Origin: a virus | Reading direction: 5' to 3' (one strand) | DNA length: 64,000 nucleotides | Virus record (IMG/VR): IMGVR_UViG_3300028837_001398 | Location: 8,436 to 72,435 of that record | Shown: one piece after another, positions 1 to 64,000 of the stretch | How positions within the stretch are numbered: position 1 is the first letter of the stretch | Layout: every line of letters starts with the position of its first letter | Position numbers and translations under genes: made by a program | The notes under the pieces: generated by a model | The model's database searches: none | Told to the model about the DNA's origin: nothing | What the model saw: only the letters and a program-made list of their open reading frames with translations

Positions 1-768
1 TACCTGCAGCTCGGCCATGACTACGCGCTCGTGAGCCTCAACTGCGATGGGCTTTGGGTAGTCGACATCCTCGACGCATACAATCCCGCGGTCGCGGCCT
101 ACTATGAGAGCGCGCCCGCCTGGATCGGCAGCACCGCGCTGGTAGATACATATCTCTGCGCAAGCGGCGAGGGCGGCGTGTCCGTCTTGCGTGCCATCCC
201 TCTTTTCGACGACATGCGCTGGGGCGACTGGGGCGTGGCGGCTGTCCACGCCTGCGCGGACGCGGGCATCGTCGCGGGGTACGGTGAACGGACCTATGCA
301 CCCTCCATCCCGGTCACCCGCGACCAGATGGCGGTGTACGTCTCCCGGGCTCTGGCGGGCGGCGACGGAAATGTCCCCGCGCCCGGGGGTGATCCGACCT
401 TCTCCGATGTGCCAGAGGGGCGGTGGGGATACCGCCACATCGAATATGCGGTTGCTGCGGGCGTGGTCCAGGGCTACCCGGGTGGCATGTACTTGCCGGA
501 ACTGCCGGTGACACGTGACCAGATGGCCGTCTACGTCGCCCGCGCTGTCGTCGATCCGACGGGCGAGGATGGCCTCGCAAGCTACATCCCCCCGGCCGAG
601 GCGAACTTCTCCGACGTGCCAGAGGGCTCCTGGGCATTCAGCCACGTGGAATACTGCGCCGAACATGGGATCGTGCAGGGCTACCTCGACGGGACCTACC
701 AGCCGGGCGCGGTCGTAACGCGCGACCAGATGGCGGTCTACATCGCCAGGGCCTTCGGGTTGCAGTGA
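1..768 (+). CDS. S-layer homology (SLH) domain surface protein, 5'-truncated by the window edge
   Basis: Frame open from base 1; three SLH repeats (F.DV..W....GIV.GY..G.Y.P...VTRDQMAVY..RA) at the C-terminus, preceded by LVIVD-like beta-propeller segments. Confidence 0.9.
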   Translation, partial: YLQLGHDYALVSLNCDGLWVVDILDAYNPAVAAYYESAPAWIGSTALVDTYLCASGEGGVSVLRAIPLFDDMRWGDWGVAAVHACADAGIVAGYGERTYAPSIPVTRDQMAVYVSRALAGGDGNVPAPGGDPTFSDVPEGRWGYRHIEYAVAAGVVQGYPGGMYLPELPVTRDQMAVYVARAVVDPTGEDGLASYIPPAEANFSDVPEGSWAFSHVEYCAEHGIVQGYLDGTYQPGAVVTRDQMAVYIARAFGLQ

Positions 769-774
769 CGGCCA

Positions 775-984
775 GTGCCCGTTGGCGACCCGGAGATCAA
801 TATCAAGGCGGGCCACGACGGCCTCTGGGCCGAGTTCGAGATCGAGCCGCCTGTCTATGTCAGTTCCGCGGACATGGATTATCACCGCTCGGAGTGTCCA
901 CGCCTGGCAGACGATGCGAAGGCCACCAGTAGGTCGAAAGCGGAGGGCTCCGGTTTCAGCCCGTGCTCCGAATGCAAGCCGTGA
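775..984 (+). CDS. Small protein or C-terminal fragment with an Ada-type metal-binding motif
   Basis: YHRSECPRL...A...GFSPCSECKP motif; no clear RBS, so it looks like the tail end of a longer gene. Confidence 0.5.
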   Translation: MPVGDPEINIKAGHDGLWAEFEIEPPVYVSSADMDYHRSECPRLADDAKATSRSKAEGSGFSPCSECKP

Positions 985-1000
985 GGACGGCCGCGAGTCT

Positions 1001-2473
1001 GTGATTCCCGCCGTCATCTACGCGAGAGTTTCCTCCGAGCTGCAAGCCGTCCAGGGCGGCGGTCTCGAGGACCAAGTCCGGGCCTGCTGTGATCTATGCG
1101 AGCGCGAGGGCTGGGAGGTCAGGGCCACCTACCGGGACGAGGGGATCTCCGGGGCTACCGAGAACCGCCCTGCATTTCAGCAGGCCCTGCAAGCTGTTCC
1201 GAGCGGCGGTATCCTCGTCGTCGACCGCTATGACCGGCTCAGCCGTGACGCCCGCTATCGGCTCCAGCTCGCCGACGAACTGGCCCGCCGCGGTATTGCG
1301 ATTGTCTCCCCCCACGGCCGCGTCGATATCGAGAGTGCGGCAGGATTCCTCGTCTACGGCATCGACTCCGTAGTCTCCGAACACTACCGGCGGCTCATCG
1401 GCGAACGCACGGCCAGGGCATTCCAGCGCCGGCGCAAGCAGGGCCAGCAGCACGGCGGCACGGCACCCTACGGCTACACCTGGGGACCCGAGGGAGAGCT
1501 GATTCCACAAATGGAGCACGCCCGGGTGCTACGGCAGATCTTCGCCTGGGCACAGGAGGGCATTGGAAAATCGGCGATCGCCGGACGATTGAATAAGGCT
1601 GGAATCACGCGGCCGGACGGGAAGCAGGGACTGTGGCAGGACGCGACGATCAAAGACATCCTGCTGAATCCTGTCTACCTTGGTTTCGTCTGCCATCGCT
1701 TCCGCAAGCAGGTAAGCCAGACTGGCAAGACTGTGTGGCGCCGGCTCCCGGCGGACAAATGGGAAATCTTCGAGGGGAGCCACCAAGCGATCATTGACCG
1801 TGACCAGTTTGAGCAGGTACAGTCGATGTTGCGCTCGCGGTCCTGGCGCGTTCCGACCAACTATGGCCACCAGTTTCTGCTGACTGGTCTGCTCCATTGC
1901 CCCCATTGCGGCGGCCGAATGCACGGCAGTCACCAGCGAATGGGATCCCGGCGCTATCCCACCTACCGCTGCTCGACCCACATCCACTCCCGCACCTGTC
2001 GCTCCACATGTCGTGGGGCCGAGAAGTGGGAACGGGCCTTCATTGACGAACTGGAGGCGATCCTTGCTGGCGAACGGATTCTCGATCAGAGCTGGCACTA
2101 TGGAAGCGCCCGGCCGAGCAGTGAGATCGAGGAGACGGAAGCCGAACTGGCCGCACTGAGTAGCCGACGCGCGGCGATCTTCGAGGCGCTCGAGACGCGG
2201 CAGTGGCCCCTGGAGGTGTTACGGCAGCGGCTGGATCGGATCGAGGGCAGGGAGGTTGAACTCAAGCGGAAGAGGGTGGAGGCGCAGGGCCAGCAGACAA
2301 ATGGGAAGCCGCCGATACGGCTTCAAGGCTTGCGAGAGGTCCTGATGTCGAGGGATATCCCAGTAGCCCAGAAGCGCGCAGCATTGGCGGAAGTGGTCGA
2401 GCGCATAGACTGGAGGGAAGACGGCGGACTGGAGATCACGTTCCACGCGTTACGTCCAAACGCGAGAAGATGA
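1001..2473 (+). CDS. Large serine recombinase (phage integrase)
   Basis: GTG at 1001 after GAGGA; YARVSS catalytic motif, DRYDRLSR, recombinase domain (LLNPVYLG, HQAII), Zn ribbon (CPHCG...YRC...C) and coiled coil. Confidence 0.95.
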   Translation: MIPAVIYARVSSELQAVQGGGLEDQVRACCDLCEREGWEVRATYRDEGISGATENRPAFQQALQAVPSGGILVVDRYDRLSRDARYRLQLADELARRGIAIVSPHGRVDIESAAGFLVYGIDSVVSEHYRRLIGERTARAFQRRRKQGQQHGGTAPYGYTWGPEGELIPQMEHARVLRQIFAWAQEGIGKSAIAGRLNKAGITRPDGKQGLWQDATIKDILLNPVYLGFVCHRFRKQVSQTGKTVWRRLPADKWEIFEGSHQAIIDRDQFEQVQSMLRSRSWRVPTNYGHQFLLTGLLHCPHCGGRMHGSHQRMGSRRYPTYRCSTHIHSRTCRSTCRGAEKWERAFIDELEAILAGERILDQSWHYGSARPSSEIEETEAELAALSSRRAAIFEALETRQWPLEVLRQRLDRIEGREVELKRKRVEAQGQQTNGKPPIRLQGLREVLMSRDIPVAQKRAALAEVVERIDWREDGGLEITFHALRPNARR

Positions 2474-2521
2474 CCTCCTTTCCTTCAATTCACGTAAGCT
2501 CAGAGCAAACCCCACAGTGGG

Positions 2522-2550
2522 ATTCTACCACATTGGCAGATGGAACGCAA
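2522..2550 (-). promoter_or_regulatory. Sigma70-like promoter facing the 3' end of the integrase
   Basis: Minus strand TTGCGT-17 bp-TAGAAT with TGn extension; GAAAGGAGGT Shine-Dalgarno downstream at 2473-2482. Confidence 0.55.
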
Positions 2551-2562
2551 CATGAATCGGCG

Positions 2563-2757
2563 CTATCCTTCGCCCGCTGCATCCAATTCGTCGAGCACCT
2601 TCCTGCACCTCCGGTCTGGCCCGTTCTGTCCGCGCTCCCACCGGGAGACGGAGACACCGGATGTAACGCCGACCGCGTCGGCGAACTCCTCCTGCGACAT
2701 GCCGAGGCGCTGGCGCAGTGCGCGGATGCGCTCGGGATTCCAGCGTTTCTCTCTCAT
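2563..2757 (-). CDS. XRE/Cro-family helix-turn-helix protein
   Basis: IRALRQRLGMSQEEFADAVGVT..SVSRWERG; AGAGGAG RBS before ATG 2757. Confidence 0.88.
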   Translation of the reverse strand: MREKRWNPERIRALRQRLGMSQEEFADAVGVTSGVSVSRWERGQNGPDRRCRKVLDELDAAGEG

Positions 2758-2813
2758 TGTGGATTCTCCTCTAGCATCTGTCTCCCGCCCCAAACCTCAC
2801 CCCACCACGGGAA

Positions 2814-3167
2814 TCAGTGATCATCATGGTTTGTTACATCATCGAGCCACCGGCGCAAGGTCTGGACATCGCTGGCGGGATAAGTACGTGTACTGGCTGG
2901 CTTAGGGGTATCCGATGCTCGCTCTATCCATGCTGCCGCTCGCGCACTCGCTTCGCACAGACTCTCGTATGCCTCGCTTGGGGTAAACCCCACGCCACTG
3001 ATCGTGGTGTCCTGATCCTGGACAGGCGCCTCTGTCTTTGCGCGGACGAAGTGCATGAGCGAACTGCCGTTTCGGCCCGGCATCCATCCCCAAGGGCCAC
3101 GGCCTTCTTCGATGATTTGGTACTCGCCCCACTGCGCTATTCGCTCCGCACATTCCTTGCGTGTCAT
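2814..3167 (-). CDS. Hypothetical phage protein
   Basis: ORF with AGGAG RBS in a co-oriented cassette. Confidence 0.6.
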   Translation of the reverse strand: MTRKECAERIAQWGEYQIIEEGRGPWGWMPGRNGSSLMHFVRAKTEAPVQDQDTTISGVGFTPSEAYESLCEASARAAAWIERASDTPKPASTRTYPASDVQTLRRWLDDVTNHDDH

Positions 3168-3200
3168 CTTCCTCGCTCCTCCCGGGATCTCGCCCATTCG

Positions 3201-3455
3201 TCAGATTCTCCGCGCCCCTGACACCTGGAGGTCGTCTGGCATTCTCTCCCAGCGGTGGGCCACCATATTCCACTGCTCGAAATGGCAGTTAGAATCGCAG
3301 CCTAGTACCGGTCTCGGCCTCCTGCCATGCCTCACCTGCGTATCCTCCCCGCAGGACCGGCATTCGTAGCAATCATAGCCATCTACCGTCGCCCACATCG
3401 CCCAGTCGTGTTCGCCATCTACTCTGCGAATGCCACCCCTCTCTTCCGTCTTCAC
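3201..3455 (-). CDS. Hypothetical phage protein (Cys-containing)
   Basis: GGAGGAGG RBS; CxxC motifs. Confidence 0.55.
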   Translation of the reverse strand: MKTEERGGIRRVDGEHDWAMWATVDGYDCYECRSCGEDTQVRHGRRPRPVLGCDSNCHFEQWNMVAHRWERMPDDLQVSGARRI

Positions 3456-3485
3456 GGCATTCCTCCTCCGGGCTCTCGCCCTGTG

Positions 3486-4001
3486 TTATATGACTTCGCG
3501 CCAGTCCGTCCCGGTCCACGGGTCTATGCTCACGTCCGCTGGGCCGTATCGCTCATCGCCTGCCATGCCGCGCCCCTTGTAGCCGCCCCACTCGGGCTGC
3601 CGGTGGTCGCTTACCCGAATCGTCCGTCCGTCGTCGAGGTTGAAGTACACACTCTCGCCGGGGGCTGGCCGACGATCCGGGCTGCGACGGTAGTTGATGC
3701 CTGCCTTGCGGAGGCGATTCTCGACCCAACGCGCAACCCGTCCAGTGCCTGGCCAGCTTCCCTTACGCTCCAGATACTCAGCCCAACGTTCCTCCTCTGC
3801 GGCCTGCCTCGCCCTCACCGCCAGCCTCTCGGCCTCGCGCTCAGCCTCATATGCCTCTCGCTGCGCAGGGGTCAAGTTTGCTTCCCACTCGGCCACCGCC
3901 TTCTTCCAGCACCGGTGTGCCAACCGCTTACGCTCGATGGTATTGAGCGCCGGGTACTCCTCTTTGCGGATTGGCCTCCATTCCGGCTTTCGCGGGTACA
4001 T
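3486..4001 (-). CDS. Hypothetical phage protein
   Basis: AGGAGAGGAG RBS; C-terminal SVYF...IRVSDH motif; directly downstream of a strong promoter. Confidence 0.65.
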   Translation of the reverse strand: MYPRKPEWRPIRKEEYPALNTIERKRLAHRCWKKAVAEWEANLTPAQREAYEAEREAERLAVRARQAAEEERWAEYLERKGSWPGTGRVARWVENRLRKAGINYRRSPDRRPAPGESVYFNLDDGRTIRVSDHRQPEWGGYKGRGMAGDERYGPADVSIDPWTGTDWREVI

Positions 4002-4029
4002 CGCCTCTCCTCTCCTTAGCCTCACCTAT

Positions 4030-4057
4030 AGTATACCACGTCCTAGCATGTTGTCAA
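4030..4057 (-). promoter_or_regulatory. Sigma70-like promoter of the 4001-2563 cassette
   Basis: TTGACA-16 bp-TATACT with TGn extension on the minus strand. Confidence 0.7.
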
Positions 4058-4091
4058 TAGGCCCGGGGAAGAAAGTTTGGGGTGTTTTGGG

Positions 4092-4129
4092 CCAAAAAAG
4101 AGACCCCCGGCCGACCGGCCAGGGGCCTC
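4092..4129 (-). terminator. Intrinsic terminator ending the late/lysis operon
   Basis: GAGGCCCCTGGCC-ggtc-GGCCGGGGGTCTC followed by TTTTTT on the minus strand. Confidence 0.8.
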
Positions 4130-4162
4130 CAGGACTCCAGAGAAGAGCCGAAACTGGCATCT

Positions 4163-4486
4163 CTATTCAACCGAGGGCGGTGCCCGTTCCCAGGAGCCCC
4201 CAGCCAGGGCGCGCAGTGTCTGGTGCCCGCCGACTGCAAGGACACTGGCCACAAATCCAGCGAGGAACGCATCGGCCATCACGTCGGCGCCCCAGCCGCG
4301 CTCCCGCCAGAATGCCATCTGCGCGAACAACTGGCCTCCCAACAGGGCCACCAAGAGCGTCACCCGCCCTTTGGCGCCGAGGCGCTTTGCGAACTGGATA
4401 ACGCCTGTTGCGAGGAGTAGGGCGAGCGTCGGGGGCCATTTCAGCGCCGCCCAGGTCAGGTTCGCTAGGTCCGTGATGTCTCCCAC
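4163..4486 (-). CDS. Putative holin (three hydrophobic segments)
   Basis: 107 aa with three TM-like stretches; last gene of the lysis cluster. Confidence 0.6.
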   Translation of the reverse strand: MGDITDLANLTWAALKWPPTLALLLATGVIQFAKRLGAKGRVTLLVALLGGQLFAQMAFWRERGWGADVMADAFLAGFVASVLAVGGHQTLRALAGGSWERAPPSVE

Positions 4487-4496
4487 GTCATCCTCC

Positions 4497-5414
4497 TCAC
4501 TCGAATGTGTAGACTCGCCCTGCGTGTTCGTGCGGCACTACGGCCACGGAGTGCCAGAGATCCGAGGCGAAGAACTCCCGGCCCTGTTGCCGCGCGGCCA
4601 TGAGCGCGGGCGGAATGGTCTGTCTGGGCCTCATCATGTCCGCGCCGAGCCGCACTGGCAGCAGGATGATGGGCACCTTCTCCGCCGAGTACCGCAGCAT
4701 CTGCTGTATGTGATCATAGACGAGTGTGTCCAGCAGGGCATCGGCATACTCGAACAGGTCCATCTTCCGCGCCCGGACGTAGGGCGAGTCGTCTCCGCGG
4801 TTGCAGGCGACGACGGCGAGCACCACGTCGAGCTCGGGCTCGAGGTCCAGCAGGTCGCTGACCGGTATCGGGCGCGAGACGCCGCCGTCCACGGCCTTGC
4901 ACTCGCGGCCGTTGATCGTCATCGTCACTGGCTTGTACGCGCCGGGGATCGCCGTCGTCGCGCGGATCGCCGGAAGGAGCGGGCCCGAGGTCAGCGTCAC
5001 CGTCCGCCGGAGATTCGGGACCGCGACCGGGACCGCGAACGGGTGTGCCAGCGCCTCGAAGGTATGGACCGGCAACGTCGCCTGAAGCCATCTCTCCATA
5101 GCGTGCCCGTCATCGACCCCGACCTCTCCGAGCGTCGCTCCCGCTTGCCGACGTATCGCGCTGAGCCAAGCGATTCGCGCGACGCTCCACCAGTTCGGGC
5201 GCCAATAGTCGCTCAACTCGACATCCCTGGCAATTGCGCTCACCTCTGCGGGCTCTAGTCCAGTAGCTAGCAACGCGCACCACGGCGCGCCGCCGCTGGC
5301 AGCGGAGAACGCGGCTACGTCACTCCAGATGCCCGCCTCCTCTGCAGCCTCCGCTATCCCGGCTGCCGCCACCAGCTTGAGCCCGCCAGCGCTCGCGCAG
5401 AACCCGATCCGCAT
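4497..5414 (-). CDS. Patatin-like phospholipase
   Basis: SAGGLK oxyanion loop, AASGG nucleophile elbow, AIPG and DGG motifs. Confidence 0.85.
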   Translation of the reverse strand: MRIGFCASAGGLKLVAAAGIAEAAEEAGIWSDVAAFSAASGGAPWCALLATGLEPAEVSAIARDVELSDYWRPNWWSVARIAWLSAIRRQAGATLGEVGVDDGHAMERWLQATLPVHTFEALAHPFAVPVAVPNLRRTVTLTSGPLLPAIRATTAIPGAYKPVTMTINGRECKAVDGGVSRPIPVSDLLDLEPELDVVLAVVACNRGDDSPYVRARKMDLFEYADALLDTLVYDHIQQMLRYSAEKVPIILLPVRLGADMMRPRQTIPPALMAARQQGREFFASDLWHSVAVVPHEHAGRVYTFE

Positions 5415-5415
5415 G

Positions 5416-5949
5416 TCAGAACTGCCATTTCTGGGTGAGCATCACGCTCCTGTCCGCCACTCCAGCCCGCGTCGGTGCCAGCCCGAGCGAAAGCGTTGTC
5501 TCCGCTTCACCGCCGCCCCAGGCCGCTCCGCCGCTGAATCCCCATGCCAAGTGATTCTCGTCGATCTGTCCGTCAACCAGTCCGCCGCCGATCGCCACGA
5601 ACCCGTCGCCCACGCCCGCGCGCAGGCCCAGACCAGCTTTCCAGTCCGCTTCCCGGTCCCACAGGATGGTCGGATCCCAAATGTAGTCCAGGGAAACCTT
5701 CAGGCGTTTGCCGAACACTTTGGGTTCCGCCTTGGCCCAGTCGCCGACCGGCGTATGTGCCAGCGCCATCGTGCGCCGGTCCTGGTCGCCGACGACGCGC
5801 CACGCGGCGACGGCCTCGGTGTTCTCGATGCGCTGGGCGATACCCATGACGAGGTCCGCCGCGAAGTCTGGAACGTCCGCGGCCATCGCTGGCCCGCCCG
5901 CCGCTAGCGCGATTGCTCCGACCACAACTGCTACGATCAGTCTCTTCAT
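5416..5949 (-). CDS. Secreted, probable outer-membrane beta-barrel-like protein
   Basis: Signal peptide (MKRLIVAVVVGAIALAAGGPAMA), amphipathic Gly/aromatic strands, C-terminal ...LTQKWQF. Confidence 0.55.
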   Translation of the reverse strand: MKRLIVAVVVGAIALAAGGPAMAADVPDFAADLVMGIAQRIENTEAVAAWRVVGDQDRRTMALAHTPVGDWAKAEPKVFGKRLKVSLDYIWDPTILWDREADWKAGLGLRAGVGDGFVAIGGGLVDGQIDENHLAWGFSGGAAWGGGEAETTLSLGLAPTRAGVADRSVMLTQKWQF

Positions 5950-5963
5950 CTCTCTGTCTCCTC

Positions 5964-6200
5964 CTATTTCTCGCCGGTCTCCACGTTCCCCGGCGCTGTT
6001 GCGCTTTCAATGTCGATCTCTTCGTAGGTTCCGAGGAAGATACTCCTCGCGCACGGGTACTGCTCGCCCTCGATTCCTATGACGAGGAAATCCCCGGCAT
6101 TGCCCTTCATCGTCCCCTCGAGGGTCTGAACCGAGAACGGCTCTGTCATCTCCTTCGCGTGGATGATCTGCGGGCGTTTGCGGTAGTGCTTGAACCCCAT
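5964..6200 (-). CDS. Conserved small phage protein (PGDYG-like)
   Basis: YRKRP...TLEG.M....GD....G..GE.YPC...IF..TY pattern. Confidence 0.7.
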   Translation of the reverse strand: MGFKHYRKRPQIIHAKEMTEPFSVQTLEGTMKGNAGDFLVIGIEGEQYPCARSIFLGTYEEIDIESATAPGNVETGEK

Positions 6201-6202
6201 GT

Positions 6203-6556
6203 CTACTCCTCTCGTATGCTCACCATCAAACCGCGGTCGTGCATCGCCGAGAGCAGCTCCCGCGCTTGGCGGCTCGTCTGCTCCGCGTCCCGCAGCGTAT
6301 TGCTGGCCCGCGTCCCCACGCGCACCATGTGGTCTACCAACCCCAGCCCGGCCTTCACAAGCCGGCGCCACTCCTCGGGCACATCCTCGGCCACCTCCTG
6401 CAACTGCTGTACCAGCTCCGTCGCCTCGCCCATGAACACGCCAGCCGCGTCAAGTTGATTCGTCAGTTCCGCCAGGGCCTCGCCGGTCTGCGGGATCACC
6501 GCCCCAGTCGCCTGCTCGATAATGCCCACGAGTTTTTTGGTGCCGAGAATGTCCAT
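6203..6556 (-). CDS. Hypothetical helical/coiled-coil protein in the lysis module
   Basis: ATG just after the endolysin stop; heptad-like amphipathic sequence. Confidence 0.6.
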   Translation of the reverse strand: MDILGTKKLVGIIEQATGAVIPQTGEALAELTNQLDAAGVFMGEATELVQQLQEVAEDVPEEWRRLVKAGLGLVDHMVRVGTRASNTLRDAEQTSRQARELLSAMHDRGLMVSIREE

Positions 6557-6558
6557 GC

Positions 6559-7254
6559 TCACCGCCTGCCTCGCCGCGTATAGATATAGACCTTCCCGTT
6601 CTCCCCCTGCTCCGGGTGATAGCTGATACTCCCGCCCAGCGCCTCCACCACGGAGCGCAGCGGCCCCTCTGCCGTCCCGCCCCGGATGCTGCCCTGCCGG
6701 GACACCACCTCGTCGTTCACGAGAACCATGAGCCCGAACCGCTCCGCCTCCGTCCACCGCGGGTGCATCGCCCGCTCGTTCACCACCTCGAAGTGCATCG
6801 GGTCCGGCGTTCGCCATCGCCCCCCCCACTCCCAGCCGTGTTTCTCGAACAGCCCGACCAGCCGCGCGTCCTGCTGCGCGTCGCTGTCATACGGGCAGAG
6901 CGCGGCGTTCAGGTCTATAGCGATTCCCCACGTGTGGCGCGACAGGGTGCGGCGCGGGTTCCAACCCTTGTGCCGCGGCACCCAACAGCCATCGTAGGTT
7001 TCGATGGTGTGGGTGAGCCCGCGCTCGGCAACCTCCTGCAGGACCTCCGTCAGGCTGTCCGCGACGAGTGCATGGCAGGGTATCTCCCGGACGCGGTCGC
7101 CGGCCTGCGTCTCCATCGGAAACGGCGGCTCAATACGCGCGATGTTGTGGACGACCCAGTCGGCTGGCACTATCACCCGGCCGTGCTCCTCGGGATCGTC
7201 GCGCGACACGAAGTCGCCGAAGTTCTGCTTCACCCAGGCCGTCGTCCGGGCCAT
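6559..7254 (-). CDS. Endolysin, M15 family peptidase with a C-terminal copper-amine-oxidase-N-like domain
   Basis: R...SRHTWGIAIDLN and WGGRW..PDPMHFE Zn-peptidase motifs; C-terminal PLRSVVEALGGSISY. Confidence 0.9.
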   Translation of the reverse strand: MARTTAWVKQNFGDFVSRDDPEEHGRVIVPADWVVHNIARIEPPFPMETQAGDRVREIPCHALVADSLTEVLQEVAERGLTHTIETYDGCWVPRHKGWNPRRTLSRHTWGIAIDLNAALCPYDSDAQQDARLVGLFEKHGWEWGGRWRTPDPMHFEVVNERAMHPRWTEAERFGLMVLVNDEVVSRQGSIRGGTAEGPLRSVVEALGGSISYHPEQGENGKVYIYTRRGRR

Positions 7255-7505
7255 CACACCCTCCCGGCAATCGCAGCGATCGCCGTCGCCAACGCTGCCA
7301 GGGCGATCGCTATCGTCACCCAGAACTTGCGCGCGTCCAACGCTCCATTGGCGGGCCTCTTCTCCAGGGCCTCGATCCGCCGCTCGTTGTCGGGACACCG
7401 CTCTTCGAGCCTAGCGCTCAGGCGCGCGAATGCCAGCGTCTGCTCCCCCAGGGCATTCTCCACGCTGCCAAGCCTATCCAGAACCTCGTCTATGCGGTCA
7501 CTCAT
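7254..7505 (-). CDS. Holin/XhlA-like protein
   Basis: Coiled coil followed by one C-terminal TM helix, immediately upstream of the endolysin. Confidence 0.6.
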   Translation of the reverse strand: MSDRIDEVLDRLGSVENALGEQTLAFARLSARLEERCPDNERRIEALEKRPANGALDARKFWVTIAIALAALATAIAAIAGRV

Positions 7506-7516
7506 TCGCGGTTCCC

Positions 7517-7882
7517 TCAGTCCACGGCTTTTTCAGCGCCATCCACATACTCGAGGAGCCGCGCCACGATCACATCCGGCCACCGAGCCCCATTGCCCTT
7601 GACGGCAGCCTCCAGCAGCTTTGCCTCCGCGTCCTCCAGCTCCAGCGGCTCGGTCGCGTCGCGGACCTTGAGAGCCAGCGCGAGGGTCGCGGTGGGCTCC
7701 TTCGAGCTGTGCGTCTCCAGTTCGCGCAGAAGGGCAGCGCGCAGACTCAGCACATCGAGCCGGTACAGTTCCGCCCCGCACTGCGGGCAGTTGGCTGGCG
7801 CGAGCTCTGGCAACCGCCGCGGCAGCGCCTCGCCCTCCAGCGTTTTCAGACCGTCATCCAGTCCGTTCGGAAACGTCTTCAT
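7517..7882 (-). CDS. Hypothetical tail-associated protein
   Basis: GAGGAGG RBS; CPQCG motif; position after the fibre genes. Confidence 0.6.
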   Translation of the reverse strand: MKTFPNGLDDGLKTLEGEALPRRLPELAPANCPQCGAELYRLDVLSLRAALLRELETHSSKEPTATLALALKVRDATEPLELEDAEAKLLEAAVKGNGARWPDVIVARLLEYVDGAEKAVD

Positions 7883-8147
7883 GGTGTTGACTCCTCCTCA
7901 TATTCGCTCGGGTCCGGCTCCCAGTTCACAAGGTCCTCGGGCAGCTCGGGTGCCTGCTCGACGGCCAGCCTCAGTTCCTGATAGAGTGCCAGCGCCGCGC
8001 CCTTCTGTTGTGGGCCGTGAGCTTTACCCGCGGATTCTGCAACAGATCGAGCACGGCTGTCGTCTCGTCCAGCAGGGCCTGTCCAGCGGCCTGGCGCTCC
8101 CGCACTCGCCCAACCAGCGCTATCAGTTTTTGCTCTGGTGTCGCCAT
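7879..8147 (-). pseudogene. Small helical protein gene with a one-base frameshift near 8012
   Basis: ATG 8147 (MATPEQKLIAL...) stops early; the shifted frame (QQKGAALALYQEL...) ends in a TGA overlapping the next ATG; span is 269 nt (3n+2). Confidence 0.55.
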
Positions 8148-8164
8148 TTCCAGCTCCTATTTTG

Positions 8165-8186
8165 TGCTATACTGTTTGCTGGAGGT
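8165..8186 (+). promoter_or_regulatory. Extended -10 promoter and RBS of the sulfatase-like moron
   Basis: TGcTATACT followed by GGAGGT before ATG 8192. Confidence 0.5.
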
Positions 8187-8191
8187 GCGTC

Positions 8192-9532
8192 ATGCGCTTC
8201 GCCAAGTGGATAATCCTCGTAGTCACCACCGTAGCGATCGGGGCGTTCCTCTGGACGCGGCCCGCGAAGGCACCCGTGCGACGCCCGCCCCAGTCGGGCC
8301 ATCCCGACATCTACATCTTCCTGATAGACGCCCTGCGCGCCGACCATGTGGGCTGCTACGGCTACCAGCGCCCCACCACCCCCAACATTGACGCCGTCAA
8401 TGCCCACACCCCCGCCACCTGGACCCGCCCCGCCGTCGCCTCCATATTCACCGGACTCGCACCGCCGCGCCACGGAGTCACAACCCACCATGATTCCCTG
8501 CCGCCCAGGGCGAACACCCTCGCCGAGAGGCTTCGCGGCCAGGGCTATCACACACACATGATTCAGACGAATGGAAACGCCTCGCACCATTTCGGGTTCG
8601 ACCAGGGATTCGCTGACTATGACTATGGCAAACGCACCGGGACTGCAGAATGGGCGCTCTCCAGGGTAAATCTCACAGCCGACAAGCCCCTCTTCCTCTA
8701 CGTACACATTATCGAACCCCATGCACCCTACGCTCCAAGTGAAGAGGCACTTCGCCTGTTCGATACCGGGATTGCCGGTTCTTGCGATGGCAGTCTTGAG
8801 GCGCTCAGCGGGGTCGGGTATCTCTGGCCCGACATCTCGCAAGAAGACCTGGCGCATCTGCGCGACCTCTACGACGGCGAGGTATGGGACGCAGACCGCG
8901 CCTTCGGGAACTTCGTCACGAAACTCAGCGACGCGGCGCGCTACGAGGATTCCCTGATTATCGTCCTTGCCGACCACGGTGAGGCGTTCGGCGAGCACAA
9001 CACGCTCGGCCACGGAAACATCCTCAACGTCGAGGAGATGCACATACCCCTGATAGTGAGATTCCCCGGCGGTGTACACGCTGGCCGGCAGATACAGACG
9101 CCCGTTACCCTGGTTGATCTGCTCCCCACGCTGCTTCTCCAAATCGGGGTAGAGCCGGACGAGGGGCTGTCCGGCTGGGACCTCGGTGCCATTCCCACTG
9201 CACGTTGTCCGGGCCGGGCAATCTACGCACATGTTTCGGGCGACGATCCCGAAGTCCGCGAACTCATAGGTGTCATAGACGCCCAGGGCTACAAGCGAGT
9301 TCTGGATACCTCGCGGGATCACTGGATTCCCAAGGAAGCACAAGGATTGTGGGACACACGCCAGGACCCCGGGGAGCGCCACCAGATAGAGGATGAGGAG
9401 CGCGCCGCCCAGTGTGCGGTAGTTGCCTCCCAATGGGTATCGTCGCAGCGTGCTGTCTCGCTGGAACGCCGTCACGTCACACTTCCCCCCGAGGCCCGCC
9501 AGGAACTTCAGGCTCTCGGCTACTTGCAGTAG
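8192..9532 (+). CDS. Membrane-anchored sulfatase-like (alkaline phosphatase superfamily) hydrolase/transferase; moron on the opposite strand
   Basis: N-terminal TM; IDALRADH, WTRPAVAS, HIIEPHAPY, YDGEV, ADHGE motifs and the LQALGYL end. Confidence 0.88.
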   Translation: MRFAKWIILVVTTVAIGAFLWTRPAKAPVRRPPQSGHPDIYIFLIDALRADHVGCYGYQRPTTPNIDAVNAHTPATWTRPAVASIFTGLAPPRHGVTTHHDSLPPRANTLAERLRGQGYHTHMIQTNGNASHHFGFDQGFADYDYGKRTGTAEWALSRVNLTADKPLFLYVHIIEPHAPYAPSEEALRLFDTGIAGSCDGSLEALSGVGYLWPDISQEDLAHLRDLYDGEVWDADRAFGNFVTKLSDAARYEDSLIIVLADHGEAFGEHNTLGHGNILNVEEMHIPLIVRFPGGVHAGRQIQTPVTLVDLLPTLLLQIGVEPDEGLSGWDLGAIPTARCPGRAIYAHVSGDDPEVRELIGVIDAQGYKRVLDTSRDHWIPKEAQGLWDTRQDPGERHQIEDEERAAQCAVVASQWVSSQRAVSLERRHVTLPPEARQELQALGYLQ

Positions 9533-9755
9533 TTTTGCGGAGCAGGTCCCGCAGCACCTGGCACGTCACCTCGATCTCCTTGAGGCGGATGTCCACCTTC
9601 TTCCAGGCGTCGCGGCGCCTGATAATCTCCTCCTGCTCCATCTCACCGCAGAGAGAGAGTTGGCAGCGCGTCCAGTTGCGATAGGTATCCAGGCTTTCGG
9701 CCCACAGTTGCCGCCGCTCTTGTGCGAGGCAGTTGAGAATCTCGGGTATGTTCAT
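9477..9755 (-). CDS. Hypothetical coiled-coil protein
   Basis: ATGA-coupled to the upstream gene; overlaps the sulfatase 3' end convergently. Confidence 0.5.
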   Translation of the reverse strand: MNIPEILNCLAQERRQLWAESLDTYRNWTRCQLSLCGEMEQEEIIRRRDAWKKVDIRLKEIEVTCQVLRDLLRKTTASSREPEVPGGPRGEV

Positions 9756-10219
9756 GGTGCCGGTGTGTTCCCGAAGCCATACCAATACAGCTTGCCACCC
9801 GGCTCAAACCAGATATGGCCCTGATCCTCTAACGGGCTTACACTCCGCCGCCCCATGAAGTCTCCCGTGTAGAGAATCCGCCCGTTCGGGATCGTGATTC
9901 CGCAGTCGGTCTGTGCCTGCGGCGCAGTGGTGCCGTCAACATAGATGTCCTGCGGTATCGAACCGCGGTCCGTCGTGATCTCCCAGCCGTAGTAACCCAC
10001 CTCGTCAACATCCTTACACCAGTTGCAGCCAGGGCATTCGTCGGGGTTGTCGAGTCCGGGACAGTTCGTCGCGACACAGGCATCCTTGGGCACCGACCAG
10101 CGACAGCATGAATAGCCCCAGGGTTCTGTGTCTGCATTGCAGTCATCCCGGTTGAGGAAGTCCCCACAGTGGTCAACCGTGTTCGTGCCTGTGATCTCAC
10201 CGTTCTTGCACTCGCTCAT
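9752..10219 (-). CDS. Cysteine-rich tail-associated protein
   Basis: ATGA-coupled to the fibre gene; 10 Cys in the first ~70 aa. Confidence 0.65.
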   Translation of the reverse strand: MSECKNGEITGTNTVDHCGDFLNRDDCNADTEPWGYSCCRWSVPKDACVATNCPGLDNPDECPGCNWCKDVDEVGYYGWEITTDRGSIPQDIYVDGTTAPQAQTDCGITIPNGRILYTGDFMGRRSVSPLEDQGHIWFEPGGKLYWYGFGNTPAP

Positions 10220-12183
10220 GCAACCGCCACTATCTCTCCACGGTTTTCCGAGGAGTTCCAACCCATCTTGAAGACCTGACCGTCGCCGAAGAATATGTAC
10301 TTGTCGCTGGCAATGAAGACATCGGCAATCTCCTTGCTTGTGCTGCCGAAGTCCAGGCCGCCCGCCGTGGCCGGGTAGAGCGCAGTCGCACTCAAAATCA
10401 GCTCCGCCACGCCGCCAATCGCCCACCGCAGGCTCGCCGAGGCGTAGTACATGCCGTAGGCCGTGGCTCCCGAGAAGCTGTACGTGGGCGCTGCCACAGT
10501 CCCGTTGGCTGCCCGAATGAGACCTTCAGCCGTGATGTTAGCGTTGTGTTCGATGGTCAGCGCTAGGCTCGGCGAGGTGCCTGCGTTGGCCGTAGTATAG
10601 AACTCCAGGCGCGTACCCTCGTGAGTCGCATCGAAGTTCTCGTTGGCAAGCGCCCTGATATCTGCGGTGTCCTCAAACCCAGCCCCATCATGGCCACCGA
10701 ACCGAAGCTGTCCAAGGTAGTCTCCGGACACGACGGCGGCGGGAGACGCCAGTGTTCCCCTCGCACGGAGTAGACTCAACGTAGGGCGATGGTAGGAGTA
10801 TGTGTCGGCATAGTTTGTGAAGAGAAGCTCTTGGTTCCTGTCAGCGTCCTTGATTACGTCAAGCTCGCCGTACACCGTGGCTTGCCCCGGAGCAAGCCGT
10901 GCGCACTCGGTCAGCGCCCCGGCATTCGCCACCCGGAAGGACAGCGCCCCCGTGTTGTCCGCCCCATTCCGCACCGCACAGACGCCCCCGAGGGTCTGCG
11001 GCCCGCTCGTCGCGTCTTCGACCTGGAACAGCACCCCGGCCCCGAATCCGTCCGCCATTTCGCCGTCGGTCACATGCTTGGCGATCAGTGGATGTACGAC
11101 GGTGTCGGTAGCCGCGTCGGAGATGATGGCCTTGAGGTGGTGGCCCCAGTCGCCCGTCTCGTACTCCGTCTGCGTCAGGTGGTGGAACTCCCTCGGCACC
11201 GTGGATTTGCCGCCCTGGATGCCTGGCAGCGCGTTGTGCTCGGTCAGCGTCCCGCTCGTGCCGAGACCGCCGCCGCGCCCCCTCGCCACGCCCGTCGCAG
11301 AACCCCTGCCTCCCTGCCCTGGAATGATGTGCCGCAGCGGGTGCTGGCCGCCGATCTGGCCCATGACGGCCTGCTCGCCCACGCTCGGAGCCGTTACCCC
11401 CGGCGCAATCGGGACGGACTTAATCGTGTGCCGCCGCTCATATAGCCGGAACCAGAGCCCCAGATCAGTGTGTACGCTGTACTCGCCCTCCGCATAGGGC
11501 GGCCGGTGTTTGCCGCCCGCCGAGGTGTCCTTGTGGCAAATGCCAGCCCCGACCTCCTCTAGCTTGCGGCACCACAGGCCCTGTGTGATCCACTGGTCCT
11601 CATCTGGCGGCGTCTCCTGTCCAGGGTCCGCCCCGCCAATGACGAGCCAGTATTGGACGCCCGGCGTCAGTGATATCTCATCGCCCTCTGCAAGCTGTAT
11701 CAGCCGCAGACACTCGCTATCGTGCGCAATAAAGCCAGCACCGCAGCCACCAAGTATGCCGACGTACACGGTGGGCTTCGGATCGCCCGACCAGATCGAG
11801 AACCAGGCTACGCCGGTCCCGGCTGCACCCAGCCCGCCCACGTTCCACTGGTGCAGCAGTAGCTCAACCGCCCCAACCTCGACGGCCCGCCCGACCGTGA
11901 AGGCGTAGGCCGCGCTCCGGGGCGCGGTCCCTATGGCATTGCTCACAGGATTGGTTTCGCCTGGTTCGCCTAGCGTCCGCGAGCAATCGTTTTGCGCGGC
12001 CACCGCGAGTTCGTCCTCATAGCGGACCACGTCCACCTCGCCAGCGCCGGCCGCGACGACCCTGACCGGTTCCGAATCCTGGACGTGCTCATCCTCGGCC
12101 ACCGCCCGCGTCCGCACCGCCGCCGCGAACTCCTCGGCCGCGGCGTCCAGCAGCACCCGCGCTATGGTCTGCCTAGCACTCAT
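10216..12183 (-). CDS. Tail fibre / receptor-binding protein
   Basis: Position after the baseplate genes; HNALPGIQGG...HLT and RARGT...SGDYLG.LRF...LEFYT fibre-shaft motifs. Confidence 0.75.
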   Translation of the reverse strand: MSARQTIARVLLDAAAEEFAAAVRTRAVAEDEHVQDSEPVRVVAAGAGEVDVVRYEDELAVAAQNDCSRTLGEPGETNPVSNAIGTAPRSAAYAFTVGRAVEVGAVELLLHQWNVGGLGAAGTGVAWFSIWSGDPKPTVYVGILGGCGAGFIAHDSECLRLIQLAEGDEISLTPGVQYWLVIGGADPGQETPPDEDQWITQGLWCRKLEEVGAGICHKDTSAGGKHRPPYAEGEYSVHTDLGLWFRLYERRHTIKSVPIAPGVTAPSVGEQAVMGQIGGQHPLRHIIPGQGGRGSATGVARGRGGGLGTSGTLTEHNALPGIQGGKSTVPREFHHLTQTEYETGDWGHHLKAIISDAATDTVVHPLIAKHVTDGEMADGFGAGVLFQVEDATSGPQTLGGVCAVRNGADNTGALSFRVANAGALTECARLAPGQATVYGELDVIKDADRNQELLFTNYADTYSYHRPTLSLLRARGTLASPAAVVSGDYLGQLRFGGHDGAGFEDTADIRALANENFDATHEGTRLEFYTTANAGTSPSLALTIEHNANITAEGLIRAANGTVAAPTYSFSGATAYGMYYASASLRWAIGGVAELILSATALYPATAGGLDFGSTSKEIADVFIASDKYIFFGDGQVFKMGWNSSENRGEIVAVA

Positions 12184-13688
12184 GCCACCATCCCCGTCAA
12201 CGAGCAGAGGCCGTTCTGTCGATCATAGGCGAGCGTGACCTCGTGTACCCAAAGATCAAAGGCGTCTCCCCGGGCACGGTTCACCGTCACCACGTCGCCC
12301 GGCTCAATCCGCAGGTCGGCCCGCGGCAGCTCGACGCGCGGCTTGCTCACGCTCTTCTGCACAAACGCCAGCTCCATCGCCGCGACCGCCTCCGCGTCCT
12401 CGTATCGGCAGGCGCACGGGGCCTGCACGGTCCTGCCCTTCTCGCCGTATGCGGCTATCAGCGAATCGTCCCAGGCCTGCACGTCGATGGTGGGGTGCGC
12501 GCTCGAGTGCGGATGGCCCATGACGTCCACCGCGAAATCCACCCGCACATCCCCAGCCGGTAGCCCGCACATCTCGGTACCTGCTCTGATCTGCACGTAG
12601 ACGACACATTCCATCCGTTCGGCCCCCGCGTTCCAGCCCCCGGAATCGCCGACGATGTGGATGTCCTGTATCTCCCCGCATTCGACAGCCCACCGGATGT
12701 TCTCGGTGTCCAGGCCAGTGTAGCCGACCCGGTAGAGTTGCTTCGTCGGCCCTGCAGCGTATATGTAGGCGAGGTACCCTGGGTAGGAGAACCAGTGTCT
12801 GCTGTAGTCGCCCCGAAAGAGTCGGTATGGCTCTCCATCGCCCTCCAACCCCTTCGAGTAGAACGCGTACTCGATGGTCGCCCACGGCTCCGGGTCTCCC
12901 AGAATCGGACGTTCCTCGCCGGAGGGTCCGCCGCTGACGAATATGCGCGTGGCGTCCGGCGCTCCGCGCCGCGGGTAGCCCAGGGAGGGAATAGCCGCGC
13001 TCGGCAGCGCCAGCACCGGGTCCCAGGTAGCGGGCAGCAGGTCGCCGTGCTTGAGCCTGCCGTCGTACCCGAAATAGACCCGCTTCGCGAGAGGCTGCAC
13101 GCAGGCATTGGCGGCCGCCAGCAAGCTCTCGTTCTCGAATTGGATGTGGTCGAGGAAGAAGGCGAGTGGGCTGAGGTCGAAGTCAGCATCAGCGAACCCC
13201 GCGAATCGCTTGAACAACTCCTTGACGACATGATCTGCTTGCGCCGGAGCAGGATCGCCGTACAAGGCACTCGTCATCTTTATCCCCGCGAGGTCCCGTC
13301 CCCGATTCCCCACCTGCACCCGCAACGGCCCGTCCGGCACCTGCTCCATCCCCCCGCAACTGAGTACACCCCCAGTGAGTACCGCATACAGGTAGCTCGT
13401 GCCATTCACCACCTCTCCAGCCTTGATCTCAATGGTGGCGGTGTTCGGTGCCAGCACCTCCTCCCATGCGCCGCCGGGATCGAATGCGCCGTCCGCGTTG
13501 TCCACGACGAGCGTCGCCTTGTCCACCGCACCCCGCAGGGAGCGCGTGAGCGACCAGCCGATGACGCGGTCGGTGATGTCCAGCGGATCCGGCGCGCCGC
13601 CCCAATCGCTCACCCGCACTTGATAGATAGACTGGTAACTCGTAGTCGCCAATGCCGCCGTGTAGGCCGCGTCAAGATCGCGCATCAT
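12180..13688 (-). CDS. Tail hub/baseplate (Tal-like) protein
   Basis: Second gene after the tape measure; LVVDNADGAFDP and LRIEPGDVVTV motifs typical of hub proteins. Confidence 0.7.
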   Translation of the reverse strand: MMRDLDAAYTAALATTSYQSIYQVRVSDWGGAPDPLDITDRVIGWSLTRSLRGAVDKATLVVDNADGAFDPGGAWEEVLAPNTATIEIKAGEVVNGTSYLYAVLTGGVLSCGGMEQVPDGPLRVQVGNRGRDLAGIKMTSALYGDPAPAQADHVVKELFKRFAGFADADFDLSPLAFFLDHIQFENESLLAAANACVQPLAKRVYFGYDGRLKHGDLLPATWDPVLALPSAAIPSLGYPRRGAPDATRIFVSGGPSGEERPILGDPEPWATIEYAFYSKGLEGDGEPYRLFRGDYSRHWFSYPGYLAYIYAAGPTKQLYRVGYTGLDTENIRWAVECGEIQDIHIVGDSGGWNAGAERMECVVYVQIRAGTEMCGLPAGDVRVDFAVDVMGHPHSSAHPTIDVQAWDDSLIAAYGEKGRTVQAPCACRYEDAEAVAAMELAFVQKSVSKPRVELPRADLRIEPGDVVTVNRARGDAFDLWVHEVTLAYDRQNGLCSLTGMVA

Positions 13689-14527
13689 CGCTCCCCAGTC
13701 AGCACGAGGTCGAGCCGCGCACCAGTAGCGTAGGCCTCATCGCTCAACGTTAGGGGCGGGAAGTCCCATTGCAGCCCGAACGCGACGGGCACCGCGTCGT
13801 AAAGTTGCCCATCATCCAGGTCCGCCTCCAGGCTGAGGCCCCTGGACCCATATGCGCCGACCAGCCCCCGGAGCACGAGGCACTGCCCGCCCTGCCACAC
13901 CGTCCCGCTCAGTTCCCCGTTGGCGAGCCCCCATGCCCAGGTCCCGTTCAGTTCGTACTTCGCGTGTGCGTTCGGCGCCACCACCTCTCCCGCGCACGAA
14001 ATCGTGCCCCCCGTGACCGCCGCTCCGTTCAGCACCAGCCATCCTTCCGTCGCCCCGATGGGCCAGGCGCAATCGGCGAAGATGTCTACGTCAGCGAAGG
14101 CCGCGCCAATGTCATTCGCGGTCAGTACCCCAAGCAGCCCCACGCGCTCATTCGGCAGGCCGCCATCCGTGTCCCATACCTCTACCCTCAACTCGCCCGC
14201 CATCCCCGTCTGCTTGAGCGTAAGCCGGGCCGCGGAAATCGCGGCGAAGCTGCCAGCCTCGACTGGGATCTTGTATGCCAGCATCTCGCCCGCGGTGATC
14301 GTATCCGCTACATCATCAGTCGCCGCGTACGTCCGTATCTGCGTTTTCCCCGGCGTGGCGTTGAGATCACTGAACGGCAGGACTACCACTTCGTCGGCGA
14401 TGTCGCCGCCCAGGACCGCCACTCTGCTCCCGCCGAGCGTCGGCGTCGTCCGCACGCGCGGCCGCCGAACGACTGGCCCCCAACCCTTCCTCGGCCTCTG
14501 CTCGAATGTATAGTAACCTAGCCTCAT
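13685..14527 (-). CDS. Distal tail protein-like
   Basis: ATG 14527 coupled to the tape-measure stop; beta-rich, with an inserted domain. Confidence 0.6.
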   Translation of the reverse strand: MRLGYYTFEQRPRKGWGPVVRRPRVRTTPTLGGSRVAVLGGDIADEVVVLPFSDLNATPGKTQIRTYAATDDVADTITAGEMLAYKIPVEAGSFAAISAARLTLKQTGMAGELRVEVWDTDGGLPNERVGLLGVLTANDIGAAFADVDIFADCAWPIGATEGWLVLNGAAVTGGTISCAGEVVAPNAHAKYELNGTWAWGLANGELSGTVWQGGQCLVLRGLVGAYGSRGLSLEADLDDGQLYDAVPVAFGLQWDFPPLTLSDEAYATGARLDLVLTGER

Positions 14528-17500
14528 GTCGTCACCCAGTAGCGCGAGAGCGCGCCCTCCAGAGCGCGGCCCAGCGGCCCTACGAGTCGGTCCCCAAGGC
14601 GCTCCACACCCACCGCGTCGAGCGCGTCCGCGGAGAGTTCCACTGTCAGGTTCTCGATCATCACTCCGCCAAGGCCTGGACCGGCAGCGGCCCCCGCGAA
14701 TGCCAGGGCCGGTGATGCTAACGGCGAGACGCTGGCGGCCATAGTCTGTGTCAGAGGAATCACCGCCTCCGGCCCGCTCTCGCCGATCATGGCCATCGTC
14801 GGTTGCGTTACTATCCCGCCGTGCTGGAGGAAGGGCAGGCTGAACCCCAAGGACATGGCCGCTTTGAGCATCACCCACTTGGCTATCATCGTAGCTACCA
14901 TCTCGGCAAAGGCAGTCTTGATCGCGTCCCAGATTCCGCTTAGAAAGCCCGACAGCTTCCCACCTTCCAGCATCACCCTCTTGATCGCGCTCGCGAACGC
15001 GTCCTGGATTTTCTCGGCTGTGTGTTGCCAGAGCAAGAGGATCTGGTTCCCGCTGTTGTCCCATGCTGCCTCGAGCAACGCCAACTGCCGTTCGATCTCC
15101 GCTCGCTCCTGGACGATGGTTTCTCTGCGTGCCAGGGACGCGCCATCCCATTCTGCCTGAAGCTCAGCGAGGCGGCCGACGAGTGCAGCGCGTACCTGCT
15201 CCGTGGTCTCTGGCATGGGAGGAAGTCCCGGCATAACCGGTGACACCACGGGCTCTCGCCGCAATGTCCCGAGCTCCGCCTGCAACCGTATCTGCTCGTC
15301 CAGCAGGGCGTTCAACTCTCGTACCGCGTCCTGCCAGGGGAGCGTGTCCTTGTAACCGAGGCTGGCGAGCTCCTCCATCTTCGTGCGCGCCTCGGTGATG
15401 GCTTCCGTCAGATCATCGAGCCGCGTATCGAATCCTGCGGCCAGCATCGGGGCATCGCTTGCGGTCCGCTTTATGCTCGTGTCGAGCTTGAACAACTCTT
15501 CGTTCGCCCCGACCAGCCGACTTTTCACTTCCGTCGCCCAGTTCCACACAGCCGGGTCTTTGGACTGCTGCGCGAGGCTGCCCCACTTCTCCGCTGCCCT
15601 CCTGAGCCACCCCACGTATTCCCTCAGCACCTGTATCCGCTGCTCGTCGTCTGCATCGGCGGCCGCGTAATCCAGCTTGGCCTTCAGCAACGCGCCGTAG
15701 GCCTGCACTGCCTCCAGAGCTGTCCGCCCCTCCCCGCCAGCCTCTGCACCGCCGCCGCCCTCTCCCCCGCGGCCGCTAGGTTCCTCCGCGGCACCACCGC
15801 TCGCCGCAGTCCGCCGCGCTTTCTCGGCCTTCTCTAGTTCCTCGACGAGGCCTATCCGTCTTCTGAGCTCCGCGCTGGTCTCTGCGAACTCTCGCCTGTA
15901 GTCAGCCTCTATTTTGACATCCCCCATCCTCGTGACGTAGCCGAATGAATACTTGTGGGCCGCTTCTTGCTCTGCCTTTAGCTCTGACAATAGCTGCTTC
16001 TGGTCTGCTACTGCCTGGCGGGCCGCCACCAAATCCGCGACCGCCGTCAAGCGCTCCAGGTTCGCCTCCACCCTAAGCGCATGGACGTAGTCCTCGTGCG
16101 CCTGCCGAGCCTTCTTGACCAGTTCGGTCAGGTTGAACGTGGCCCGCCCCTGCTCGTCATAGGACTTGACAACCTCTGGATAGATGGCGGCCAGGTCCTG
16201 TAGGGCGGCATGGTATTTCTTGTGCTCCTCCGTAGCCAAGTGGGCCTTCTTGCCCAGGCGCTCGACGATCTCGTACGCGTCACTAGCCTCCTTGTTGATG
16301 GCCCGCTGCTCCGCCGTGATGGGCTTAGCCACGCCAATGTACGCGTCCCATGCCTTCTTCGCCCCCCATATTGCCGCCGCCAACGCGCCGATGGCGATCA
16401 CGACCAGGGCTATCGGCCCACCCGCGGCTGCCAATGATGCAGCGGATGCCCCTACTGCTCCCAGCCCTCCCGCGCCAGCGATGGTCGCGAGCATCGTCAT
16501 AACGCTCGGCAAAGCGATCAGAAGCGGACCGAGCGCAAGCATGAGGGCGCCGAACCCAGCCGCCGCGAGCGTGAGCCCTTTCGTCAACTGTGGATGCAGA
16601 CGCATCTGCGCCTCGATCCAGTTCAGGATCGGTTCGCCCGCGCTCAACAAGTCCCCCAGTACTGGAACCAGGCCGTCACCAATCCGAGTGATCGTGGTCT
16701 CTACGCGTCGTCGGAACTGAGCCAGGGCAAACCCGGTCGCGTTGATTCCCTCCGTCTGCTCCGAGAAGGCAGCATCGGCCTCACCCGTGGCCTTGGTCAT
16801 GCCGCCGAGCTTCTCGACATACACATCGGTCTGCGCACCGGTGAGCGCCAGGACAATAGGGAGGGCTTCCACCTGACTGATATAGTCGATCATCTGGTGG
16901 CCGCCCGCCTTCGCCTCCTTTGCGATTAGCTGAAGCGTTCCGATCAGTCCGAGGTCGGCGAGCATGGCCTTGCCCGACGCATAGTCATGCTTCTCGAGCA
17001 ATACTATCATCTCTTTTTGCGGGTTCATCAGAGCATTTAGGACGCCTCTGAATTGCGTGACGACGAGATTGGCAGTGCCCGTTACCCCCGTACCCGTCGC
17101 CATCACCGCGAAGAGTTCTTCCTGGCTGATCCCCATATCGTTGGCCATAGAGATTACTAGGCCCATGCTCGACGCCAGTTCGGGGAAAGTGGTCTGTCCC
17201 ATGCGAACAGTCGCGAATGCCAGATCGGCGACGTGGCGTAACGCAGCGGCAGACGTGTCACCGTAGCCCTTTGTGACTGCCGACAGCAGATTCAACGCCT
17301 CGACGGTCTGCGCCCGTCCCGCAACGCCCGCCCTGGTAACGATGTTCAGCTTCTCCTCGGTGTCGGCCGCATCGCCGAAGGCAGAGATAACCTGATACAG
17401 ACCCTCGGTCAGGTCGCTCATGGCTTTACCCGTCTCGACGGAAAGCCGCATGATCTCCGTCCGGAATTCTAGGACGCGCTCGGTGGCCCTCGGAATGAGG

Positions 17501-17790
17501 GTTGCGACATTCGCCATGCCTTCATTCAGGTCCACCGAGAACTTGACGGCGCCAACACTGAATGCGGCGATGCTGGCGCCTACTGCCGTCATCGCCATGC
17601 CTACAGCGCGGATCGCTCCGGCGTTCTTCTGGATCGCCGCGTTCGCTTTCGCGAACCCGAGTGACATACTCGCGCCCGTCTTTGCCGCCGCGGCGTCCAC
17701 CTTGCCGAGGTCCCCGGTGGTCTGCTTAGCGTTCGTGACGATTCGCCCGAAGAGCGTGAATATCTCAGCGCCCACGTTCTCTCCTCTCAC
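14524..17790 (-). CDS. Tail tape measure protein (TP901 family)
   Basis: 1088 aa Ala-rich helical protein with TP901 core (GQTTFPELASSMG), hydrophobic segments and C-terminal GGIVTQPTMAMIGESGPEAVIPL. Confidence 0.93.
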   Translation of the reverse strand: MRGENVGAEIFTLFGRIVTNAKQTTGDLGKVDAAAAKTGASMSLGFAKANAAIQKNAGAIRAVGMAMTAVGASIAAFSVGAVKFSVDLNEGMANVATLIPRATERVLEFRTEIMRLSVETGKAMSDLTEGLYQVISAFGDAADTEEKLNIVTRAGVAGRAQTVEALNLLSAVTKGYGDTSAAALRHVADLAFATVRMGQTTFPELASSMGLVISMANDMGISQEELFAVMATGTGVTGTANLVVTQFRGVLNALMNPQKEMIVLLEKHDYASGKAMLADLGLIGTLQLIAKEAKAGGHQMIDYISQVEALPIVLALTGAQTDVYVEKLGGMTKATGEADAAFSEQTEGINATGFALAQFRRRVETTITRIGDGLVPVLGDLLSAGEPILNWIEAQMRLHPQLTKGLTLAAAGFGALMLALGPLLIALPSVMTMLATIAGAGGLGAVGASAASLAAAGGPIALVVIAIGALAAAIWGAKKAWDAYIGVAKPITAEQRAINKEASDAYEIVERLGKKAHLATEEHKKYHAALQDLAAIYPEVVKSYDEQGRATFNLTELVKKARQAHEDYVHALRVEANLERLTAVADLVAARQAVADQKQLLSELKAEQEAAHKYSFGYVTRMGDVKIEADYRREFAETSAELRRRIGLVEELEKAEKARRTAASGGAAEEPSGRGGEGGGGAEAGGEGRTALEAVQAYGALLKAKLDYAAADADDEQRIQVLREYVGWLRRAAEKWGSLAQQSKDPAVWNWATEVKSRLVGANEELFKLDTSIKRTASDAPMLAAGFDTRLDDLTEAITEARTKMEELASLGYKDTLPWQDAVRELNALLDEQIRLQAELGTLRREPVVSPVMPGLPPMPETTEQVRAALVGRLAELQAEWDGASLARRETIVQERAEIERQLALLEAAWDNSGNQILLLWQHTAEKIQDAFASAIKRVMLEGGKLSGFLSGIWDAIKTAFAEMVATMIAKWVMLKAAMSLGFSLPFLQHGGIVTQPTMAMIGESGPEAVIPLTQTMAASVSPLASPALAFAGAAAGPGLGGVMIENLTVELSADALDAVGVERLGDRLVGPLGRALEGALSRYWVTT

Positions 17791-18262
17791 GCCTCATCGC
17801 CTTGCGCTTTGCCCGCGCCGCTCTCTGCTGACCTCTGCCGAGGACCTCCCGCCTGTGCGTCCTGAAGTATTCCAACGTCCGCTCTGCGCTCTGCATCGCC
17901 TCATCCTTGCTCGCAAGCCCCATCCGTTTGGCCTGCTCCCGCGGCCTTTGAGGCCCATCCAGTCCGAGCGCCTTCGCATAGGCCCCGAAGTCTCCGACCT
18001 TGTTGCCGCCGACCATCACGGCCGCAAATTGCCAGCCCACGAAGGCCGCCCTCCTCAGCTTGTCCCGTTCCTCGTCATCCCGCGCCTCTGCCAACGCATC
18101 AAGCACCTCGTACCACCGGGCCAGCCGGAGCCGCCGCGGGTCCGTCAGGACGTCGTCGGACCACCCGTACCGGTGTTGGACGAGATCGAGGACCCGTCGG
18201 AAGGAGAGGTATGCCCCGCTCTTTTCTGGTTCGAGTTGTCTGCGACCCCATCGGCTAAAAAA
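17765..18262 (-). CDS. Tail assembly chaperone GT extension (reached by -1 frameshift)
   Basis: The -1 frame is open from the slippery site (..SRWGRRQLE..VQHRYGWSDDVL..) into ORF 17765-18106. Confidence 0.75.
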   Translation of the reverse strand, partial: FFSRWGRRQLEPEKSGAYLSFRRVLDLVQHRYGWSDDVLTDPRRLRLARWYEVLDALAEARDDEERDKLRRAAFVGWQFAAVMVGGNKVGDFGAYAKALGLDGPQRPREQAKRMGLASKDEAMQSAERTLEYFRTHRREVLGRGQQRAARAKRKAMRRERRERGR

Positions 18263-18657
18263 GCCGTGAAGTCGATACTCGACGCCAGAGCCGCGATTGC
18301 CGCTGGCATCGCCGTGAGAGGAAACCGCTTCGGGTCCCGAAGGTCGGTTTCGTTAACGCCGAGGAGTTGCGAGAGGAGCGCGAAGACCTCTGCCTCGCAA
18401 TAGCCGAGCGCGACCAGCAGGAACTTGCCGATCCCCTCCCCGTTCAACTGTACATTTCCAGCCGCGTCCTCGGCCAGACTTCCGTCATCCGCGGTGACGA
18501 GAAGGTCGGACACCTTGAGCTTGCCGCGCTCCGTCGCAATCATCAACATGCGCGCCAGAGGCGCCTGCGCGAGTAGTCCGAGGGGCTGAACCTCATAGTC
18601 CTGCCCCGCGATCATCACCCGCTTCGGCTCTTCCAACAACGCTGTCGCTTCCGTCAT
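18145..18657 (-). CDS. Tail assembly chaperone G
   Basis: Lies between tail tube and tape measure; contains T TTT TTA. Confidence 0.8.
   Translation of the reverse strand: MTEATALLEEPKRVMIAGQDYEVQPLGLLAQAPLARMLMIATERGKLKVSDLLVTADDGSLAEDAAGNVQLNGEGIGKFLLVALGYCEAEVFALLSQLLGVNETDLRDPKRFPLTAMPAAIAALASSIDFTAFLADGVADNSNQKRAGHTSPSDGSSISSNTGTGGPTTS
18256..18262 (-). other. -1 programmed ribosomal frameshift slippery heptamer T TTT TTA
   Basis: GCT TTT TTA in frame in G; the -1 frame joins the downstream ORF. Confidence 0.8.
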
Positions 18658-18689
18658 GTCACACTCTCCCGAGATATGGTTTGCGCGGC

Positions 18690-18736
18690 CCGGGGCGGGT
18701 CCAGCATCAGCTCGGGTCTGCGAGGACCCGCCCCGG
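18690..18736. other. GC stem-loop after the tail tube gene (no U tract)
   Basis: CCGGGGCGGGTCC ... GGACCCGCCCCGG 13-bp inverted repeat. Confidence 0.55.
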
Positions 18737-18748
18737 TGCCGCTATTGC

Positions 18749-19342
18749 TCACGACCCAGAAAGATCGCTCGGCAGCCACAATTCCCACGGCTCGTCGTAT
18801 GGCGAAGCCAGGGATGCGTGGCCGGTCCACTTGGCGGCGATGACCGCCTCATCGTTCGGCCCCAACGGAATCGCCAGCGGCGACTCTGGCAGCGCGTTCG
18901 AGATGATCGCGACGAAGGGCAGATCGTTGCCGTGGATCGTCCCGACCAAGGCGAGGTTGTCGAGGTAGTCGCCAGCCTCCACCGGTCCCCCCGTGATGAC
19001 GGTGTAGTCTGGATCGCTGTCATCCGAATCCGCTCCCGCGATCAGGCGTGCCATGTTGTTCGGGAACAGTTCCAGCGCGTTCGTCTCGATGGTCGCGACG
19101 ACACGGCTGCGCCGCCGCAGTCCCTTGGTGGGGCCGATGGCCCCGTCCACGGTGATCTCCCGGATCTCCCGCTCCACCGTGAACGTGCTTCCGCCCCGCG
19201 TCGCCCCGATGCAGATTCCGGGGTTGTCTGCATCGATGAAGTTGGCATAGATGGCCCCGGCGTCGATGAGAATGCGACTGGGGGTGTCGCCCGAGAGGCC
19301 GTTGAGCCCCAGGTCGCCCGGCATCGTCGGCAGGCTTGCCAT
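18749..19342 (-). CDS. Major tail tube protein
   Basis: GATRGGSTF.VE...I.VDG motif; acidic and beta-rich; position. Confidence 0.85.
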   Translation of the reverse strand: MASLPTMPGDLGLNGLSGDTPSRILIDAGAIYANFIDADNPGICIGATRGGSTFTVEREIREITVDGAIGPTKGLRRRSRVVATIETNALELFPNNMARLIAGADSDDSDPDYTVITGGPVEAGDYLDNLALVGTIHGNDLPFVAIISNALPESPLAIPLGPNDEAVIAAKWTGHASLASPYDEPWELWLPSDLSGS

Positions 19343-19406
19343 GTTCGTCTCCTCCGCGGCTCTCTCGCCGCTATTGATCTCGGGCAGTGCCCGGAACGTC
19401 CTGGCC

Positions 19407-19475
19407 CCAAAAGCAAAGGCCCTGACTCCCCCTACCGGTAGGAATCAGGGCCTCTGTCCCTTCGGACAACCGCCC
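19407..19475 (-). terminator. Leader attenuator upstream of the tail tube gene
   Basis: GGCGG, then small hairpin TGTCC-gaag-GGACA, then GGCCCTGATTCC...GGAGTCAGGGCC, then TTTGCTTTTGG. Confidence 0.7.
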
Positions 19476-19499
19476 GTCGGCGGCTGCTTTCAGGGCATC

Positions 19500-20120
19500 C
19501 TATGCGATTGTCAATGCGGTCCTATCAGCGTCCGCGGTTTTGTCCCTGTCCGCGTCCGCCGCCGCCTCCTCGGCCGGGGCCGCCAGCAGGACAGGGTGAT
19601 GTGTTTCGTCCGCCCCCCTGCCCGCCCGGCACCCCGCGGCCGCCGCCGCGTCCGTCCTGCGGCCTTGCGCGCAGTCGATAGCCTCTTCAATGGAGCGTCC
19701 AAGGTGAAGGGCCGCCAACGCATAGTCCATACCTGCTCCTATTGCGAAAAAGTCCAGCACTTCTCGCACGTAGTAGTTGTGGCTGTAGAATGCTTTCTCG
19801 CCGAAGACTATAAGGAAGCTGTTTTGCCCCCCCGTGATCTTCGGTTTGTCATACTCGTTCTGCTGGTGCAACCATCCAGCGCATTCATGGAGCCAGCTAA
19901 GGACCGCCTCTTCATCTGTCGCTCTCGGTATGTGAGTTGCGGCATAGGTGCGAAGCAGAAAGCCACCTTGACTTTCCCCCACGTTGCCGATGATGAAGCC
20001 AGGGCGCACCTCGGCCAGCTTCGCGAACTGGTCCTTCTCCTGTGTTGTCCCGCGGACACGAATGCTGTCTGCCCCGATCACGATCTCCGTGTCTGTTACC
20101 TTGATAGCGACGACGCTCAT
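19500..20120 (-). CDS. Ntn-hydrolase (proteasome beta/HslV-like) protein with an aberrant C-terminus
   Basis: MSVVA...IGADS...K...G and FAIGAGMDYALAAL motifs. Confidence 0.7.
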   Translation of the reverse strand: MSVVAIKVTDTEIVIGADSIRVRGTTQEKDQFAKLAEVRPGFIIGNVGESQGGFLLRTYAATHIPRATDEEAVLSWLHECAGWLHQQNEYDKPKITGGQNSFLIVFGEKAFYSHNYYVREVLDFFAIGAGMDYALAALHLGRSIEEAIDCAQGRRTDAAAAAGCRAGRGADETHHPVLLAAPAEEAAADADRDKTADADRTALTIA

Positions 20121-20129
20121 CTTGTTTCC

Positions 20130-20588
20130 CTATGCTCGCGTCTGCATGTCCGCCACTTCCGCGGTCGGGTACAGACGCATCGTCCAACTTGTAGATCTCC
20201 GCCACACCTCCGACTCGGGCTGGCTGAGGTTGAAGTCGCCTGCGAACATCAGCCTCCCCCTGAACTCGTCGCATTCGATCACGCGCCTGTTGAGCAAGGC
20301 CTGCACCCGCTTCCTCATCTCGAACAGCCGACTGCTGGATGGATCGCAGTCCCAGAGGTCAAGCCGCAATTCGGCGGTCTGGTAGCCGTCCTCCGTCCCG
20401 AGCGGGCGCACCGTCGCGTCCACCGTCATGTAGGGAAACTCGCAGTTCTTTGGGGCCCAGACGTGGTGATAGCGGAGTTCGCCTTCGTCCTCACCCTCAT
20501 CAGCGAGAATGGTGAGTAGTTCGCTGTCCTCTGCGAGGATCGCCCGTACCTCCTCTATCATCGCCACTACTGTGTCCCTATCGCTCAT
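20130..20588 (-). CDS. Tail terminator protein
   Basis: Position; AP...FPY.TV and LDLWD pattern. Confidence 0.7.
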   Translation of the reverse strand: MSDRDTVVAMIEEVRAILAEDSELLTILADEGEDEGELRYHHVWAPKNCEFPYMTVDATVRPLGTEDGYQTAELRLDLWDCDPSSSRLFEMRKRVQALLNRRVIECDEFRGRLMFAGDFNLSQPESEVWRRSTSWTMRLYPTAEVADMQTRA

Positions 20589-21085
20589 AGCATCCGTCTC
20601 CCGAGAACCCCGTGTACCTCGTCGCGCGTGTGCTCCAGTGCCGGCCGCAGCGAAGGCCGCGGTGCCATCCCCGCGCTCGATCCGTGCGAGTACCCGGGCG
20701 GTAGGTCACTCTGTCCAGCGGCCGCACCGCGCCTGCCAGTCCCGAACTCAAGCCACGGCGCTTTCTCCATGTCGGAACCGACCAGGGCCTCCCACTCACC
20801 CGTCAACGGGCTTCGCCGAGAAATCGCCTTCACCGAACGCCGCAAGTCCCCCAGCGCCACCGCTGGCGGCTCGCCTGGTGCCGACGCGATGTAGCTCCCC
20901 TTCCCGCCCGGGATATTGTACACACGCCCGCTCCTCTGACCGCTCAGGGTATGGAGCCAGTCCCGCTTCACGATGTTGGCGGCGGCGTAGGTGCGCTTCC
21001 GCGCCTCCCCGTTGAGCCGCTTCGCCACCTCGTCGAGGAAACTTGTGAGCTTGATATTGCCGCCCGGCCCGAATGCCCTGATCAT
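20585..21085 (-). CDS. HK97 gp10-like neck protein
   Basis: SAPGEPPA..G.LRRS, APWLEFGT and MAPRPSLRPA motifs. Confidence 0.85.
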   Translation of the reverse strand: MIRAFGPGGNIKLTSFLDEVAKRLNGEARKRTYAAANIVKRDWLHTLSGQRSGRVYNIPGGKGSYIASAPGEPPAVALGDLRRSVKAISRRSPLTGEWEALVGSDMEKAPWLEFGTGRRGAAAGQSDLPPGYSHGSSAGMAPRPSLRPALEHTRDEVHGVLGRRML

Positions 21086-21090
21086 CGCCA

Positions 21091-21423
21091 CTACCGCTGT
21101 ACCTCCTGCGCAATCAACACCGTGCATTCATTGTGTCGGTGGTTGTACTCGGGCGGCTCAATTGCCCGGTAGTAGCGGCCGTCGAGCACGAACCGCGTGT
21201 TCGCAATGTCGATCTTAAGCTCGCCCCGCAACATCAGCCGTTCCGTTCTCTCCTCGTGCCCGCGCTGCGCGAGCACCATTGCATAGTGCGTCGAGACCGC
21301 TGCCCGCCGGCACCAGCGCGTCGCTGATGTCTCCCACTCCGTGGCAACTTGTCCGAATGTCCCGTCAGTGGACGTGCGGGTCTGTATCTCCACGCGACTT
21401 CGGTACGCACCAGCCTCCAGCAT
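21091..21423 (-). CDS. Head-tail adaptor (head closure) protein
   Basis: AGAYRSRVEIQ...D.FG....W and RFVLDGRYY motifs. Confidence 0.8.
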   Translation of the reverse strand: MLEAGAYRSRVEIQTRTSTDGTFGQVATEWETSATRWCRRAAVSTHYAMVLAQRGHEERTERLMLRGELKIDIANTRFVLDGRYYRAIEPPEYNHRHNECTVLIAQEVQR

Positions 21424-21481
21424 ATCGCCTTATCCCATGCTGCCTATTCGGGTGCGATCACTAGCCCGCTCATGCATCATC

Positions 21482-22150
21482 TTAAGTCCCAGGCATCTTC
21501 CGGTGCGGCGCCCACAACTCTTCCGCCAACGACGGCGCGCCATAGTTGGTGGCACCCCGCCCGCTGACAGCCTCCGTCGCGATTCCGTCCTGCCGCTGGT
21601 CGTACATCCAGGCTATCGTCCGCAGGACACCCGTCCGCACCGCCTCCGGAATGTCCGTCTGCGTCCGCCGCGCCCGACACGACAGTGTGCTCACAACCTG
21701 GCTCAACGTCACCGGTTCCTTGCGCCCGGTCCGCCAGGTCAAGGAGATCTCGATCCCGTCCTGTGCCGCCAACACGTTCAGAGCGCCGTACATCTGGTCG
21801 TTTATGATCTCCGCCAGGTTCTCCGCGGTCTCCATGTCGGTCCCTCCGATGGCGAAGTCCTGTAGCACCACGTCCTGGGTGCGTGAGGCTGGTTCCTCCG
21901 CGGCCACCCGGAACGTCATGCCGTCCACGCCAACCGAGTCGCCGACCGCTGCCGAAATGACGAAGATAACGGCGCGCAACACCTCGAATGGATTGTTCAG
22001 AAAGCCGTCGGCATGCTGCTTCGCCGCGTCGATCAGCGTCGTGATGAGATCATCATCGGCCTCGTGCTCGACGCGCAGGTAGAGTTTCACCGATGCCAGT
22101 TCGGTCAACTCTCCAACGCTCAGATCCAGTCTGTCAACGCACGCGCCCAT
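21482..22150 (-). CDS. Head-tail connector (gp6/gp15-like) with an inserted domain
   Basis: VKLYLRVEH..DD.LI..LI.AA at the N-terminus and IPEAVR..VL..IAWMYDQR at the C-terminus. Confidence 0.85.
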   Translation of the reverse strand: MGACVDRLDLSVGELTELASVKLYLRVEHEADDDLITTLIDAAKQHADGFLNNPFEVLRAVIFVISAAVGDSVGVDGMTFRVAAEEPASRTQDVVLQDFAIGGTDMETAENLAEIINDQMYGALNVLAAQDGIEISLTWRTGRKEPVTLSQVVSTLSCRARRTQTDIPEAVRTGVLRTIAWMYDQRQDGIATEAVSGRGATNYGAPSLAEELWAPHRKMPGT

Positions 22151-23517
22151 CAGTTCTCCTTGTCAGCGGCGGCCTGCCGATGATGAGCGATAGCCTCTTC
22201 GCGGGTCGGAAAGGACGGTCCGTTGTCGATGCTGTATCCCACCGTCACGCTCTCTTTGATCTCGGTAGGCCCAGGACGTTCCTGTGTCTCCTCTGGCTCG
22301 ATCACGTCAGGGGCCTCATCGTCCTCCACTACCTCGACCAGCCGTCGGCGCACCAGTTCGTGGGCGCTCGATGCTGAAAGTTCCAGCACATCGCCCCGCT
22401 TCGCCCTGCCCGCCAGCCTCCGCAATGCCCGCACTTTCACTGTGCCATCCTCCTCCATGTTAGTTACTGGCGCGTCGCTGGCTCGGGCTCCACTCATCGC
22501 CCTTTCCCGCCACTCGTCAGTTATTCTGATGAGTTCACCCTCGAGACGGTCCAACTGCGGTGTCGGCCCAAGTTCCGCTGATCGTTTCAGCGCGGCCGCC
22601 GACGCTTCGGCATACGCACGCTCATCATCCAACATCGTGATGGCATCAACCCACTGCTCGGGCTTGTACCGATCACAGAAGGTTCCCGCCTCCCCGAGCG
22701 ACTCCACCAGCCCCGGCGTCGGATGGGCGATTGTAGGGATGCCGCTTGCTGCCGCTTCTATGCCGATCCTCCCGTAGCTCTCGGTCCACCAGCGCATTCC
22801 GGGTGTGCCCAGGTCCTGGCTTGGCATAAGGACGATGCGCGCCCTCTGGTAAAACTCCCGCGGGTCAAGGCAGTGCTCCATGATCTCGGCGTTCGGGGGA
22901 ACACGCTTCGGCACAGCCTGCGCGCCCCAGCCGCCCTTCACGGCGAGGAACTTGTGGTCCGGCATTCTCCTCGCCAGCTCCCAGAACAGAGCGCCCCCCT
23001 TCTCGGCGCAGAAGTTGACCAGGACCATGCGGTCGCCCGTCTTCTCGACCCGATAGTCATCCGGGTAGATCAGGGGATACAGGACCATCGCGTTGTCGTC
23101 GCGCCCATTCTTTCGGGCCTCATCCATGACCCACTCGGCGTTGTAGATCGCGAGCTGGACCTGCCTCGGCTTGCACTTGTACAGGGCTAGCTGCCCCTCG
23201 TCGTGCACCAGGTGGGCCAGGGGTTTCCTGTAGGCCTTGCACAACGCGAGCGCCTCCGTCGTGGCTTCCCCCTGGGTGATGATGATATCCGCCTCCAAGT
23301 ACCGCCTTCGCTTGGCCACTGGTAAGGGCGCGGAATAGACATCCTCGATCCCGAACTGGCAACCACCGTGCGAGCGCGTGGGCTCCAAAGAGCCGCGCTG
23401 GAGCATCAGCCCAACGCTGTGCCCGCGCCGGCGCAAGGCATCTAGCGTCAGACACATCGTCACCACGCCGCCGCCCCAGCCCCAGCCCAGGTGATACATA
23501 TGCCCGAGAATCCTCAC
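22150..23517 (-). CDS. GT-B (GT4-like) glycosyltransferase fused to a small head-protein-like C-terminal domain
   Basis: GGG..T, KGG, ESYGRIGIEAAASGIPTIA...GLVE motifs; extra ~115 aa C-terminal domain. Confidence 0.85.
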   Translation of the reverse strand: MRILGHMYHLGWGWGGGVVTMCLTLDALRRRGHSVGLMLQRGSLEPTRSHGGCQFGIEDVYSAPLPVAKRRRYLEADIIITQGEATTEALALCKAYRKPLAHLVHDEGQLALYKCKPRQVQLAIYNAEWVMDEARKNGRDDNAMVLYPLIYPDDYRVEKTGDRMVLVNFCAEKGGALFWELARRMPDHKFLAVKGGWGAQAVPKRVPPNAEIMEHCLDPREFYQRARIVLMPSQDLGTPGMRWWTESYGRIGIEAAASGIPTIAHPTPGLVESLGEAGTFCDRYKPEQWVDAITMLDDERAYAEASAAALKRSAELGPTPQLDRLEGELIRITDEWRERAMSGARASDAPVTNMEEDGTVKVRALRRLAGRAKRGDVLELSASSAHELVRRRLVEVVEDDEAPDVIEPEETQERPGPTEIKESVTVGYSIDNGPSFPTREEAIAHHRQAAADKEN

Positions 23518-24095
23518 CCTGACTGCCTCCTCAGAATCGCCATCCCGTATCGAATCTCATAGGTGTACCGTTTCGTCGCCAACAGCTTCTCCCGAATTGC
23601 CCGCGCCACGCCCCACTCCTCCGTCGCCGCGTCGTGGAAAGCCATGACGCCGTCAGGGGCAATCCGCGGGCTCCACACGTGGATGTCGCGGCATACCCCC
23701 TCGTAGCTGTGGTCCGAATCCACGAAGAGCAGCCCCACCTCGCCGTCCAGTTCACGCGCCGCCTGCTCTGTGTCGACCTGCAACGGGAGAACTTGGCTGC
23801 TTAGGCCCAGGGACCCAATGTTGTCGACCCAGGCGATCTTCACCGCGGGGTCAGCATACTGGGGCCACGGTGCCTGCTCCCACAGGTCAACCGAGTAGAC
23901 CAGGGCCATCCCGCCCACCCGCGCTCCAGCGCCCAGGTAGCAACTTGACTTGCCCTTGTAGGCGCCGATCTCGACGATGATCTGTTCATTGCTGACCGCG
24001 CCCGCCAGTTCGGCGAGGATTAGACCCTCTTCGGCCAATATCTCCCCGTGGACCTCGGCAAGTCGTTGCTCCATCTCGGGGGTGAGTCGGCTCAC
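23514..24095 (-). CDS. Class I SAM methyltransferase (Methyltransf_24-like)
   Basis: VEIGAYKGKS, YSVD, LLFVDSDHSYE and FHD motifs. Confidence 0.88.
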   Translation of the reverse strand: MSRLTPEMEQRLAEVHGEILAEEGLILAELAGAVSNEQIIVEIGAYKGKSSCYLGAGARVGGMALVYSVDLWEQAPWPQYADPAVKIAWVDNIGSLGLSSQVLPLQVDTEQAARELDGEVGLLFVDSDHSYEGVCRDIHVWSPRIAPDGVMAFHDAATEEWGVARAIREKLLATKRYTYEIRYGMAILRRQSG

Positions 24096-24697
24096 TTCCG
24101 TCTCCTGAACCACGCCGAGAACGGCGGGACGAACTCGATCTCGTCCCAGTCGCCACTCGCCATGATCTCCTCCCCGATAACCCGGTCCACGCCGGGCCAC
24201 GCCGGACTCCTCGCATCGTGCATGAGCAGGATGCCGCCCCGCACGACATGCGGGAGCCACGCCTTCGTATCCGCCAACACGTCCTCGTACTCGTGTCCAG
24301 CGTCGATTGCGAGCAACCCGATAGACTGTTCCCAGTCCTTCGCCGCTGCCAGGCTCTCGGAACGTATCAGGGTGACCAAGTGGCCCACACCGAACCGCTC
24401 GGCAAAGCCGCGTGCCACCTTCTCGTTCCGCGGGTCATCGTAGGTCGGCCCCTGACCGCTCGGCCGAAGGCCGAACAGGTCGATGCCGTAGACATCGACG
24501 CCATGCCCGAAATTGGAGCCGGACGCAAGGCTGCAGATGCCCTGCCCTCGCAACACCCCGATTTCGACGATGACGTTCGGGGGTTCGACCTCCATCGCGT
24601 ACCGGAGTTTCGATTCGCATTCCGCCCGCGGCCCGCCTCCGATGATCTCCAGAAAATCGAGTGCGTCCTGCACCTCGTCAGTTTCTATCGCTGTCAT
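24092..24697 (-). CDS. Class I SAM methyltransferase (Methyltransf_24-like)
   Basis: VEIGVLRG, YGID, LLAIDAGHEYE and MHD motifs. Confidence 0.88.
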   Translation of the reverse strand: MTAIETDEVQDALDFLEIIGGGPRAECESKLRYAMEVEPPNVIVEIGVLRGQGICSLASGSNFGHGVDVYGIDLFGLRPSGQGPTYDDPRNEKVARGFAERFGVGHLVTLIRSESLAAAKDWEQSIGLLAIDAGHEYEDVLADTKAWLPHVVRGGILLMHDARSPAWPGVDRVIGEEIMASGDWDEIEFVPPFSAWFRRRK

Positions 24698-25425
24698 TGC
24701 CGCCTCACAAAATAGGAGTAGCCATCCCATCCGATGGCCGTCGCGTCTGACAACGTCTCGACGACGCGCCCGCCTGCCTTCTCCAGCAGGCCAACAACCT
24801 TGCTGCGCTCAATCCCATACATGTCCATGCGGGGGTAGTCGTCCTCATCGACTGCTGTTCCGACCGGACCCCACTGTTCGCTGTCCTTGCCACTGGCCTT
24901 CCGCGTGCTCGGGAGCTGGAAACACAGGAGCCCTCCCGGCGAGAGCACACGCAGGAACTCCACTACATAGGGCTCAATCAGCCCTGGTGCCATGTGCTGA
25001 AGCGTATTGCGGCTCAGCACGAAGTCGAAGCGCCCGCTCGAACACACGGCAAGTCCGCTGGACAGGTTCACCACGTAGGCGACATGCGGTTCGACCGTGT
25101 GGCTCCTGGCTATCCCGATCATCGTCGGAGAGATGTCCACACCCACGACGCTCTCGAACCGCCGCGCCAGCGGCCGCGTCAGCCTCCCCACACCACAGCC
25201 AAAGTCGAGCGCCGTGCCGCGGGGAAATGCCATCCCCCGCTTCCCCAACTGCCGCATGAGCCGCGTTATCTCGCGTTCGCCGATAGTGTAGATCGCCTTC
25301 AGCGTCCACCGACGCCCCTTGTGGGCCGGGTCGGTCCATACCGCCCACAATGGGTCGCGGTCGGCGAGGCGTTCCCACTTTGCCTGCAGATCGCGCAGGT
25401 AGGTTGTCGAGTCGTCTGCGGTCAT
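24694..25425 (-). CDS. Class I SAM methyltransferase
   Basis: ALDFGCGVGRL, GVDISPTMI, FDFVLS...LQHM and RVLSPGG motifs. Confidence 0.9.
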   Translation of the reverse strand: MTADDSTTYLRDLQAKWERLADRDPLWAVWTDPAHKGRRWTLKAIYTIGEREITRLMRQLGKRGMAFPRGTALDFGCGVGRLTRPLARRFESVVGVDISPTMIGIARSHTVEPHVAYVVNLSSGLAVCSSGRFDFVLSRNTLQHMAPGLIEPYVVEFLRVLSPGGLLCFQLPSTRKASGKDSEQWGPVGTAVDEDDYPRMDMYGIERSKVVGLLEKAGGRVVETLSDATAIGWDGYSYFVRRQ

Positions 25426-25440
25426 TCCCTATGGTTTCCC

Positions 25441-25482
25441 GGGAGCCGGCCGGTGAAAGGATGGAAAGCCCGGCCGGCTCCC
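25441..25482. other. GC stem-loop after the capsid gene (no U tract)
   Basis: GGGAGCCGGCCGG ... CCGGCCGGCTCCC 13-bp inverted repeat. Confidence 0.55.
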
Positions 25483-25511
25483 ATTCCCCCTCACAGGAGG
25501 CGGAGCAGTCG

Positions 25512-26813
25512 CTAGCTCCCAGAACCGGAGAAGGTTCCGAGCACGATCGCCTCCGGGCGGTAGACAGTCAGCGCCAGCCGTTCCTCCGCCAGGATGGCGA
25601 GCAGGTTCTTGATGAAGAAGTCGCTGTGCTGGTCGGAGACCCGCACCATGGCTTCCTCGCGGTCCCAGATGGCAGCCGCGAGATTGAAACCACCACAGGC
25701 AAAGCTGAGTTCGTCGATGGCCTGCGAGACCACGACGGGCATACCCCAGAGTCGGCGCTGTCCGGTTTCCTGGACACGCGCCCAGATGTACCGCCCGTAC
25801 TCGTCCTTGAGCAGTTCGATGTCCTCCCAGTCGTTCGGATGCAGAACCACGCCAGATGCCGGGTAGCCGGCAATCTCGGCAAGCGTCACCGCGCGCCGAA
25901 TCACGTCGGCCTTCGTGTCATCCTCGTCCGCGTCGCCCTGCGCGATGGTCTGGATATCCTCATCGGTGAGCAGGCCCGTGAGATGCGCACCGGTCCCGTC
26001 CCCGTTCAGGAGTTCGTCATCCTCTGTCAGTGCCAAGCCGTACACCAGACGGGTGTCGATGTAGGCCTGGAGCTGAGCTGCATCGGCGAGGATCTGCCGA
26101 GTGACAGGCAGCCAGTGGGCGATAGTCCGCACCGATACCGACTTGATCTCGAATGTCAGCGCGGACTGCGCCTTCTCCGCGTTCTCGGCCGCCGCTGCCG
26201 CCGCGTTGGTGAAGCCGCTCTCACGCACGAACTCCACCGCTCCGACGGAAACCGGGTTCACCGGGAACAAATCGCGAACCCGGGGCTGGAGCTCTGGCGC
26301 TACCACGATCCCCGGTACGCGCTGCGCCGGGTACAGGTAGCCGCCCACGTTGCCCAGGGAGGTGCCGGTCAACTCACCAGCCTTGCGGGCACGCGGGAAG
26401 AACGACTTGACCTCGACCGCCTCGGACACCTTGCCGGTGTTAACGTTGAAGCCCGTGTAAGCCTCGGACCCCACGAACTGCTCGCCGATGCTCTTCTCTT
26501 CCTCGCCCAGCGCCTGCGGGAGCCGCTTTGCCGCGGCCTCCGCCTCGTCCAGTCGCTTGCTGGTAGCGGCCATCTGCTCGACGACCTCGTCCAGCTTGGC
26601 GCCCTTCTCTTCCACTAGGCGCCGCTGCTCCTTGAGCTCCTCCTTCGCTTCGGTCAATGCCTCGATGGAGGCACCCGAAGTCTTGAGTTCCTCGACGGCC
26701 CCCTCAAGCGTCTCGACGCGCTCCAGCGCGGCCGTCACCTCGCCGACGCTCTTGTCGAAGTGGCCCTTGAGCTCCTCAATGCTCTCACCGATGTTCTTCA
26801 GTTCGTCTCCCAT
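25512..26813 (-). CDS. Major capsid protein, HK97 family
   Basis: N-terminal coiled-coil delta domain; IAHWLPVTRQILADA, LNGDGTG..L.G and LAEERLAL.VYRPEA motifs. Confidence 0.96.
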   Translation of the reverse strand: MGDELKNIGESIEELKGHFDKSVGEVTAALERVETLEGAVEELKTSGASIEALTEAKEELKEQRRLVEEKGAKLDEVVEQMAATSKRLDEAEAAAKRLPQALGEEEKSIGEQFVGSEAYTGFNVNTGKVSEAVEVKSFFPRARKAGELTGTSLGNVGGYLYPAQRVPGIVVAPELQPRVRDLFPVNPVSVGAVEFVRESGFTNAAAAAAENAEKAQSALTFEIKSVSVRTIAHWLPVTRQILADAAQLQAYIDTRLVYGLALTEDDELLNGDGTGAHLTGLLTDEDIQTIAQGDADEDDTKADVIRRAVTLAEIAGYPASGVVLHPNDWEDIELLKDEYGRYIWARVQETGQRRLWGMPVVVSQAIDELSFACGGFNLAAAIWDREEAMVRVSDQHSDFFIKNLLAILAEERLALTVYRPEAIVLGTFSGSGS

Positions 26814-26865
26814 CGTTTTCTCTTTCTCCCGCTCACTGGCGGGGTAGTCTGTGGCCCGGCCCCGG

Positions 26866-26928
26866 CCAAAGAGAAAGCCGATTCCTGCCTGTGCACAGGA
26901 ACCGGCTTGGTTCTCTCTCGGCTCCGCC
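26866..26928 (-). terminator. Leader attenuator upstream of the capsid gene
   Basis: GGCGG...GAGAGAACC, then GCCGGTTCCTG...CAGGAATCGGC, then TTTCTCTTTGG. Confidence 0.7.
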
Positions 26929-26979
26929 GATGATCAGTCGGGGGGCCGGGCCTGTTCTTTCGTTCTCATCCTATGCGGG

Positions 26980-28320
26980 CTAGCGTAGGGAGCGAGCGAA
27001 TTCCTCCAGGTCATCCCTGACCCGGACTCCCTGCACGAACCTGGATAGGTCCGCCCCGATCTGCTTGAGCGCAGGACTGAGGGCCTCTCCGCCTCCGTTC
27101 GGCGAGGGCGGACCGTCATGGCCCGGCGTCGCGTCCCGGAGAGCCTTGAGGGCGTCAATCAGTTGCGTCAGATAGTCGGGGTTCGACAGGCGGCCACCGG
27201 TGATGTCATCGCGCATGGCCGCGAAGCGCCTCACGGCAAGGGCATAATCGTTGCCCTTCACTCCCGTCACTCGTGCGAGTCTGTTCATCCCCCAGGTGAC
27301 GGGGGAATAATCCATCAGATGCACCTCGATGAGATCGCGGATCCCCGTCTCCTCATCCGTCAAGGCCTTCACGGTGTTGTAGCCGATGCTCATCTCCTTG
27401 ACCGCACCATCGTGGAGAAGGACGAGCGCATCATTGCCCCTGCTCGTCCTGGAGATGTAGCTACGCGTGAAAAGACCAGACGAGTCCTCCTCGACCACCC
27501 GGGGTACACCTATCGGCCAGAACCAGTCATGCTGCCAGCAGAAGCGGATGTCCTCGAACGACTCCGCAAGGGTCTTCTCGAACATCCCGCGGTTCGCCCG
27601 GTCCTGGCCCTCGTCGACGTTGCCGAAGATAGAGACGTATGCCTCAACGATCCGGCCTTCCTCATCCACCTTGAACTCACTGGGGTATGACTTGAACTCC
27701 ATGCCGCCTTCGATGCTGGTGGCCTTGCTCTTCCAGGGTGCTTGCACTGTCTCGTCCTCCCACTCCCGCCGCATCTTCGCGTAGTAGCGGCCGATGTGCG
27801 CCTTGACCTTCGACGCGTCCGACTCCGGTATGTCCACGCCGCCGCGGGCCCCCTGTATTGCGGCTGCCGCCGCGAACACACCGCGCGGCACTGCCACCAG
27901 CGAGCCCTCGATCACGTCCGCAAACTGGAGCTTGTAGGCCCCGAATGTATCCGCGGCCCCACCATCGAACCAGAAGAAGGCGCGGCGGTACTTGGCGTTC
28001 GGCTTCTCATCTGCCTCCGACCACTTGCGCACCCGCTTGTCGGCCGCGGTCTTATCCCAACGCCGGCCGCGGGGTCCCAGCGGCAGATCGCCAAAGGACG
28101 TAGCACCCTTGACCGTCACGGTGGCGCGGGCAGAGGCGCTTTCCAGTTCATCTTTCCCAACCATTGGCGTACCGCAGTCGGGACACTCCATCTCCGAGCA
28201 CGCCACACCCCGCTCGTGCTCGGCTTCTGTCCCACATTCCGGGCAGACACACGTATCGGTCCCGCCGTCCCCCTGCCGCGGGCCGCCAACGCCGCGCCCG
28301 TCACCACGTCCCTTATCCAT
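26980..28320 (-). CDS. HK97-family prohead protease with a long N-terminal extension
   Basis: YVSIFGNVD, WQHD..PIG, MSIGY and YSPVTWGMN motifs; N-terminal CxCPxCG...CPxCG plus a second domain. Confidence 0.9.
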   Translation of the reverse strand: MDKGRGDGRGVGGPRQGDGGTDTCVCPECGTEAEHERGVACSEMECPDCGTPMVGKDELESASARATVTVKGATSFGDLPLGPRGRRWDKTAADKRVRKWSEADEKPNAKYRRAFFWFDGGAADTFGAYKLQFADVIEGSLVAVPRGVFAAAAAIQGARGGVDIPESDASKVKAHIGRYYAKMRREWEDETVQAPWKSKATSIEGGMEFKSYPSEFKVDEEGRIVEAYVSIFGNVDEGQDRANRGMFEKTLAESFEDIRFCWQHDWFWPIGVPRVVEEDSSGLFTRSYISRTSRGNDALVLLHDGAVKEMSIGYNTVKALTDEETGIRDLIEVHLMDYSPVTWGMNRLARVTGVKGNDYALAVRRFAAMRDDITGGRLSNPDYLTQLIDALKALRDATPGHDGPPSPNGGGEALSPALKQIGADLSRFVQGVRVRDDLEEFARSLR

Positions 28321-29248
28321 GCTTCTTCTCCTCTGCTGGCACCGACCTGTCGATTCCGCTCAGGTTGTGGCCGATGCCGCAACGCTTCAACACCATCGGG
28401 GCGAGGTCTATCTGTGCCGCCTCCTCTGATCGCAGGGAGTATGTGGATTGTTTCAGCGCCAGGACACCGCGCAAGCTCTCAGGCAAATCACTCCCGTGTC
28501 CCCGACCCCGTCCGTCTGGTTGCGCCGCTGCCGAGCAATCCAGCCCGTGATCCGAGAACACGATGGTGGCCTCCGGCTCAAGCGCATCGACGACATTCTC
28601 GACCGAATCCAGGATCCCAGCGATGATAGCGGCTCGCGCTCCCCCGTCCTGCATTGCCGAATATGCGTAGTGGCAGAGCCGGTCCAAGTCCATGATGCCG
28701 AGGAACGCCAGCATAGGCTCATGCCGGCGGACCCCCGCGATGAAGGTGCGTACAAGCCGCTCGCGCCGGTCCGCACATCCCTCAACGTGTTCTTTCGCCG
28801 CGGTCTGGAGCAGCTTCTTTCGCACGTCATTCCCTGCCACAGCCAGTTCGTGCTCGTTCGAGAAGTCCAGATCCTCGTAGCTCCACTGCTCCTGCGGCGG
28901 CTGCACGAAATGCTGACGGCCAGCAGGGTAGCCGCTGACCAGCACTCCCGCCGTGGGCCCGGGCCGTATCAGGAAGGGCCAGTTAACGATGACCAGCCGC
29001 CCGCCCGCAGCCTGCAGCCGTTCCCACAAATAGAGCGGCCGTTGCTTGCCTCTCCGCCCGAACTCGACATAGCTGTTCGGGTTTTCCGTCAGGCCCCACG
29101 TAGAAGCGTCCACCCCCGTCCCGAGGGTGTTCCATGCGAGCCAGCTGACCGGCTTCGGCGCGAGTAACGGGGCGACATCGAATCCGCGGTGCCTCAGCGC
29201 GCCGGACCATGCCCAGCTATAGCCGTCTATGCCAATCAGCAGAATCAT
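28313..29248 (-). CDS. Nucleotide pyrophosphatase/phosphodiesterase-like (alkaline phosphatase superfamily) protein
   Basis: LIGIDG, SWLAWNTLGTG, LDRLCH, FSDHG and IDLAP motifs. Confidence 0.8.
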   Translation of the reverse strand: MILLIGIDGYSWAWSGALRHRGFDVAPLLAPKPVSWLAWNTLGTGVDASTWGLTENPNSYVEFGRRGKQRPLYLWERLQAAGGRLVIVNWPFLIRPGPTAGVLVSGYPAGRQHFVQPPQEQWSYEDLDFSNEHELAVAGNDVRKKLLQTAAKEHVEGCADRRERLVRTFIAGVRRHEPMLAFLGIMDLDRLCHYAYSAMQDGGARAAIIAGILDSVENVVDALEPEATIVFSDHGLDCSAAAQPDGRGRGHGSDLPESLRGVLALKQSTYSLRSEEAAQIDLAPMVLKRCGIGHNLSGIDRSVPAEEKKHG

Positions 29249-30432
29249 CGTTCGCCCCATGCCAGAATTGCTTCCCAGCGCTGGATCAGGGCCGCCTGCG
29301 CGTGTCCCCAGTACGGGTAGCCCCAGAAAGACTCAGGGGACCAGTCGGGCAACCACGCCCCCTCTGGCACCAAATATGCCTCCATGCGCGCAACATGCTC
29401 GCAGACGGCCTGCCACTGCCCTGGTGTCTGATCACCCACCTGCCAAGTGTCCCCAGCCCTCATATCCACGGTGAAGCCCCGCCCCGAATGGGGACCGTGA
29501 CCGAACGAGAACGCGGCCCTCCTGGACATCGCCGCCTCCAGCAGAACATTGCTGTTGATCGCGGCGACTGCCGAGCTCATGCGGAGCAGATCATGGATGC
29601 TCTCGTTGGCGGACAGCCACATCCCGCCCTTAGCCTCCACCTCCATCTTGCAGAGCCGCCGTTGCTCCGCGAACTCTGGCTCCCACTCGATTCCCTCAGA
29701 TGCTGGATGCTGTTTCACGAGTACGGGCCCGGGCCAGGTTAGGCACTTGCAGATGAAGTCGCGCTGGCAAGCGAACTCGGTGTGCTGGTAGACAGCCGCC
29801 CCATCTGCTTCGAGCTGCATCGCTACCAACAGCGCCGGGCCTGCCTTGCAGAACTCCTGCACGCGTTCCGATGGCTTACCGCCCTGGTGATGCTTGCTCA
29901 GCCGCGCGTCGCGCCATAGATCGATGATCGCCTTGCCCCGCCAGCCCCCAACACGAACATGCCGCAGGCCATCCCATCCGCACGGGCCGGTCACGTAGCC
30001 GCCGAGCATATCGAAGATGCGCGTCTGCGGCAGCCACCCATGTTCACAGTGTATGACTGGAATCCCGCGCTCGCGCGCCAGTAGCGTCCACACAGCCTGA
30101 TCGGCATTCCCACAGTTCCACAGCAGGATAGCTGCCGTTCGCTCCCGGTCCAGATACTCCCCGGCGGCGAACCAGAAGCGGGCCACGACATCCAGGATCT
30201 CGTCCTGGTCGGCCCCCGATACCTCGGATCGCCGCATTTCCTTCGGCGCTAGCCGGCGCAGGATGTCGTCTTCAACCTGCTTCCGCGGGCCGCCGCGCCA
30301 CTCCCCGAGAAATGCCATTTGCACCACATGCTCGGCCGCGATCTCGGGCGGTATCTGCGCCATCCAATCCGCAGGCATGGGCGCTGGCGGTGGCCCCTCG
30401 GCGTGCCAGTCTATCGGGATAATGATCCTCAC
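29245..30432 (-). CDS. KpsS/KpsC-like capsule-synthesis glycosyltransferase
   Basis: EHGWLP, MQLEADGAA, VKQHP and INSNVLLEAA motifs typical of the capsule polysaccharide biosynthesis family. Confidence 0.75.
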   Translation of the reverse strand: MRIIIPIDWHAEGPPPAPMPADWMAQIPPEIAAEHVVQMAFLGEWRGGPRKQVEDDILRRLAPKEMRRSEVSGADQDEILDVVARFWFAAGEYLDRERTAAILLWNCGNADQAVWTLLARERGIPVIHCEHGWLPQTRIFDMLGGYVTGPCGWDGLRHVRVGGWRGKAIIDLWRDARLSKHHQGGKPSERVQEFCKAGPALLVAMQLEADGAAVYQHTEFACQRDFICKCLTWPGPVLVKQHPASEGIEWEPEFAEQRRLCKMEVEAKGGMWLSANESIHDLLRMSSAVAAINSNVLLEAAMSRRAAFSFGHGPHSGRGFTVDMRAGDTWQVGDQTPGQWQAVCEHVARMEAYLVPEGAWLPDWSPESFWGYPYWGHAQAALIQRWEAILAWGER

Positions 30433-32603
30433 GCGCTCAGCCCCTCCACGATATGCCCGACTGTGCATCGGCACGCGATGACCTCAGCCGCCGGTGCGCC
30501 TGCCTCATTTGGATACAGCAACCCGTTGGAAAATGCCTCCTCCATCCCTACGATCTCCCCATTCACCGCAGCGTGCGAATCCCGCACCCGAGAGTCCCCG
30601 GAACTGATCCACTCCTTGAGCACGACGGCATCCGTCTCTTTGACGACCTGCCGGGCCCCCTCGTGGTGCCCGAAGTTCACCGCCGCACCCGCCTCCGTCC
30701 GGGCGATCATGAAGCTCCGGCTCCGGTCCAACGGCGAGTCCCCTTTGCCTGCCCAGTTCGCGTAGGCCTCGCGGATCCGCCGCGCGATATCCGCCGCGCC
30801 CTCATTCTGCGACACCCCCGCGGCCACGGCCTCGGCAATGGCATCCTTCGTCGTTTCTGACATAATGGATATGTGTTCGGCAGTCGTGGTCCGAATGAAG
30901 TGGTCCACTTCCGGGTCATCGAAGTTGAACGCCCAGGAACGTTCCTTGCCCTCCCACTCCTTCCGTTCGAGGTCTCCCATATTCGGGGCCGCCTTGGGCA
31001 ACGCCCGAATGATTCGCCTGCCCTCAAGCGTCCCGAAGTGCTTCACCATAGCCCCATAGACAGTGAGCCAGTAGCCCGTCCACGATGTTGCTGCCAGGTT
31101 GATCGCTCCAGTGATCGCGCCCTGGCCACCATCCTCGTACGCGGCCGCGACCTGCTCACCCTCGGCCCCGAATATCTCCGCCACCCCCTCAGCTACCCGC
31201 TGCTCCCACCGGGCCCGGTCGTTGTCGAAGGCTTTGTAGTAGGCCGCCTTCTCCTGCTCAGGCATCCCCGCTTTCGTCTCGATCGCCGGGACCGCCCTCT
31301 TCCCCACGACACCCGTTCCCATACCTGGCGCCCCGGGCTCCTTGCCCCCCCACGCTAGATCGCCCCCGGGAACCAGGTGGAAGCCTAACTCCATGCGCTG
31401 GTTCAGTTCATTGAACGGCACACCCATCTCCCAAGCCTCGCGTGCAGACTTGAGGGCCTCTCTCCAGATCTCTTGCATCGCCGGCACGCCGGACACGTCA
31501 TATCTAACGCGAATGACCTTCTTCGTCGGATCGCTCAGGCCCTCAGGATTCCAGTACGGAGTGAACTTGAGGTCCAACGCGTCGGCAATGTCATCGAGAA
31601 GCGGAATGATCGTATCCTGCCAGAACATACGGCGGCCTGTCGCCATGTTGTTGAACGTTGTCCGCTCCTGCGTGACTAACACGACGGGGACGCCGAACAC
31701 GTTGCAGATGCTGGCAACGTTGAAGTAGCGGCTCTTCAGAAAATCCATCTCGACCGGGCTGAGAGACATCTGCGTATAGCTAGCATCTGCCCCCAGCACC
31801 CAGGGCATATGAGCGTTGGCGGCTCCCGTGTGCTGCTCCCGCACGTGTTCGCGTGCAGTCTCCCATTGCTCGTCGGTCAGCGGATACTTGAATGCGAAGA
31901 GTCCATCGGTCACGGCCCGGTTTTGCAGGCTGATCTTGTTCCAGCGCACCGCCTCCACGTCGGTATCCACCGTCTGCATGGCAGCCCGAAGCGGGGCCAG
32001 TCCCCAGAACGGATTCGCCGGGTCGATGAATTGGAGGTGACATATCTCAGCCGCGTCCAGCCGGATCTTCTTGCTGCCAAGATGGTATTGATACCCAGCG
32101 AGTTCGAGCCCCCGCCCGCTCGGCAGCGGCTTGATCTGATCAGCGGGAAGCGGCACCAATTGGAGCGGAATCCCCTTGCTGTTCCGCTCAATATGCCAGA
32201 AGGCGTTCCCGCCGAGGTACAAATGGTGTGCCGTCCGCTCGAACAGATCCTGACGGCTCATCTGCGGATTCGGCTGCGCGAGTAAGTTGCCGAGTGGGTG
32301 CGTGTCGTCGCGCTCCCACTCGTCCTCACTCACCCGCTGCTCCACAAACCAGGGAACCGAAGACATGGCAGATGCCAGCTTCCTCACGCACGAGTAGACC
32401 CACTCCGAGGCCTTCAGGCCGTTGCGGATCGCGCTCTCCGTGCTCCACTCGGTCCACACGGGTCGGGCGACCTGCTGGGGCGGTATGAGTGCCAGCGACT
32501 CCCGTGCCGCCCGCGCCGCGGCCTTGGCGGCCGCGGTACGCTGCGAGGGCGTCAGCGGCGGTGACTTGCCGAGTATCCCCGCCAATCTCTCTCTCAGGCC
32601 CAC
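30429..32603 (-). CDS. HK97-family portal protein fused to a MuF/SPP1 gp7 head morphogenesis domain
   Basis: HPL..LL..PNP.MS and ICNVFGVP motifs, followed by IARTE, KEW....D.RVR.SH and CRC. Confidence 0.93.
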   Translation of the reverse strand: MGLRERLAGILGKSPPLTPSQRTAAAKAAARAARESLALIPPQQVARPVWTEWSTESAIRNGLKASEWVYSCVRKLASAMSSVPWFVEQRVSEDEWERDDTHPLGNLLAQPNPQMSRQDLFERTAHHLYLGGNAFWHIERNSKGIPLQLVPLPADQIKPLPSGRGLELAGYQYHLGSKKIRLDAAEICHLQFIDPANPFWGLAPLRAAMQTVDTDVEAVRWNKISLQNRAVTDGLFAFKYPLTDEQWETAREHVREQHTGAANAHMPWVLGADASYTQMSLSPVEMDFLKSRYFNVASICNVFGVPVVLVTQERTTFNNMATGRRMFWQDTIIPLLDDIADALDLKFTPYWNPEGLSDPTKKVIRVRYDVSGVPAMQEIWREALKSAREAWEMGVPFNELNQRMELGFHLVPGGDLAWGGKEPGAPGMGTGVVGKRAVPAIETKAGMPEQEKAAYYKAFDNDRARWEQRVAEGVAEIFGAEGEQVAAAYEDGGQGAITGAINLAATSWTGYWLTVYGAMVKHFGTLEGRRIIRALPKAAPNMGDLERKEWEGKERSWAFNFDDPEVDHFIRTTTAEHISIMSETTKDAIAEAVAAGVSQNEGAADIARRIREAYANWAGKGDSPLDRSRSFMIARTEAGAAVNFGHHEGARQVVKETDAVVLKEWISSGDSRVRDSHAAVNGEIVGMEEAFSNGLLYPNEAGAPAAEVIACRCTVGHIVEGLSA

Positions 32604-32650
32604 AATCCCTCACCCGTCATCGTCCGCGATCCTCATGCCTCACCTGCTGG

Positions 32651-32716
32651 CCAAAAGAAAAGCGCCCAGGGATACCATTCCCTGAGCGCGTTAGCGGTCT
32701 GCCCGTCGACCCGCCC
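32651..32716 (-). terminator. Leader attenuator upstream of portal (near-identical to 39681-39746)
   Basis: GGCGGG...ACCGC..ACGCGCTCAGGGAAT.GT.TCCCTGGGCGCTT..CTTTTGG. Confidence 0.8.
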
Positions 32717-32803
32717 TAGTCAGAACCCCAAATTGTCTGCCGCTCGGCGCCGCCCTCCGGTCTGCCCAGTCAGGCAGCCACCTCAGCGCGGACCATCACG
32801 GCC

Positions 32804-32834
32804 ATTATACCACGCCACGCGGCGATTCTGTCAA
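32804..32834 (-). promoter_or_regulatory. Promoter of the head operon, 19-bp spacer
   Basis: TTGACA-19-TATAAT with TGn extension. Confidence 0.65.
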
Positions 32835-33139
32835 GCGACCTGCGCGGGCTTCAGCCCCCGGCCGAACCTGACGCGCCTCGTGATGCCCTCACGGTGCGTC
32901 TCGTCAGCGAGGATGGGTTCGCCCCGCTCGACCTGCACAAGAGTCAACTTCGCATCCCCGAGTTGCGTGCACAGGTCGAGAAACTCCGCCTGCGCGCCCG
33001 TCACGACGCGCAGCTCCGAACCCGCGGGCAGTTTGACGCCAGCCGCGTCGAGCAGTTCCGCCAATGCCTTCGCCGCCCTCTGCGCCCTGTCAGCTATGAT
33101 CCGTACCTCCCCCATGCGGCAACTGAATCTGTGATCCAT
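32831..33139 (-). CDS. Small putative regulator, paralog of 44257-44535
   Basis: ELR.V..AQA..LD......A.....V/I.E.GEPI..E......R.G shared with 44257-44535. Confidence 0.65.
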   Translation of the reverse strand: MDHRFSCRMGEVRIIADRAQRAAKALAELLDAAGVKLPAGSELRVVTGAQAEFLDLCTQLGDAKLTLVQVERGEPILADETHREGITRRVRFGRGLKPAQVA

Positions 33140-33179
33140 GGATCCACGTAGGCGTCATAGAACCACGTCTGCCAGCGGC

Positions 33180-33896
33180 TCATCGCGCCTGTGCCTTCGT
33201 CGCCACAAAGAACATGTATGCCCCCCTCAAGTCTGCCGCCCTGTCCAGCGGCGAGAATCGACCTGTTGCCGGGTGCTGCCGCTCCAAGCTCAGGACCCCG
33301 AACCCTTGTGCTGCCAAGGCATCCTCGACCTCCGCAAGCGTATACTCCCGCGCATGGTACGGGTTGCCCTGGGGCTTGTGTGGCGTCGAGAGCACGAGCA
33401 GTCCCTCCGGACGCAGGACCCGAGCGGCATCGGCCAGGAGCGGTGCCGGATCAGTGAAGCGCTCCAGCGTCTCGAGGCAGACGAAGGCGTCCACCGATCC
33501 GGGCTCCGGGATGATCGGCCACGGCCTTGCCGTGAGATCAGCCCGTACCCAGAGGATCCGCGAGTGGGCGTAGTGGAGCATGGCATAGCCACATAGCACA
33601 GGGTTGCGCTCCAGTGCCCAGACGTTGGCACCCACTATCGCCTCCGCCAGCACGTAGGCGCCATACCCGACGCCAGAACCAGCGTCGATGATCAGGCTCG
33701 CTCCATGCGTGCCATCGGATATCCTATCGGCAGCGTGCTCGTAGCGCGCGACGTGCGCGGGGTACCGTCGTCTCACCGCCTCCACCGTCGGGCAGCTCGC
33801 CGCAAACCGCGCCGCTACAACTTGCTCCGGCTCCGCCTTGAAGCCACCGCGGCGTTCAATTTCAGCCACCATCCCATCTGGTATCTTTCCTGCCAT
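33180..33896 (-). CDS. Class I SAM methyltransferase
   Basis: HVARYEHA, IDAGSGVGYG, ETLE and RVLRPEGLLVLSTP...NPYHAREY motifs, as in glycan-cluster methyltransferases. Confidence 0.88.
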   Translation of the reverse strand: MAGKIPDGMVAEIERRGGFKAEPEQVVAARFAASCPTVEAVRRRYPAHVARYEHAADRISDGTHGASLIIDAGSGVGYGAYVLAEAIVGANVWALERNPVLCGYAMLHYAHSRILWVRADLTARPWPIIPEPGSVDAFVCLETLERFTDPAPLLADAARVLRPEGLLVLSTPHKPQGNPYHAREYTLAEVEDALAAQGFGVLSLERQHPATGRFSPLDRAADLRGAYMFFVATKAQAR

Positions 33897-33921
33897 TGCC
33901 CTCTCCTTCACCAAGCCCAGC

Positions 33922-34635
33922 TTATTCGGCCACGGCTATCCATCCAGCGAAGTTCATCCAACGCCAGAAGCAGTCAACGGTCTGGAATCCCGCCATCCGA
34001 AGCAGTTCCTCGTTCCATGCCGCCGTAACCGGAACCAGTACCCCCTCCAGCGACAGACGCTTGCGCTTGATCTGATCTTCCGTGTACCCCTGGCGCCGTT
34101 TCATGTCGAGATACTCTGCGACGAAGGCCTTGTCGAGTCGAGCATTGGCACCGAGCACCTTCTCCACAACGATAAAGGCACCACCAGGCACCAGGCAGTC
34201 GTGCGCGTCCTGGACGATGCGTTGCCGGTATTCGATTGGGACGAACTGGAGCGTCAGGATCCCCATGACGACGCTCGCCCTCTCTGGAGGAAAGGTCTCC
34301 CGCAGATCGAGTTCCCTGATGTCCACAATCCCAGAACTCATATAGCCATTGAACCGTTCCCGCGCGGCAGCCAGCATTGGCTCTGACACGTCGACCCCGA
34401 CGAATCGACACTGCGCACCGAACTTGTCCACGAACGGCTGCAGCGCTTCTCCCCTGGAACACCCAAGGTCGACGATGCTCGTGCCGGGCTCTACATGCCG
34501 ACAGCCGAGACGGAAGACTGTCTCGCGCATGACTTCGTACTGAGGTATGCTCCGCCTCAGCATGTCATCGAAGACGGCCGTCACATCGCCGTCGAACGTC
34601 CAGTGCTTGCCGGGTAGTACAGAGTCGTGTCCCAT
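33922..34635 (-). CDS. cmoA: CmoA-like carboxy-S-adenosylmethionine synthase
   Basis: WTFD..V..VFDDM..RSIP.Y, DLGCS.G, TLQF, EK and KR..GY...I..KR..LE.V motifs matching CmoA. Confidence 0.8.
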   Translation of the reverse strand: MGHDSVLPGKHWTFDGDVTAVFDDMLRRSIPQYEVMRETVFRLGCRHVEPGTSIVDLGCSRGEALQPFVDKFGAQCRFVGVDVSEPMLAAARERFNGYMSSGIVDIRELDLRETFPPERASVVMGILTLQFVPIEYRQRIVQDAHDCLVPGGAFIVVEKVLGANARLDKAFVAEYLDMKRRQGYTEDQIKRKRLSLEGVLVPVTAAWNEELLRMAGFQTVDCFWRWMNFAGWIAVAE

Positions 34636-34708
34636 TCAAGTTCTCTCCAATCGCTGGTAGGGCATAGCGACGTAGCCGCCCCCAGGTTTGATCTCGTGGA
34701 GCAGATCC

Positions 34709-34972
34709 TCAGTCGGTAGGAGCTTCACCGTCGCCCTGCCATTCTGGTTCTGGTTTCGCGTCTGGCGGCAGTTGCCGCGGGCCGCCCCTCTCCTCTACTG
34801 GCCGAGCGCGCTTCCTCATCGCTCTTCCCCCTATCGTTGAGGTCAAGTCCTGGACATAATGCCAGACGGAGATGAGTAGCACAGCAGCGTACAGCAGGAA
34901 CCCGATAGCGCACAGTACAAAGCCGGCCTTGACCACAAGGAGCAACTCCCCTAGCATCTCTCTACCCATCAT
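34709..34972 (-). CDS. Hypothetical membrane protein
   Basis: N-terminal hydrophobic helix; co-oriented. Confidence 0.5.
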   Translation of the reverse strand: MMGREMLGELLLVVKAGFVLCAIGFLLYAAVLLISVWHYVQDLTSTIGGRAMRKRARPVEERGGPRQLPPDAKPEPEWQGDGEAPTD

Positions 34973-35279
34973 CGTTCGGCCTCAATTGCCTCTGGCACTC
35001 TGCCTCCTTGAGCAAGGCCTCGAACGTGTCGTCGTCCAGGTGGATGGGCAGTAGCGGCTTACTCGTCACCACGACCTTGCCCTTCTGCAACCTCGCGAGG
35101 TCTACCACCGTCCCGCTTGGCAATCCCTTGAGCTCGTCGCTCAATCTGTCAGCGGCAGAACTACGAACTGAGCCGACCCGCATCCAGCCAGCCCGTAACG
35201 TCGGAGGGTTGCCCACCCACAGCGACACGTAGACGCGCGGCCCCTCACCAAACTGTCTCACCTCGCCGATTTCAGGCAT
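34962..35279 (-). CDS. Hypothetical protein
   Basis: Co-oriented ORF overlapping its neighbours' start/stop codons. Confidence 0.5.
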   Translation of the reverse strand: MPEIGEVRQFGEGPRVYVSLWVGNPPTLRAGWMRVGSVRSSAADRLSDELKGLPSGTVVDLARLQKGKVVVTSKPLLPIHLDDDTFEALLKEAECQRQLRPNDDG

Positions 35280-35976
35280 CCTGCGCCACCCTTCCGTTTC
35301 TCGTGTCGTTGGCGCCCGGAGTACTTCGGTCACGCGGCCGTTCCCGAAGCACTGCCTCAGCCATCTCCGCGAAGTGCAATCGGCCATCCGTCACCCCGCC
35401 GAACAGCCTCTCCACCGCATTCATCACGGGCAGCGACACAGCGGCGTCCTTGCGTGCTACCTCCCACCCCTTCGCTGTCAGCGGCCGCGTTGCTACGAGG
35501 AACCACTGCCCCCCGATCTTCTGATACCGCCAGCCTCGCCACACAATAAACAACCACTGCCAAAGGCGTCGCATATAGGCTCCTCTCAGAACTCGACAGC
35601 GCTCTCTACGTTCCCATCTTGCTCGATCACCGACTTGCACGGCACATACGCTGTTCTTCCGCAAAGCCGTTGCGGGAATCTCCAGCATGAAGTCCTCGCT
35701 TGGAAGCCGCGCCTCAGTCCATTGCCTCGCGAGACCTGGGCGTCCTGGCATTGCGACCTTCAGCTTGACATGGAGAGCAGAGAATAGGATGCAGGCCGGT
35801 TGCTCACCATGTCCGCAGCAACTGGCTTCCGTGCGAAAGCCAGTCCGATTCAGTTCCAGGATCAGCGGGGCCAAACACCTGTCGGCACAAGCCAACCTCT
35901 TGAAACCCGGCAGGCGCAGGGCTACAGACGAACGAGGATCGCCCAATGGGACGCATCTATCGCTGTGCTCATTCAC
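35272..35976 (-). CDS. Hypothetical phage protein with D.C..PLI..LN..G..T..SCCGH motif
   Basis: Motif also seen in 48905-49231; GTG coupled to the methylase stop. Confidence 0.55.
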   Translation of the reverse strand: MNEHSDRCVPLGDPRSSVALRLPGFKRLACADRCLAPLILELNRTGFRTEASCCGHGEQPACILFSALHVKLKVAMPGRPGLARQWTEARLPSEDFMLEIPATALRKNSVCAVQVGDRARWERRERCRVLRGAYMRRLWQWLFIVWRGWRYQKIGGQWFLVATRPLTAKGWEVARKDAAVSLPVMNAVERLFGGVTDGRLHFAEMAEAVLRERPRDRSTPGANDTRNGRVAQDA

Positions 35977-37646
35977 GCCGCGCCTCCCATTGCCAATACC
36001 GGCTGCTCCAACCAGTGCGCCAACCTCGCCTCGGCTATGCGGACGTACTCCTCTTCCCTCTCGCACCCCAGGAATCGGAACCCCTCCTGCCCCGCCGCTA
36101 TCAGCGTGGAACCAGAGCCGGCGAACGGGTCAAGAACAACCCCGCCGGGAGGCGTCACCAACCGGCAGAGCCAGCGCATGAGGGCGAGGGGCTTGACGGT
36201 GGGGTGGTGGTTCTCCTCACACCCCGCCTCCCTCTCCTTCCTGCTCGCCTTGGCGCAGTAGAAGAAGCGGGAGGGGCCGCCGGTGTCCAGATTCCGTTCA
36301 GGGGCCACCTTCCCAGACCATCCGTTGCCATAGATCGTATAGCCACCTGGTTCTATGTTTTGCCGATCAGGGAACCGCCCGCGATGCCGCTCCCCCACAA
36401 CCTCATCCATCTGCCGCCCCGCCTCCTCGTCCAGCACGAGGTTCGCAGGCCAGCGGCCGGAGGGGTGTGGCGAAGTACGGTACTCCTCACCGCCTGGTGA
36501 TGCGTTGAAGGTTCGCCCGCTCTGGCAGTCCTTATTGCTAGTCCCCCAAACCCCACTACCCTTCGTTCCTTCCACCCGGCATCCATCCACGTTCACCGCA
36601 CCCGTCCCCCACCGCAGCACGTTCGCCGCTACAGTCTTCTCCGAGAGCGGCTTGCGGGCGACGCAGATCAGTTCCATCGCTGGCTTGAGGGCGGTCCCCC
36701 AGCCGGACCATTGGGCGGCTTCGGGGGTGGCGGGGACGGTGATGGGAAGTTCTGACGGGCCATCGCTTGTAAACGCGACGCCGCGCTGCGCTTTGCGATA
36801 GCCAATGACCTCGCGCTCATATTCAAGGAACTTAGCTGGGTGTTCTATGTCCTCAGATACACCGAGCAACTGCTTGAGGATTGCCCAGTCTGCAGGCGTA
36901 GGTATCTGTGGCTGACTGTTATCGAGGTAGTGCGATGCCTTATGACTGTTGACATTCCCCAATGCAGCATCTATGTCCCGATACCGTAGCTTGCATTGCT
37001 TGACTCGCTCGCGAAGCCAGGCGCGCACCTCATCAAACCGCGCATTCGGTCCGCCCTGTTTGTCTATCGCCTTGCTCACGTCTAGGCTCTTGGGAAATCC
37101 TGAGCCGTACACCCACGCTATCGTGTCCCTGATCTCGAAGCCCGCGTCCTCGATGGCGCAGACGAGGCGGTGGTAGGTGCGAGTGCCGCCGAATGCGAGG
37201 AGGTGGGCACCAGGCTTGAGGACGCGGTAGACCTCGGCTGCCCACCGGTGGTGCCAAGATTGCATCGCCGAAAGTTGGCGGTGATAGCCCGCACCAGTCA
37301 TGTCATTCGGCAGGCCTTCATTCTCGGGATTGCGCCGCTTACCTATCGCCTTCCAGTGGTCGTGCGGTTGTGGGCAAGTACACTTCTTAGCACCCCGGAG
37401 CCGACCGCCGCACTCAGCGCAGGTAGGATTTGCCGCACCGAATCGGGAGGTAGACGAGAAAGAAACCCATTCAGTTTGCCGTTCACCGATCCCCGGCTTC
37501 GAGAACCCGCCCCCAGCGTGCCAACCGAGCTTGTCCCAATCCTTGCCCATGAACTCCAAGCCATAGGGCGGATCGGTGACGCAGGACTCGCAGGAGTCAG
37601 CCTCCAGCGTCGGCAGCCACTCTAGGCAGTCGGCGTGTGCTATCAC
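35973..37646 (-). CDS. DNA N6-A/N4-C methyltransferase (beta class) with Cys-rich and HTH-like insertions
   Basis: TDPPY, WVYGSGFPKS, HPTVKP and LDPFAGSGST motifs. Confidence 0.92.
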   Translation of the reverse strand: MIAHADCLEWLPTLEADSCESCVTDPPYGLEFMGKDWDKLGWHAGGGFSKPGIGERQTEWVSFSSTSRFGAANPTCAECGGRLRGAKKCTCPQPHDHWKAIGKRRNPENEGLPNDMTGAGYHRQLSAMQSWHHRWAAEVYRVLKPGAHLLAFGGTRTYHRLVCAIEDAGFEIRDTIAWVYGSGFPKSLDVSKAIDKQGGPNARFDEVRAWLRERVKQCKLRYRDIDAALGNVNSHKASHYLDNSQPQIPTPADWAILKQLLGVSEDIEHPAKFLEYEREVIGYRKAQRGVAFTSDGPSELPITVPATPEAAQWSGWGTALKPAMELICVARKPLSEKTVAANVLRWGTGAVNVDGCRVEGTKGSGVWGTSNKDCQSGRTFNASPGGEEYRTSPHPSGRWPANLVLDEEAGRQMDEVVGERHRGRFPDRQNIEPGGYTIYGNGWSGKVAPERNLDTGGPSRFFYCAKASRKEREAGCEENHHPTVKPLALMRWLCRLVTPPGGVVLDPFAGSGSTLIAAGQEGFRFLGCEREEEYVRIAEARLAHWLEQPVLAMGGAA

Positions 37647-37650
37647 GGGG

Positions 37651-39102
37651 TCAACCCCACCCGATCCGGAACGGAGGTGCCTCTTCGTCCTGAAGCATCA
37701 GGGCCCACAATGCCCAGACCAGAGCGTCTAACCGATCTGGGCTGTGTGCTCCCTCGTAGCCGTTCGCGGTCATGTGCATGAGCTGATACTCAAGATCCTC
37801 GAACCTGCCCACATGGTGCACACGGCCTTGCTCGTACAGGGAAGCCACAGGCTCAGCCCGCCGCTCTTTGCCCCGACTTGCATTCACCTTCTTGTACCGC
37901 ACGTTCCTGTCAACTGTGCGAATATTGACCTCGACGAGATCCCCCCCGTTGTTGGCCTCGCCAACGATGCAGTCCCCTCCGTACCGACCCATCGCATCGA
38001 CCGCGCGTTGCGCCCACGTATTCGGAGAGAAGACCCCACTGCGGTCGGACAGAACATAGCCGTGTCCGTCCACACCGAGCCCTGCAACTGCAATACCCGT
38101 CTCGTCCGACTCCGCATTGCTCGTCACCGCTGGGTCAATGGCCACCACGACTCGCTTCATCTCTGGCGCCGTCGATACGCGCAAATCATCCAGCATCGCC
38201 TGTGTCCACATGGCCCCCCGGACCTCTGCCTGCGGGTTCTGCTGATAGACTGCATCCCAGACGTGCCCGCGGGTTCCCGCCTTGATCGCGGCCAACGCTT
38301 CACTGCCGATCCGTTCGGGCCACAACGGCGCGCCAACCTCCCGGCCGAGAAGATCGTTCTCTTCCGCCTCTGCTGGCAGCCGCAACACCTCCCAATGCTC
38401 ACCCCCGTTTGCCTCATCCGCCATAAGCCAACCTGGGAAGTCCCACACGTCATACCGCGTACAAACCACCACAATGGGCCCGTTCGGCACACGTGGACGG
38501 AAGATCGGTTGGTACCAATGCTCGAAGAGCTGGCGCGTGTGCTTGCGGTTCCGGGCATCTATCTCTGTCTTGTGCGGGTCGTCGATGATTGCGATCTCTG
38601 CACCGTGTCCCGGCAACGGTCCCCCGACACCCGAAGCGTGCAGACGCCCCCGGTGGCCTGCGATCTCCCAATGACTGACGGCATACGATTCCTGCGATAC
38701 CTTGATGCCGAAGAGCTCTTCGCCCACATCCTCCATGGTGCGGCGAGCATCCCGAGAGAGCGAATGGGCCAGGTCGGCGGTGTGGCACGTCAGAATCATG
38801 CGACGGTCTGGATTCCGGCCCATGGCATAGCAGGGGAAGTTCCGGCTCACAATGTCGCTCTTCCCGTGCTGTGAGGGGATGCACACGATCAACCGCAGGA
38901 TCTCGCCTCGCTCTACGGCTTCGAGGTATTCACACAGGAGCAGATGGACCTTCGAGGGTTGCCAGGCGCCAGCGCTGGAATACGTGATAAAGTCCGCGAG
39001 TCCCCGGCGCGCCCCTCGCCGGTTCAACTCGAGTCGGGCCGCTGCTCGGGCCTCCAGTTCAGCGCGGCTTAGCTCCTTCGGCAATCGCTTTGAGTTCGTC
39101 AT
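37651..39102 (-). CDS. terL: Terminase large subunit
   Basis: P.QHGKS Walker A variant, IIDDPHK Walker B, YQQNP, AIDPA and SPDRLDA nuclease motifs; start codon uncertain. Confidence 0.95.
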   Translation of the reverse strand: MTNSKRLPKELSRAELEARAAARLELNRRGARRGLADFITYSSAGAWQPSKVHLLLCEYLEAVERGEILRLIVCIPSQHGKSDIVSRNFPCYAMGRNPDRRMILTCHTADLAHSLSRDARRTMEDVGEELFGIKVSQESYAVSHWEIAGHRGRLHASGVGGPLPGHGAEIAIIDDPHKTEIDARNRKHTRQLFEHWYQPIFRPRVPNGPIVVVCTRYDVWDFPGWLMADEANGGEHWEVLRLPAEAEENDLLGREVGAPLWPERIGSEALAAIKAGTRGHVWDAVYQQNPQAEVRGAMWTQAMLDDLRVSTAPEMKRVVVAIDPAVTSNAESDETGIAVAGLGVDGHGYVLSDRSGVFSPNTWAQRAVDAMGRYGGDCIVGEANNGGDLVEVNIRTVDRNVRYKKVNASRGKERRAEPVASLYEQGRVHHVGRFEDLEYQLMHMTANGYEGAHSPDRLDALVWALWALMLQDEEAPPFRIGWG

Positions 39103-39646
39103 CGCTGTATCCGCTAAGCTCGCGGTGCTCAATGGGACCTCCATCCTTGCCCGTGTGCTCGTAACGGCTAGAGTCCCGCCATCGATCTGGAAGCCTGTTC
39201 TTCAGGTAGAAAATCTGCGCAGTTGTGTCCGGGAGAACGGTCTTCGTGACCTTCTCCCGCCGCACCACACGGGGCACGTTCTTCTTGACATCCAGTTCGA
39301 CGACCTCCCTAGTCTCCTCGTAGGTGTAACCCAGCGCTCGACGGTATAGGGCGCCCTCTACCCGTAGATCCACCTCCTGCTTGCTCTCCTTTAGGGCTTC
39401 GGCCAACTCGGGGTGAAGGCGGATTACCTCGTAGAAGTAGGTCGCGGAGTAGCCCAGAGCCTCGGCTATCTGGGCATTGGTGCATCCTTGCCGAGCAAGT
39501 TGGCGCGCTATCTCGACCGAACGCTCCCCCTGCCATTTGCTACGGTTCCCCCTCCGCTTCCCCTTAGCCTCGGCTTTCGGCTTCTCCCCATCGCCTGCCG
39601 GGGGATTCTCGGCCGCAGTCTGTTCAGCTTTGTCCTCGTCTGCCAT
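39059..39646 (-). CDS. terS: Terminase small subunit
   Basis: HTH (G.T.AQIAEALG), VEGALYRRALGY, PDTTAQIFYLKNR and TGKDGGPI motifs. Confidence 0.88.
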   Translation of the reverse strand: MADEDKAEQTAAENPPAGDGEKPKAEAKGKRRGNRSKWQGERSVEIARQLARQGCTNAQIAEALGYSATYFYEVIRLHPELAEALKESKQEVDLRVEGALYRRALGYTYEETREVVELDVKKNVPRVVRREKVTKTVLPDTTAQIFYLKNRLPDRWRDSSRYEHTGKDGGPIEHRELSGYSDDELKAIAEGAKPR

Positions 39647-39680
39647 AGCGCCTTTCGCTCACTATCCCGGCCTCGCCCAA

Positions 39681-39746
39681 CCAAAAGCCAAGCGCCCAGG
39701 GACACTATTCCCTGAGCGCGTCTGCGGTTGTTCCGCTTCGCCCGCC
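39681..39746 (-). terminator. Leader attenuator upstream of terS (near-identical to 32651-32716)
   Basis: GGCGGG..GCGGaacaaCCGC, then GCGCTCAGGGA-atagtg-TCCCTGGGCGC, then TTGGCTTTTGG. Confidence 0.8.
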
Positions 39747-39843
39747 TGGTTATGTCGGCTGGCCTCCCAACTCAACCTCGGCCCTGGGTTTTTCCTTTCA
39801 GCCTCGGCATCAACGCTGGTCCGCCATGCTGATTGTCAGTCTG

Positions 39844-39874
39844 ACTATACCATTTTAGGGTACGACGTTGTCAA
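39844..39874 (-). promoter_or_regulatory. Promoter of the packaging operon, 19-bp spacer
   Basis: TTGACA-19-TATAGT with TGn extension. Confidence 0.6.
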
Positions 39875-39890
39875 GGGCGTTGAAAGGGGA

Positions 39891-39966
39891 TGGAGCGGGG
39901 CACGGGACTCGAACCCGGGGCCTTCAGTCTGGAAGACTGATGCTCTACCATCTGAGCTATCCCCGC
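39891..39966 (-). tRNA. trnG: tRNA-Gly(UCC), 76 nt, encoded CCA, mispairs at 7:66 and 49:65
   Basis: GCGGGGA TA GCTC AGATGGTA GAGC A TCAGT CTTCCAG ACTGA AGGCC CCGGG TTCGAGT CCCGT GCCCCGC T CCA. Confidence 0.92.
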
Positions 39967-39977
39967 TCAGCCACAGA

Positions 39978-40008
39978 ACCCTACCATGCCACAGGGGTAT
40001 TGTGTCAA
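39978..40008 (-). promoter_or_regulatory. Possible tRNA promoter, 19-bp spacer
   Basis: TTGACA-19-TAGGGT with TGn extension, just upstream of the tRNA. Confidence 0.45.
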
Positions 40009-40955
40009 GGTTTCGGCACCGCCAGGTAGCTCTGGGCCCATTGGGCCAGAGCGGATGCCCTGTCGCCACCATCAAGTTCGCCCCGGGCCTGCATCACATC
40101 CAGGGCCTTGGCGATCACTGCGGCATCTTTGGGTTTGAGTCGATCCTTCCCGAGGACGCTAGCCAGCGGTACAGGGTGCCCGTGTTTGGGCTCACCCGTC
40201 TCTGTATCCCGCCACCCCTCCTCAAGGTCTCCCCGATGCTGCTCGAAGACATCCAGCAGAATCATCAGCGCCGTCGCGCCATTGGTGAGGTCATTTGCCG
40301 CCCTCACCTCATCCAGATCATCCAGGAAGCGATCATACTCTGATACCCGGGCCAGAATGGTATGATCAGGTTTCGGCAACGCAGACAGCCCCTTGAGAAC
40401 ATCTTTCAGCCTCTCTATCTCTTCTGGCAGAAAAGCGAAGGTCACCACGAGCAGATCCAGGTTGGCTTCGCTCAGACCGGCCAAGGCCACCTTCTCCATC
40501 TCGTCCAGAACCTTCGAGTCCAGGCCGGCATATTGCTTGAGCTCCATTGCCTCGATCTCCTCGTACAGGCTCCGCAGGATGGCCATGTCATCCTCACCCG
40601 CCAAGGCATTGTGCGATAGCTGTACAGCAACTTGCTCCTCTCGCGTCAGGTCCGCCTCGGTGTAAAGAACCAGCACCTCTGCCAGGCCGGCTTCCCGCGC
40701 CGCCATGACCCGATGATTGCCAGACATCGCTCGAAACGTCCCTTCCGGTGTGCGACAGCAGAAGGGGACTGAGGTCAGGGCGCCATCGCGGCGGATGTTG
40801 TCCACGAGGTTGCGGAAGGTCTCGTTCCGCATGAACCGAGCATTCTTCTCGAGTAGCTCGATGCTCCCAACCGGCACTATGGCCAGCTTGAGCCCCTTGG
40901 GCAGCCGCTTGTTGATCTCCCCTACGTCATCTTCCCGTGCTTCTCCATCCACCAT
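40005..40955 (-). CDS. ParB/Srx N-terminal domain protein of a DNA-modification cassette
   Basis: KNARFM...LVDNIRRDG.L...P and SGNHRV.AA motifs. Confidence 0.82.
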   Translation of the reverse strand: MVDGEAREDDVGEINKRLPKGLKLAIVPVGSIELLEKNARFMRNETFRNLVDNIRRDGALTSVPFCCRTPEGTFRAMSGNHRVMAAREAGLAEVLVLYTEADLTREEQVAVQLSHNALAGEDDMAILRSLYEEIEAMELKQYAGLDSKVLDEMEKVALAGLSEANLDLLVVTFAFLPEEIERLKDVLKGLSALPKPDHTILARVSEYDRFLDDLDEVRAANDLTNGATALMILLDVFEQHRGDLEEGWRDTETGEPKHGHPVPLASVLGKDRLKPKDAAVIAKALDVMQARGELDGGDRASALAQWAQSYLAVPKP

Positions 40956-42232
40956 GACAGAGCTTCCTCCAGTGACCACCGGCCCGCCCCTGCTTGATAG
41001 TTCAGGCGCGGCGGATTCTTCTTTCGGCTCAGGAGTTGAAACAGACCCCGATACTTTGAGGATACGGGCCTTTCCGTGAATGCCGTTGTGCCTATTCTGC
41101 TCACCCGTCCAGAGAAGTGTTGCTGCAAGTAAATCTGCACCTCTGTGCTCAAGGCGACCGCCAGAATCAGCTTCGCTAGCCGCGGGTAGATCGTGGGGCG
41201 CACCGGGAAGTCCGAAAGCATGTAGATTCGGCCGACCTCACGCCGGACGAAGTGGCCGATGAACCCCATAGAGCCGATGATCTTCCCGTTTGCCAGCACC
41301 GCCAACGAGGCGGTTGGCTTCACCGGGACTATCCCGGGATTCAGATAAAGACTCCGCAACTCATTGAACTGTGCCGCGCTCAGACCGGCAATAGACAGCC
41401 TTGTGTGTTCTGCGATCCGCAACGCTTCATCCGCTATCAGCGTCCCCGCCCCCTCCGTCTTCTGCACCGGGGATGCCAGCCAACGCCGGCCCGACGAGTT
41501 CCCGTATACCCACAGTGGCTTGGAACGCGCCGAACTCTGCATGATCGCCACGGCCTCGCCCAGGTCCGGCTGAGGTTCATCTCGAGCGATCAGCCAGTAG
41601 GGCCGCTTCACCAACTGCGCCCGCACCAAAGCCATGCGCTGTTCGTCGAAGATCTCATAGCTCGGCTCGTCCCAGTCGAACACGGCCTCCATCGACCTGT
41701 AGATGCGCTCATATCCGCCGCGATATGTGGGAGGGAATGTGATGAATCCTGCGTCAACAGGAGCCTGCTCGAGCCAGTCCAAAACATCCCCGGCCCAGAA
41801 CCGCTTCAAATGCACGGTGCCCGCGGTCAGTTCTATCTTCTGCAACGTTTCAGCGTGCAGCCGCTTCCACTGCGCCTTGTATGCCTGCCGCTGCCTCTGG
41901 TAGTAGGGGGCAGTCTTCCCGTAGCCCCCGAGCAGTTGGGTTGAGAGCAGGATAGTGGCAACCGCGGATGCTGGATAGCCCAGCCACGGAGAGAGCCACT
42001 CATACTCTGGATCCCGCACCTCAATGCGGAAAGGCTGTCCAGCGAGGTAACTGCCCACGCAGCAGCTATACAGGCTAACATCGTTGCCGCTCAACTCATA
42101 CCCGAGCGGCGCCAAGGACCGCTCTACCGTGAAGTTCCCCGAACACCCCACGTACACTGAAGGGACAGACCACCCTTTCACCGATGTGACGATGACCGAC
42201 CGCAGGTCTGCCCCTACCGATCCAATGAACAT
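40922..42232 (-). CDS. Adenine methylase-like domain fused to a Mom-like GNAT domain (putative anti-restriction DNA modification enzyme)
   Basis: N-terminal YVGCSGNF / GNDV / FPPTY Rossmann motifs; C-terminal LAVLANGKIIGSMGF, YMLSDF, RLAKLIL, TTAFT and KYRG GNAT-like pattern. Confidence 0.7.
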   Translation of the reverse strand: MFIGSVGADLRSVIVTSVKGWSVPSVYVGCSGNFTVERSLAPLGYELSGNDVSLYSCCVGSYLAGQPFRIEVRDPEYEWLSPWLGYPASAVATILLSTQLLGGYGKTAPYYQRQRQAYKAQWKRLHAETLQKIELTAGTVHLKRFWAGDVLDWLEQAPVDAGFITFPPTYRGGYERIYRSMEAVFDWDEPSYEIFDEQRMALVRAQLVKRPYWLIARDEPQPDLGEAVAIMQSSARSKPLWVYGNSSGRRWLASPVQKTEGAGTLIADEALRIAEHTRLSIAGLSAAQFNELRSLYLNPGIVPVKPTASLAVLANGKIIGSMGFIGHFVRREVGRIYMLSDFPVRPTIYPRLAKLILAVALSTEVQIYLQQHFSGRVSRIGTTAFTERPVSSKYRGLFQLLSRKKNPPRLNYQAGAGRWSLEEALSWWMEKHGKMT

Positions 42233-42245
42233 TTCACCCTCGCGG

Positions 42246-42665
42246 TTATCCTGCCCAGGGGAGCTCCTGATATGCCGGCACCGCACTCCGCTCGCACCCC
42301 CACTCCGGGACCGTGATGCCCAACTCCGTCTCGAGCCACTCCGCTACGAGTCGGCGATGGCACGCAACGCCCCGCTTCTCCCAGCACAGCAATACCACGT
42401 CCCCCTTCGGCAGTCTCTTCACGATATCCGATGCTTCCAGCGCCGCCAGCTTCTTCGCCATGTGTTGGTCGTACACCCCTTGATCAGACTGCTTGACCAT
42501 GTTCGGGTCTGGAGCCAGCGCAATCATTCTGCCGAGTCGCCACCCACGGGGAGGCCACCTGGCGATCGACACCTGTGCAAGCCCTTCAGGAAACCGCCGA
42601 CACATTCCGAAGTAACTGGTCCAGATGCGCCTAACTTTACGGCTACGCTTCCCTGAATCCACCAT
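42246..42665 (-). CDS. DUF488-family protein
   Basis: TSYF, SIARWPP, LAP and VLLCWE...CHRRLVAEWL motifs. Confidence 0.8.
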   Translation of the reverse strand: MVDSGKRSRKVRRIWTSYFGMCRRFPEGLAQVSIARWPPRGWRLGRMIALAPDPNMVKQSDQGVYDQHMAKKLAALEASDIVKRLPKGDVVLLCWEKRGVACHRRLVAEWLETELGITVPEWGCERSAVPAYQELPWAG

Positions 42666-43569
42666 CCCCTCCTCGTCCCGACACCAACGATGTTAGCCGG
42701 CGCCGTTCTAGTTCCTTCGCCAATGCCTGCTCGACCTGCCCGAACCATTGCTTCAGATTCCGAACCTTCCCCAGGTCCAATTCGACTGCGTTCGTAAGGA
42801 GTTTCGCGCTCACCCTCTGCAGTCTCTCGTCCCATGTCGTGGCGAGCAGATCCGATACCTTGTCTAGCGCGGCCAGGAACCGCACCCGTGACTTCTGCTC
42901 CTCCTCGCTCAGAACCCGGACCGTGAACAGAGCATCTTGGTCCTGTGATCCCCCAACCATGCCAGGATTCCTCATGATCCTTACCAAGTGTCCCACTTCA
43001 TGCTGCGTCAGCCCATTCCGAACAGCGTGCAGAGCCACCTTCATCTGTTCCTCGGGATCCTCCACCTGCGCGATGAACCACGCTGCCCCCGGCCCCAGAG
43101 AACCCGAGATCACCAGCGCCCGCACCCCCTTCCCAAGCGAGCAGAGCTGGAGCTTGTCCCTCACATACTGCACGCTCTTCCCCGTCGTCTCTGCGATGCT
43201 TTCCACTGTCATATCATAGGTGCCCCGCATGGTCGCGTACGCATCCGCTTCTTCGATCACGTTGATGTCCTGTCGCTGGACATTCCCGACCACTGCCATC
43301 CGGTAGGCTTCTGCGTCCGTCGCCAATACAACGCGGCACGGAACCGTTGCTACCTTTGCCAGCTTCGCCGCTCGGAACCGCCGCTCGCCAGCGATGATCT
43401 CGAACCGGTGCCGCTGCCGCGGATGCGGGCGCACCACGAGATTCTGGAGAACCCCCTGCTCCAGGATAGATGCGGCCAGCTTGCCCAAAGACTCCTCATC
43501 GAAGTTATGCCGGTGCTGGGTCGCGTTGGCATCGATGTCGCTCGTCGGGATCTGCTGGATACCTACCAT
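42643..43569 (-). CDS. ParB/Spo0J-family protein
   Basis: LAASILEQGVLQNLVVR, IIAGERRFRAA and NVQRQDIN.IEEA motifs plus an HTH. Confidence 0.9.
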   Translation of the reverse strand: MVGIQQIPTSDIDANATQHRHNFDEESLGKLAASILEQGVLQNLVVRPHPRQRHRFEIIAGERRFRAAKLAKVATVPCRVVLATDAEAYRMAVVGNVQRQDINVIEEADAYATMRGTYDMTVESIAETTGKSVQYVRDKLQLCSLGKGVRALVISGSLGPGAAWFIAQVEDPEEQMKVALHAVRNGLTQHEVGHLVRIMRNPGMVGGSQDQDALFTVRVLSEEEQKSRVRFLAALDKVSDLLATTWDERLQRVSAKLLTNAVELDLGKVRNLKQWFGQVEQALAKELERRRLTSLVSGRGGDGGFREA

Positions 43570-43793
43570 GTCCCACCTTCCTCGCTCCAGGTCATCTGGT
43601 AGCGGGTCTGTGCCCTGTCCGCCCAGGCGTCCAGCCTGGGAATTGGCACTAGCGGCCTCCCATAAGGACAGTTGATTCGACGCCGGTCTGCCAGGGCTAC
43701 CCTCATATCGTGGCGGAATCTCCTCACATCCTCGTGGTTCCCGAAGTTGTAAGGGGCTTTGCCGCGCCTAGCCACGGTGCCCTCCTCGATCAA
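43563..43793 (-). CDS. Hypothetical protein
   Basis: Short co-oriented ORF upstream of parB. Confidence 0.4.
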   Translation of the reverse strand: MIEEGTVARRGKAPYNFGNHEDVRRFRHDMRVALADRRRINCPYGRPLVPIPRLDAWADRAQTRYQMTWSEEGGTW

Positions 43794-43977
43794 CCATCGC
43801 CTGGGTGAGGGCCTCTTCCCTGCGGATCCGCCGCACCAGCGGAGGGCTCATGTCTATGTCGGAGCCGCCGCATTCCGGGCAGCCCTCGTCTCCGAACGCC
43901 GCCCGCTCAGCAGCCGCCACATTGGGGAAGGGATGTCCGCATTCCTGACAACGCCACCACCAATCCGAGTGTCTCAT
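43768..43977 (-). CDS. Small Zn-ribbon protein
   Basis: CQECG...CPECGGSDID; GAGGAG RBS. Confidence 0.65.
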   Translation of the reverse strand: MRHSDWWWRCQECGHPFPNVAAAERAAFGDEGCPECGGSDIDMSPPLVRRIRREEALTQAMVDRGGHRG

Positions 43978-44013
43978 CTCGCTCCTCACTTCTGGGGTGT
44001 GCGGCCCCTTTCT

Positions 44014-44051
44014 TATGATAGTATCATACCAAACAAGCCGTCTGTTGTCAA
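44014..44051 (-). promoter_or_regulatory. Sigma70 promoter of the ParB/modification operon with an overlapping palindrome
   Basis: TTGACA-17-TATGAT; palindrome TATGATA-G-TATCATA at 44014-44028. Confidence 0.75.
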
Positions 44052-44144
44052 GGGTTTTTTACGGGGCTTGTGGTGCAGTTTAGGGGTGTTGGCGGGACGG
44101 GGTACTCCAGGGCATCGCGGAAACTGACGGGAATTGACGCGGGT

Positions 44145-44195
44145 CCAAAAGGTGGGTGCCCCTCCCCGCACGGAAAGGGCACCCGGTTCTCTCGT
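44145..44195 (-). terminator. Terminator/attenuator downstream of 44257-44535
   Basis: GAGAGAACC, then GGGTGCCCTTTCC-gtgc-GGGGAGGGGCACCC, then ACCTTTTGG. Confidence 0.65.
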
Positions 44196-44256
44196 TGCGG
44201 AGGCTAGCGCCCCCGCGAGGAGCGAGAGACTTATGCTTTCGCCGAAGGAGCGCGGC

Positions 44257-44535
44257 CTACCTCCTCGGGTCCTTGCTCTTCCCGACCCCCAATCGAAACT
44301 TCTCCGTCGTCGCAACGCTGAGTTCGTGCTCGCCGATGATAGGTTCACCGTTCTCGATCTTCAGATTGCGCACCGTGGCGAATGGATGCCCAGCGAACCA
44401 GTCCAGCAATGCCGCCTGGGCCGGGCTGACCCACCGGAGTTCGCCCGGCCCCAGGTCAATCCCCAGCGCGTCCATGAGATCCCGCAGCTTACGTTCCGCG
44501 ATCTCTGTCACCGGCTTCGTCGCTCGCGTACTCAT
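44257..44535 (-). CDS. Small putative regulator, paralog of 32831-33139
   Basis: ELRWVSPAQAALLDWF...LKIENGEPIIGE...EKFRLG. Confidence 0.65.
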   Translation of the reverse strand: MSTRATKPVTEIAERKLRDLMDALGIDLGPGELRWVSPAQAALLDWFAGHPFATVRNLKIENGEPIIGEHELSVATTEKFRLGVGKSKDPRR

Positions 44536-45233
44536 CTGGCTGCATTCCCCGTCCTTGCCTGCGCCCTCTCCCTCGCCCACCGGCCCTTCTGCCCCTCACT
44601 CATTCTCTTCCGTTGCTCCGGGGTGAACTTGTAGGTCCGTTGCTTCTCCACTGGCCTTTCGTCGGCAGGCTCCTCTTCCCCCTTCCGAGGATGGTGCAGC
44701 CCGATTGTCGCGCACCTGTTCCAGTGCCGGCGCTGCCTCACGACTTCGTCGGCCACCCGCCCTGCGCGAATCACAGTTACCCGCTGCGCCAGGTCCTCGA
44801 TCTCTGCGCTGGCATCGCCCACGATCTCGAGCAGTTCCTCCTGCCGCCGCAGCAGCGCGGGAACCGCGTACCTGGCACGCTTGAACGCCTCTTTCTTCTG
44901 CCCGAGCCGCCTGAGCAGGCTCTCCACCTGCTTGCGGGACATCTGCTCTATGTCAATTCTCTGGTCCAGTTCCGGCCACTTGTCCTCGACTGCCTCTGCC
45001 GTTGCCATGATCGCTGGTGCCTCCTTCGTGCTGTGGTCCGTCAACTCAAGCATCCCGAGCAAGTAGCGCAGTGCCATCCGCGGCATACACGGCTCCTGGG
45101 GAATCGCGCCGCAGTCAGCCGCCACGCTGACGCCGGTCAAGCCGCAGATGTGCTCGTAGCTCGTGGTCTCTTCGATGTAGGGGCAGCGCATGTCACGGGT
45201 CTCCGCTCGGATTGCTGTCTCAGTACTCGTCAT
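44532..45233 (-). CDS. Hypothetical protein (Cys motif and coiled coil)
   Basis: Coupled ORF in the early/middle gene string. Confidence 0.6.
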   Translation of the reverse strand: MTSTETAIRAETRDMRCPYIEETTSYEHICGLTGVSVAADCGAIPQEPCMPRMALRYLLGMLELTDHSTKEAPAIMATAEAVEDKWPELDQRIDIEQMSRKQVESLLRRLGQKKEAFKRARYAVPALLRRQEELLEIVGDASAEIEDLAQRVTVIRAGRVADEVVRQRRHWNRCATIGLHHPRKGEEEPADERPVEKQRTYKFTPEQRKRMSEGQKGRWARERAQARTGNAAR

Positions 45234-45483
45234 CTGGTTTCATCTCTCGTCCCGCCTGACCTAAGACTCTCGCGATATCCTCCATGCTCGGCAGCACCGC
45301 GTTCAGGGCCCGCATCGCCTTTATCAACGGCTCAGGATCATCATAGGCGCTGACGAGTAAGGTATCGAAGATGTCGCCGCGCCCTAGCCGGAGCCGAGAG
45401 CGTGATTGCTCCACATGGCAACGTAAGCGCCACTCCCGCCAGCACTGATGCAACTGTCCCAGCCAATTTCTCATGGTACGCAT
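45220..45483 (-). CDS. Hypothetical protein
   Basis: Co-oriented ORF with RBS. Confidence 0.45.
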   Translation of the reverse strand: MRTMRNWLGQLHQCWREWRLRCHVEQSRSRLRLGRGDIFDTLLVSAYDDPEPLIKAMRALNAVLPSMEDIARVLGQAGREMKPDDEY

Positions 45484-45511
45484 CTATTCTCGCTCCTCTC
45501 AGGGGTCTCCC

Positions 45512-46057
45512 TCATTCCACCACCACCGCGCAGTCTTCGACGTACAGCCCTGCCCTCACCGGCTCCCCCCACCACTCTGGCGCCGGATGCCGGCGGCTCC
45601 ACCGCCAGTCTACGAACAGCCCCTCCGCCACCACGAATGCACCGCCTTCCCACGCGACTATGGTCGCCGCAGTCCACTCCCCTACCCGATATCGCGGACT
45701 CTCCCCCGAGCTGAGGAACGTCTGTCTCGGGGTGAGCTCCCTGTCGAAGCACTCCAGGTGCCAGCCGTTTTCCTTGGGGACGAAGGCCAGAAAGGCCGTC
45801 GGTGTCCCGATGATGAGCCACGCGACCTCCCAGGGGTTCGGCTGCTCCCGCCGCTGAGAAGATACCCGCCACCGCGCCGTCACCGCCTGTGGGAACCGGG
45901 GCTGCTCCTCGATCCAGTAGAAGGCCGAGCGTGTGTCCCCGTCCCACCGCAGAGGCAGACTCGCTATCGCCTTCGGCCGCGCATCTACAAACCCGATACC
46001 CACCACGAGCGTGATTCCGAGCAGTCCGCAGGCAAGGGCGAATCCTCGTGTCATCAC
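45512..46057 (-). CDS. Hypothetical exported or membrane-anchored protein
   Basis: N-terminal hydrophobic helix; Trp-rich beta region. Confidence 0.55.
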   Translation of the reverse strand: MMTRGFALACGLLGITLVVGIGFVDARPKAIASLPLRWDGDTRSAFYWIEEQPRFPQAVTARWRVSSQRREQPNPWEVAWLIIGTPTAFLAFVPKENGWHLECFDRELTPRQTFLSSGESPRYRVGEWTAATIVAWEGGAFVVAEGLFVDWRWSRRHPAPEWWGEPVRAGLYVEDCAVVVE

Positions 46058-47589
46058 GCCTCAATCCCTAGTCTCTGCTGCGCCGTCGCCCGCCGGATTC
46101 GCTCCTCGCCAAGGGTCACATAATCTGGATTCAGCTCGCACCCCGCCCAGCGCCGGCCGAACTTGTGCGCGGCGAGAGCTACGGTCCCGCTACCCATGAA
46201 GGGGTCTATCACGAGGCCCGGCTCGGCACCACGGCCGCCGCAGTCGCAGGTGGGGAGGAAGCCGAGAGTGCGCGTGTGGGCTGGTCTTACCATTGTGCCA
46301 GAGCTGGCGGTTCTATTGCCTGCCCGCTCGCCCCAATCGGTCCGCTTGATAACCATGCTTTCCCGCTCCACCTCCCTCACCCACGGAGTCCCGCACTCAG
46401 CGCAGACCTTATGCGGACAGCCAGCCTGAATCATGGGGGCGACTAACCGTTCGGGGAAGGTCGCGAAGTGTGAGAGCCAGGAGTCAGACGCGCCACACCC
46501 AGCGCAGACACGCTTGCCCGTTGCCTTTGGTGGAACGCCATTGGACCCCTCTAGCTCCTTCCCCACGAAGAATGCCTGGATTTCGAAGTCTGTCAGTGGC
46601 AGCCGCCTGAACTCCGAGGGCGAGTACACCCGCTTGCAGGCAGAACACATCTCCCACGCCATCGGCTGCGGGCTTATCGTCCACACGTTGCGGAGGTTGC
46701 GGCCGGCACCATGGAATGAATGGTCGTTTCCTTGAGTTGCTTGTGTACCTTTGCCGTCCCTATTCGCATTCGGGCCGAATGCGTGTGCCGACTTATCACC
46801 CAGCGTCGCGTGCGCCTCCCTCACCGCATCCCCGTCGTAGAAGTAGGTCGAGTTCTTCGTCAGCAGGTACACCATCTCATACGCGCTCGTCGGTCGGTCA
46901 CGACACGATTCCGGCATGAGGCTGCCCGAGTAGGTGTCGCAGAAGGAGACGCCCTTGGCCCAGACGATTGCAGAACGCAGATACCAGCCGTCCAGGTACT
47001 GCGAGGTCATGGCCCACTTTCGCAGCATGAACTCAGCCATCTCGACCATCTGCCAATCCTGCTTCTCGCGCGCCTCCTTCAGCAGGTCTGCCGCGTCCAT
47101 GATGGCGCTGCCGGGTACCACCGCGAAACCCTGGAGGCCGAATGCGAGTCGCCAGGGCATTCCGCACAGGTCCTTGGGCTTGAGGCTCTCGACCGCGCCA
47201 TGTCGCCCCCTGCCATTTCGATTCTGCCGCTGATAGCCGTCGGTGCCGATGGTGTCGCCCGCACCGCCAAAGCGATGGTGTGACTGCGATATGCCGGGGT
47301 TCACTTCGTTACTGTGCGGCCCCCCGCTCCCCGCATACGAGTCCCCGATATTCAGCCAGAGCGTGCCGTCCTCCCGCAACACGCGCCGCAGATCACGGAA
47401 CACCTCGACCATGTGCTCGATGTACAACTCCGGCGTGGGTTCGAGGCCGAGCTGACCATCCATGCCATAATCCCTGAGCGACCAGTACGGCGGCGAGGTT
47501 ATCGCACAGTGAACGGACTCGTCGGGCAGACCCGCAAGCCACTCTCGCACGTCGCCCTGGTAGATTCGGTCAACCGCCAACTGTGCCAC
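46054..47589 (-). CDS. DNA N4-C/N6-A methyltransferase (beta class) with several insertions
   Basis: TSPPYWSLRDY, LWLNIGDSY, HFATFP and DPFMGSGT motifs. Confidence 0.92.
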   Translation of the reverse strand: MAQLAVDRIYQGDVREWLAGLPDESVHCAITSPPYWSLRDYGMDGQLGLEPTPELYIEHMVEVFRDLRRVLREDGTLWLNIGDSYAGSGGPHSNEVNPGISQSHHRFGGAGDTIGTDGYQRQNRNGRGRHGAVESLKPKDLCGMPWRLAFGLQGFAVVPGSAIMDAADLLKEAREKQDWQMVEMAEFMLRKWAMTSQYLDGWYLRSAIVWAKGVSFCDTYSGSLMPESCRDRPTSAYEMVYLLTKNSTYFYDGDAVREAHATLGDKSAHAFGPNANRDGKGTQATQGNDHSFHGAGRNLRNVWTISPQPMAWEMCSACKRVYSPSEFRRLPLTDFEIQAFFVGKELEGSNGVPPKATGKRVCAGCGASDSWLSHFATFPERLVAPMIQAGCPHKVCAECGTPWVREVERESMVIKRTDWGERAGNRTASSGTMVRPAHTRTLGFLPTCDCGGRGAEPGLVIDPFMGSGTVALAAHKFGRRWAGCELNPDYVTLGEERIRRATAQQRLGIEA

Positions 47590-48011
47590 TACTGCCCCTC
47601 CCCTTCCTCGCCCAAGCCCGGAGTTCCTGAGCGGCCAGCGCCCTCCTCCTTCACCACACCCACCGCATCATCTTCCCCTTTCGCCTCCTTCACCGCCGCG
47701 TCATGTACCCGCAGGGCCTGACAGCAGGTACAACTACAGTATTGACCGTGGAGCTTCCCTCTTGCCCCCGGTCCCCCCCAAGCACCCGCGCTCAGATACC
47801 GCTGTGAGAGGCGCAAGGGAAGGGCTAGACCCTCAGCATCCCGCCGCCACTTGTCCCGCTCCGCCTCCGCAGCCCCCTTTGCGGCGCACTGGTAGCGCCA
47901 GCACCTGTCAGGCGGCCAGTCCTCACACCGTGCCCCATTCTGCAGAGCGCAGAGTATTGGCCGTGTCCCGTACTCGCCCTTTATTTGCGTACCATACCGA
48001 CACTTACTCAT
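47589..48011 (-). CDS. Hypothetical Cys-rich protein
   Basis: Co-oriented ORF coupled to its neighbours. Confidence 0.5.
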   Translation of the reverse strand: MSKCRYGTQIKGEYGTRPILCALQNGARCEDWPPDRCWRYQCAAKGAAEAERDKWRRDAEGLALPLRLSQRYLSAGAWGGPGARGKLHGQYCSCTCCQALRVHDAAVKEAKGEDDAVGVVKEEGAGRSGTPGLGEEGEGQ

Positions 48012-48363
48012 CGCTCTCATCCTCCGGCCGTGCGGCATCGCGTGGCTTCAGTACCACGACGACCACCTGAGAACCCTCGCTGTCGTATCCGAGGGTCCCC
48101 CTGATAACATCCACGAGCAGGTCGCCAAGTGGCTCTGGTTGGCCTGCGCGGTCGGGCGACCGTCGCTTATTCCAACGACCACCCTCGCCATAGAATTCCG
48201 TGCCGGCTCGCCGGTTGCCCCACCCAAGGACGCCCCAGAACACGGACTCGCCCCCCTCGATCTTACCATGCAGGGCGGCCATGATCTCTCTAGTCCGGCG
48301 GTTCGGCTCATGCAGCGGGTAGCCCGAGTCCTTTACTTCCTCACGATAGTCACGACTTGGCAT
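48004..48363 (-). CDS. Hypothetical protein
   Basis: Co-oriented ORF coupled to its neighbours. Confidence 0.5.
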   Translation of the reverse strand: MPSRDYREEVKDSGYPLHEPNRRTREIMAALHGKIEGGESVFWGVLGWGNRRAGTEFYGEGGRWNKRRSPDRAGQPEPLGDLLVDVIRGTLGYDSEGSQVVVVVLKPRDAARPEDESDE

Positions 48364-48649
48364 CGCTCTCTCCCTTGGGCAGCCCCGCCAGGGCGTCGGC
48401 GCAGCTTCGATTAATTCTCAGAACCCTATCTATGGCTACCTTGGCTATGTCTTCCGCACTGAATACCCTCTCCATTGCGCTTGTGACGCTGTAGGTCAAC
48501 ATCACCGCCTCCACCAACGCGGGGACCGGGCAGGAGGCGCAGTGAATTGGCGCAACCCACATACCTGGGCCCACCCCACAGTATCGAAGTTCATGCTTTG
48601 TCGGTTCGCTCCCGAACACACACGGCCGCCACTCTGTCTTCTCAGCCAT
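48350..48649 (-). CDS. Hypothetical protein (C-terminus shared with 48642-48902)
   Basis: ...LVEAV...ALAGLPKGE. Confidence 0.5.
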   Translation of the reverse strand: MAEKTEWRPCVFGSEPTKHELRYCGVGPGMWVAPIHCASCPVPALVEAVMLTYSVTSAMERVFSAEDIAKVAIDRVLRINRSCADALAGLPKGESDAKS

Positions 48650-48902
48650 GTTTCTCCTCTCCCTTCGGCAGCATCGCGAAGGCTGCCTTGAGTAACGCTC
48701 GCACAGGATCGCCAATGCCATCACCGTCCAGCCCGCGCCACTCATCTGCCGCCTTCACCGCCTCGACGAACGCGGCCACCGTCTCCTGCGGCAATATGAA
48801 GTCCTCGCCGTGGACACGGCAGCCCCTTGCGGGATGATCCCGCCCCGCGCCCTTGACATAGCCTTCCACCAGTTTCTTCCGGCACCAACATGTCTTAATC
48901 AT
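48642..48902 (-). CDS. Hypothetical protein
   Basis: ...FVEAV...AFAMLPKGE. Confidence 0.5.
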   Translation of the reverse strand: MIKTCWCRKKLVEGYVKGAGRDHPARGCRVHGEDFILPQETVAAFVEAVKAADEWRGLDGDGIGDPVRALLKAAFAMLPKGEEKHG

Positions 48903-48904
48903 CC

Positions 48905-49231
48905 TCAACCTCCCTCGGCAGGACTGACATACCGATTGCCAGCCCAATCCCGTCCAGAGCGCCATCCCGGATTCGGTGAACCATCCGGCATTCGGAAACG
49001 CACCTCAGCAAAGCGGTGCCAGTCGTGCCAATGGAACGCAATGTCCCAGCTATCAGGGTTCCCTGCCCACTCACAGAGGACAGTCCAGAGCCGCGGCAGG
49101 TCCTCGGCGTTGCAGTCGATCTGAATCAGCATCTCGTGTTCGCACGAACAGGTGGTATTGAACCCCTCGTTACGGAGATACCTTACCGCCTCACGCACCC
49201 ACGGCTCTATGTTGTCATACCAGTCAGCCAT
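48905..49231 (-). CDS. Hypothetical protein related to 35272-35976
   Basis: IE..V..AV..L...GF.T..SC.H motif. Confidence 0.55.
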   Translation of the reverse strand: MADWYDNIEPWVREAVRYLRNEGFNTTCSCEHEMLIQIDCNAEDLPRLWTVLCEWAGNPDSWDIAFHWHDWHRFAEVRFRMPDGSPNPGWRSGRDWAGNRYVSPAEGG

Positions 49232-49243
49232 CCTCAGCCTCCT

Positions 49244-49420
49244 TCACTTGGTCGCACGCGCATACATCCGCAACGCCCGCCGAATCGCCGCCTCAAGCTC
49301 TCGCCTCGTCATGGGTAGGGTCCCGTGATTGCACACACAATCGATCCATTGCAGGGCCTGCTCGGCAACAGCCTCCAGTTCCTCCGCAGCCTCTTTGAGC
49401 GTCGGCTTCCTACGTGCCAT
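49244..49420 (-). CDS. Hypothetical protein
   Basis: GAGGAGG RBS; short helical ORF. Confidence 0.45.
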   Translation of the reverse strand: MARRKPTLKEAAEELEAVAEQALQWIDCVCNHGTLPMTRRELEAAIRRALRMYARATK

Positions 49421-49661
49421 CGTCAGCCTCCTCGCGCCTCCGCCTACGCGCACCCGCTACCTGGACTAAGCACCAGATACAACATCCACAGCAGAACAAT
49501 ACAAGGCCGATGAAAAATACCTTGGCGACTTCCTCCTCTACGCTCTGCACGCCCCACAACCAAGAGAACGTCTCACCCAAAGTCACTATCACCCTCCACC
49601 CTTGAGCGGGATTGGCCTGTCTTCTAGGCTTTCTTCTTCATCCGGTGTCACCGGCATCGTT

Positions 49662-50498
49662 TCATCCCATCCACGGCAGCGACGCCCGCCGTTCGCCCAG
49701 CCACGGCAGCACCGGGCAACCCTTGCGTAGCTCGCCACTACCGTCTTCGTCCGTGGCCATCTGCTTGACCATGACCGGCACGCCCGCAACGTCGCATTGC
49801 TGCACGAGCTCCCGAATCCAGGCGTGAGGCGTCGGCCGGCGCTGGGAACCGGACTCGCAGCCGATGATGACGGCATCTATGGCAGGCGGTCCAGACCACA
49901 AGTAATCGGCGTATAATCCTTCGCCCTGCCGTAGGTCTACCGCCTCCAGCATCGGCTCTACGCTCAGGAACCTATGCGCGGCAGGCGTGTCGAGCACAAT
50001 CGGTGCCTTCTCGTCGGCCTCTGCTTGATTCGAGACGGAGACGCCGAGCCAAAGATTGCCCCAGGCATTCGCGTTGCCCGTTGCATCCAGGCCTCCGTAG
50101 TGCTGAAAGAACTCGCGCTGCCTTTCTGGTCGCTTTGTCAGCAGTAGATAGGTGTGTTGTGGGGTTCTTCGCACTGTCGTGAGAACATCTGCGATGAAGT
50201 CTGTCGGGACCCCTTCGTGGAACAGATCCCCCATGCTCGGCACGAAGACAACCCGTGGCTTCCGCCAGTGTAGGGGCTGGTCGAGCCGGTCCTCGTGGCA
50301 GATCACGCGGGAGAAGGGGACGGGTAGTGTGGTGTAGCAGTCCGGTGTGCCCACGTGTTCCGTCCCCCCATGCGACTGCGGGAACCGCCGCGCCATGTCC
50401 GCGGCATAGCAGTGCAGGCACCCAGGACTGCACGGGGTACAGCCCGAGACGGGGTTCCAGGTTGATTCCGTCCACTCGATTGTGGTCTTACTCGCCAT
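49662..50498 (-). CDS. Phage Gp37/Gp68 (DUF5131) radical-SAM-like protein
   Basis: TIEWTESTWNPVSGCT..SPGC.HCYA, SMGDLFH, LLTKRP and SVEPML motifs. Confidence 0.92.
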   Translation of the reverse strand: MASKTTIEWTESTWNPVSGCTPCSPGCLHCYAADMARRFPQSHGGTEHVGTPDCYTTLPVPFSRVICHEDRLDQPLHWRKPRVVFVPSMGDLFHEGVPTDFIADVLTTVRRTPQHTYLLLTKRPERQREFFQHYGGLDATGNANAWGNLWLGVSVSNQAEADEKAPIVLDTPAAHRFLSVEPMLEAVDLRQGEGLYADYLWSGPPAIDAVIIGCESGSQRRPTPHAWIRELVQQCDVAGVPVMVKQMATDEDGSGELRKGCPVLPWLGERRASLPWMG

Positions 50499-50721
50499 CG
50501 CTCACCTCGCTCAAGTCTAACCTACCGTCGCTCGCCATCTCACTCAGGGAATCCCCGACCCGGCCCGCGGCAACGCAGAGCTGGCGGTTTGCCCCATATG
50601 ACGAGACCCGGTATCTCCCATCCTCGATCTCCAGCACTATAACGGCCTTCGAGCCGAACCGTTTGCACAGTTCGCGGGCCGCCATGATATGCGGATCGCG
50701 CCGCCAGTTCGGGTCAGCCAT
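50488..50721 (-). CDS. Hypothetical protein
   Basis: Coupled ORF. Confidence 0.5.
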   Translation of the reverse strand: MADPNWRRDPHIMAARELCKRFGSKAVIVLEIEDGRYRVSSYGANRQLCVAAGRVGDSLSEMASDGRLDLSEVSDGE

Positions 50722-50744
50722 GTCGCCTCACGCCCTCACCCTCC

Positions 50745-51593
50745 TCACGAGCTCACACCATGCGCGCGCATGGCCGGCAGCCGCTTCGTCGCTAGCATCG
50801 CGGCCGGCCGCGTCCACTTTCTCTGCAATGCCCGCCAATCCGGGCTATAGTCTATGTGCCTGTCCGCAGGCTGGTAGAGCATCGCGAATGGCAACGCGCC
50901 AGTGTCCAGTACCATCTGCAAGCGCGCTCCAGCAGCCTCGACACTATCGCGTCCGAATCCGCAGAGCACGAAGCACCTCACCTGCCGCAGGCCCAAGCCT
51001 GCCGCCCGCAGTCGCACGATCGCCGACTCAGTGTCCGCCCACTGGGTCTCTGCATCATAGGCAACGAACAAATCCTCAATGGGCAGAGACCGAAGCTCCT
51101 CAATGCGAGTATCCGTCAGGCGTTCCGCCTCAATCCCTCCCGCGAACTTCACCCGCCTGCCCTGCGCCACGAGCATCGCGAAGACGGCCTCGATATGCCT
51201 ATCAGAACATGCCAGCAGGTTGTTGTCCTGCACATCGTAACCGTCACGAATCGGCAGCTCTCGAATGCCGCCCTCTCGCCGCCACGCCAGACACCACGGG
51301 CAGCGGTTCGGGCAGCCGCGGGAAGTGATTGTGTAGCCTGGTCGGAGGTAGCGGCCGGGTTCGAACTCCTCGCCAATGTCGTCAAAAGCAGGCCCGCCTA
51401 TGCGTACCTTCCCAGGATAGTACGCACCCCATGCCCGCTCCAGCCGTTTCGCCTCCGGTATGTCCCAAGTGAAGGTGACGCTTACATGCACTTCATCCGC
51501 CTCAGGCCGGAAGAGAGAAGGGTCTCCGACGAAGGCTAGCGCGTCTATTGGGGTTGCCTTCGTTCGGCGCGGGAATACCCGGAGAATCCTCAT
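50745..51593 (-). CDS. Radical SAM protein
   Basis: SRGCPNRCPWC (CxxxCxxC) and DNNLLA motifs. Confidence 0.88.
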   Translation of the reverse strand: MRILRVFPRRTKATPIDALAFVGDPSLFRPEADEVHVSVTFTWDIPEAKRLERAWGAYYPGKVRIGGPAFDDIGEEFEPGRYLRPGYTITSRGCPNRCPWCLAWRREGGIRELPIRDGYDVQDNNLLACSDRHIEAVFAMLVAQGRRVKFAGGIEAERLTDTRIEELRSLPIEDLFVAYDAETQWADTESAIVRLRAAGLGLRQVRCFVLCGFGRDSVEAAGARLQMVLDTGALPFAMLYQPADRHIDYSPDWRALQRKWTRPAAMLATKRLPAMRAHGVSS

Positions 51594-51973
51594 GCCCTCG
51601 CCCTCATCTCCCGCTGCATCTCCTCCCACCGCGGAACCGCCGCGAGGAAGATCGCGCAGGCATCTCTCACATGCTCACCCTTCTCCCCGTCGAGCTCCCG
51701 CAGTTCCTCCCGGCTCAGAATCTCCGCGAAGCTGGATCGCAGCACCGCCCACGCTAACGCCGGTGCTTGCCCGTGCTGGCCGGGTACCTGGATCGTCACC
51801 TCCGGCGGGTGAGGACAGCTACCCGCCACCATACAAATCCCCCCCCCCATCCAGGACTGCGAGACGCCGACATGGCGCCGCCCTATCACGCTGATCGGCA
51901 TAGCCACGCGCGTCGCGCCCATCACCGCCTTACAGACTTGCGCTCGGGCCTCGTCTCGTGTCATCTCACTCAT
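51590..51973 (-). CDS. Hypothetical protein
   Basis: Coupled ORF; contains a G10 run. Confidence 0.5.
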   Translation of the reverse strand: MSEMTRDEARAQVCKAVMGATRVAMPISVIGRRHVGVSQSWMGGGICMVAGSCPHPPEVTIQVPGQHGQAPALAWAVLRSSFAEILSREELRELDGEKGEHVRDACAIFLAAVPRWEEMQREMRARA

Positions 51974-51976
51974 CGC

Positions 51977-52276
51977 TCACCTCTCCGCCGCCCGCGCAGA
52001 GTCCCACATCAACTCCGTCTCATCTGCTAGGCACCCAAACTCATCCAACCACTCTTCAGCAACTATCGCCTCGGCTTCCGCGGCATCTGTCGCCGATACC
52101 TCGAAGACCTTGTAGCCGCTCACCGGCACCCTGACCACAAAGACGCGTTCCTTGGCCTGTTCCTCTTCGTAGAGTTCACACTCCTTCTCATATCTCCGCA
52201 GCGCCAGGAACTGCTTCCGACTGTTGCCGTCTAGCCTGCCGCGCAGAATCTCTGGAATCGGTGGCCGACCGCTCAT
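51977..52276 (-). CDS. Hypothetical protein
   Basis: Coupled ORF; VEA..AAEA motif. Confidence 0.5.
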   Translation of the reverse strand: MSGRPPIPEILRGRLDGNSRKQFLALRRYEKECELYEEEQAKERVFVVRVPVSGYKVFEVSATDAAEAEAIVAEEWLDEFGCLADETELMWDSARAAER

Positions 52277-52890
52277 GTCGCCCCCCTGATTTTCTCCGCC
52301 GCATATCGCCAAAGCACAATGTCTACGACGGGTACTGGGTCACCGGTCAGGTTGCTTATACGTTCACAGAACTCTTGCACATCCAAGTATCCGTGTTCAA
52401 ATGCCATGCCTACTAGATGTCGATCTGGCTTCGCGATGGGGGCGCCGAGGTTCTTAGCGAGATGAAACATCGTTACTTCCCCAATCATGGGAAAGGATAG
52501 CAGGCGCCGCGGCATTTTATCTCTGAGCGATATCTTCAGTTGCGCCCAGCCAAGCATGTCAACCATCGCCGCGCCAGCGATGATAGCATCCACCTTTCGG
52601 CGATTCCCGAAGACCTCAAGTGCTTTCTGCCGACACTCGGCCGCGTGTTCTGTGATCTGTCGCGCCGAGTCCCACCCACAGAATGCCGCAGAGATAGCGG
52701 GGAACTTCCCCCGAATCACCTTCTCCCGGAAGCCAGAACAGAGTATCACCCATGCAAGTTCCCGAAGGAAGTCGCTCTCGGTAATCGCCGCAAAATCCCG
52801 CGTCGCCTGCCATTGGGCCTCCCAGCCGTAACCGGCCGCGACGACGCGTTGCTTCGCCTCCAAGTAGAATGCCCGTAGATCAGCACTCAC
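52273..52890 (-). CDS. HhH-superfamily DNA glycosylase-like protein
   Basis: VILCSGF, FGNRRKVDAI, FPMIGEVT (HhH) and KPDRH motifs. Confidence 0.65.
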   Translation of the reverse strand: MSADLRAFYLEAKQRVVAAGYGWEAQWQATRDFAAITESDFLRELAWVILCSGFREKVIRGKFPAISAAFCGWDSARQITEHAAECRQKALEVFGNRRKVDAIIAGAAMVDMLGWAQLKISLRDKMPRRLLSFPMIGEVTMFHLAKNLGAPIAKPDRHLVGMAFEHGYLDVQEFCERISNLTGDPVPVVDIVLWRYAAEKIRGAT

Positions 52891-53117
52891 TTCGCCCCCC
52901 GAATCCTCGCCACCGCACGGCAGAGGGCGCGCCACAGCCGCCCCCACCAGGACGGTCGTTTATAGAACTCATCGCTTATGACGCATACCCTTGGACCCTT
53001 CCCCAGCACCCACTCGGTGTGAGAAACCCACCAGCCGGTTCGCGCCATGCGTTCTGCCAGCGCGTCGAGTCTTTTCTCGGTGTTAATCTCAAGCTCACGC
53101 CAGCTCAGCCATGTCAT
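52887..53117 (-). CDS. Hypothetical protein
   Basis: Coupled ORF. Confidence 0.45.
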   Translation of the reverse strand: MTWLSWRELEINTEKRLDALAERMARTGWWVSHTEWVLGKGPRVCVISDEFYKRPSWWGRLWRALCRAVARIRGAK

Positions 53118-53521
53118 GTCGCTGCCTCCAGTACTGCTTTGATAACGTCACCGTGGCAGGGCTTCGGGGCGCACCAGCACACGAGAGTTAGCTTGCCGTG
53201 CTTCTCGTGAAGGGCACGGAGGCGGGCGAGTTCTATCCTCATTCCGGGGATAGCGCCGTCCGTCTTATAGCCAGAGACCGCCAGTTCCAGATCACCCCTA
53301 TATGCAGCCAGCACCTCATCTCGGGATGCCTTCTCGACCTCTCGGAGATACCGCGCACCGTTCCTGAGTTCTGGTACGAAACAGTGCCGGCCAACGCGGT
53401 GCGGATTCGCCAACCGACTCGCCTTCAGTCCCTTGCGTGGAGCCGCCCGCCCCACGTAGACATACCACTCCGGCCACTCGCTCGGAGGTCCAAGGTCGCG
53501 GGCGTTGGCTATTTCGATCAC
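53114..53521 (-). CDS. DUF4326-family protein
   Basis: VYVGR...S.LANP and LVCWCAPKPCHGDVI motifs. Confidence 0.85.
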   Translation of the reverse strand: MIEIANARDLGPPSEWPEWYVYVGRAAPRKGLKASRLANPHRVGRHCFVPELRNGARYLREVEKASRDEVLAAYRGDLELAVSGYKTDGAIPGMRIELARLRALHEKHGKLTLVCWCAPKPCHGDVIKAVLEAAT

Positions 53522-53880
53522 TGCTGCGCCTCCAGTTCCTTGAACTTGGCGAGGGCGGCATCCAGCATCTCGCTAGCCTGTTGTGATACCATCCACGGAC
53601 CGCCATCCTCGAACAGACATATATCGTCCTTGATTTCCTTGAGCGCATCCCCCAACGCCCTGACATCCTTCCAGTCCACCACTCGCTCCGGCGGGTTCTC
53701 GGGATTGAGGTGGAGGGCGACGAGGGCGGCGCGGGCTAGCTCTTTCCATCTTCGCTGGGACTGATCTCCAGTCTGATCCCACGCGCTATGCGATTCAGTG
53801 ACTGTCTGTACATTGCCGGGTTGGGCTTGGGAATTGACTACAAACATCGCCTCCGCCAGCGCATCTACCCTGTCACTCAC
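53518..53880 (-). CDS. Hypothetical protein, tandem paralog A
   Basis: MSD..D.LA.A / ARAAL.AL / VDW.DV..L..A / AALA.FKELEAQ blocks. Confidence 0.65.
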   Translation of the reverse strand: MSDRVDALAEAMFVVNSQAQPGNVQTVTESHSAWDQTGDQSQRRWKELARAALVALHLNPENPPERVVDWKDVRALGDALKEIKDDICLFEDGGPWMVSQQASEMLDAALAKFKELEAQQ

Positions 53881-54274
53881 GCTGCGCCTCCAGTTCCTTG
53901 AACCGAGCGAGGGCGGCTATACCCTTTCCAACTGGGCAATCTGTTTTGTGCTTGATGTCATGCCCCTCGCCATTGGCGCTTTGCTGTTCACACCACGGGC
54001 AATGCCAATTCCGATTCGAGGCGCTTGAGCAAAGCCAGTCCTTGGGATCGCATAATGCCTTCACCGCCCCCACCAGCGGCTTCACATCCTCCCAGTCCAC
54101 GGCGTGTGTGGGCGGGTCCTTGAGGCCGAGGGCGTCGAGGGCGGCGCGGGCCTGCTCATAAGCCAAGGACTTTACATCATGTGGTGCGATAGCCCACTCT
54201 TCCTCGGATGGCCTATATTCCCCGTAGGGTGCATCGGCAATCGCCTTCGCCAGCCGATCCAGGTTGTCACTCAT
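53873..54274 (-). CDS. Hypothetical protein, tandem paralog B
   Basis: Same conserved blocks as 53518-53880, with a CPWC...H..DC insert. Confidence 0.65.
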   Translation of the reverse strand: MSDNLDRLAKAIADAPYGEYRPSEEEWAIAPHDVKSLAYEQARAALDALGLKDPPTHAVDWEDVKPLVGAVKALCDPKDWLCSSASNRNWHCPWCEQQSANGEGHDIKHKTDCPVGKGIAALARFKELEAQRE

Positions 54275-54914
54275 CGTCAGCCTCCCCCGGCAGGTCGCGG
54301 GGCTCGCCGAAGAGTCGCCCGCATGTCTGGCATTCCGCGGTATGATCTACGGCTTGCGAGTCATGGCAGAGAGGACAGAACAACAGACCGTTTGGTGCAT
54401 CTGGTGGCCGGATGAGATATGGCCGCACCTTCTCCGGCTCCAGCTTGTCGGGGAGGCCGCGGATGGCGTAGGTGCCCTCTGGACCTTCTCCATCGAGGAG
54501 GCCAACCACCATCTTCCCTATCACGCCGCAATCCCGAATACGCATTTCCCCAAATGTGTCCACCTCCACCACCCGCTCCCCCTCACGCTCGGTGCGACGC
54601 TGATCCGCGAGGCGGCCCATATCGCCGATGTGTTCTCGTAACTGCTTGAGTTCCTCACGCATCTGCGCGAGTTCGGCGCGGGCGGCGACGAGAGTTTCAC
54701 ACGTAGCGAGTAGGCCCAGGGCATCATCCAACGCCCCCTTGAACTTCTCGCTGTCGGAGAGCGCTATCACCGTGATAGGACCCTCCATGTCGTAGACGCC
54801 GAGGGCACGTAAAATCTGGAATGCCTGGTTCGTGGTCCCGTCCGCTAGCTTGCCGTCAATGAGCCAACCGCGTTCGGTCTGCCCGGTCCTGCGCTCGATC
54901 TTCACGCTCTTCAT
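54267..54914 (-). CDS. Hypothetical protein with C-terminal Zn ribbon
   Basis: Coiled coil plus CPLC...CQTCG. Confidence 0.55.
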   Translation of the reverse strand: MKSVKIERRTGQTERGWLIDGKLADGTTNQAFQILRALGVYDMEGPITVIALSDSEKFKGALDDALGLLATCETLVAARAELAQMREELKQLREHIGDMGRLADQRRTEREGERVVEVDTFGEMRIRDCGVIGKMVVGLLDGEGPEGTYAIRGLPDKLEPEKVRPYLIRPPDAPNGLLFCPLCHDSQAVDHTAECQTCGRLFGEPRDLPGEADDE

Positions 54915-54915
54915 C

Positions 54916-56649
54916 TCACGCCTCCAGTAGGAACTCCGCCAGCCTCACCAGCCCGTCGCTCTCCACCGCCAAGCCGTTGCGTTTGAGCTGGCCGAGGTAT
55001 GTGCTGAACGTCCCGCTCTTCTTCAACCCCGCCGTCTGCCCGAGCTGCTCCCTCGTCATCCCCCGGCCCCGGTCCTCAACTAGGCTATCGAGCATCCGGC
55101 GCGCCCCGGCCCTGAAAACCTGCCGCCACTCTTCGAGGGTCTCGCCCGCCGTCATGGGATCTCTGGCAGCATCCCCTACCATCGCCAGCCCGGCATCCGT
55201 GATTCGCACCTCATTGCCCTCGCGGCTGATCAACCCGTGTCGCACCAGTTCGCTGAGGTAAGTATCTGAGGTTCCTGACTTCCGCAGCCGCGCCATCGTC
55301 CGAAGCTGGCTCACAGTCATCGAGCCCAGGTGGTAGCGGGCCAGCGCCTCGACCATCCGGCGGGCGCCGGCGCGGGGGCGGTAGTCACCGTCAACTGCTG
55401 GCACGGATTGGGGAGGATTGGCACTTCGTGGAGCAGGAATGGAGGGGGGCCGTTCCCGTCGCGCTGCCGCAACCGTGCGCTTTTGGACCTCCCACGGCTC
55501 AGGCGGCTCGATCTTCGGAGGCTCGGCTGGCAGTTCTCCGACAGCCCTGGAAATCGAGAGCGCATGACTCTGCACAGTCTTCATCGCCTTGGAAAGGCAC
55601 GCCACCTCCGCCAGGGCCGCCGTGAGCTTCGCCTCCCAGGCGAGATCCCGACGCGTCATGTGCTCGGCCAACTGCTCCTCGGTGATTCCGACCTTTTCAA
55701 CCGGACGGCGCCGCAACTCGGCCCCGAGTTCCCCCATCCGTGTCCGCAGGCTCACCAGCTCGTTCGCCTCCTCCTCGGCCTCCCGCGGGATGTCCACGAG
55801 CCTCGCCAGCATCGCCTTGACCTTCGCAGACGGGGGCGCCGGCCCCGGCAAGGCTTTCCGCCCGCCAGCGATCTGCGGATGCTGGGTCTTCACCCCGCCC
55901 ACCCGCACGAGGGTGCGCGCCTGCTGCGAAAAGGCGCGGCCCATGCACCAGAAGTCGCCTGGCTTCAGCCGCATGAGTCCTGCCTTCAATTCCCGTTCCG
56001 CGGTGCGGCTGTCGGCACCGAGTATCTCCACGCTCCGCCGGCGATCAATATCCTGGAAGGTCGGACCCACCATCACGTTCGTGCATTGCGCCGCGGCCTG
56101 CTTATCCAGGTTGCTGACCCGCTGTGTCGCGAGCACTGCACAAAATCCCCGCTTGCGGCCCCGTGTGCAGAGATCAATCACCGCCTCCGCCGACTCGGCC
56201 TGCCCTTTCTCGGGGCAGTAGGTGTGGGCCTCGTCGATCGCCACAAGGACAGGATGCCACAGCCGCTTCGGGGCGTTTATCATCGCATCGAGGAACAAGC
56301 GGACGAAGCGCTTCCGCTCTGCTGCCTTGAGTTCGTACAGGTCGCATACCGCGCTCACCTTCAGCTCGAGCAGATGCTCTGCCAGCTTCGCCGCGGTCTC
56401 TGGTCTGGCAGCAACATCGCCGCCCTTGCCAGCCAGCACGTAGTCAAGTTGCCCCCGCAACGACGGGAACTCGCCCTCGGGATACAGGACGATCTGCTGG
56501 ACCTGCCCATGCGTCTGCTCTAGGATCCGGCGCAGCGCCCAGGACTTGCCTCCGCCGCTTGTCGCCGTTACCAGCAACCGTGTCGCGACCAAGGTATCCA
56601 GGTCGAGATCGAGCGGCCGCTTCGTCTCGGTAATCGTTCCGAGCCTCAT
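54916..56649 (-). CDS. HerA/FtsK-family (DUF87-like) ATPase with coiled coil and two C-terminal winged-helix repeats
   Basis: ATSGGGKS, IDEAH, RGRKRG and ATQR motifs; repeated GARRM...KSGT..TYL..L.R.GL. Confidence 0.85.
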   Translation of the reverse strand: MRLGTITETKRPLDLDLDTLVATRLLVTATSGGGKSWALRRILEQTHGQVQQIVLYPEGEFPSLRGQLDYVLAGKGGDVAARPETAAKLAEHLLELKVSAVCDLYELKAAERKRFVRLFLDAMINAPKRLWHPVLVAIDEAHTYCPEKGQAESAEAVIDLCTRGRKRGFCAVLATQRVSNLDKQAAAQCTNVMVGPTFQDIDRRRSVEILGADSRTAERELKAGLMRLKPGDFWCMGRAFSQQARTLVRVGGVKTQHPQIAGGRKALPGPAPPSAKVKAMLARLVDIPREAEEEANELVSLRTRMGELGAELRRRPVEKVGITEEQLAEHMTRRDLAWEAKLTAALAEVACLSKAMKTVQSHALSISRAVGELPAEPPKIEPPEPWEVQKRTVAAARRERPPSIPAPRSANPPQSVPAVDGDYRPRAGARRMVEALARYHLGSMTVSQLRTMARLRKSGTSDTYLSELVRHGLISREGNEVRITDAGLAMVGDAARDPMTAGETLEEWRQVFRAGARRMLDSLVEDRGRGMTREQLGQTAGLKKSGTFSTYLGQLKRNGLAVESDGLVRLAEFLLEA

Positions 56650-57155
56650 GCCCTTTCCTCGATTCTCGACGGCCGATAGCCGCACCGCGGGCAAAACCCA
56701 GGGTCATTGCCGCGCGCCGCCATTCGCCAGATGACCTCGAAGCGCGCCGCCATCGTCGGCCGCAACCGTCTGGCACGTTGCACAATGCAACAGGCACCCA
56801 CGGCTGAAACCTCGATGTGTCCGACTTGCCGCCGCCAATCGCCACCCCGAGGGCCTCGCCACTCCTCGAACTCTCCTGGCCTGAGGAGCCCCTCCGGAGT
56901 GACGAGGTAGAACCAGTCACAGTGCTGCATATAGTGAGCGATGTTCCCCGCGTTCGCCTGCCAGTCCGACCGCGCGACCTTCACCTCGGCACCCAGGATT
57001 TCGCCCCAATGATTCAGCCCCACGACATCCAGCCGCTTCCCGGAATCGAGGCCGAGTTCAAGCGTCAGCGCCTGGCAAAGTCGGCGCCGCCCAAATACAT
57101 CGAGGGCGACAGCGCCGCCGACGGCCCGCGCATCCGATAGGTTGATCTCGCTCAC
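56646..57155 (-). CDS. MmcB-like PD-(D/E)XK nuclease
   Basis: E...RLDVV...EVKVARSDW...Y...CD.FYLVTP motif. Confidence 0.75.
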   Translation of the reverse strand: MSEINLSDARAVGGAVALDVFGRRRLCQALTLELGLDSGKRLDVVGLNHWGEILGAEVKVARSDWQANAGNIAHYMQHCDWFYLVTPEGLLRPGEFEEWRGPRGGDWRRQVGHIEVSAVGACCIVQRARRLRPTMAARFEVIWRMAARGNDPGFCPRCGYRPSRIEERA

Positions 57156-57949
57156 TGTCGCCTCCTCCGATAGTCTGCGGCCTCCGTGTCTCCGTCCGCC
57201 ATCGGCACAACTTGGCACATCCCGTAGAGCCGGCTCACTACTCGGCGGCCGAGGTGTTCCTCGAGTTCCTCCTCGCCAAGGTCCGTTGTCGCAATCAGGG
57301 GCCGGCCCGCTATCTCCCGTTCGTCGAAAACGCTGACCAGCTCCTCCGCGTCCCAGCCGCCGCGCCGCCGCGCCACCGCGCCGAGATCGTCCAGCACCAG
57401 CAGATCGACAGACCCCATCAAGTGCCGTAGCGAGTCCGCGTCCATTGTTCGCTCGGGGTTAGAGAAGGCCGCCCTCATCCGCCGCAGATAGCCAGCGAAC
57501 GTGACGAACGCCCCGGTCAACCGGAGGTGTCCATCAAGTACCGCGTTGAGCACCGCCGTCGCGAGGTGCGTCTTGCCAGAGCCATTCCTGCCGACGAACA
57601 GAATCCCCCGGTGGGGCAACTCCTCGCAGGCCCCGAATGTACCGGCCGCCCGGAGGGCAGAGGCCGTCCCCGGAACAGGCTCGAATGCCTGCAAGGTCTG
57701 CTCGCGCCGCAACCCGTCGAGCCCGGCATGTTCCAGCCGCTCGCGTAGACAGCGGCGCCGCTCGGCCTCCGCCTTCTCGCTACGCCGCCGCCGTTCGTCT
57801 CGATCAAGACACGCCGCGCACCTCGTGCCGCGGAGCCAGCGCGGCTGTCGCCCCGGCCACCAGACGGCCTCAACCTCAGCACCGCACTTGCACTGGAGCG
57901 GTTCTGGCTTTGGCGCGGCATTCCGGGGCGGCCCGATAATCTCGGCCAT
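57152..57949 (-). CDS. DnaC/IstB-like helicase loader ATPase
   Basis: GRNGSGKTHLA, LLVLDDLG and RVVSRL motifs. Confidence 0.9.
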   Translation of the reverse strand: MAEIIGPPRNAAPKPEPLQCKCGAEVEAVWWPGRQPRWLRGTRCAACLDRDERRRRSEKAEAERRRCLRERLEHAGLDGLRREQTLQAFEPVPGTASALRAAGTFGACEELPHRGILFVGRNGSGKTHLATAVLNAVLDGHLRLTGAFVTFAGYLRRMRAAFSNPERTMDADSLRHLMGSVDLLVLDDLGAVARRRGGWDAEELVSVFDEREIAGRPLIATTDLGEEELEEHLGRRVVSRLYGMCQVVPMADGDTEAADYRRRRQ

Positions 57950-57950
57950 G

Positions 57951-58772
57951 CTAGCCCGGCCTCCAGCCCCGCGCCGCGCCCTGCTTGGGCTTTCCCTGCC
58001 GTTTTCGCTCATCTTCATCATCCCATTGCTTCTGTTTTCGGAACCAGTTCCAGAGCTCTGAGCGTGGTCTTGAGCCCGGTTTCAGCGGGTCATCCAGCCG
58101 CCGCGTCACCCATGCGGCAACGACGTGCGTCACAAGTTCCCGGCCATACAGCCCCACAGCCCGCTCGAGCAGGCCAATGTCCTCCTGTCGGTCGGGATGA
58201 TATCCGGGCACCGAGTACAGTTGCTGCAGGATATCTGCCCATTCTGGCGGCAGATCAGCCCCCTCCCCCTGCACCCCCTCCCCTCCCTCCTGGCCTCTTC
58301 CTCCTCCTCCCTCTTGAGGGAGGGAGTAACAACTGAGAGACTCGCGAAGCATGCCGGAATATCTCGCGAAGAACTCGCGAGTCTTTAGCGAACACCTCGC
58401 GAGCGTTCTTCTCGGCGGAACGGGCTCTCGGCTGAGGCTTGGGTTGCCAATAGTTTGCTCGTCCCCCCACCGAGGGAAGATAGCCCACTTCAGCCCGGAT
58501 CGCCGGTCTTTCCATGTGAGCCACTGGCCCTCTTTCTCCAGCAGCTCCAGCGCCCGGGCGATCTTCCTGGCTGGAGCCAGATCGAGAACGCGCTTGAAGC
58601 CTTCGACGCGTACGACCTCCGCATCTGGCTGGAAAACACCGAAGTCATTTGCGATGATGCCCCAGCATACGTCGTACACCTGCCTCGGTATCAGGTCGCC
58701 CATCGCGTGACAACAACGTGCGATAGTAGGGCTGTCAAAGCGCTCCGGATTCGCTAACCGTCTCCTCGCCAC
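57951..58772 (-). CDS. Putative phage replication initiator
   Basis: MARRRL N-terminus with ANDFG (winged-helix-like), linker and C-terminal helical domain; directly upstream of the DnaC-like gene. Confidence 0.65.
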   Translation of the reverse strand: MARRRLANPERFDSPTIARCCHAMGDLIPRQVYDVCWGIIANDFGVFQPDAEVVRVEGFKRVLDLAPARKIARALELLEKEGQWLTWKDRRSGLKWAIFPRWGDEQTIGNPSLSREPVPPRRTLARCSLKTREFFARYSGMLRESLSCYSLPQEGGGGRGQEGGEGVQGEGADLPPEWADILQQLYSVPGYHPDRQEDIGLLERAVGLYGRELVTHVVAAWVTRRLDDPLKPGSRPRSELWNWFRKQKQWDDEDERKRQGKPKQGAARGWRPG

Positions 58773-58838
58773 TGCTTCCTCCGCTACTTCAATCGTTGCT
58801 GCTAACCCTGGCCCGCTACTCGGCCCGTGCGCACTACA

Positions 58839-59264
58839 TCACAAGCTGTAGGATGCGGCCGCCTCGTTCGCGCGGTCCCTCTCGTTTGCGGCCGCGTTCA
58901 TGTGATTCCAGAACGCCGTGACCTCTGCCCGGAAGTCAAAATTGAGCAGTGGCGGATCAGGCCCTACCGCGATAACGGCCTGCAACCGCTTCGATTGCCG
59001 GATCGCGGCCAGGATACATGCGGGGCAGTCGCGGGACACATCGCGCAGATCATTCATTCCCGCGGCCCAGTCATCGCCATGACGTTCCAGCGCCGCGACA
59101 AGTTCCTCCATCGGCGCTTGCCGTTGCCCCGCTGCCTCACAGAAGCCGCATACGCGCTTCGGATTCAGCGTACAACCCTTCTCGTGTCTCGCCATGTGGC
59201 CGCCATGCCCACCAGACTTCTTGCAGAAATCGCAGTAGTACCGCCAGCGTTGCTTTCTCGTCAC
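58839..59264 (-). CDS. Hypothetical Cys-rich phage protein
   Basis: YYCDFCKK...HE..C..NP...C.FC and CPACILAAIRQ motifs. Confidence 0.65.
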   Translation of the reverse strand: MTRKQRWRYYCDFCKKSGGHGGHMARHEKGCTLNPKRVCGFCEAAGQRQAPMEELVAALERHGDDWAAGMNDLRDVSRDCPACILAAIRQSKRLQAVIAVGPDPPLLNFDFRAEVTAFWNHMNAAANERDRANEAAASYSL

Positions 59265-59276
59265 AAGCTCATCTCC

Positions 59277-60263
59277 TCAGAACAGCGCGCTTTCCTCCAT
59301 GTAAGCCCTCACGAACGCTTCCGCTTGCGGAGCACAGAGGGCGTTTCCGTAGGCGCGCAATCGTCCCACTCTGCCGGCAATCCCATGAGCCAGCGGGAAT
59401 GTGCCGGGTTCAACTGGGCGGCTTTTCCCGTCCCGGCAGGCGACCCAATCGGCGCGCGACCAGAAGCCAGAGCCGCAATATCCAGAAGCGTCATCCCCGT
59501 GTTCCGTCCCCGCAGCCTCTTCTGTCCCGGGCACTCCGGAGCCCGGCGTGTCGCATCGCACGCGCCCGGGGTAGGCCACCCGGCAAGGCCGGCTTGAGCC
59601 CGGAGGTTGATCCTCGGATGGTCCTGCCTGAATACCGTCTCGCAGGGGCCCCCCTCCCCGTCGCTCAGTGACGGAGTTCGCCACCCGGCTAGGCAGGCCA
59701 CTTCGTTCAGCGGCCTCGCGTTCTTCCCGTGCTGGTTGCTCCTGCCGTCCCGGAAGTCCCGCGCCGCCGGACTCGGCCACCCAGTACAACCGCTGCCTGA
59801 TCTGCGGAGCACCGAAGCCCGCAGCGCAGGTATCAACCGTCCCGACCCTGTAACCCGCTCCCTCCAGGTCAGTCGATACAAGATCGAGCCAGTCGAAAGC
59901 ATTCGCAACCTGTTCGCCAAGGATAACGCCAGGGCGACACTGCTCGATGAGCCAGAACCAGGCCGGCCATAGGTGCCGCTCGTCAGTAAACCCCGTTCTT
60001 TTGCCTGCCTGGGAGAAAGGTTGACATGGGCATGATCCCGTCCAGACGGGGCGGTCATCCGGCCATCCCGCCTCCCTGAGCGCGTGGCTCCAGATTCCGA
60101 TCCCGGCGAACCAGTGGACTTGTGCGAACCCCTGCACGTCTTCCGGCCGAACGTCTCGGATGTCACGCTCGTCTACCTCTCCTAGTGCTATCAGATCCGC
60201 CGCCATGAGATTCCTGAGCCACTGCGCGGCGAACGGCTCGTTCTCGTTGTAGTATATGCTCAC
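59277..60263 (-). CDS. DNA cytosine-5 methyltransferase, alpha polypeptide
   Basis: FAGIG (I), SCPCQPFS (IV), EQV (VI), QIRQRL (VIII) and LRAYGNA (X) motifs. Confidence 0.92.
59309..60166 (-). CDS. Overlapping alternative-frame polypeptide (putative beta subunit carrying TRD repeats and motif IX)
   Basis: Three GW(P/R)(S/T)P repeats and [16 protein letters not shown]; true start uncertain. Confidence 0.65.
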
Positions 60264-60276
60264 TCATTCCCTCGCC

Positions 60277-60519
60277 CTAGAACAACCGGCCTGCCCGTCT
60301 CTCTTCCCTCAACGCCTCTACCATCTGCCGAAGCTCCTCGTCCTCCCCGACCGCCCACTCGACGAACTCGTCGTCCTGCTGCGCAAGCAACTCTGCAATC
60401 CTCTCCCTCGTCAATCGGCCCCGCCGCGTCGCGTCTCGCATAATCTCCCGCCAGCGCGGCCAGGGGTCGAAGGTCAAACCCGTCTCGATACGGTTTCCTT
60501 GGTCGCTGACTGGCATCAT
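60277..60519 (-). CDS. Hypothetical protein
   Basis: Coupled ORF. Confidence 0.5.
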   Translation of the reverse strand: MMPVSDQGNRIETGLTFDPWPRWREIMRDATRRGRLTRERIAELLAQQDDEFVEWAVGEDEELRQMVEALREERRAGRLF

Positions 60520-61355
60520 CGCCCGCCCAGACTGTCGGCCCACTCTTCAAGATTGGCCTGTAGGTCCCGCTCTTCTGCCTGTGTCGCCGCGAACTCTGAC
60601 TTGTCAAGCGTCTCCAGAATGACCGCCTCCACCATCCCGCGCAGCACGTCCGGAGGCAGCGCGTCCAGCTCCACCGCCACATCCCCGTGGCGCGCGACGA
60701 AGGCCGGGGTCCTCGTGTCGCTCCGCTTCGCCATCGCTGGCGGAAGGTGGTGCTCCTCGATCTGCGGCAGCGTCAGCGCCACCCATTCACACTCCACGTC
60801 GGCCCCATAACGCGCCAGTCGCTCCCGCAGGTCACGCTCCATGTCCTCCCCGCTAGGGTCGAAGTCGCCGAAGTAGCAGACCCGCACCGGCTTGTCTGCC
60901 GCCATCCGCGCTAGGTGGCCGGCCCCATCGAACATGAAGGTGGCCGAAGAGTAGCCGCGCCCCGCCATCACCCGTACCGCGTAGGGCTCACATACTCGCC
61001 GGACCACCTCCGACAGGGCCTGCTTCTCCAACCATATCTCCAGGTAGGCTGGCTGCCGCTCCCAGACGTCGAGCCGGAAGGCCTGTCTCACCGTCTCCGC
61101 GAAGTCGCCAAGCCCCGCCCAGGTGGTCGGCACAATCGGTGCCCGCGTCAGATCCATGATGGAATCCCACGCGATCTGCCCTCCCTCCCTCGCGCGGGCC
61201 AGCTTATCCGAGAGCTGGTTGTACTCGGAGCGCGTGTTGTCCAACACCTGCATCGCGACTAGCCGGTAGAAGACCTGCCGGAGCGTGAGGGCGAACTCAT
61301 ATTCGCCCATGATCTCTTGCACCCGGCCTATCACCTCAGCCCAACGCCTTCGCAT
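60516..61355 (-). CDS. Topoisomerase VI-A/Spo11-like winged-helix plus TOPRIM protein
   Basis: TLRQVFYRL, EIWLEKQAL, RGYSS, YFGDFDPSG and ELDAL motifs. Confidence 0.8.
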   Translation of the reverse strand: MRRRWAEVIGRVQEIMGEYEFALTLRQVFYRLVAMQVLDNTRSEYNQLSDKLARAREGGQIAWDSIMDLTRAPIVPTTWAGLGDFAETVRQAFRLDVWERQPAYLEIWLEKQALSEVVRRVCEPYAVRVMAGRGYSSATFMFDGAGHLARMAADKPVRVCYFGDFDPSGEDMERDLRERLARYGADVECEWVALTLPQIEEHHLPPAMAKRSDTRTPAFVARHGDVAVELDALPPDVLRGMVEAVILETLDKSEFAATQAEERDLQANLEEWADSLGGR

Positions 61356-61369
61356 TCATTCCTCCAAGC

Positions 61370-61978
61370 CTACGTCTCCCCGAACAGGTCCGGCTGTCCG
61401 TCGCTTTCCGGCTGCCTCGCGTTCCCGCTCAAGCAAATGTGGGAGGGTCGGCTCCGGTTTGGCTGCGCACCCTCGCTAACCCCCAATGGCCCACGCGGGT
61501 TGGGCTTCGCTGAGGTGTTATCGCAGGCCGACCCTCCTCGCAAGTCCGCTTCTCTCCGCTCGATCTCAGCCGCGGTCCGCTCCTTGTGCGCCTCCAGGTC
61601 CGGCGGCTCGTAAGTCACCTCGGCATTGCCTTGGCACATCACAACCTTTGCCCGTCCCCTCTGCCATGCCGCGTGCGGCCGCGGTATCATCTCGCGTGTC
61701 ACGGTCCACAGTCGGTGATCTGCCCCGGCGGTCCTCTCCTCATAATCGACCTGCATGTACTGCCAGCAGAATCCGTGCCTGAGACCCGCCGCCTTCGCAT
61801 TGCGAGCAACCGCATTGGCGTTGTCGTAAGCGGCCAGCTCGCCGAGAATGTCCTGCGACCGGCCGCGCACGCCATCCAGCAGCTCGCGCCCGTTCACCCA
61901 CCCGCCGCGCAGGACGGCCAGGGCAACGTCAACCTTCCCTGGTCGGCCCGCACGGGTTGTGGTGGGGGCGGTGGGCAT
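61370..61978 (-). CDS. Hypothetical protein
   Basis: Co-oriented ORF. Confidence 0.5.
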   Translation of the reverse strand: MPTAPTTTRAGRPGKVDVALAVLRGGWVNGRELLDGVRGRSQDILGELAAYDNANAVARNAKAAGLRHGFCWQYMQVDYEERTAGADHRLWTVTREMIPRPHAAWQRGRAKVVMCQGNAEVTYEPPDLEAHKERTAAEIERREADLRGGSACDNTSAKPNPRGPLGVSEGAQPNRSRPSHICLSGNARQPESDGQPDLFGET

Positions 61979-61982
61979 GGGG

Positions 61983-62282
61983 CTAGACTATCTCCGGTAT
62001 GGGCGGGGGGCCATAGGCCGCGACGTCGAGAAAGCCGCACAATCCCTCGAAAGGCTCCCGTTTGCGCTGTGGAGCCCGGATGCGCTCCCCAAGCACGACG
62101 TCGGCGCGGGTACCAATCTGCCTCTTGAGGCGGAAGATGCTGCCATCTGGATTCAGCACCGCCAGGGCCAACCGCCGATCCTGGTGTCGCTCCAGCGTTG
62201 TGATGCTGCCGCCGCCCTTCAGTGACCCCACGAGTATAAGGTCAGTCTGCGTCTTACCCTTGAGTCTGATCTTGTAAGCCAC
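61983..62282 (-). CDS. Hypothetical protein
   Basis: Co-oriented ORF with RBS. Confidence 0.5.
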   Translation of the reverse strand: MAYKIRLKGKTQTDLILVGSLKGGGSITTLERHQDRRLALAVLNPDGSIFRLKRQIGTRADVVLGERIRAPQRKREPFEGLCGFLDVAAYGPPPIPEIV

Positions 62283-62454
62283 CTGTCAGTCTCCCTTCGC
62301 AGTCCCGGCCTCGCATGCGATCGAACACCCCAGCCGCGTCGCCCCGTAGTGCAGCGAGTTTGGGTTCGCGCACTTGCCCGCGTTGCCGTCCGGGTTGGCT
62401 GGCTGCCAGAACTCGCAAGCGCCGCAACGGTCGGGATCCCGGGGATGGCTTTTC

Positions 62455-63579
62455 TCACTCAGAAGCGGCATCGGGATCAGGCTCCGGTTGGTCGTCGTCG
62501 GACTCAGCGGCCTCGCCGGTCTCTTCCGAATGCTCCTCCGCATCCTCGGTCGCCGCGGCCATGATCGCTAGCGCTGGGCCCAGCAGAATGAATGCCGCGC
62601 CGCTCTCACCGCCCAACGTCACGCGCAGATTGTGCAACTCACCCGAAGGTGCAAAGTGATACTCCTCACCCGGGTATCCGCCGAAGTCGGCCAGCGGCAT
62701 TGCTCGCCAAGCCATGAACGTCACCGGATCGGCGGACGTGATCTCGGTGATGGCATACTGCACGCCGCCAATTTCGACCAGGCCCTTGACGATGCCATCG
62801 GTGCACGGGTCGCTTTCGGCATCCGCGAGTTCGTCAACGCGATCAGGCGTCACATGGATGCCGCTCGGCACATCCGCCTTGCGCTCAGGATTCTCTCGGG
62901 CGGGCGGCTCGACGAATGCCAGCCTCCCGTCGCCGCACTCCGGACAGACCCGCCCGGCCTTGATGTCCTCATTCCTGGTGGATAGCTCGAAGCCGCACTT
63001 CTCGCACCGCACCAACCGGAAGGTCGTCTCCGAGAGTTTATCCGGGCGGATCCGGCCCTTGCCCTCGCAGGCAGGGCAGGCACCCTCCACGTCCTCGTCG
63101 CCCTCGTGCCCGATGATCGCGATGCCGCTGCCCGAGCAGTCGGGACACATGACCAGCGCCTTTTCGGCTTCACCGTCATCCCCGAACATGTCGAGCTGGT
63201 CGGCATCCGCTCTGGTCGGTTCCTCCGGGACAGGAGTCAGCGTGACCGAGACCGCGCTGTTCGCGAAGCCCTTGACTCGCTGATGCAGTTCGTACAGGTT
63301 GCCGTGGCTGACAGTCAGGCCGACCTTGAACTGGTCCTGGCTGTCGCTGTTGGTGCTGACCTGGGGGTTCTTCAGCACCGCCCGGAAGGACACTGATCTC
63401 CCTGCTTGGCGGGCGATCTGCCCCGCGTCCTCGTCGGTGATTCGCGGTTCTTCCTCGCCCTGTCCGTCCTCCGCCGCGGCCGTCGCCACGGGCTGCTCCT
63501 CCGGTTCCTGCGTCTCCTCTGTCGGCCCCTCCGGTCGTTTGTCCGTTGGTTCAGCGGTCACGGGATTCTGCCTCCTCAC
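62455..63579 (-). CDS. Acidic protein with DnaJ-type CxxCxGxG and Zn-ribbon motifs
   Basis: CPDCSGSG...CPACEGKG and CEKCG...CPECG. Confidence 0.65.
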   Translation of the reverse strand: MRRQNPVTAEPTDKRPEGPTEETQEPEEQPVATAAAEDGQGEEEPRITDEDAGQIARQAGRSVSFRAVLKNPQVSTNSDSQDQFKVGLTVSHGNLYELHQRVKGFANSAVSVTLTPVPEEPTRADADQLDMFGDDGEAEKALVMCPDCSGSGIAIIGHEGDEDVEGACPACEGKGRIRPDKLSETTFRLVRCEKCGFELSTRNEDIKAGRVCPECGDGRLAFVEPPARENPERKADVPSGIHVTPDRVDELADAESDPCTDGIVKGLVEIGGVQYAITEITSADPVTFMAWRAMPLADFGGYPGEEYHFAPSGELHNLRVTLGGESGAAFILLGPALAIMAAATEDAEEHSEETGEAAESDDDQPEPDPDAASE

Positions 63580-63889
63580 CTTGATCTGAGGTCTCGGCCA
63601 GGCCTAGCCCGGTGATGCGCCGCGCGATGAATCGTGCGTAGTTGGCTAGGTCAGCAGCGGCCTCGGCTACTGTGTTTGTGGAGTCTGTGCGGTTCTCGAC
63701 GGCAGCCAGTCCTTTAAGTGTGTCGAGATTCCGTTGGGCCCCGGCACACAGCGCCTCCACGTCCATGCGTCGGTGATGCTCAATGTCCCCGGAGCGCACC
63801 CTCGGGTCAGCGCCGCGCATCCGCCGCTCCATGTCCTGTCCTTGCTGCTTGATGTCCGGTCTGACTTGCACCGTCTTCGGTTGTGCCAC
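63551..63889 (-). CDS. Hypothetical protein
   Basis: AAGGAG RBS; EAAADLANYARFI resembles the dATP/dGTP diphosphohydrolase-like E.AD.AN helix. Confidence 0.5.
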   Translation of the reverse strand: MAQPKTVQVRPDIKQQGQDMERRMRGADPRVRSGDIEHHRRMDVEALCAGAQRNLDTLKGLAAVENRTDSTNTVAEAAADLANYARFIARRITGLGLAETSDQGEEAESRDR

Positions 63890-63950
63890 GTCTCGTCTCC
63901 TTTCAGCCTCGATGTAGTCCGTGTAGATGCATTTTTACGCTAAGTCAGTT

Positions 63951-64000
63951 CCTTGCCTCGCCATGCCAAGCCAGGCCTAACCCGGCCCCGCCTCGCCCGG
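63951..64000 (-). repeat. Phased pentamer array (GGY-NN)n, truncated by the window edge
   Basis: Plus strand ccttg cctcg ccatg ccaag ccagg cctaa cccgg ccccg cctcg cccgg: ten consecutive units. Confidence 0.8.

Follow-up and report, generated by a model that had tools for sequence, protein, structure and literature searches.

A viral Dam-like/GNAT fusion gene frequently linked to tRNA-Gly-like genes: a candidate module for glycyl-tRNA-dependent DNA modification

The Mom enzyme of phage Mu moves glycine from Gly-tRNAGly onto the N6 of adenine in double-stranded DNA and accepts all three E. coli isoacceptors, according to a published account that bears out what the preliminary description of the locus analyzed here had stated about the Mom donor (PMC13219725). 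The same source names GNAT toxins such as TacT as enzymes that use Gly-tRNAGly as substrate. Staphylococci carry, within a cellular tRNA operon, extra non-proteogenic tRNAGly species (NP1-3) that have kept charging by GlyRS and lost translational features, and that serve the GNAT-fold aminoacyl-tRNA transferases FmhB, FemA and FemB, with lipid II as acceptor; as described there, they have UCC-type anticodons, never GCC, weak-type T-stem pairs, and TGC or TGT in the T loop of their genes (PMC7826273). In a third system, the gene of a post-replicative DNA-modifying enzyme, the phage thymine dioxygenase 5mYOX176, is paired with that of a ParB-N-type protein, ParB176, reported to be required for its activity on double-stranded DNA (PMC13229309).

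The locus compared with these systems lies in a stretch of 64,000 nucleotides (the window) of IMG/VR virus record IMGVR_UViG_3300028837_001398, and was analyzed as one of 160 related loci carrying a full-length fusion gene, after dropping 3 of 163 in which the gene was cut by a contig end. The layout proposed in the preliminary description was confirmed: on the minus strand, one strong promoter-like site heads genes for Zn-ribbon, ParB, DUF488, fusion and ParB-N proteins, with tRNA-Gly(UCC) next and a hairpin of terminator type last. The promoter-like site (44023..44051; TTGACA-17-TATGAT with an upstream TG, 11/12 matches) stands out by match quality and not by site count, as 2 such sites were found in positions 39000-45500 against 1.4 expected from shuffles, which is not significant. 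The first gene (43768..43989) encodes a 73 aa Zn-ribbon protein (Zn_ribbon_8, 8.9e-05, under the Pfam cutoff) and is lineage-specific, its only homologue among the 160 loci being the window copy itself. It is uncertain whether the next ORF (43563..43793, 76 aa), likewise present in 1/160 loci and with no family match in Pfam and PHROG searches, is a real gene. Two accessory genes follow, encoding a ParB-type protein (42643..43569; ParB_N, PF02195, 1.2e-24; HTH_ParB, PF17762, 4.5e-17; TIGR00180, 7e-39) with homologues in 64/160 loci, and a DUF488 protein of the N3a subclade (42246..42665; PF22751, 4e-06; PF04343, 1.3e-05; phrog_2450) with homologues in 27, directly upstream of the fusion gene in 20 of them. 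At the heart of the cassette, two genes form a putative DNA-modification module to which one RNA gene is often added; here these are the 436 aa Dam-like/GNAT fusion (40922..42232; DAM-like-phage1, PF22555, 8.4e-75; GNAT-phage-like, PF22559, 1.2e-44; phrog_7858, 5e-93), a 324 aa partner of ParB-N/Srx fold (40005..40979; phrog_7405, 5e-67; weak ParB_N match) and the tRNA gene (39891..39966). The hairpin (39692..39719; 11 pairs, 8 of them G-C, with a T-rich tail) separates the tRNA from the small-terminase gene.

The predicted structure of the fusion enzyme (pLDDT 90.1) comprises a Dam-like Rossmann domain (residues ~1-250) and a GNAT domain (~262-436), the latter fold having been anticipated for the C-terminal part and recovered by structure comparison of the model. 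For residues 2-247 the best match was 2g1p_A, the Dam of E. coli, with Z 14.4 over 191 aligned residues, and the top matches were DNA adenine methyltransferases of class alpha, E. coli Dam and DpnM (2dpm, Z 12.9; ~190-197 residues aligned), with other Rossmann methyltransferases of many specificities close behind (Z 12-12.6). Like Dam and DpnM, the domain carries an acidic residue following strand 2 and a motif containing PP following strand 4, but it differs from them in its fusion to a GNAT domain, in the lack of a Pfam D12-class methylase match at E up to 0.1, and in the motif [FY]PP[TF][YF] (family consensus ISFPPTYxGGYE) that replaces DPPY, with Phe or Tyr for Asp in every sequence shown. 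As the catalytic Asp/Asn of DPPY is thus replaced, the domain probably no longer methylates, and we take it to resemble degenerate methylase-like scaffolds such as METTL14. It does retain a GxxG-type loop and D51, which is acidic and invariant, and may still bind SAM, or even be an active methylase of an unusual type.

The GNAT domain had been described as Mom-like, a label that holds for the fold but not for the sequence. Of 999 chains, 1y9k_D came first (Z 11.5) and Mom (8bv8_A) second, at Z 10.9 and an rmsd of 3.2 over 138 aligned residues; many ordinary acetyltransferases were within 1 Z of Mom, so the fold does not by itself identify an enzyme that depends on tRNA. No match to Pfam Mom (PF25680) was found, and profile comparison with hhalign gave probabilities of 4% and 6.8%. 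Like Mom, the fusion is a phage enzyme encoded late in the genome and, by motif reading, its GNAT domain is devoid of the glycine-rich R/QxxGxG/A CoA loop, at whose position the family consensus is VRPTxYxRLSKLVL. Unlike Mom, it has no HTH-like insertion by secondary structure, a whole Dam-like domain precedes it, and its partner looks obligate. The GNAT family also matches the C-terminus of phrog_2443, annotated in PHROG as 'amidoligase'.

The ParB-N/Srx-fold partner has a homologue in 158/160 loci, directly downstream of the fusion gene in 143, and its SGNHR motif is invariant. ParB-type DNA-binding proteins and terminase genes are constant neighbours. The pairing of a putative DNA-modifying enzyme with a ParB-N-type protein recalls 5mYOX176 and ParB176, from which the fusion differs in chemistry and enzyme fold; what suggests its dependence on the partner is adjacency.

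The new result of this work is comparative: the survey for a linked tRNA-Gly was strongly positive, with tRNA-Gly-like genes (81 elements) in 79/160 loci, the remaining 81 having none. In 36/80 viral loci ARAGORN identified tRNA-Gly (37 genes), along with 4 other tRNAs, and in 23/80 loci from bacterial genomes it identified tRNA-Gly with 0 others, for overall totals of 62 tRNA-Gly(-like) calls against only 4 of other species; a covariance model (R1) added degenerate copies to these calls. Most elements precede the fusion gene by 5-250 nt on the same strand, and so are probably co-transcribed with it; 72/81 are upstream on the same strand, and 66/81 at no more than 400 nt, a stretch in which uniform placement would put 2.8. 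In six loci, the window included, the element is downstream of the partner gene. A third set, of metagenome loci, which overlaps partly with the viral one, replicated the linkage (48/80). Carriers in culture include the Mycobacterium phages Jeon and Cepens, which grow on M. smegmatis mc2 155, and Gordonia phage Clawz. The tree requires at least 17 gains or losses; among 63 clusters at 80% protein identity, 37 had the tRNA in all members, 23 in none and 3 were mixed, and a large Streptomyces clade had no linked tRNA even with the search filters off. Fisher and binomial p-values for these contrasts, and for the feature contrasts below, overstate significance because the sequences are related by descent.

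The linked elements are real folded RNAs. In an alignment of 57 distinct tRNAs, 97.3% of the cells were paired and compensatory changes occurred in 18 of 21 pairs, a level reached by 0 of 500 shuffles. Positions G1, C2, C35, C36, G53, C61, G71, C72 and U73 were invariant, and G3 and C70 nearly so; we take these to be the bacterial GlyRS identity set plus the structural core. Set against a control of 96 other phage tRNAs, the 74 distinct sequences of linked elements gave a different picture for translation: U33 was present in 38/74 versus 92/96, a purine at 37 in 57/74 versus 95/96, G18G19 in the D loop in 47/74 versus 92/96, and TTC in the T loop in 50/74 versus 88/96. Position 34 was U in 37, A in 19, C in 17 and G in 0. 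Judged by sequence, many linked tRNAs have lost translation features while keeping the GlyRS identity set. They share with the staphylococcal species the TGC T loop (7/74), the absence of G34 and weak-type T-stem pairs (G51-C63 in only 3/74), together with a GNAT-fold partner enzyme for which transfer is predicted. They differ in being viral or prophage genes located beside the enzyme gene, in a likely acceptor that is DNA instead of lipid II, and in a far deeper degeneration that extends to A34, to any of C, A and G at position 33, and to T loops like CUCACGG. The tRNA-Gly genes belonging to the host in one Streptomyces genome are canonical, whereas the prophage-linked copy has C33.

The window tRNA is among the least altered, one of only 8/74 that keep all the scored canonical elongator features, and it has no TGC loop. 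ARAGORN located it as the single tRNA of the window, as previously stated; that claim does not extend to the whole 72,435-base record, which has a tRNA-Met outside the window. Direct reading verified the identity set noted before (G1-C72, C2-G71, G3-C70, C35, C36, U73 and encoded CCA) and the adjacent mispairs A7:G66 and C49:U65, where bases 65 and 66 look swapped, as Watson-Crick pairing would call for G65 and U66. Rfam RF00005 scored it at 54.9 bits, flagging both pairs as non-standard, and model R1 at 66.4 bits; its minimum-free-energy fold is a cloverleaf with an acceptor stem of 6 bp and a T stem of 4 bp. The two mispairs fall at the stacking junction of the acceptor and T stems. An assembly error was discarded because contigs from two other runs, one belonging to another sample (X3 record 11, 39818-40092) and one to another study (X5 record 18, 39699-40013), show 0 differences across the tRNA, an identity that speaks of sequence stability and is not proof of selection. 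The mispairs, presented earlier as a possible conserved defect, turned out not to be a family trait, with 7:66 unpaired in 2/57 aligned tRNAs and 49:65 in 3/57.

We favor, with a probability of about 0.65, the reading that the cassette is a module for DNA-adenine modification that depends on Gly-tRNA and brings its own dedicated donor. The Dam-like domain would recognize DNA and bind a flipped-out adenine, and the GNAT domain would transfer glycine from glycyl-tRNA to the adenine N6, by analogy with Mom; the likely product would be N6-glycyl-dA, which could rearrange to N6-carbamoylmethyl-dA or a relative. The ParB-N-type partner would probably act as loader or activator of the enzyme on double-stranded DNA. 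The adjacent tRNA-Gly would be charged by the host GlyRS, as suggested by its invariant identity elements, and in many lineages it would have drifted from the requirements of the ribosome and of EF-Tu, to which it may bind weakly, so that modification and translation would not have to compete for Gly-tRNA. The putative donor of the window, encoded at the operon's 3' end, has stayed close to a canonical tRNA-Gly(UCC). The linkage and the degenerate tRNAs suggest that viruses supply a private glycine donor for chemical modification of DNA.

Alternatively, the window copy could be decaying or dispensable, its mispairs being dinucleotide-swap damage instead of adaptation, with the enzyme using host Gly-tRNA as Mom does. 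The rarity of the mispairs in the family, the lack of a linked tRNA in the nearest relatives (L001, L002, L003 and L100) and in about half of the loci, the breadth of isoacceptors used by Mom, and a decayed tRNA remnant beside the mom gene in L226 agree with this, but all other positions of the window tRNA are intact, CCA and identity elements included, the cloverleaf remains its optimal fold, the sequence is stable between samples, and a tree neighbour, L015, shares the order fusion gene, ParB-N gene, tRNA; we consider this reading unlikely, the least so of the alternatives. Quite improbable is an ordinary translational tRNA, employed for codon supplementation or for rescue from tRNA-attacking host defences, whose adjacency would reflect genome organisation only. 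The control phage tRNAs are canonical, whereas half of the linked ones have no U33, several have no T-loop or D-loop core, and A34 is frequent; the almost exclusive occurrence of tRNA-Gly and its usual placement upstream of one particular gene also speak against this function. It would suit the window tRNA, with its canonical features, its capacity to decode GGA and GGG (45% of the glycine codons in 44 ORFs) and the second phage tRNA elsewhere in the record. Moron-like positions are common for phage tRNAs.

It is very improbable that the tRNA-like RNA is not a donor but the target of a GNAT that acetylates Gly-tRNA, as TacT-type toxins would suggest, or a 5' leader controlling processing or translation of the enzyme mRNA, as its usual position might indicate: the CoA loop is missing, C35, C36 and U73 would be needless in a processing signal, the element is downstream of the partner gene in the six loci mentioned, and the presence of a Dam-like domain suggests that the acceptor is an adenine in nucleic acid. 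We give the slightest chance to Gly-tRNA being used on an acceptor other than DNA adenine N6 (RNA, a nucleotide or a protein), or to an active methylase domain, both domains acting sequentially. The retained D51 and GxxG-type loop, the methyltransferases of many specificities that score near Dam, and the 'amidoligase' match are in favor; the best structural matches are nonetheless DNA adenine methyltransferases, the genes constantly nearby are those for ParB-type DNA-binding proteins and for terminase, and Mom offers the precedent of modification of adenine in double-stranded DNA (PMC13219725).

A tRNA-Gly gene also accompanies a minority of true mom genes. Among 80 such loci, tRNA-Gly(UCC) was found 124-206 nt directly upstream in three (L231, L234 and L236), and a degenerate copy just downstream in L226, compared to about half of the fusion loci (4/80 for mom); the only other tRNA at these 80 loci was one tRNA-Ala.

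The virus record, 72,435 bases long and with a completeness rating of 92%, contributes its bases 8436-72435 as the window. On the minus strand, a strong promoter-like site (44051..44023; TTGACA-17 nt-TATGAT with an upstream TG, 11 of 12 matches) is followed by an ORF for a 73-aa Zn-ribbon protein, a 76-aa ORF to which no family was assigned, and the gene of a ParB protein (42643-43569; ParB_N 1.2e-24, HTH_ParB 4.5e-17). Next come genes for a DUF488-N3a protein (42246-42665), a 436-aa fusion protein (40922-42232) matching both PF22555, 'DAM-like-phage1' (8.4e-75), and PF22559, 'GNAT-phage-like' (1.2e-44), and a 324-aa ParB-N-type protein (40005-40979; phrog_7405, 5e-67). A tRNA-Gly(UCC) gene (39966..39891) lies 38 nt past the ParB-N-type ORF, with a terminator-like hairpin 3' of it (39719..39692), and is followed by the genes of the small and large terminase.

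Relatives of the fusion protein were found in at least 548 viral stretches (of 571 listed), in 272 of 294 stretches from one-genome-per-species contigs, many of which are Streptomyces prophages, in 156 of 234 metagenome stretches and in 15 cultured-phage records. From each of the viral, genome and metagenome collections, the 80 best loci were analysed. ARAGORN detected a tRNA-Gly in 36 of the 80 viral loci, where its other calls were three tRNA-Met and one tRNA-Leu, and in 23 of the 80 genome loci, with zero other tRNAs; a covariance model of these linked genes (R1), built from 57 distinct sequences, picks up further degenerate copies. The preliminary description had proposed checking homologous cassettes for a linked tRNA-Gly, and by ARAGORN and R1 together at least one such element was present at 79 of the 160 loci having a full-length fusion gene (three loci in which that gene is cut were left out of the 160). 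Of the 81 elements, 72 precede the fusion gene in the same orientation, 3 precede it in the opposite orientation and 6 lie downstream; 66 fall within 400 nt upstream of the fusion gene, where 2.8 would be expected; a tRNA placed after the ParB-N gene is a minority layout, seen in the window, L015, L025 and L104. The linkage recurred in the metagenome set, which partly overlaps the viral one: 48 of 80 loci gave a match of at least 48 bits.

Linkage is nevertheless not universal, as 23 of the 63 protein clusters formed at 80% identity are without any linked tRNA, and an R1 search with filters off across six tRNA-less loci of the Streptomyces clade and L001 returned chance matches only (E of at least 0.9). 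The tree requires at least 17 gains or losses of the linked tRNA. In the cultured Mycobacterium phage Jeon, an annotated tRNA-Gly sits immediately 5' of the fusion gene, and Gordonia phage Clawz (NC_071004) has an unannotated, degenerate tRNA-Gly-like element with an aberrant T loop (L181:4823-4893; 43.2 bits against R1) 107 nt upstream of gp29, its fusion homologue. Other carriers in culture are Mycobacterium phages Cepens and Taptic, which like Jeon grow on M. smegmatis mc2 155, and Gordonia phage Soos, which like Clawz grows on G. rubripertincta. Tandem duplicated tRNA-Gly-like genes occur in L042:1478-1623 and L065:3245-3405, and the tRNA-Gly-like gene at L177:5858-5929 has an 8-nt anticodon loop that ARAGORN calls 'cacc'.

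As a family, the linked elements retain the cloverleaf, with 97.3% of cells paired and compensatory changes at 18 of 21 pairs, a level matched by 0 of 500 shuffles. Positions G1, C2, C35, C36, G53, C61, G71, C72 and U73 are invariant and G3 and C70 nearly so; these we take to be the GlyRS identity set plus the structural core. When 74 distinct linked sequences were set against 96 phage tRNAs taken as controls from unrelated loci, the identity elements were kept in the linked set (C35C36 in 74/74, GCG in 73/74, CGCU in 72/74), and the two groups differed at U33 (38/74 linked versus 92/96 control), a purine at 37 (57/74 versus 95/96), GG in the D loop (47/74 versus 92/96) and TTC in the T loop (50/74 versus 88/96). 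These contrasts are large, and their p-values ignore relatedness and are hence too optimistic. GG is missing from 27 of the 74 linked tRNAs and TTC from 24, with TGC in its place in 7; G51-C63 is found in 3/74 and an encoded CCA in 37/74. Position 34 is U in 37, A in 19, C in 17 and G in none of the linked set. U33, the purine at 37 and the D-loop GG are present in every one of the 16 control tRNA-Gly, of which five have G34. In a Streptomyces genome, the host tRNA-Gly genes are canonical and the prophage-linked copy has C33. Judged from these sequences, linked tRNAs have often lost features required by the ribosome and EF-Tu.

A parallel exists in the non-proteogenic tRNAGly of staphylococci, described as having UCC anticodons, a TGC or TGT T loop and weak T-stem pairs, as binding EF-Tu poorly, and, in 2020, as known from staphylococci alone (PMC7826273). 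GlyRS identity elements are likewise kept in the window tRNA and in the linked family.

Regarding the enzyme, the C-terminal part of the fusion protein does have the GNAT fold proposed in the preliminary description, with acetyltransferases matched at a Foldseek probability of 1.0 and a pLDDT of 93.2 for the domain modelled alone (175 residues). Its characterization as Mom-like stands for the fold but not for the sequence or the architecture. In the structure ranking, Mom (8bv8_A) was second of 999 chains against the GNAT domain (Z 10.9, rmsd 3.2, 138 aligned), with dozens of acetyltransferases within 1 Z of it. The fusion protein has no match to PF25680, the Mom family, only PF22555 and PF22559 at E values up to 0.1, whereas Mu Mom, as a control, matches PF25680 at 2.4e-75. 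Since hhalign probabilities were only 4% with the alignment at full length and 6.8% when the GNAT domain was compared by itself, we make no claim of sequence homology to Mom. Mom also has an HTH-like insertion, at about residues 175-209, which is essential for activity, whereas the fusion GNAT model contains the standard GNAT elements only, lacks any helical insertion of ~35 residues, and is preceded instead by the N-terminal Dam-like domain. The CoA-loop position of the family reads YxRLSKL, with no glycines. The family has invariant residues of its own (R293, D341, K354, T382, K393, Y394 and R395), and hhalign gave no reliable residue-by-residue match to the catalytic R111, S124, D149 and R151 of Mom.

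The donor role of Gly-tRNA in the Mom reaction, mentioned in the preliminary description, is published: the phage Mu enzyme moves glycine from Gly-tRNAGly onto adenine N6 of dsDNA, and rearrangement of the glycyl group then yields the carbamoylmethyl adduct; a mass of 308 u is given for the nucleoside, each of the three E. coli tRNAGly isoacceptors is accepted, and the 8BV8 structure shows a GNAT that carries an HTH-like insertion (PMC13219725). By virtue of the linked tRNA-Gly and the Dam-like domain, we propose that the fusion protein could similarly use Gly-tRNAGly on adenine N6 of dsDNA. Separately, the GNAT domain of the window's fusion gene (residues 282-438 of the 454-aa ORF) also matches phrog_2443, a family annotated as 'amidoligase enzyme', at its C-terminal end (positions 629-782 of 801), and some homologues bear extra domains (P0044 with PF04480 and PF18741, P0060 with HNH PF01844), so that the same GNAT may work in other phage modification pathways.

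Both domains occur in one ~430-aa protein (phrog_7858, 5e-93, residues 14-452), and among the 237 relatives of the fusion protein PF22555 and PF22559 were present together in 120 of 120 of the matches listed. A structure model built from 42 homologues (pLDDT 90.1) had E. coli Dam (2g1p_A) as the best match of residues 2-247 (Z 14.4, rmsd 4.4, 191 aligned), giving this domain the fold of a Dam-type N6-adenine DNA methyltransferase. In place of the Dam-type (D/N/S)PP(Y/F/W) motif, however, the fusion family has [FY]PP[TF][YF], with P167 and P168 invariant and F or Y preceding them in every row displayed of the family alignment. At the places in that alignment of SAM-binding motif I and of the acidic residue that follows strand 2, the invariant C30, S31 and G32 (VGCSGNF) and D51 would be compatible with nucleotide binding. 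Against solved structures, phmmer with the fusion protein gave no matches, and the family profile gave chance matches only (E of at least 0.18, mostly kinases). We infer that the N-terminal half is probably a methylase-like domain that has degenerated and serves to bind the target, and that the GNAT fused to it probably works without CoA.

Of the 160 loci, 158 have a ParB-N homologue after the fusion gene; the ParB protein was present in 64, DUF488 in 27 and the large terminase in 85, and the Zn-ribbon gene in the window only. From these counts, the core of the module consists of the fusion and ParB-N genes, and the tRNA is optional. Complex prediction for the two core proteins reached a best score of 0.06 against a mark of 0.32, which counts neither way on binding; as a precedent, a phage thymine dioxygenase requires a ParB-like activator on dsDNA (PMC13229309). 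No NCBIfam or PADLOC model covers the fusion protein or the ParB-N partner. The DUF488 protein of the window matches the PADLOC candidate defence models PDC-M45C (3.6e-08) and PDC-M19A.

Examination of 80 loci with true mom genes (PF25680) revealed tRNA-Gly(UCC) genes 124-206 nt upstream of mom in three viral contigs (L231:5806-5879, L234:5800-5873 and L236:5724-5797), a degenerate tRNA-Gly-like element immediately 3' of mom (L257:6625-6691) and a decayed tRNA remnant (L226:5715-5800); the other tRNAs amounted to a single tRNA-Ala. The one enzyme family known to modify DNA by means of Gly-tRNA thus also shows this linkage, though infrequently. Phage tRNA genes, gene neighbourhoods and methylase fusions go unmentioned in the main-text portions consulted of the Mom paper (PMC13219725) and of a 2023 preprint, and a literature search taking in few subscription journals and no supplements retrieved nothing about donor tRNAs encoded by phages, about PF22555, PF22559 or PF22751, or about this cassette neighbourhood.

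On comparative evidence, the general idea that the phage supplies a tRNA reserved for DNA modification of the Mom type is well supported, though unproven. Our broader reading, to which we assign a probability of roughly 0.55, is that phages and prophages of many bacterial phyla encode GlyRS-chargeable, non-translational tRNA-like RNAs as private cofactors of an uncharacterised DNA-hypermodification machine composed of a Dam-like plus GNAT glycyl-transferase and a ParB-N protein. On this reading, dedicated 'non-proteogenic' tRNAs would for the first time be found in viruses, which would repeatedly have evolved or retained private donors without translational features. Modification of DNA dependent on tRNA is so far a recent finding for one enzyme family, Mom, which uses host tRNAs; under our reading, DNA aminoacylation of this type would be widespread and not a peculiarity of phage Mu, and a second, Dam-like-fused GNAT family, unrelated to Mom in sequence as far as detectable, would perform Mom-like chemistry. 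A degenerate tRNA beside a GNAT gene would then serve as a genomic marker for aminoacyl-tRNA-dependent enzymes, and some 'odd' single tRNAs of phage genomes would be explained. A further prediction is that the DNA of phages cultured on harmless hosts, such as Jeon and Cepens of Mycobacterium smegmatis and Clawz of Gordonia, contains an adduct, which would bear on restriction evasion and on the sequencing and cloning of such phage DNA.

The window's own tRNA scores 54.9 bits against Rfam RF00005 (threshold 29), its minimum-free-energy fold is the cloverleaf, and it has G1-C72, C2-G71, G3-C70, C35, C36, U73 and CCA. Its two mismatches, A7 with G66 and C49 with U65 (65-66 are UG, where pairing would require GU), are real, as contigs from a second sample and a different study show zero differences over the tRNA. 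The preliminary description proposed checking homologous cassettes for conserved defects at these pairs; they are not a family trait, since defects at 7:66 and 49:65 occur in only 2 and 3 of 57 tRNAs, respectively. The mispairs sit at the stacking point of the acceptor and T stems, adjoining the pairs that set EF-Tu affinity, and C49:U65 is flanked in the T stem by C50-G64 and G51-C63. The T loop is TTCGAGT and G18G19 are kept, so that the TGC or TGT loop and the loss of the D/T-loop core of the staphylococcal type are absent; the window tRNA is one of the 8 of 74 linked tRNAs in which all scored canonical features are intact. The codons that it could read, GGA and GGG, make up 45% of the glycine codons. 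Its fusion protein falls in the tree next to relatives without a linked tRNA, no closer cassette relatives (above 45% identity) appeared in the metagenome scan, and a 67%-identical protein (P0002) lies on a 1365-base contig without neighbouring context.

With mispairs that are not a family trait, canonical features, GGA/GGG decoding and tRNA-less relatives, both a donor and a decaying copy are possible: the window copy may be a recent or dual-use donor in which the mispairs would weaken EF-Tu binding, or it may be a tRNA in decay. We rejected a third possibility, the remnant of an integration site, given that the tRNA is full length and located between the ParB-N and terminase genes of a virus record; the dissimilarity of linked tRNAs to host tRNAs also disfavours it. 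A 42-nt pattern from the window tRNA had no matches in viral sequences. A 26-nt pattern matched 18 loci, with an ARAGORN tRNA-Gly in 17 of them that by reading has standard pairs at 49:65 and 7:66; the fusion gene was found in none of the 18, which were used as controls.

The tRNA-Gly was correctly described as the sole tRNA in the window, but the same virus record contains a tRNA-Met(CAT) outside it (G000:C1:5541-5612; L263:1498-1572), and L019, L029 and L070 likewise have a tRNA-Met, 3.2-3.7 kb 3' of the fusion gene. An aberrant tRNA-Gly(UCC) that has TGC in the T loop and C at position 37 occurs in three dispersed copies on the chromosome of Streptomyces genome G002 (G002:C1:8329809-8329878, 3304968-3305037 and 5671742-5671811; L270, L273 and L275), in ordinary contexts (GroEL, OYE oxidoreductase, PTS, endonuclease V) and far from the prophage fusion gene of that genome, itself without a linked tRNA; these could be host non-proteogenic tRNAGly, for example for a cell-wall glycine bridge. 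Finally, the 10-mer CCTTGACAAC, which includes the cassette promoter's -35 hexamer, is found on the minus strand of the window at 44044-44053 and again, as an exact copy 15 nt past the tRNA-Gly, at 39867-39876; with a TATAGT 19 nt downstream, this second copy may form another phage promoter ahead of the terminase genes.
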